Source: Chamaesiphon sp. (lineage in GTDB: Bacteria; Cyanobacteriota; Cyanobacteriia; Cyanobacteriales; Chamaesiphonaceae). Taken from it: a stretch of DNA of 17,089 nt. Below the pieces are notes generated by a model, which made no database searches, was not told the origin of the DNA, and saw only the letters and a list, made by a program, of their open reading frames with translations. How positions within the stretch are numbered: the first letter of the stretch is position 1; the number at the start of each line of letters is the position of its first letter. Shown here piece after piece: positions 1 through 17,089 of this stretch. The translations under genes were made by a program, and so were the position numbers. The stretch is taken from positions 1-17,089 of the forward strand of contig CBDFFH010000026.1 of the NCBI GenBank assembly GCA_965246715.1, read 5' to 3'.

Positions 1-861
1 AGTTATCATCATCTCGTCCAGAGTGGAAAGTTACCAGGTCGAGTTAGCGACTATCTTGGTTACGATTTCGATCCCAACCGCCGAGGTTTTTGGGATTATT
101 TATTTCGGTTGCAAGTCTTGCGTGCCGATCGGATTATTACCCCATCCGAATTTTGTCGGCAGGAAGTAATTAGTTTTTTAAATGTCCAACCAGAGCGAGT
201 AACGACAACTTATTTAGCAGTCCACGAGCAATTTACCAAGCCACCACGATCGGTAATGGAACGCGAGATCGTCCTGCAATCTTTAGGGATTCACAAGCCA
301 TATTTACTCTATGTCGGCGGTTACGAACCACATAAAAATGCTGATGGGTTGCTAGAGACATTTGCCATTATCGAGCAAACTCGACCCGATCTAATGTTAG
401 TTGCTGTCGGTAGCGGAGCATTACCCGATCGACTCAAACAAAGAGCTGTAGAGTTGAATTTAGTTGAAGGGAGTGATGTTGTCTTTTTAGTCGATCTCAC
501 TACTGAGTTGACAGATTTATATGATGCTGCCGAACTATTTATATCGTTATCGTGGCGTGAAACTTTTTGCTTGCCAGCACTCGAAGCCCTCACGCGAGGC
601 GTGTCGGTAGTAGGGAGCGAATGGGGCGCACTCCCTGAAATCGTCGGCGATGCGGGGCGGGTTGTCGATCCTTGTGATTATGCGGGGGCGGCACGATCGA
701 TTATCGAGATATTGGCTACCGATCGATCCAGCAATCTCGCCCAGCAACGCGCGCAGCAATTTAGTTGGGAACAGACGACAGAGGATACTTTAGCTGTATA
801 TCGACTGTTTGCGAGCGTAGCGATCGATGAATTACAAAATAATTTAATTAGCATTAACTAG
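1..861 (+). CDS. Glycosyltransferase family 4 (GT-B), 5' end outside the window
   Basis: The frame is open from base 1 (AGT TAT CAT...), so the ORF-track start at 109 is internal. Motifs YLLYVGGYEPHKN and ETFCLPALEA (E-x7-E) are typical of GT4. Confidence 0.9.
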   Translation, partial: SYHHLVQSGKLPGRVSDYLGYDFDPNRRGFWDYLFRLQVLRADRIITPSEFCRQEVISFLNVQPERVTTTYLAVHEQFTKPPRSVMEREIVLQSLGIHKPYLLYVGGYEPHKNADGLLETFAIIEQTRPDLMLVAVGSGALPDRLKQRAVELNLVEGSDVVFLVDLTTELTDLYDAAELFISLSWRETFCLPALEALTRGVSVVGSEWGALPEIVGDAGRVVDPCDYAGAARSIIEILATDRSSNLAQQRAQQFSWEQTTEDTLAVYRLFASVAIDELQNNLISIN

Positions 862-883
862 ATCTAATACCACAGTCAATCAC

Positions 884-2083
884 ATGATAAATAGCCAGAT
901 CGACTCTAATCTATCGATAGAAGCAGCTAATAAATCTAAGAGCACAACTAGTCGCTTTAGCCCCTTAGATGGTATGAGAGGAGTTGCCATTTTATTGGTG
1001 ATTTTAGTTCATACCTTCACATATGAGGGCAGTTCTGTATTCGGTCGAAGCCTGGACACACTCACCCGTAGTGGATGGATTGGTGTAACCCTATTTTTTG
1101 TGCTCTCAGGATTTCTAATTACTGGGATCTTGCTGGATACTCAACACAAGCAGCACTATCTCCGCGATTTTTTTGCTCGTCGCTCCCTACGAATTTTTCC
1201 ATTATACTTTGCCTTTCTCGCTATATACTTCTTCGTTTTACCACATCTTCCTGAGGCTTTAGTGAAGTTACCTCAGCCACGATCTGGAGACTACATTTAC
1301 TATTGGTCTTACCTCACTAATATGAAGGAATGGCTGAGTGGAACTATAGACAATGTTGCTCCACTATCTCCGTTATGGTCGTTGGCAGTGGAGGAACAGG
1401 TCTATTTATTCTGGCCGTTTCTAATCGGTTTAGTTCCACATCGATGGCTGCCAAAGGTCTTAGTAGGGATCGTCATTTTTTCTTTTGCTTGGAGATTTTT
1501 AACGAGAGCGCTCGGGCAATCGATCTGGATATCGTATGGGTGGGCACCAGCTAACCTAGATTCATTTGCGGCTGGTGCGTTTGTTGCCTGGCTATCGCGC
1601 GATGCTGGTAAATCGCTCAAGATCTGGGCACCACGACTTGCGATCGCCTCAAGCTGTTTTCTGGTTGGCATGTTTATCGGGCAAAAACATTTCAGTTTTT
1701 GGCAGGCTCCCGTACAAATGCTAACTGTGGGAATCAGTGGCTTGGTAATCTTTTTTGCCAGTACGATCGGGTGTTCTGTCACATTTAGCGATCGATCTTT
1801 GCTCAATAGATTACTCTCCAATTCCTGGTTGCGATCTTTAGGTAAGTATAGCTACGCAATTTATTTGTTTCATTCTGTAGTAGTTGAGCTGGTGGCTCCG
1901 ATTATTTTCTCTCCTACAACTGGCTTCATCCGAGGTCGAGATATCTTTGGTGGTTTACTCCTAACTGGAGTTGTGACAGCATGTTCTTTCGGTCTAGCTT
2001 ATTTATCTTGGTATGGCTGGGAAAGTCAGTTTTTACGCTTAAAAAGATATTTTCCATTAAGTGGCAAAGTAGTTCGGCTCTAA
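884..2083 (+). CDS. Membrane-bound acyltransferase family 3 (OafA/YrhL-like)
   Basis: Motifs LDGMRGVAILLV, GVTLFFVLSGFLIT, RRSLRIFP, LWSLAVEEQVY and LGKYSYAIYLFH; many hydrophobic segments. Confidence 0.93.
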   Translation: MINSQIDSNLSIEAANKSKSTTSRFSPLDGMRGVAILLVILVHTFTYEGSSVFGRSLDTLTRSGWIGVTLFFVLSGFLITGILLDTQHKQHYLRDFFARRSLRIFPLYFAFLAIYFFVLPHLPEALVKLPQPRSGDYIYYWSYLTNMKEWLSGTIDNVAPLSPLWSLAVEEQVYLFWPFLIGLVPHRWLPKVLVGIVIFSFAWRFLTRALGQSIWISYGWAPANLDSFAAGAFVAWLSRDAGKSLKIWAPRLAIASSCFLVGMFIGQKHFSFWQAPVQMLTVGISGLVIFFASTIGCSVTFSDRSLLNRLLSNSWLRSLGKYSYAIYLFHSVVVELVAPIIFSPTTGFIRGRDIFGGLLLTGVVTACSFGLAYLSWYGWESQFLRLKRYFPLSGKVVRL

Positions 2084-2168
2084 TCTTAGGCGCTATTTAT
2101 AAATTTCGATCGACCGTAACGATCGAGGGTTAGCAATTTAATCTCAAAAATTCATTATTTATTTAGCT

Positions 2169-2768
2169 GTGATGTTAATTGTTAAGCCGATCGAATATAT
2201 CAATGGTAAGCTCAATGGTTTGCGGCTGCATCGGCAAAGATTGTGGCTGAAACTTCATGGCATCGAGTTAGGTGAAAATGTTTATATCGGTAAACATGTC
2301 GAGATCCAGCGTGCCGCTAATAGTGGCTTAAAAATTGGCAATAATGTAACGATCCTCTCGTATACGCATATCTATGCCAATCCTGGCAGTCAGATTGACA
2401 TCGGGGATGATACTTTTATCAGTCATCATTGCGAAATTGCCAGTTCGGAACGGATCGTTATCGGCCAGAAATGTGCGCTGGCGGCTTACTGTACCGTCAT
2501 CGATACTGACAAAGATTATACCGATCTGTCAACCCCAATGCCTTTGCGTCAGGCAATTACCAGCCCGATCGAGCTGGCCGAAAATGTGTGGTTGGCTTAT
2601 AAAGTTACCGTCCTTAGAGGTGTGTCGATCGGTCGGGGTGCCGTCGTTGGTGCAAATGCAGTAGTCACAAAGAATATTCCAGCATATTGCTTGGCTGTGG
2701 GGATACCCGCAAAAGCGATCGAGCAGTTTCAGAAAGTCGAGCGCGAGATAGTTTGTACGCATGACTAA
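2169..2768 (+). CDS. Hexapeptide-repeat (LbH) sugar O-acetyltransferase
   Basis: IGxxxxI hexapeptide repeats and the C-terminal GVSIGRGAVVGANAVVTKNIP...GIPAK motif. Confidence 0.9.
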   Translation: MMLIVKPIEYINGKLNGLRLHRQRLWLKLHGIELGENVYIGKHVEIQRAANSGLKIGNNVTILSYTHIYANPGSQIDIGDDTFISHHCEIASSERIVIGQKCALAAYCTVIDTDKDYTDLSTPMPLRQAITSPIELAENVWLAYKVTVLRGVSIGRGAVVGANAVVTKNIPAYCLAVGIPAKAIEQFQKVEREIVCTHD

Positions 2769-4305
2769 AACTATCTCCCGAACGCGGCGGGCAACATGGA
2801 CTTATCTGAGTAGCCTCCTGGGCTTCATCGGTACCAATGTTTTTGCCTTTGTTGCCACGCCCATAATTTTGCATTTGCTTGGTGAAGAAGCATTTGGTGT
2901 ATTTAGAGTAGCTAGCGATTGGACGGGTTATTTAACATTGTTAGAATTTGGTGTTGGTGGTGCCTTAATTCCGGTGTTAGCACGAGCATGTGCGAAAGAG
3001 ACAAAGGAGCACATCGGCTTGACGGTCGCGATCGCGATGCGCTCTTATCTATTTATCTGTGGACTGATGTTAGTCTTGGGTATAGCCCTGACCATGTTTA
3101 TCCCCAACTTAGTGCGGGTCAGTCCGAGCCTGACGACTAATTTACAATGGGGTGTCGGGTTTAGCGTGCTGGGGTTGTTGTTATTTCCACTTACGACTTT
3201 TCAAGTACTAGCGCAAGTCAGTCAGCGCGGTTATATCTTTAATGCACTCAATTTAGTGCAAAATATCTCGATTAATATTTTCTCACTGTTATTTGCTTGG
3301 CTGGGTCTGAGTATTGCCGGACAATTTGCCGCAACATTCTTAGGTAGTCTACCGTTGTATATCGGTCTGACGATCTTTTTTGTCCGGCTGTATCCCAATG
3401 TTTTCTCGACGATTTTTACTAAATCAACGGAATTAAAATTACAGATCGAGCGGGAGTTATGGCAACTTAATTGGCCTGTATTTATTATTAGTGTTTGCGG
3501 TCGATTTAGTCTGATGACCGACAATATTATTATCGCTGGAGTCCTCGGGCCGAGTTTAGTCGCATCATTTTTCTTGACTCAGCGACTGCCTACTTTAGCT
3601 GCCAACCAGATTCAGGGGATCTCAGCCGCAAGTTGGCCGGGATTGGTCGATCTCTACCACAATGGCGAAACCGATATCTTCTCACAACGGCTGGTCGAAC
3701 TGACCAAATTAACGGTAGTAGTTGGTATTGCCATTTTATTGCCAGTTACAGTTTACAACTCGAATTTTGTATCGTTATGGGTGGGAAAAACTCAATATGC
3801 TGGCGAATTAGTCACAGTTTTTGCCAGTCTGAATAACTTATTACTGGCGGTGTTTTCACTATGGACGACATTATTAATCGGGATTGGGAATGTTGCTTTA
3901 CTAGTTCCGATCGTGGTGTGTTCGGCGATCGTCAATTGTACGCTTAGTTGGCTCTGTACCGTCCATCTAGGTGTGTCGGGGCCGTTAATCGGGACTTTTA
4001 TTGCTTTCATGACAACCTATCTCTGGTGGCTGCCCTGGCTGTTTCAGCGGGAGTTGAAGATTCCGATGTGGCAGTTACTAGGCGCGGTCGTCAAACCGTT
4101 TGCGATCGGCATACCGTTGGGCTGTTTCTTATGGTTTTTTACTAGGGATACGCTGGAATTTGGCTGGATTGGTTTGGCACTAAAAATATGTTTAGCGATC
4201 GCAATTTATATATTACTAGCTTTTGGTTTACTGCTAAATAAGTCCGAGCGTGCCAATCTCTTAAATCGCTTTGCTAAGTTCATTCCTGCTAAGACAATTC
4301 ATTAA
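2761..4305 (+). CDS. wzx: Wzx-type oligosaccharide flippase (MOP superfamily)
   Basis: 514 aa, multi-TM; TPIILHLLGEEAFG and TDNIIIAGVLGP motifs; overlaps the upstream gene by 8 nt within a polysaccharide cluster. Confidence 0.85.
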   Translation: MTKTISRTRRATWTYLSSLLGFIGTNVFAFVATPIILHLLGEEAFGVFRVASDWTGYLTLLEFGVGGALIPVLARACAKETKEHIGLTVAIAMRSYLFICGLMLVLGIALTMFIPNLVRVSPSLTTNLQWGVGFSVLGLLLFPLTTFQVLAQVSQRGYIFNALNLVQNISINIFSLLFAWLGLSIAGQFAATFLGSLPLYIGLTIFFVRLYPNVFSTIFTKSTELKLQIERELWQLNWPVFIISVCGRFSLMTDNIIIAGVLGPSLVASFFLTQRLPTLAANQIQGISAASWPGLVDLYHNGETDIFSQRLVELTKLTVVVGIAILLPVTVYNSNFVSLWVGKTQYAGELVTVFASLNNLLLAVFSLWTTLLIGIGNVALLVPIVVCSAIVNCTLSWLCTVHLGVSGPLIGTFIAFMTTYLWWLPWLFQRELKIPMWQLLGAVVKPFAIGIPLGCFLWFFTRDTLEFGWIGLALKICLAIAIYILLAFGLLLNKSERANLLNRFAKFIPAKTIH

Positions 4306-4335
4306 ATATCAATTGTAAAAACATTAGAGAAGTTT

Positions 4336-4869
4336 ATGTCATCATCGATCGTCAGACGCTTGCAACTGCTTGCCAATCGCTTACCAGAGCCACTAGTCGA
4401 TAGCCACATTCGCGCGCGCACGCTAAGAAAATATGGTGCGACGATCGGCACCGATACTTACATCAGCCGACAGGCAAAGATTGCTACACCATCGAGCATT
4501 CGGATTGGTAATGAGTCGGTGATTTCGCGCGATGTGTCGATCGATGGTTGGGAATTAACGACGATCGGCGATCGTGTGCTGATCGGCGTTGGTGTAACGC
4601 TTCTCACTGGCAGTCACGATATCCATAGTCCGATTTTTGATGGCAAATTATTGCCGATTACGATCGAAGATTATGTGTGGGTAGCACAGAATGCGATGAT
4701 TTTGGGAGGCGTAACGTTGGGATACGGTAGTGTTGTCGGTGCGGGTGCGGTGGTGAGAGAGAGCGTACCACCTCTAGCTGTCGTCATCGGCAATCCCGCA
4801 ACAATAGTCACTTATCGCAAATGCTCGGAGTTTACACATTCTCCAGGTAAATTTTTGCTAGGTTGTTAA
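4336..4869 (+). CDS. Hexapeptide-repeat acetyltransferase (WcaF/maltose acetyltransferase-like)
   Basis: Motifs LLTGSHD, PITIEDYVWV, GSVVGAGAVV and GNPA. Confidence 0.9.
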   Translation: MSSSIVRRLQLLANRLPEPLVDSHIRARTLRKYGATIGTDTYISRQAKIATPSSIRIGNESVISRDVSIDGWELTTIGDRVLIGVGVTLLTGSHDIHSPIFDGKLLPITIEDYVWVAQNAMILGGVTLGYGSVVGAGAVVRESVPPLAVVIGNPATIVTYRKCSEFTHSPGKFLLGC

Positions 4870-4972
4870 TATTCATCGCCCAGACGATCGCCGATCGATC
4901 TTACGATAGAGCGAGATTATTTCGATAGAATCAAACAGTTTAAACTTTTATTACTTCGACTCTAAATGGTCT

Positions 4973-4992
4973 GTGGGCAGTGCCCACCCTAC
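4973..4992 (-). repeat. REP-like GTAG + palindrome unit
   Basis: The minus strand reads GTAGG-GTGGGC-ACT-GCCCAC: a GTAG foot followed by a perfect 6-bp stem. Confidence 0.6.
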
Positions 4993-5170
4993 TGGGACGA
5001 CACTACTGTTTGCGCTAGTGCTGTTATCGTTCGTGATGATCGTCGGTGTGCCTGTTGCTTACGCAGCACCACAAAACTGGGATCGATCGAAACAACTCCT
5101 GTTCGTCGGTTCGGGAGCTTGGACGATTTTAGTCGTGGTCGTAGGTGTGTTGAACTTCCTCGTCGTCTAG
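4973..5170 (+). CDS. psbZ: Photosystem II protein PsbZ with an atypical N-terminus
   Basis: [27 protein letters not shown]...VGVLNFLVV is clearly PsbZ, and it sits next to ribH as is common in cyanobacteria. The usual MxxxFQ start is absent, so the start codon is uncertain. Confidence 0.9.
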
Positions 5171-5314
5171 ATTGCTCGGTATGAAGATCGACTGTTAGAA
5201 CGCATCGATGTCGTCATTACAGTCGATCGCTTTGCTAGAAAGCCTCCAATCTAGTAACTGGCTTCATCACTCATACTTCGACTATGCTCAGTACAAGTAA
5301 TTCATAATTTTTAG

Positions 5315-5806
5315 ATGTCAGTTTTTGAAGGCACTCTCGTCGCAGATAGTTCTCTGCGGTTTGCGATCGTTATCGGTCGGTTTAATGACCTCGTTACTAA
5401 TAAACTCCTAGAAAGCTGTCAGGACTGTCTCAAACGACACGGAATCGATATCGACCCTGATGGTAGTCAGGTAGACTATGCGTGGGTGCCTGGGTGCTTT
5501 GAGGTACCACTGGTGGCAAAGAAATTGGCGCTATCCAAACGCTATGATGCGATTATTTGTTTGGGCGCAGTAATTCGGGGCGATACACCGCATTTTGACT
5601 ATGTATCTTCGGAAGTAGCTAAAGGTGTTGCTAATGTTGCATTTCAGACTGGTACACCAGTAATTTTTGGGGTGCTGACGGTGGATACCATGACTCAAGC
5701 TTTAGAACGAGCGGGGATTAAGGGAAATCACGGTTGGGGTTATGCACTCAATGCGATCGAAATGGCTACGCTCATGAAAACCATGCCTGCGGAAGTGGGA
5801 GCGTAG
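5315..5806 (+). CDS. ribH: 6,7-dimethyl-8-ribityllumazine synthase
   Basis: Motifs [30 protein letters not shown] and QALERAG. Confidence 0.97.
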
Positions 5807-5859
5807 GAGCTTAACTGATATTTGCCTAACGTGAGTTCGGGTTGAGGATATTGCCTCCG

Positions 5860-6009
5860 CACTAGCACCGCACTCGATTGAAATCGGTGCTAGTGGTTCA
5901 AAGTCCGCCTTCGCGGACTAAGATATTCAGTCCGCGAAGCGAAAAGTGCTGCTGAGGCGCGAGCTTTTGGGGGGAAGCTTCCCCCCCAAAACGTCGCTTC
6001 GGGTCGGTC
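5860..6009. repeat. Composite palindromic repeat, copy 1, with nested hairpin inserts
   Basis: Stems CACTAGCACCG...CGGTGCTAGTG, CTTCGCGGACT...AGTCCGCGAAG and TTTTGGGGGG-AAGCTTC-CCCCCCAAAA. 5881-5949 matches 12020-12088 at 65/69. Confidence 0.85.
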
Positions 6010-6580
6010 GATTCGTGACAAGTTAAGAAAAGCCGATAGTTGTCAAGGTTGGAAAGAAAAGAGGTGAAACTGTGATGAGGAGTGAGTTAGAGTCTAGGAT
6101 GTGAGCCATGCCAAAAAAGCGGCGCACTGTGGGCGGGTTTCCCGCCCATACAAGTGCGACAAGACAGCGGACAACAAATCGCGACCAAGTCAACAAGCGT
6201 TATCACAACGATTCCTGACATTTCCTGCCGAAATATTTGAGAGAGTATTCAAAGAATTACTGCCAGAATTCGAGCGAAAATGGCACAGCCGCAAGCAAAG
6301 GCCACTGCCAGAAAGTATTCAATTTGCGCGGACTAAATTTGCCAGAATTTGGGCGTGCGATGGCTCAACATTGGAAGCAGTATTTAGAAAACTAGAGAGC
6401 CTATCGACAGTACCGAAAAATCAATTAGCTGGAAAGATTGGAGTAGTTATCGACATAGTAACTCGACTACCAGTAGAAATTTGGTTTCAGGAGAATGAAA
6501 AAGCCAGTGACATGAGGTTTGAAGTAGACATGCTGAAGCTAGTTAAGCCTCAAACATTAATGTTACTAGATCGAGGATTC
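6010..6580 (+). mobile_element. IS4-family transposase remnant (internally deleted, 3' truncated)
   Basis: SQQALSQRFLTFPAEIFERVF, IWACDGSTL (first catalytic D) and LLDRGF (second D), after which it breaks off. The likely original start is ATG 6108 (MPKKR...TTNRD) in another frame, joined at ~6187. The left end near 6010 is approximate. Confidence 0.8.
6120..6167 (+). repeat. 48-nt hairpin mini-element inserted in-frame in the IS4 transposase 5' end
   Basis: CGGCGCACT-GTGGGCGGG-TTT-CCCGCCCAT-ACA-AGTGC-GACAAGACAG, with AGCGG at both junctions. Removing it gives MPKKRTTNRD. Confidence 0.7.
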
Positions 6581-7040
6581 AGGCATTAGCATAGATTTCC
6601 CACACACTACCAGCGATCGCACCCTGTAAGCCAGAGCTAATATTGACCCAGCTTTTTCCTAACCAATCATTTAGCAGGTATCCCATTATAGCACATTTGT
6701 TCTGGTCTAGATCTTGGCGATAAGGAATAGAATTTCCACTCCAAGGCTCTATCTCTCGATCGAAACCGAACAAGAATCCATTTTGAGCGAGATTAGTGTG
6801 AACTTTGGGCTGTAATGTGTCCCAGTCGAAGTTTAACTGTCCGCCTTTCGATCGAACGTGATGGCTAAGTCCGCCAAGAAACGCCACCCCAAGGTGACTC
6901 AGAAAGCTACACTTTTGAAAATCAAGGGTCAAGTCTAAGGAGGTTTCAATTTTTTGGTTTACTGTTTGCCAGATCTCTAATAAGGCTTGGCAATGCTTAG
7001 ATGTATGATAAATGACGGGGATTTCTATTTTGACAGTCAT
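6579..7040 (-). pseudogene. Truncated STAS-like + GHKL/HATPase-type ATP-binding protein
   Basis: N-terminal LDFQKCSFLSHLGVAFL is STAS-like. The ORF ends at WEIYANA, which resembles the start of a HATPase N-box, exactly where it meets IS4 sequence. Confidence 0.6.
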
Positions 7041-7053
7041 GTAGTCGATCTAT

Positions 7054-7160
7054 CTAAGCGGTTTGTTGAAGCTCGGCATATTGCCAGTACGTGATGCCTG
7101 CATCCTCGCGGTGGATGAGCAGCCCAAACCATTGTAATCGAGCGAGATGTTCGCCATCGC
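7054..7160 (-). pseudogene. Orphan diverged duplicate of the 3' end of the MmeI-like gene
   Basis: Translates to GEHLARLQWFGLLIHREDAGITYWQYAELQQTA*, compared with GENLDRLQWFGLAIDREDAGIVYLQYAELQQTA* at 7864-7965 (27/33 aa identical). Confidence 0.9.
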
Positions 7161-7293
7161 GCCTTTGGTTCTTCATTACCGATCTTTGTCAAGCCGCCTG
7201 GATCTAGCCGTAATGGTAGAGATCGAGATAAAATTGAGATTATCGATTGCTTGCGTGTCGTCGAGTTGTTACTAATGTTTTTGAGCGATCCTG

Positions 7294-7488
7294 ATGAATA
7301 TTCGCGAACGAGTCCTCAAAGAAACCGAAAATGTCTCAGATATTATCTTGTCAGAAGTGCTGGAATATCTGCAATACCTGAAAGCCAAACACCAACAACG
7401 AATTCCCGAAACCGCTCTACTGAGTGAGTCTGTGCTGCAAGAAGATTGGCTCAAGCCTGAAGAGGAAGCAGCATGGCAAGATTTATAA
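7294..7488 (+). CDS. DUF2281-type putative antitoxin
   Basis: 64 aa with EVLEYLQYLK and LLSESVLQEDWLKPEEEAAWQDL; overlaps the downstream toxin gene by 16 nt. Confidence 0.8.
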   Translation: MNIRERVLKETENVSDIILSEVLEYLQYLKAKHQQRIPETALLSESVLQEDWLKPEEEAAWQDL

Positions 7489-7808
7489 GGGGTGATATCG
7501 TCATAGTTCCTTTCCCCTTTTCGGACTTAACCCAAACGAAACGCCGTCCCGCATTAGTAGTTGCAATTTTGCCAGGTGAGGACTTAATTCTTTGTCAGAT
7601 TACCAGTCAAACCATAATGGATGAATATGCTGTCCTAATCTCCGAGGAAGATTTTATTGCAGGCGGTTTAAGAGAACGCAGCAATATTCGACCAAATCGA
7701 TTATTTACGGCATCTGAAAACATTATCATCTACAAAGCTGGTCAAATTTCACTAGAAAAATTGGATAATGCGATCGACAAGATCGTTGAAATACTGCAAA
7801 AGTTTTAG
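7473..7808 (+). CDS. PemK/MazF-family toxin (type II TA)
   Basis: Motifs RGDIVIVPFPFSD, KRRPALVV and CQITS. Confidence 0.92.
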   Translation: MARFIRGDIVIVPFPFSDLTQTKRRPALVVAILPGEDLILCQITSQTIMDEYAVLISEEDFIAGGLRERSNIRPNRLFTASENIIIYKAGQISLEKLDNAIDKIVEILQKF

Positions 7809-7823
7809 TCAAGTGGTTACGAC

Positions 7824-7856
7824 ATATCCCCGACTTCTTGAAGAAGTCGGGGATAT
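7824..7856. terminator. Perfect 16-bp inverted repeat between convergent genes (possible bidirectional terminator or dispersed repeat)
   Basis: ATATCCCCGACTTCTT-G-AAGAAGTCGGGGATAT; no clear poly-U tail. Confidence 0.55.
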
Positions 7857-10056
7857 CGCAATCCTAAGCTGTTTGTTGGAGTTCGGCATATTGCAAATAG
7901 ACTATCCCTGCATCTTCTCGATCGATCGCCAGCCCAAACCATTGTAATCGATCGAGATTTTCACCAATCGCATCCAATTTCTTCTGGGCATTTTTGCCTG
8001 TAAATTGGTTGGAGATCTGCGTCACTGTCCATTCACCACCACTGCTGCGTAACAGGTCGCGGATGGCGGCGAGTTGGTCTTTGGGTTGGTTCGACCATTT
8101 TTGCTGTTCGAGGGGTGCGATCGCGATTTCTGCTTCGTCTGTGATGCCTGGGAGGGTGGTTTGGGTGGCTTGAATTGTTTCGGGGGCTTGGTATTCGGGG
8201 CGGAGCCAGCGGATATGTCCGTTCCGTTCTTCGACGGCGCGTTCGGCGTTGAGGGCGACGAGACGTTCGAGGATGGTTTCGGTGATTTTGGGGTTAGGTT
8301 TACCTGCTAAGTCTTGCCAACCGTAGGCGGCAAATACGGCTGTGTCGTCTAGATAGGGCTTTATTATTTTCCCTAAATACTTATATCCCCACTTTTGCAT
8401 CTCTGATTCTTCAACCAAGAAGCCAGAACCATGCAGACAAACTCCTCTGCCTGAAAGTCTGTCATTACTTTTTAATTGATTGCTGCTAAGAATATTTGCA
8501 CCCGATCTGAGGTCGCTGAAGATTTCGCCGACACCGTGCCATTTAAAATCGAGTTTCTCTGCACGATCTTCTGGTGTTTCTGCCAAGCCTTCATCGATTA
8601 CATATCCTAATCGCATGATTCTTGTTGTTGGCAAATCGTTGAATTCAGCCCCAGTCATAGCAATTCTTACATCTGCTCCACTATCAGCCCACAGGTGATT
8701 AGGGATTGCAAAAAATAATCTAATTGCTTTTTTGGCAGCTAAATGATTTTCGATTACTTTTCTTTGCAAAACCTGACTTATGCTGTTTGTCGTAATGAAT
8801 CCAAATCTGATCAGCTTCTCATATTTTAGTAAAATTGCAGCTTTTTCCCACCAATACATTACATAATCGACAGTCTCAGGAACTTCTTTATATGTTTGTC
8901 TAATTGTTTCTGAATAACCATCTCCGAGTGATTCTCTCATCCGTGAATTCCCAATAAAAGGAGGATTTGAGACGATATAATCTGCATCTGGCCATACCGC
9001 AGCGCGGGGATTTAAGTACTTGTAAATAACGACTCGATCGAGCGGATCTGGTACATCCTCACCTGTCACCGGATGCTTCATCATCTTGCCACCCCAACGC
9101 GATCGAACCTCCCCCGTTTTCGCGTCTAGATCTGGCTCTGTACCGTCATAAGCCAACACCGCATCCCGACATTCGATATTCCCAAACGCTTGTAATACGG
9201 GTTCCGGTGGTGCTGCATCGCCATACCGCTTAAAATACCATTGCAGATACCCAATCCAGATTACCAGTTCGGCGATCGCCGCCGCACGCGGATTGATTTC
9301 GATGCCCAAAAACTGCGCCGGATTCACCTGCTCCAACACATTCAACTGGACATTTCCCGCCACATCTACTAGCCGTGCAATGGCTTCTTTCTCCAACCCT
9401 TTCAATAAATCCAGCGTCACATACAAGAAATTCCCCGTACCGCAAGCCAGATCTAAAATCCGCACCTGGCGTAACTGCGTCAAAAAGGCTTGAATCTCCT
9501 GCTCCGCCTTCTTCTGCTGCGCCGCTGTCGGTTCCTTCCCCTCAGCCGTGACTAAAATCCGCCGTAACTCCAACTCCACCTCATCCCACTGTTGGCGCAA
9601 CGGTTCCATCACCACCGGACGCACCAACCGCTCCACATACGATCGCGGTGTATAATGTGCCCCTAAGCGGCTCCGCTCTCTCTTCTCCAACGCCCGCTCT
9701 AATAACGTCCCAAAAATCGCAGGCTCTACCTGACTCCAATCCTTCGCCGCTGCTGCATACAAGATTTCCAACTGTTCCTTGGGCAAGTCAAACGCCGTCG
9801 CATCTTCAAAAAAGCTCCCATTAAACCGCAAAATCCGCTCGAAGCCGAAGGTTCCACCTGTATTCATCGTTTGCCAAAGCTGTTCGATTTCGGGCTTAAA
9901 TGTGTGCGGGTTGGGAATCCAGCGATCGCGTAATGCCTTGGTAAATACCTCCCCCTTCAATAATTCCACATCCTCGGCAAACATCGTAAAAATACACCGC
10001 ATCAAAAAGTTCGCCACCTCATGCGCCGAAACGGGCGATGGTTCGCTGTCGATGCC

Positions 10057-10195
10057 GCCGTCGATTGAAATCGAGGCTACTGGTACAAAGTCCGCCTGCG
10101 CGGCCTGAGATCTAGAGTCCGCCTTTGCAGATTTGGCACTAGTCTTAGTCCGCGTAGGCGGACTTTGCATTCCCAGCGGCGGTTTCAACCGCTGA
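10057..10195. repeat. Palindromic repeat of the 5860/12020 family inside the RM coding sequence
   Basis: CGATTGAAATCG, CAAAGTCCGCCTGCGCGG...CCGCGTAGGCGGACTTTG and AGCGGCGGTTTCAACCGCT; the reading frame is preserved. Confidence 0.8.
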
Positions 10196-10546
10196 GGATT
10201 CTCCTCCAACCACCGCGACAACTTCGCCAATTCCGCCGCTACTTCTCGCGTCACCCGCGCCCGATATTTCTCAGGATTGAGCGATTGCGGATCTGTGAAA
10301 ATTGCCACAAACCTGTCAAATATTTCTGGTTGCGCCAGATCCTTGAGATTAATTGTCTGACGCGCCCCATAACTCCCATACTCGCCGCTAAACCCCTCCC
10401 ACACCTCAAAATGCGAACCGATATCGCAGGTCATCAAAAACGGTGGTAGCGATGGCAACATCCGGTTATAGGCATAAGATTTCGGGCGTTGCTGGATTGA
10501 GGTATGATTGGTATCGATCGCCAATAATTAATTTGGGTTAAAAGTA

Positions 10547-11322
10547 ATGGAATGTCCTGAATGTAAGTCAGTCCGCATCAATAAGAACGGTTGCAAAAGA
10601 GGGAAGCAGAACTATATTTGTGTGGAGTGTGGTAGGCAATTTATAGAGAATTATGAATCTCCCAGAGGATCTGCCCAAGAAATTAAACAAGAATGTTTAA
10701 CCATGTATGTAAATGGCATGGGATTTAGAGCAATTGAGAGAGTCAAAGGAATTCATAATACAACGATAATGGATTGGGTGAAGCAAGTAGGTGAACTCCT
10801 ACCAGATTATTACGACCCAGAGCTAACGCCGGAAGTAGGTGAGTTAGATGAATTAGAAACGTTTGTGGGGTTTAAAAAAACAAAATCTGGCTGTGGACAG
10901 CAGTAGATCACTTCCGCCCAGGAATTTTAGGATGGGTATTAGGAGACCACAGTGCTCAAACATTTAAACCTTTATGGGATGAGGTAGTAAATAAGTGGAA
11001 ATGCTACTTCTATGTCACAGATGGGTGGCCAGTTTACCCAATGTTTATTCCTGATGGAGACCAAATCGTTAGCAAGACTTACATGACCAGAGTAGAAGGA
11101 GAAAATACTAGACTGAGACATTATCTAGCTCGACTAAAACGCAAAACACTTTGCTATTCTAAATCTACACAAATGCTCAAGCATTCAATTCGCTTACTTA
11201 TTGCGTTGCGGGTGACCCGCGACGCTCACTATCTAAAATTCGATCGAGTGCCAATTCCCACATCAATTAATAGTCACGATCTTAGAGCGCGAGTACCACT
11301 CGATCGCCAAATCATACCTTAA
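10547..11322 (+). CDS. IS1 transposase InsA-InsB, joined by a -1 programmed frameshift
   Basis: Zn ribbon CPEC...CVECGRQF, HTH, ELDELETFVG, slippery TTTAAAAAAAC at 10871-10881, then KIWLWTAVD...YVTDGW...VEGENTRLRHYLARL in the -1 frame. Confidence 0.9.
11203..11226. repeat. 24-nt hairpin inserted in-frame in insB
   Basis: GCGTTGCGGG-TGA-CCCGCGACGC-T; adds ALRVTRDA within IRLLI|HYLKF. Confidence 0.7.
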
Positions 11323-12019
11323 TCCAGCAACGCCAGATTTCGCTTGGTTGAATGCCTTCTGCATCTCATCCCGATAGCCCTTTGTCCCCCGCTTGCCATG
11401 CCCCTTGCTCGAATTGGTACTACCCTGCTTCGCCTCAATCAGGAAGTGACCCTCTTTATAAAAGTCCGCAAATCGCGTCGTCTCAGCCTTCTCACTGAAA
11501 AATTTGATGTTTTTGTCAAAACAATAGCGATCGCCTTCGACACTGCCTTTTGGGGGTGGTACTGGTACAGCTAGAGCCACGCACAGATCGCCAAAAAAGG
11601 TTTGATAATTCGCCCGTTCGTTTCCTTCCGAACCCAACCACTTCTTGAGAAAATCCCCAACTCTTTTGCTATCCGTATCCTTCATTCCAGTCCGAACCTA
11701 ATTAAATATTTCAATCGGATAGCGTCGTCTTCAGCCAAATCACTTCCTGGTCGCTAGAAAGCGATATCCGCGATTCATCAATGAGATCGATCTTTCAAAT
11801 CTCCTGTAATTTTACCTCTATATATCGATCGGGCCACTCTCTAGATAGTCTTTGCACTATATCGATCGACTCTCGAACTCATATACCCACAGGATCTTCA
11901 CCGCTTAGATCGGTTCAGAGCTATAACTTAGGTTATGCCCATAACTCAGACGATGGTAATATGCTGAAATCTATACTACTGGCTTTTTACGTCGGGAAAC
12001 AAAGGTGTGCGCGCATCGC

Positions 12020-12165
12020 AAATCGGCGCTAGTGGTGCTAAGTCCGCCTTCGCGGACTAAAATATTCAGTCCGCGAAGCGAAAAGTGCGGTCTTGGGGTT
12101 TCCCCAAGTAGAGCACCTTTTAAAGACAGGCGGACTTTGTATTCCGAGGAGTGGTTTTAACCACT
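12020..12165. repeat. Composite palindromic repeat, copy 2, with a 51-nt insert
   Basis: AAGTCCGCCTTCGCGGACT...AGTCCGCGAAG[12079-12129]GCGGACTT, followed by AGTGGTT-TT-AACCACT. Confidence 0.85.
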
Positions 12166-12188
12166 TTGAGGGTAGGTAGCAACTTGAG

Positions 12189-12506
12189 CTACTTATCGAT
12201 CTCCGACTTCATCCGCTCCAGTGTCATATTCATCTGGTCAAACATTTGATGCGGCGTGATGCCAAACTGACTCATCTGCGTGTTCATCTGCTCGACCGTC
12301 ATTTTTGCCATGAAGTCATCAGACAGTTCAAACCGCTTCATAAAAATCCGATACCGATCCAGTAAGGTTTCCATCCGCTCGATAAACATCACCTTACCTT
12401 CGCGATCGAATTTACCATAGCTACCGCCCAGTTGGGTCAGATGTTGATAATCTTCAAACAACTGTTTGGCTTCTTGTTGGATGATATCAGAATCAAAAAA
12501 TGCCAT
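12189..12506 (-). CDS. DUF1825 family conserved cyanobacterial protein
   Basis: Motifs FFDSDIIQQEAKQLFEDYQ, YGKFDREGK and FMKRFELSDDF. Confidence 0.85.
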   Translation of the reverse strand: MAFFDSDIIQQEAKQLFEDYQHLTQLGGSYGKFDREGKVMFIERMETLLDRYRIFMKRFELSDDFMAKMTVEQMNTQMSQFGITPHQMFDQMNMTLERMKSEIDK

Positions 12507-12634
12507 GACGGTTAAAAATATATTAGTAAGGTTAAACTTAAAATTAAGAGCGTGACTCGATCCACTCGTGTTTCCATCTTAAGTCAGTCTCCAGCCCATG
12601 ATAACTGCGGTTTACCGTATTTGAGGATCGGTCA

Positions 12635-13009
12635 ATGTTCGATCGCGCGACACCCAAAAATCGTCAAGTTGCCATAATGTTAGCCTTCGTCGGGATGATG
12701 CTCCCCGTGGCTGGATTTCATAAATTTTATCTCGGACAACCCGTTTGGGGTGCGATTTACTTATTATTATCTTGGACACCAATTCCGCATATCGCTTCTG
12801 CGATCGAGGCTGTCTGGTATCTTACTCAAGATAGTACACACTTCGATGGAAATTTTAACTCGCATGGTTTGAATGCTGCGTCAGTAGCTACCCAACCCGC
12901 CACTACCGCCATCGATACGATCCGCGAATTGGACAAACTCCGCGCCGACGGATTGATCTCCGAATATGAATTCGAGCAAAAACGCCGTCAATGGCTCGAT
13001 CGAGTTTAG
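12635..13009 (+). CDS. TM2/NINE domain membrane protein with C-terminal SHOCT domain
   Basis: GFHKFYLGQPVWG (TM2) and IRELDKLRADGLISEYEFEQKRRQ (SHOCT). Confidence 0.85.
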   Translation: MFDRATPKNRQVAIMLAFVGMMLPVAGFHKFYLGQPVWGAIYLLLSWTPIPHIASAIEAVWYLTQDSTHFDGNFNSHGLNAASVATQPATTAIDTIRELDKLRADGLISEYEFEQKRRQWLDRV

Positions 13010-13171
13010 CGGAATTAGGGGGAGGGGATAAGCGATAGAATAAAAATAGCTCCTCTCATTGATATTATTTACAATCTGTAGGAGGAGGTTCGTGGGAGTA
13101 TCCGGCGATATTTATCAGTAATCTTCCAACAACAAAACCTACCCTCCTCACTAGACTGAAATAGCCCTGAG

Positions 13172-13199
13172 CTAACCCCTAACCCCTAATCCCTATCCC
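13172..13199 (+). repeat. Degenerate tandem heptamer repeat (STRR-like)
   Basis: CTAACCC CTAACCC CTAATCC CTATCCC. Confidence 0.65.
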
Positions 13200-13209
13200 C
13201 TAAATTAAC

Positions 13210-13755
13210 ATGGTAAAAATTGTTGGCATTGCAGGTAGTTTGAGACCGGATTCTTACAGCCAATTCGCCCTACAAGTAGCAGCACAAAAGCTCCAAGCGT
13301 TGGGTGCAGAAGTAGAAATTATGGACTTACGACAGCTGCAATTACCATTTTGTGATGGTAGTAAGGAATATCCCCAATATCCCGATGTTACCCGACTCCA
13401 GACTGCTTTCAGTCAAGCCGATGGCATGGTTTTAGTTTCGCCAGAGTACCACGGTAGTGTCAGCGGCGTACTCAAAAATGCTTTGGATTTGATGAGTTTC
13501 GAGCAACTCTCTGATAAAGTGGCGGGATTTATCAGTATTTTAGGCGGACAGAGCAATAGTAATGCTCTCAACGAAATGCGGATAATTATGCGGTGGGTTC
13601 ATGCGTGGTCGATTCCCGAACAAGTTGCCATCGGACAAGCTTGGCAAGCCTTTAGCCCCGAAGGTAAACTGACGGATGACAAACTTTCAAAACGTCTCGA
13701 CGAATTTGCTAGTAGTTTAGTCGAGAATACCCGTAAATTACGCGGGATTAATTAA
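13210..13755 (+). CDS. NADPH-dependent FMN reductase
   Basis: Motifs GIAGSLRPDSYS and SPEYHGSVSGVLKNALD. Confidence 0.93.
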   Translation: MVKIVGIAGSLRPDSYSQFALQVAAQKLQALGAEVEIMDLRQLQLPFCDGSKEYPQYPDVTRLQTAFSQADGMVLVSPEYHGSVSGVLKNALDLMSFEQLSDKVAGFISILGGQSNSNALNEMRIIMRWVHAWSIPEQVAIGQAWQAFSPEGKLTDDKLSKRLDEFASSLVENTRKLRGIN

Positions 13756-13800
13756 GTTGAATTCGATCGTGTCATCGTAAATTTATCACCTATAATTCCC

Positions 13801-14334
13801 TTGACTCACGACCCCTCCCGTACCGTTCAGTTTTTCTTTAAAATGTCCTTGCGATCGCGGATTCTCGAAGACCCATACTATCGGTTCAAATCGGCATTTG
13901 AGATTGCTGTGGCTGCTGATTTGGGAGTAACGATCGATGTCAATCAAGCGAACGTAGATGATTGGTTGCGATTGCCTGGAATTTCGATCCATCAAGCGCG
14001 ACAATTAGTTACGCTCAGCCAATCTGGAGTCGCGTTTCATTCGATCTCCGATCTAGCGGCGGCACTCAGTATGCCGATCCAAAGATTGCAATGGTTGGCT
14101 CCGGTATTGAGTTTTCAATATTATGAGCCGACGCTAGCTTTGCCATCTGTCAAACTCGATCGCGCCACAGTAGACGAGCTACTTCAAATCCCGCAAATCT
14201 CTCCAGAATTAGCGACTGAAATCATTAGCCAGCGCGAGCAAGGCGGGAATTTTAAAGATTTAGTCGATTTTCAACAACGGCTGGGTTTGTCTGGTGAATC
14301 GATCGGTGAATTAATGCACTATCTCCAATTTTAG
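13801..14334 (+). CDS. ComEA-like helix-hairpin-helix DNA-binding protein
   Basis: Two HhH units, IDVNQANVDDWLRLPGI and ATVDELLQIPQI...FKDLVDF. The start may be ATG 13843. Confidence 0.85.
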   Translation: MTHDPSRTVQFFFKMSLRSRILEDPYYRFKSAFEIAVAADLGVTIDVNQANVDDWLRLPGISIHQARQLVTLSQSGVAFHSISDLAAALSMPIQRLQWLAPVLSFQYYEPTLALPSVKLDRATVDELLQIPQISPELATEIISQREQGGNFKDLVDFQQRLGLSGESIGELMHYLQF

Positions 14335-14467
14335 CAATGGATCTAGCAATCCTAAATCGATCGTGGGATTCGATCGTCTTAATTATTGAACTTCGACATT
14401 AATGTTATCGGTAAATATAATAATTGCAGTTGGATCGTTGTCGCGAGCATAATTACGGCGGATATTT

Positions 14468-15053
14468 TCAAGATCGATCGAATTGCCGAAACTCCTTGAT
14501 TGCTTGCAGATGATTGGACAGAGCGATACAGCGAACTAATAGCTGAATATCCAAACGGGGCAAAACTTGAGATCGATCGATTTTGACATACCCAGTATTG
14601 CCAAGTGCGTAGAGAGATAACTCGCCTTTTTCCCAAAACCATCCTTCAGCAATCTGCAAGCGTTCGTAAGCGGTTAATTTATCGATCCCGCCACTCGTGA
14701 CAACTACCTCGATTGCTAAATCGGGACGCTCTTTCATTCGTACCTAATTCGTAAGATTTATCTGCTTCGCGTTTGACTGAGCCAGTTTCACTTTCGAGTG
14801 TCAAAGATTCGGTTGGCACAAAATCTAATCCAATCGTTTCCAGATGTGCCTCAATCAACGCACCGATGCGACCTTTAATTATTTCATGTTGTCTTCCTGG
14901 CATCTGCCGAATCTCCAATACTCCATCTAAGAAAGACAGCCGCACACCAGGACGAGCGAGTAATTGCTCCGTGGCTTTAAACTCACGCCATGTCATCCCG
15001 CCGATTAAAATCGGTGCAGCCGATCGATCGATAATTAGTGGTGTTGTAGCCAT
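14468..15053 (-). pseudogene. Uma2-family endonuclease with a +1 frameshift
   Basis: The upstream frame has DGVLEI, HEIIK and EADKSYELG. The downstream frame has PDLAIEVVVTSGG and KLTAYERLQIAEGW. One extra base lies near 14735-14738. Confidence 0.85.
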
Positions 15054-15169
15054 AACAACTCGTCAATTTATCTAAATTGTAAGCTCTAGCAACATCATTT
15101 AACGACTCAGACAAAGCATTGGGACTAGCCAGTAAGTTAAAATGAGCTGACAATCGATCGAGAGTCCAT

Positions 15170-16363
15170 ATGACTGCTGCGCCCAAACATCAGAAAGCCA
15201 AAGCCCTAAAACCCAATAGCAAACGCCCTGCAAAGGAACTGTGTAGCGAATGCGGGTTGTGCGATACCTATTATATCCACTATGTCAAAGAAGCTTGTGC
15301 TTTCCTCAATCAGCAGATTCCCGCCCTCGAAACGCAAGCCCACGGGCGCAGTCGGGATTTAGAACGCGAAGACGATCTCTACTTTGGCGTGCATCAGCAG
15401 ATGATGGCGGCGCGGAAGATCGATCCGATTCCTGGCGCTCAGTGGACGGGAATCGTAAGTACGATCGCGATCGAAATGCTAGAGCAGGGGCTGGTAGAAG
15501 GCGTTGTGTGCGTCCAAAATACCCCCGAAGACCGTTTTCAGCCAATGCCGATTATCGCGCGGACACGGGAGGAAATCCTAGCAGCAAAGGTGAATAAACC
15601 CACGCTTTCTCCCAATCTTTCGGTACTGGAGCAAATCGAACAGTCGGGATTGAAGAAGCTCTTAGTCATCGGTGTCGGCTGCCAAATTCAGGCATTGCGG
15701 GCGGTTGAAAAGGAGTTAGGGTTGGAGAAATTGTATGTATTAGGCACTCCCTGCACCGATAACGTCACCCGCGCCGGATTGCAGAAGTTTTTAGAAACCA
15801 CCAGTCGATCGCCAGCGACTGTCGTTTATTATGAGTTCATGCAGGACTTTAACGTCCATTTCAAACATGAAGACGGTTCGACCGAATTAGTACCATTTTT
15901 TGGACTAAATACTAAGGAACTCAAAGACGTATTCGCACCATCCTGCTTGAGTTGTTTCGATTATGTCAACTCGCTTGCCGATCTCGTCGTCGGTTATATG
16001 GGCGCGCCATACGGTTGGCAATGGATCGTCGTCAGAAACGATCGCGGCCAAGAGATGCTAGATTTAGTCAACGACGCAATCGAAACTCAAGCAGTAATGT
16101 CTAAAGGCGATCGTACCGCCGCAGTCCAACAGAGCATCCCAGCCTACGATAAAGCGGTAACTCTGCCAATGTGGGTAGCGAAGATGATGGGTGTCGTCAT
16201 CGATAAGATCGGCCCAAAAGGACTGGAATATGCGCGGTTTTCGATCGATTCTCACTTCACTCGCAACTACCTGTTTACCAAACGCAACTATCCACATAAA
16301 TTAGAACAACACGTCCCAGAATTCGCCAAGAAAATCGTATCTCGCTACAAGTTACCAGAATAA
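15170..16363 (+). CDS. bciB: Ferredoxin-dependent 3,8-divinyl chlorophyllide 8-vinyl reductase (FrhB-like, Slr1923 type)
   Basis: Motifs RPAKELCSECGLCDT, GAQWTGIV, GVGCQ, GTPC, YEFMQD and SCLSCFDY. Confidence 0.88.
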   Translation: MTAAPKHQKAKALKPNSKRPAKELCSECGLCDTYYIHYVKEACAFLNQQIPALETQAHGRSRDLEREDDLYFGVHQQMMAARKIDPIPGAQWTGIVSTIAIEMLEQGLVEGVVCVQNTPEDRFQPMPIIARTREEILAAKVNKPTLSPNLSVLEQIEQSGLKKLLVIGVGCQIQALRAVEKELGLEKLYVLGTPCTDNVTRAGLQKFLETTSRSPATVVYYEFMQDFNVHFKHEDGSTELVPFFGLNTKELKDVFAPSCLSCFDYVNSLADLVVGYMGAPYGWQWIVVRNDRGQEMLDLVNDAIETQAVMSKGDRTAAVQQSIPAYDKAVTLPMWVAKMMGVVIDKIGPKGLEYARFSIDSHFTRNYLFTKRNYPHKLEQHVPEFAKKIVSRYKLPE

Positions 16364-16401
16364 TTGAATGGTAATTTAGAGAATAAATTCGTCATCAGCC
16401 T

Positions 16402-17089
16402 ATGCAGTCACTAAAAATAATCATTACCCTGATAGTATTAATTACTCTGGGCATTATCGTGGGGTCTAATCTCATCCCCACGATGACAGTGACGCTGTTA
16501 AATCAACCGACGATCGCATTGCCTGTTGGCTTGTGGCTGGCGATCGCGAGCGGCTTAGGACTATTATCTAGTAGTATCTTTCAATTTTTAATATTTTTAG
16601 ACCGTCGGCTACTCGAGCGCAAGATTCGACAATTACAATCGCGATTGAAACAGGATGAAGATATCTTCACCTATACTTCCGAACCACCAAAAGTCGATTA
16701 TCGGAATGAGGCGCGAGTTTCGACGGAAACACCAGGCGCAGCATCAGAGCCACCCGCACCAAAAAAAAAGCATCTTTAGTAGCTATAAAGCAAATTTTGC
16801 TGACAAATTCAAATCTAAACCCGTCACTAACAGGGTAGTCGATGATGACGATGACTGGGACGCAGCAACCGTCTCGAATAATCAATTAGAGTGGGACGAT
16901 CCTGCACCACAACCACGCCAACAAAAAGCCAACTCTACCACCTCGCCAAGAGCGCAGTTATCCAGCTCCTCGGCAAACCTTTGTAAGAGATGTCGAACCA
17001 CCTCGACGCGATGAAGTGTACGATGCCGACTTTAGATTGATCCAGCCACCATATAAACAACCCGCTGCTGAATTAGAATATTTCGATCG
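16402..17089 (+). pseudogene. LapA-like membrane protein with acidic/Pro-rich tail, two apparent +1 frameshifts, runs off the window
   Basis: Two TM helices including LPVGLWL. It continues in the next frame after A9 at 16761-16769 (DDDDDWD), then in the third frame (EVYDADFRLIQPPY). Confidence 0.65.

Follow-up and report, generated by a model that had tools for sequence, protein, structure and literature searches.

The locus

The window, by which we mean the whole stretch of 17,089 nt under analysis, is the entire contig C26 of a 6.1-Mb genome (labelled G000). It contains two complete copies, and the beginning of a third, of a short hairpin-forming mini-element, placed in an IS4-family transposase gene and in REPIN-like palindromic repeats. 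The features concerned are the following (strand given where assigned):

5875..5938: left portion of a further host REPIN, from the family represented at 12020..12165
5939..5949, + strand: 5' end of a third copy of the mini-element (51-nt type) at the same kind of REPIN tip; the 3' part is missing
5950..6009: several further small hairpin inserts, stacked inside the third copy; landing site of the IS4
6010..6590, + strand: what is left of a 1483-bp element of the IS4 family (DDE_Tnp_1), including its left end; the ATG lies at 6108, and the 48-nt copy is inside
6119..6166, + strand: mini-element of the 48-nt type, lying in codon 4 of the IS4-family transposase gene and keeping the frame of the ATG at 6108
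10147..10164: REPIN tip without an insert, of the family at 12020..12165 and with a variant loop; a natural before-state inside the window
12020..12165: host REPIN-like palindromic repeat of the 51-nt copy; its repeat family flanks the Y1/HUH gene L017 elsewhere in the genome
12078..12128, + strand: mini-element of the 51-nt type (the largest type, 28 copies) at the tip of the REPIN hairpin

The first-pass annotation had described two inserts of 48 and 51 nt with stems, a hairpin around GGG-TTT-CCC and a common tail, all of which are present in the window; the positions that it gave (6120..6167 and 12079-12129) are off by one base, the correct ones being 6119-6166 and 12078-12128. Folded as DNA, the 48-nt copy reaches -17.3 kcal/mol (z -4.56, with 0 of 200 shuffles equally good) and the 51-nt copy -10.2 kcal/mol (z -2.22, with 7 of 200). 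A covariance model of the family scores the 48-nt copy at 65.7 bits, this copy being itself part of the training set. The third copy is broken up by further small inserts and by the IS4.

The REPIN site of the 51-nt copy is empty in a paralogue which is 90% identical over 100 nt, and 193 empty REPIN tips of that kind exist in G000. In the case of the IS4, the site was compared across 15 aligned 5' ends and was found empty in ten, filled in four and not alignable in one. Empty orthologous sites had been named at first as a possible support; empty sites are found for both window copies, and both copies are genuine insertions.

Elsewhere in the window, an MmeI-like restriction-modification gene (7864-11685) is split by an IS1 (10547-11322) and has an internal deletion, and a REPIN lies within the MmeI-like ORF at 10062-10191. 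The segment 7054-7156 repeats 7864-7966 at 81%. At 7294-7808 a small ORF precedes a PemK/MazF-like toxin gene, and the two are likely to be a toxin-antitoxin pair.

Ends of the element and junctions with the target

Concerning the boundaries, the tail AAGACA stands, but the final G of the AAGACAG initially proposed belongs to the target DNA, and the element starts with GCG and not with CG. The base located 3' of AAGACA is G in 82 cases, C in 18, A in 9 and T in 7 (n=116). The detector behind these 116 cases gave 1-14 matches for each of eight alternative tails. Since the target commonly reads A|G, the boundary is ambiguous by one base there. Targets of other kinds (TTT|CAA and GAA|TTG) delimit the element as GCG...AAGACA, without target duplication. 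At these non-AG targets the junctions are hybrid, that is, a target T is followed by the G of the element and the A of the element by a target C, which places the exchange between two bases and leaves none duplicated. Of the proposal that the inserts follow AAG, only "usually follows A" holds across the copies.

The absence of terminal inverted repeats and of a duplication excludes DDE enzymes. Transposition by a DDE transposase, or an origin as a MITE of a DDE transposon (the host IS4 included), is thus ruled out.

Copies and structure of the family in the genome

The strict detector recovered 112 copies in G000 and a single match in the reversed-genome control. The covariance model, trained on 22 copies, retrieved 137 copies at E<=0.1 among 150 scored candidates. 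The 67 distinct sequences fall into 23 sequence types with a common layout. GCG-R is followed by ~5 bp of outer stem, an internal loop and ~7 bp of inner stem, which GG-NNN-CC closes; the terminal part reads (A/T)CAAGACA.

The covarying stems that were anticipated are found, as Watson-Crick pairing holds for 107 of the 115 outer-pair cells over the 23 types; shuffling gave a mean of 55 and a maximum of 79 (2000 shuffles). When the alignment was used raw, both partners vary at 11 of 14 pairs and 86% are paired versus 64%, a paired fraction inflated by the fact that the structure was drawn from the same sequences as tested. In all parsed copies but two, which are mis-parsed (107 of 109), the 3' arm exceeds the 5' arm by 1-3 nt. 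Variants with inverted loops and with perfected palindromes occur among the copies and show template switching, a process that within quasi-palindromes is able to create covariation by itself; the retained arm asymmetry and the fixed unpaired ends are better signs of selection than the covariation. Further inserts of 21-32 nt nest in family members and give forms of 69, 75 and 80 nt.

Length and presence in genes

The lengths in G000 are 47 nt (28 copies), 48 nt (28), 49 nt (15), 50 nt (11) and 51 nt (28), after two 54-nt calls were dropped as mis-parsed 47-mers; across genera the range is 45-53 nt. Codon length, put forward as a trait of the family, was not confirmed as such, with multiples of three in just 56 of 110 copies and 12 of 23 types. 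The expected bias towards such lengths inside coding sequences does exist. ORFs of >=120 codons, which cover 74% of the genome, hold 13 of 111 copies, and 11 of these 13 are multiples of three; most copies are located outside long ORFs, within other repeats. The two 49-mers in long ORFs are in reading frames which begin in or beside the host repeat and are probably spurious. All four copies in Pfam-confirmed genes keep the frame (Pnkp 51 nt, MutS2 48, CobN 48 and a HigB-like gene 51), as does the copy in the IS4. The HigB-like site is empty in L355, and the matches in the genomes G288 and G289 are 17 codons shorter. Frame-keeping is a survival filter in genes and not a design. What the first reading had claimed, namely a multi-copy, structure-conserved and non-coding insertion family, is borne out by the many copies, the covarying stems, the fixed tail, the empty sites and the in-frame survival.

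The IS4 host and its reciprocal link with the element

The IS4 of the window lacks ~250 nt internally (deletion at 6187/6188) and is cut short on its 3' side; as it is already broken, the reading frame is irrelevant for the 48-nt copy there. The four filled sites, all at the identical position, are those of the window, of a second G000 copy on C9 and of L002 and L005 from two other genomes. Of these, L005 encodes a full-length transposase that includes the insert, its 473 aa corresponding to the 457 aa of the empty form plus 16. With an empty form of 457 aa, the objection that intact IS4 homologues naturally have these 16 codons does not hold.

In the opposite direction, the 1483-bp IS4 made 9-bp duplications in six of nine paired copies, five of them being GGG-NNN-CCC, and in three of the nine the rebuilt target is a complete family member split at its loop or tip. 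The copies concerned are the following:

G000 C9:142611-144092, C40:38977-40458, C49:86931-88412; window 6010: IS4 copies inserted in GGG-NNN-CCC hairpin loops

The link is reciprocal, as the element is a landing site of the IS4 and is itself carried, in frame, by the IS4. Two other IS4 copies (G000 C44:43770-43800 and L004) hold a 24-nt insert, a single hairpin whose loop is again GGG-NNN-CCC. Another one, at G000 C31:22023-22081, holds on the opposite strand a 48-nt sibling ending in CAAGCA, and among 14 detector matches for this sibling family there was one clear single-unit copy.

Target sites

At 77 sites, position -1 is A in 59 cases, T in 15 and G in 3, and position +1 is G in 53. The dinucleotide A|G makes up 46 of 70 non-redundant junctions, while AG accounts for 5.6% of dinucleotides. 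For sites outside G000, A precedes the element in 42 of 48 unique rows (two rows being mis-parsed). Hairpin tips are within 5 nt of 37 of the 76 non-redundant sites, mostly on their 3' side, compared with 6.1% of 3000 random sites; the host patterns used left 46 sites unclassified. One small hairpin is used at the identical base by six types (13 copies), a REPIN tip by three types and a heptamer repeat by three types. Different types at one base indicate independent insertions. There are also 11 copies placed directly after another copy, head to tail, and 12 copies of a single type that share one REP site; copies of the same type are in many cases passengers carried along by an amplified host repeat.

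This passive amplification, together with the inverted loops and perfected palindromes, which show template switching on these hairpins, suits an explanation without any dedicated enzyme, whereby replication and repair would move the hairpin by template switching or by patching of tip nicks and the spread would be mostly hitchhiking and gene conversion. We regard this as unlikely. The unpaired ends are invariant across 23-32 types and many genera, the arm asymmetry is retained, the insertions in unique coding sequence (HigB, IS4) are without donor homology, and a genus-wide expansion (17-231 matches per genome) stands against 0-2 matches in three sister-genus genomes.

The hosts include the REP families of the genome's own Y1 genes. 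Both intact IS110 families of the genome insert in the same GTAG-REPs as the element, and both end in TCAAGACAGTATCT, which contains the element tail (8-9 nt in common). Moreover, top-strand-only IS110 pathways are reported in 10.1101/2025.10.25.684509. An IS110 (bridge-RNA) recombinase as the mover, or a descent of the element from an IS110 end, is nevertheless very improbable. The crossover is 6 nt beyond the common motif, and the hybrid junctions, seen where the target is T|C, A|T or A|A, exclude a shared 2-nt core. The motif forms, in the IS110 end, one arm of a local inverted repeat. The donor of IS621 has a 3-bp inverted repeat on its flanks (PMC11208160), and AAG/CTT occupy the position of such a repeat, which explains part of the tail match. 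When the 13-mer of the IS110 end was set against the element in 151 genomes, it had 16, 7, 7 and 6 copies in G134, G156, G215 and G082, where element counts are at background, and 0 in the carriers G010 and G277.

The two IS110 families, with open frames of 333 and 329 codons, have the same right end, and their left-end bridge-RNA-like guides match different GTAG-REP families; they form a natural retargeting pair. Their copies are located as follows:

G000 C22:94339, C43:135596, C47:100512, C15:206393, C5:190418, C15:205138, C34:8233, C14:41232: IS110 copies

Distribution among cyanobacteria

All 27 genomes of the genus, which is probably Chamaesiphon to judge from named records with matching element types, carry the element, with 17-231 pattern matches each against 0-2 in the control and 2,895 in total, overlapping matches included. 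Among 151 genomes of the order, G249 has 76 matches, counts in the three sister-genus genomes are 0-2, and the majority of the rest give 0-10, with controls at 0-5. Inspection confirmed members in G277, G232 and G254. The pattern matches of G257 and G264 were rejected as family members on inspection, and low pattern counts are for this reason noisy. The carriers include Nostoc, Komarekiella, Rivularia, Brasilonema, Moorena, Okeania, Dapis, Xenococcus, a Leptolyngbyaceae and a Chroococcales genome; the last (L090) contains a 51-mer identical to the commonest form of G000. Throughout the phylum, the covariance model was positive in at least 10 of 150 genomes, a figure that undercounts, as 40 candidates were scored per genome.

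BLAST of plasmids with the 51-mer gave nine records, all cyanobacterial, two of them under TnpB or transposase annotations, and the 48-mer gave none. Viral contigs showed nothing convincing, the best score being 15.9 bits among the 80 of 120 pattern loci that were scored. Similarly, no convincing non-cyanobacterial copy appeared, with all 20 loci above 30 bits being cyanobacterial among the 80 listed of at least 116. One member, L050 (G040:C18:2041-2091), directly adjoins a putative tRNA gene. Three others (L045, L047 and L049) lie in what we take to be a 713-codon prolyl-oligopeptidase-like ORF and two TnpB-like ORFs of other cyanobacteria.

A host function, as a terminator, an RNA-stability hairpin or a protein-binding site that is not actively mobile today, would agree with the location of most copies outside long ORFs. 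The abundance is patchy across the order, the targets include coding sequence as well as other selfish elements, and identical copies occur in distant genera (L090), all of which fits selfish spread; such a function would also leave the precise insertion unexplained, and we consider it highly improbable. The family is, with a probability of about 0.9, a mobile non-autonomous insertion family.

Proposed mechanism of movement

Our leading proposal, to which we give somewhat less than an even chance, is mobilisation of a single strand in trans by an HUH nuclease (Y1, RAYT-like) encoded elsewhere; if the family is taken to be mobile and non-autonomous, the odds of an HUH mover come close to even. 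The element would be excised or copied as a folded single strand, the enzyme presumably reading the fold and the fixed ends. Targets might become available as single-stranded or extruded hairpins, and joining would proceed by single-bond strand exchange with no target bases duplicated or deleted. Passive amplification inside REPs, REPINs and the IS4 is seen among the copies, and the spread between lineages may take place inside IS elements and plasmids.

Seen from the opposite strand, the A|G target becomes C|T, and the 3' junction of the element itself is C|T or C|A. Cleavage by TnpA_REP takes place at C|T (PMC3333891), and PMC8266576 reports one enzyme that cuts both CT and CA, as well as a bulge in the REPs of E. 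coli which is required for TnpA_REP activity. The HUH route fits the one-bond exchange, the bulged hairpin, the residence in REPs and the C|T or C|A junctions of the bottom strand. Targets other than A|G (24 of 70) count against it.

Y1 genes are present in G000 and in all five carrier genomes examined, a presence that weighs little as the genomes tested were all carriers. Over 36 Y1 loci in six genomes the element never flanks a Y1 gene in the manner of a REP, and a single copy was found at one locus; the Y1 genes of G000 are flanked by other repeats. Of the co-occurring transposase or reverse transcriptase (RT) that had been looked for, the presence of Y1 and RT genes was confirmed, and a linkage of the element to Y1 loci was not (0 of 36 flanked). 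The GTAG tag is absent from the element, the bottom strand of which starts with TGTC (rarely CGTC or TCTC) 2 nt before the stem. No long autonomous parent with the same ends was found within 4 kb, the matches listed being nested 80-nt copies, an IS4-interrupted copy and chance pairs.

The Y1/HUH genes of G000 are of four types (L016, L017, L018 and L020/L021), each with its own flanking repeat family. Two of these have the Y---Q--HH signature, yet are flanked by long REPIN-like repeats; this signature marks subclass 1.2, generally without IS200-type terminal structures according to 10.1101/279083.

Replichore bias was not found in the near-complete relative G011, where the strands are interleaved along the largest contig (the origin was not located); a run of + strand matches there was rejected as such a bias because the full list is mixed. 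No PF08299 (Bac_DnaA_C) match exists in the near-complete G000 and G011, while 10 of 14 controls match, and dnaA may be missing from the genus (one query).

Mismatches of the G-T and A-C kinds on the GCG...AAGACA strand number 16 versus 6 in 101 unique sequences and 9 versus 3 in the 32 types. This excess weakly favours the GCG...AAGACA strand as the folded one, and its junctions read A|G, not C|T. A folded top-strand transcript would suit the excess as well. In this alternative a processed hairpin transcript would be copied by a group II intron- or retron-type RT into nicks at hairpin tips, and one-base pairing at each end would lead to the A|G preference. The genome has several RT genes (22 RVT_1 matches) and the lack of replichore bias agrees with an RNA route. 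For the small dispersed repeats (SDRs) of Nostoc, an RNA-mediated mobility was reportedly proposed by Elhai in 2008. We find the RNA route rather unlikely, since the ends are exact in nearly all copies, neither 5' truncations nor added bases were seen (with a detector that requires both ends and would overlook truncated copies), and the 4-kb surroundings of the 10 RT loci that were checked contain one element, another match there not being a member. A 1326-codon ORF around G000 C43:22760-23236, which we take to resemble the pol of a eukaryotic LTR retroelement (protease, RT, RNase H, integrase), adjoins a cluster of group II intron RTs and is probably an assembly contamination.

Returning to movement as a folded single strand, it is conceivable, at odds well below even, that the family represents an undescribed structure-reading and scarless single-strand insertion, in which one asymmetric hairpin and a 6-base tail act as both ends, with mutual parasitism between element and IS4. 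The target need in that same, rather doubtful case would be a hairpin tip and an A only.

Comparison with known small elements

The SDRs were the first comparison to be suggested. SDR1-8 of Nostoc punctiforme and relatives are said to measure 21-27 nt (Elhai et al. 2008). The two groups are alike in being tiny, non-coding and dispersed, with compensatory stem changes and precise insertion. SDRs reportedly reside in heptamer repeats, in mini-transposons and in each other, and the element was met in all three. They differ in that the element has 47-53 nt versus 21-27 nt, a two-tier asymmetric hairpin and a fixed 6-nt unpaired tail; it is also most abundant in a non-heterocystous genus and has no fixed target word. 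The suggested likeness is thus sound in behaviour and fails in size, the element being twice as long. Excerpts from the literature give the SDRs "some 20 bp" (PMC2884548), mention them also in PMC3116915, and describe SDR5 as inserted precisely into HIP1 (PMC4390886).

Side stem-loop insertions at a recurring position of P6b are described in PMC4476775, and the four text supplements of that paper contain none of four element motifs. A second group of repeats invites comparison. "Nostoc iterated sequences" are dispersed elements of ~45-55 nt in heptamer repeats of Nostoc. Wright (2001) and Costa (2002) are said to have dealt with them and with extra elements in the P6b loop of the trnL(UAA) intron. 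Their size is similar, and the element is present in Nostoc and in heptamer repeats. That the family is already published under this name is possible, although we hold it improbable.

With the REP/REPIN-RAYT systems, the element shares a bulged hairpin with a short unpaired end (PMC3733652, PMC8266576, PMC3333891 and 10.1101/279083). The TGTC start of its bottom strand may be a variant of the CGTC tag and, should that strand be the active one, its junctions would match C|T and C|A. According to the same papers, CGTC repeats are likewise without a linked transposase. On the contrary, its stem has ~14 bp versus 8-9 bp, it occurs singly or head to tail and not beside a Y1 gene, whereas REPINs are inverted dimers, and it parasitises REPs. 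For CGTC families there was no cyanobacterial report in the portions of the literature examined.

Derivatives of IS200/IS605 are similar in that they are hairpin-defined, without terminal inverted repeats or target duplication. The element differs from them by having no fixed target of 4-5 nt, with only -1 and +1 biased, by one hairpin instead of two ends, and by the fact that no parent IS was found; unlike IS608 and ISDra2, it has no replichore bias. Rfam gave 0 matches in the window at the gathering score. By the tests listed here, the element is not a REP, a MITE, an IS200/IS605 derivative or an Rfam family. In the literature searched no description of the family was found, the SDRs and the Nostoc iterated sequences being compared by their described traits.

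Significance

The family is real, precisely bounded and widespread, and belongs to a class that is known but unexplained. How mobile elements of less than 100 bases move has been an open question since the SDRs were described, and this family makes it testable, as it offers exact ends, at least 23 covarying types that mark the fixed positions, natural empty and filled pairs and a sister genus that is nearly free of it. The enzyme, if found, would be a tool for the scarless insertion of short DNA. For its hosts, the element adds loops of 16-17 residues to working proteins (Pnkp, MutS2 and CobN) and supplies landing sites for the IS4.

Follow-up and report, generated by a model that had tools for sequence, protein, structure and literature searches.

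Prophages and islands integrate in tRNA, tmRNA or protein genes; the new 3′ end restores the gene and the old end is displaced. At rhs loci, the arrival of a new C-terminal end together with intervening genes moves the former end further downstream (Jackson et al. 2009, PMC2935791); the fragments described there differ in length, and the process is ascribed to homologous recombination, with a circle proposed and no integrase involved. A related behaviour is described for the effector-immunity modules of T6SS, which undergo sequential displacement by homology-facilitated illegitimate recombination (Kirchberger et al. 2017, PMC5361080). RM systems, finally, have been found inserted with a long target duplication (Furuta, Abe and Kobayashi 2010, PMC2853133). 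These last cases come mostly from naturally competent species, one being cyanobacterial, and were defined by R and M genes inside the insert, a repeat of more than 30 bp and an insert of less than 20 kb (PMC2853133).

The window analysed here, a stretch of 17,089 nucleotides (contig C26) from a Chamaesiphon genome (G000; labels of the type G0xx designate congeners), carries an RM gene whose last 33 codons and stop are repeated 810 bp downstream, behind a TA pair. The attached copy is called end B and the orphan copy end A. We propose that an additive recombination event, anchored by homology at the end of the gene, probably left the segment spanning ends B and A as its scar.

The displacement principle is already published for Rhs and T6SS arrays, and the present layout works like these without being a member of either class, its terminus being conserved and its cargo unrelated. 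As far as the published descriptions go, it shares with rhs loci the shunted old end, the fragments of variable length and the lack of an integrase, and as in Rhs/CDI-type loci the orphan fragments derive from the same gene, lie downstream of it, vary in length and keep its orientation. In rhs, however, what is displaced is the variable tip that carries the toxin, and the locus gains a new end for its protein; here the displaced part is the conserved terminus instead of a toxin tip accompanied by its immunity gene, the protein is hardly changed, the gain is unrelated downstream cargo, and many unrelated genes, as well as 5′ ends, serve as anchors. On our reading, the present locus would share with the T6SS modules, as reported, a one-sided homology anchor, an additive outcome, the proximal position of the newest cargo and the later spread of arrays by ordinary homologous recombination. 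They differ in that T6SS cargo consists of cognate effector-immunity genes at dedicated loci, whereas TA, RM and other defence-type genes are found here behind RM or housekeeping genes. As to the long target duplications, they resemble our locus in that the insert lacks a mobility gene and is bordered by direct repeats that are long and variable, but in the described cases R and M genes lie inside the insert and the repeats are near-identical, whereas at our locus the target is the RM gene itself and the two repeats agree at 80%. The 810-bp unit falls outside that definition, its insert being a TA pair; the whole island, with a 47-nt repeat described below, may fit the pattern better. Displaced ends made by integrases resemble the present ones in the new 3′ end and in the old end lying beyond the insert; here no integrase was found (no tyrosine recombinase gene in or beside the insert), a fixed core seems doubtful, and the inserts are below 1 kb. 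In the open-access literature, we found no cyanobacterial description of this layout with TA or defence cargo following RM or housekeeping genes.

The features of the locus, including those on a second contig (C22), are the following.

6101 to 6589, plus strand: remnant of an IS4-family transposase, which cuts the STAS-HATPase gene (NCBIfam transpos_IS4_1, E 1e-12, below cut-off)
6579 to 7040, minus strand: 5′ (STAS) half of the STAS-HATPase gene (Pfam; 93% amino acid identity to G020)
7054 to 7161, minus strand: end A, the orphan RM end, with 33 in-frame codons at 7054 to 7155 and homology reaching about 7161
7162 to 7293, plus strand: TA upstream region and a spacer of about 60 nt, without RM homology
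7294 to 7488, plus strand: predicted antitoxin, 64 aa, overlapping the toxin start (faint DUF2281 match, E 0.07)
7473 to 7808, plus strand: PemK/MazF-like toxin gene, 111 aa, open (Pfam PF02452, E 7e-9)
7824 to 7856, no strand: REP-type palindrome, directly after end B (hairpin z = −6.7)
7864 to 7965, minus strand: end B, the attached RM end, final 33 codons and stop of an 886-aa ORF
7864 to 10524, minus strand: main RM remnant, MmeI-like Type IIG (Pfam MmeI_Mtase, MmeI_hel, MmeI_N)
10482 to 11337, plus strand: IS1-family element inside the RM gene, with 28-nt inverted ends
11340 to 11685, minus strand: RM 5′ piece of about 117 codons, severed by IS1
11928 to 11974, minus strand: 47-nt direct repeat (85%), partner at C22:107050-107096, the far end of the island
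C22:107653-107411, other contig: 3′ half of the STAS-HATPase gene

These coordinates reproduce the order given by an earlier, sequence-only reading of the locus, namely, on the minus strand, end B, palindrome, TA pair (carried by the plus strand), end A and, after 13 bp, the STAS gene. The duplication itself is real. Ends A and B are identical at 82 of 102 nt and 27 of 33 amino acids, with the stop retained and no internal stop, and their local alignment scores 62, where 200 codon shuffles reached no more than 16. Among the codons, 18 are identical, 9 differ by synonymous and 6 by replacement changes; this synonymous excess counts against decay following local duplication. The divergence is allele-like, as the earlier reading had it. 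The last 63 nt of end B are 98% identical in the sister genome G011. No RM copy that could be the source of end A was found elsewhere in the genome. A public contig spans 6468 to 7853 with zero differences; since it possibly comes from the source sample, it counts against a mis-assembly and yet gives no independent support. Among the joints listed for the contigs searched, none bypassed the cargo between the two ends, an exact search with a 23-nt piece of the spacer gave 0 matches in 185,579 genomes, and a promoter and terminator scan of 6950 to 8050 found nothing exceeding shuffles. End A was also considered as a small protein and rejected: an in-frame ATG gives 40 aa here, and an extra base breaks the frame in two related contigs (X3 and X4, see below).

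The cargo has the layout of a type II MazEF/PemIK system, a PemK-family toxin with a small overlapping upstream partner, toxicity and neutralisation being predicted. Toxin and 64-aa partner co-occur, with about 75% nucleotide identity, at non-RM loci of 4 congeners. The palindrome is indeed present after end B, but it is a dispersed, genome-wide repeat and not specific to the locus. It is also found behind the attached RM end in G011, G015, G019 and the related loci L185, L187 and L188, and in L047 and L048 it adjoins a REP-associated tyrosine transposase-like (RAYT-like) gene (73 bits, below the 80-bit cut-off); RAYT-like genes are present in the G000 genome and beside homologous TA pairs.

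MmeI-like Type IIG/IIL RM enzymes combine an N-terminal nuclease, a helical spacer, an adenine methyltransferase and target-recognition domains in a single chain. The G020 homologue of the window gene is intact, with a completely open frame of 1156 codons, all four Pfam MmeI models above cut-off and 1414 bits on the PADLOC REase_MTase_IIG model. The window copy matches three of the four models, and most of its target-recognition domain is gone: about 220 aa are missing, in frame, at the joint of codons 726 and 727 (near 8346). With this deletion, a repeat insert at 10062 to 10191 and the IS1-family element, of which 99% copies exist on contigs C51 and C36, the window RM gene is a pseudogene. 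Large internal deletions in the RM gene were seen in G000, G011, G007 and G042. An element integrated in a tRNA gene was considered and set aside: the window contains no tRNA, and in the 3 of 20 genus loci with a tRNA-Ser upstream of the RM gene, its 3′ end points away.

On the other side of end A, the STAS half of the STAS-HATPase gene lies where the sequence-only reading had placed the gene, but the HATPase half does not: the gene is split by the IS4-type remnant, and its second half is found on C22 with a PIN-like fragment and a penicillin-binding-protein (PBP) gene. In congeners, this gene is the first of a STAS-HATPase, DUF4325 and PIN-like cluster. Upstream of the window RM gene lies a DUF1825 gene, and as a PBP gene follows DUF1825 within 1.5 kb in 19 of 26 congeners, the RM island must have entered the gap between DUF1825 and PBP. 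An empty site with a single 47-nt repeat was not found in the 26 congeners. The sister genome G011 retains, at DUF1825, an RM remnant, end B and half of the REP, and at PBP a 31-nt PIN remnant, two copies of one IS separating the two sides; these remnants support the reconstruction of the island independently. Neither the TA pair nor the STAS gene was found in G011. The suggestion that the TA pair stabilises the locus is contradicted, as both its neighbours, the RM and STAS genes, are wrecked and the G011 version of the island has no TA pair. Being the sole intact piece of the island, the pair fits self-retention and not protection of neighbours.

Orphan RM ends were then sought in 20 genus loci, 32 loci from a phylum draw of 401 genomes (35 genomes matching) and 67 metagenome loci; the counts refer to the 73 RM loci that matched well and had 1.5 kb or more of downstream sequence. 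The RM C-terminus was matched in 16 of 26 congeners. A same-strand copy of the gene's own 3′ region lay downstream in 10 of the 73 loci, against 1 of 73 for an opposite-strand match. Orphans reaching the stop were found at 7 of 73 RM loci, compared to 13 of 1206 long ORFs of G000 (RM included). Orphan-bearing loci were 6 of 15 among genus-like and 4 of 58 among other loci. Recurrence of orphan RM ends downstream of TA or defence cargo, as had been anticipated, is supported, although the 73 loci are redundant and the 10 reduce to about six independent events: the window locus, a HicAB family (L184, L185, L187 and L188, with traces in G019 and G023), G003, L210, L224, L219 and, weakly, L172. The cargo comprises HicA/HicB-like genes, a YafQ-type pair (L210), GmrSD (L224) and FitA/PIN (L219); orphan lengths range from about 30 to 150 nt, and junctions lie at about −93, −103, −110 and −153. 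Two or more orphan RM ends, which the earlier reading had expected in some strains, were found at none of the 73 loci, though such a stack exists at the glutamate synthase gene gltB (see below), and a second full RM gene downstream was likewise found at none. Genes following the RM stop do vary, with another repeat family in G004, G017, G021, G024 and G042, but this is weak support for the proposal, because the neighbours of ribH vary as much in the genus.

The polarity of the displacement is supported. The STAS-HATPase gene follows the attached RM stop in G020, where the RM gene is intact, and in G008, G003 and G007, as the sequence-only reading had foreseen. Over the 70 nt following end A, identities with the DNA that follows the attached end were 62 in G007, 60 in G003, 58 in G020 and 47 in G008, unrelated sequences scoring 15 or less. 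In the same way, the DNA downstream of the L185/L188 orphan matches that behind the attached end of L186 (70/70), and that of the L187 orphan matches L184 (65/70); for the L210, L224 and L184 orphans, the only downstream match was that of L184 with G023. In these three cases, an orphan and its downstream DNA correspond to an attached end and its downstream DNA elsewhere. A mosaic signal was also present: between G000 and G020, RM 5′ segments and STAS are 92–94% identical, two housekeeping genes 84–85%, end A 87% and end B 79%. This signal is modest, as the 5′ part of RM in G010 is equally close (89–94%) and the 102-nt tree is poorly supported.

Portability of the unit is suggested by the metagenome contigs X3 and X4, both from one study, which carry 7053 to 7777 with 14 differences and 2 gaps (98%). 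Homology ends at the orphan stop codon, and in the X3 contig 1343 nt of other DNA follow, with 185 nt on the toxin side; the extra base in the X3/X4 copy makes the end-A junction read through a CGATCG hexamer. Within the HicAB family, the region of the cargo-orphan junction is common, and the orphan allele and the downstream DNA differ among L184, L185, L187 and L188. Both observations fit, at the sequence level, a role of the orphan as second homology arm, and they mean that the cassette may have brought much of end A with it. The claim that incoming DNA had displaced the resident old end with its cargo is borne out as to polarity, but end A may be resident DNA only in part.

To what extent the layout depends on RM genes can be judged from a genome-wide count. 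Among 3328 G000 ORFs of at least 200 codons, multi-copy and full-paralogue matches being removed, 17 genes had a same-strand copy of their 3′ end downstream and 13 a copy of their 5′ start upstream; the control geometries gave 2 and 4 (wrong side) and 2 and 2 (wrong strand). Several of the 17 and 13 cases are short, paralogues or replacement-rich. Clear cases are gltB, aconitase B (acnB), methionine synthase (metH) and DNA polymerase I (polA), and the differences in the gltB, acnB and polA orphans are mostly synonymous (56:17, 22:7, 14:2, 11:3, 16:2). The gltB stack consists of four displaced pieces with TA pairs in alternation, and its most distal orphan is followed by DNA that in G011 lies behind the gltB end. 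Likewise, the DNA downstream of the G018 gltB orphan is that after the attached end in G006, and that of the G000 acnB orphan matches the attached end of G003. A gltB orphan was found in 7 of 16 congener loci, a sample chosen partly for multiple matches. Six gltB junctions cluster at −214 to −228, others lying at −956, −1541 and −1809, and both gltB and acnB orphans carry internal deletions. Genome-wide, the cargo includes PemK, PIN, HNH, AbiEii-type ATPase, NB-ARC and Fic genes, and metabolic genes too. The displaced-end layout is not RM-specific: orphan RM ends recur, but gltB, acnB, metH, polA and others bear the same scars in G000, and the RM terminus cannot be singled out as the capture platform it had been taken for. 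The integrase-free character of the layout held as far as tyrosine recombinases go: the genome has 23 matches to them, all outside C26, C22, C51 and the gltB stack.

We propose the following sequence of events. DNA carrying another allele of the RM 3′ end and the TA pair would have crossed into the resident RM gene, and the resident stop codon and its STAS-HATPase cargo would have been pushed downstream, not replaced. In an initial step, the incoming DNA would be anchored by homology, its far end joining the resident tail via a short microhomology; alternatively, a small circle may integrate through one crossover and so found the orphan. Subsequently, a step with some sequence support, the copy of about 100 nt of gene end behind the cargo would serve as a second homology arm, so that cargo and orphan end could together enter any allele by ordinary recombination, ahead of older cargo. 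As comEC and dprA are present in G000, natural transformation is a plausible route. Since then, IS insertions and deletions have degraded the locus. This scheme is supported by the layout itself, by the allele-like divergence, by the agreement between orphan and attached downstream DNA, by the recurrence and by the non-RM examples; no intermediate (circle or excised form) was seen in the contigs searched. Deletions being rife in these islands, certain orphans may have started as longer copies and been trimmed since.

This last point bears on another origin of end A: two complete RM-cargo islands in tandem, or a local duplication, with a deletion that spared no more than 108 nt at the end of the second RM gene. 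The large internal deletions common in G000, G011, G007 and G042, and those of the gltB and acnB orphans, make such an origin conceivable, but a second full RM gene was found downstream at 0 of 73 loci, the DNA upstream of end A has no homology to the RM 5′ part or promoter, and the synonymous excess opposes decay after a local duplication. Random deletion, moreover, would not favour ends that reach the stop, nor the mirror geometry (17 and 13 against 2 and 4), and we consider this origin rather unlikely. More unlikely still is a site-specific recombinase acting in trans on the 3′ end of the gene as an attachment site. The 23 tyrosine-recombinase matches could provide the enzyme, and the six gltB junctions at −214 to −228, like the HicAB junctions in one region, would suit a preferred site. 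Against it, neither the RM locus nor the gltB stack has an integrase in its cargo or close to it, orphan lengths vary within a single gene (gltB −214 to −1809; RM about −30 to −153), the effect extends to many unrelated genes and to 5′ ends, and, as partly seen, unrelated cargos occupy many positions of one gene with no conserved core.

An insertion driven by the RM system itself, in which a long target duplication after DNA breakage would have made the repeat (Furuta et al. 2010), is improbable for the 810-bp unit: what lies between the 102-nt repeats is a TA pair with no R or M gene, the repeat belongs to the RM gene, and the layout is at least equally common at gltB and acnB. The enrichment of orphan ends at RM loci over the genome background speaks in its favour, as does the 47-nt, 85% direct repeat that flanks the whole island in the DUF1825-PBP gap. 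Hardly more can be said for placement of the TA pair by REP/RAYT activity, or for a duplication created by assembly, which together we judge very improbable. It is true that the REP adjoins the toxin, that RAYT-like genes occur in the genome and beside homologous TA pairs, and that the window contig carries IS copies and a 99.7% duplicate of psbZ-ribH. But the REP also stands behind attached B-type ends without the window TA pair, a REP insertion yields no diverged gene end, the two ends differ at 20 of 102 nt, and the TA-orphan join is present on contigs from other runs. The assembly version is already contradicted, and the REP version explains at most how the TA pair first arrived beside end B.

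Returning to homology-anchored addition, CGATCG as the founding microhomology is hinted at by the X3/X4 junction, by L210, whose junction lies exactly at a CGATCG site, and by the gltB cluster. The hexamer occurs within 8 nt of the junction in 6 of 9 gltB, 0 of 2 acnB and 3 of 4 RM cases (backgrounds 13%, 2% and 27%); the positions were taken manually from alignments, and common ancestry of the six gltB cases is possible. In an unbiased genome-wide test, 4 of 22 junctions were close to the motif against 9.7% expected, a difference short of significance (P = 0.16). Densities of TCGATCGA and GCGATCGC in G000 are 738 and 456 per Mb, and values of 750 and 448 are given for Chamaesiphon minutus (PMC4390886). 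This closeness points to a Chamaesiphon-like genus, and the flanking genes, with the repeat content, mark the organism as a cyanobacterium. It is a doubtful extension that these loci form integron-like, self-propagating defence arrays without a recombinase, in which any gene end that has gained an orphan copy would make its cargo portable and let it stack ahead of older cargo by ordinary recombination, new cassettes being founded by microhomology at the hyper-abundant HIP hexamer CGATCG. If that were true, HIP sequences would gain a role in gene gain; the junction bias, if upheld, would bear on the old question of the function of HIP1-type repeats.

The window RM locus is a decayed example, and gltB and acnB are better objects of study in the genus. 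If our reading is correct, defence and TA genes would pile up behind conserved genes with neither integrase nor transposase, which would offer a simple route to defence hot spots in naturally competent bacteria, and candidate defence genes could be found cheaply by looking between a gene and its displaced end.

Across the genus, alleles of the MmeI-like restriction-modification (RM) gene that are 85-95% identical in their flanks share only ~60% identity in the target-recognition region. The gene is found in no fewer than five distinct chromosomal neighbourhoods. A trio of STAS-HATPase, DUF4325 and PIN-like genes is conserved 3′ of it, and in some cases an XRE-M78 peptidase and PIN-like pair comes next:

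L023:8490-10366, also L019 and L021: STAS-HATPase, DUF4325 and PIN-like trio behind the RM gene

The trio's first gene matches the N-terminus of a PADLOC DrmA model (E 2e-10), which makes the trio a candidate defence module. At another locus, in a congener (G007, L037:2990-5049), an orphan RM end is directly followed by a QatC-like (QueC) gene and its partner.

RM tails of L185, L187 and L188, ends and orphans alike, carry a 24-nt element that has inserted in frame into CGATCG sites, in one orientation or the other. It resembles SDR5, a small HIP1-targeting repeat that PMC4390886 mentions.

Displaced gene pieces were also found elsewhere in G000, the genome of the window, among others at these genes:

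C2:213400-233888 (L251): glutamate synthase gene with displaced 3′ pieces
C51:1-18997 (L252): aconitase B with cargo and displaced copies
C13:8574-11495 (L253): DNA polymerase I with displaced 5′ start
C2:161436-164984 (L254): methionine synthase with displaced end

Six glutamate synthase junctions, from five genomes, are grouped at −214 to −228 relative to the gene end, adjoining a CGATCG site. At L251 four displaced 3′ pieces follow the gene, interleaved with PemK- and PIN-type toxin-antitoxin pairs and other cargo. Downstream of aconitase B come HNH, AbiEii-type ATPase and PIN cargo and two or more additional displaced copies of ~1 kb; in congeners a methyltransferase-type cluster occupies the equivalent place.

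The psbZ-ribH segment of the window (5005-5926) duplicates C47:164524-165443 at 99.7%, and the neighbour of the C47 copy matches that in the sister genome, G011. Repeats and an IS4 remnant border the copy in the window, which we therefore read as an IS-linked rearrangement or a mis-join. In G011, two copies of the REP palindrome ∼620 kb apart (C3:1692600 and C3:1073240) each hold an IS at their centre, and their flanks are swapped between the two sites, which suggests REP-targeted insertion and an inversion.

DNA polymerase I shows the mirror geometry, a 242-nt copy of its 5′ start being displaced to 684 bp upstream, with 16 synonymous against 2 replacement changes. For methionine synthase, the displaced end (1371 nt, 99.6% identity) lies 4.4 kb downstream, with an NB-ARC gene as the cargo. 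This displacement is a very recent event, and the locus is well suited to junction study.
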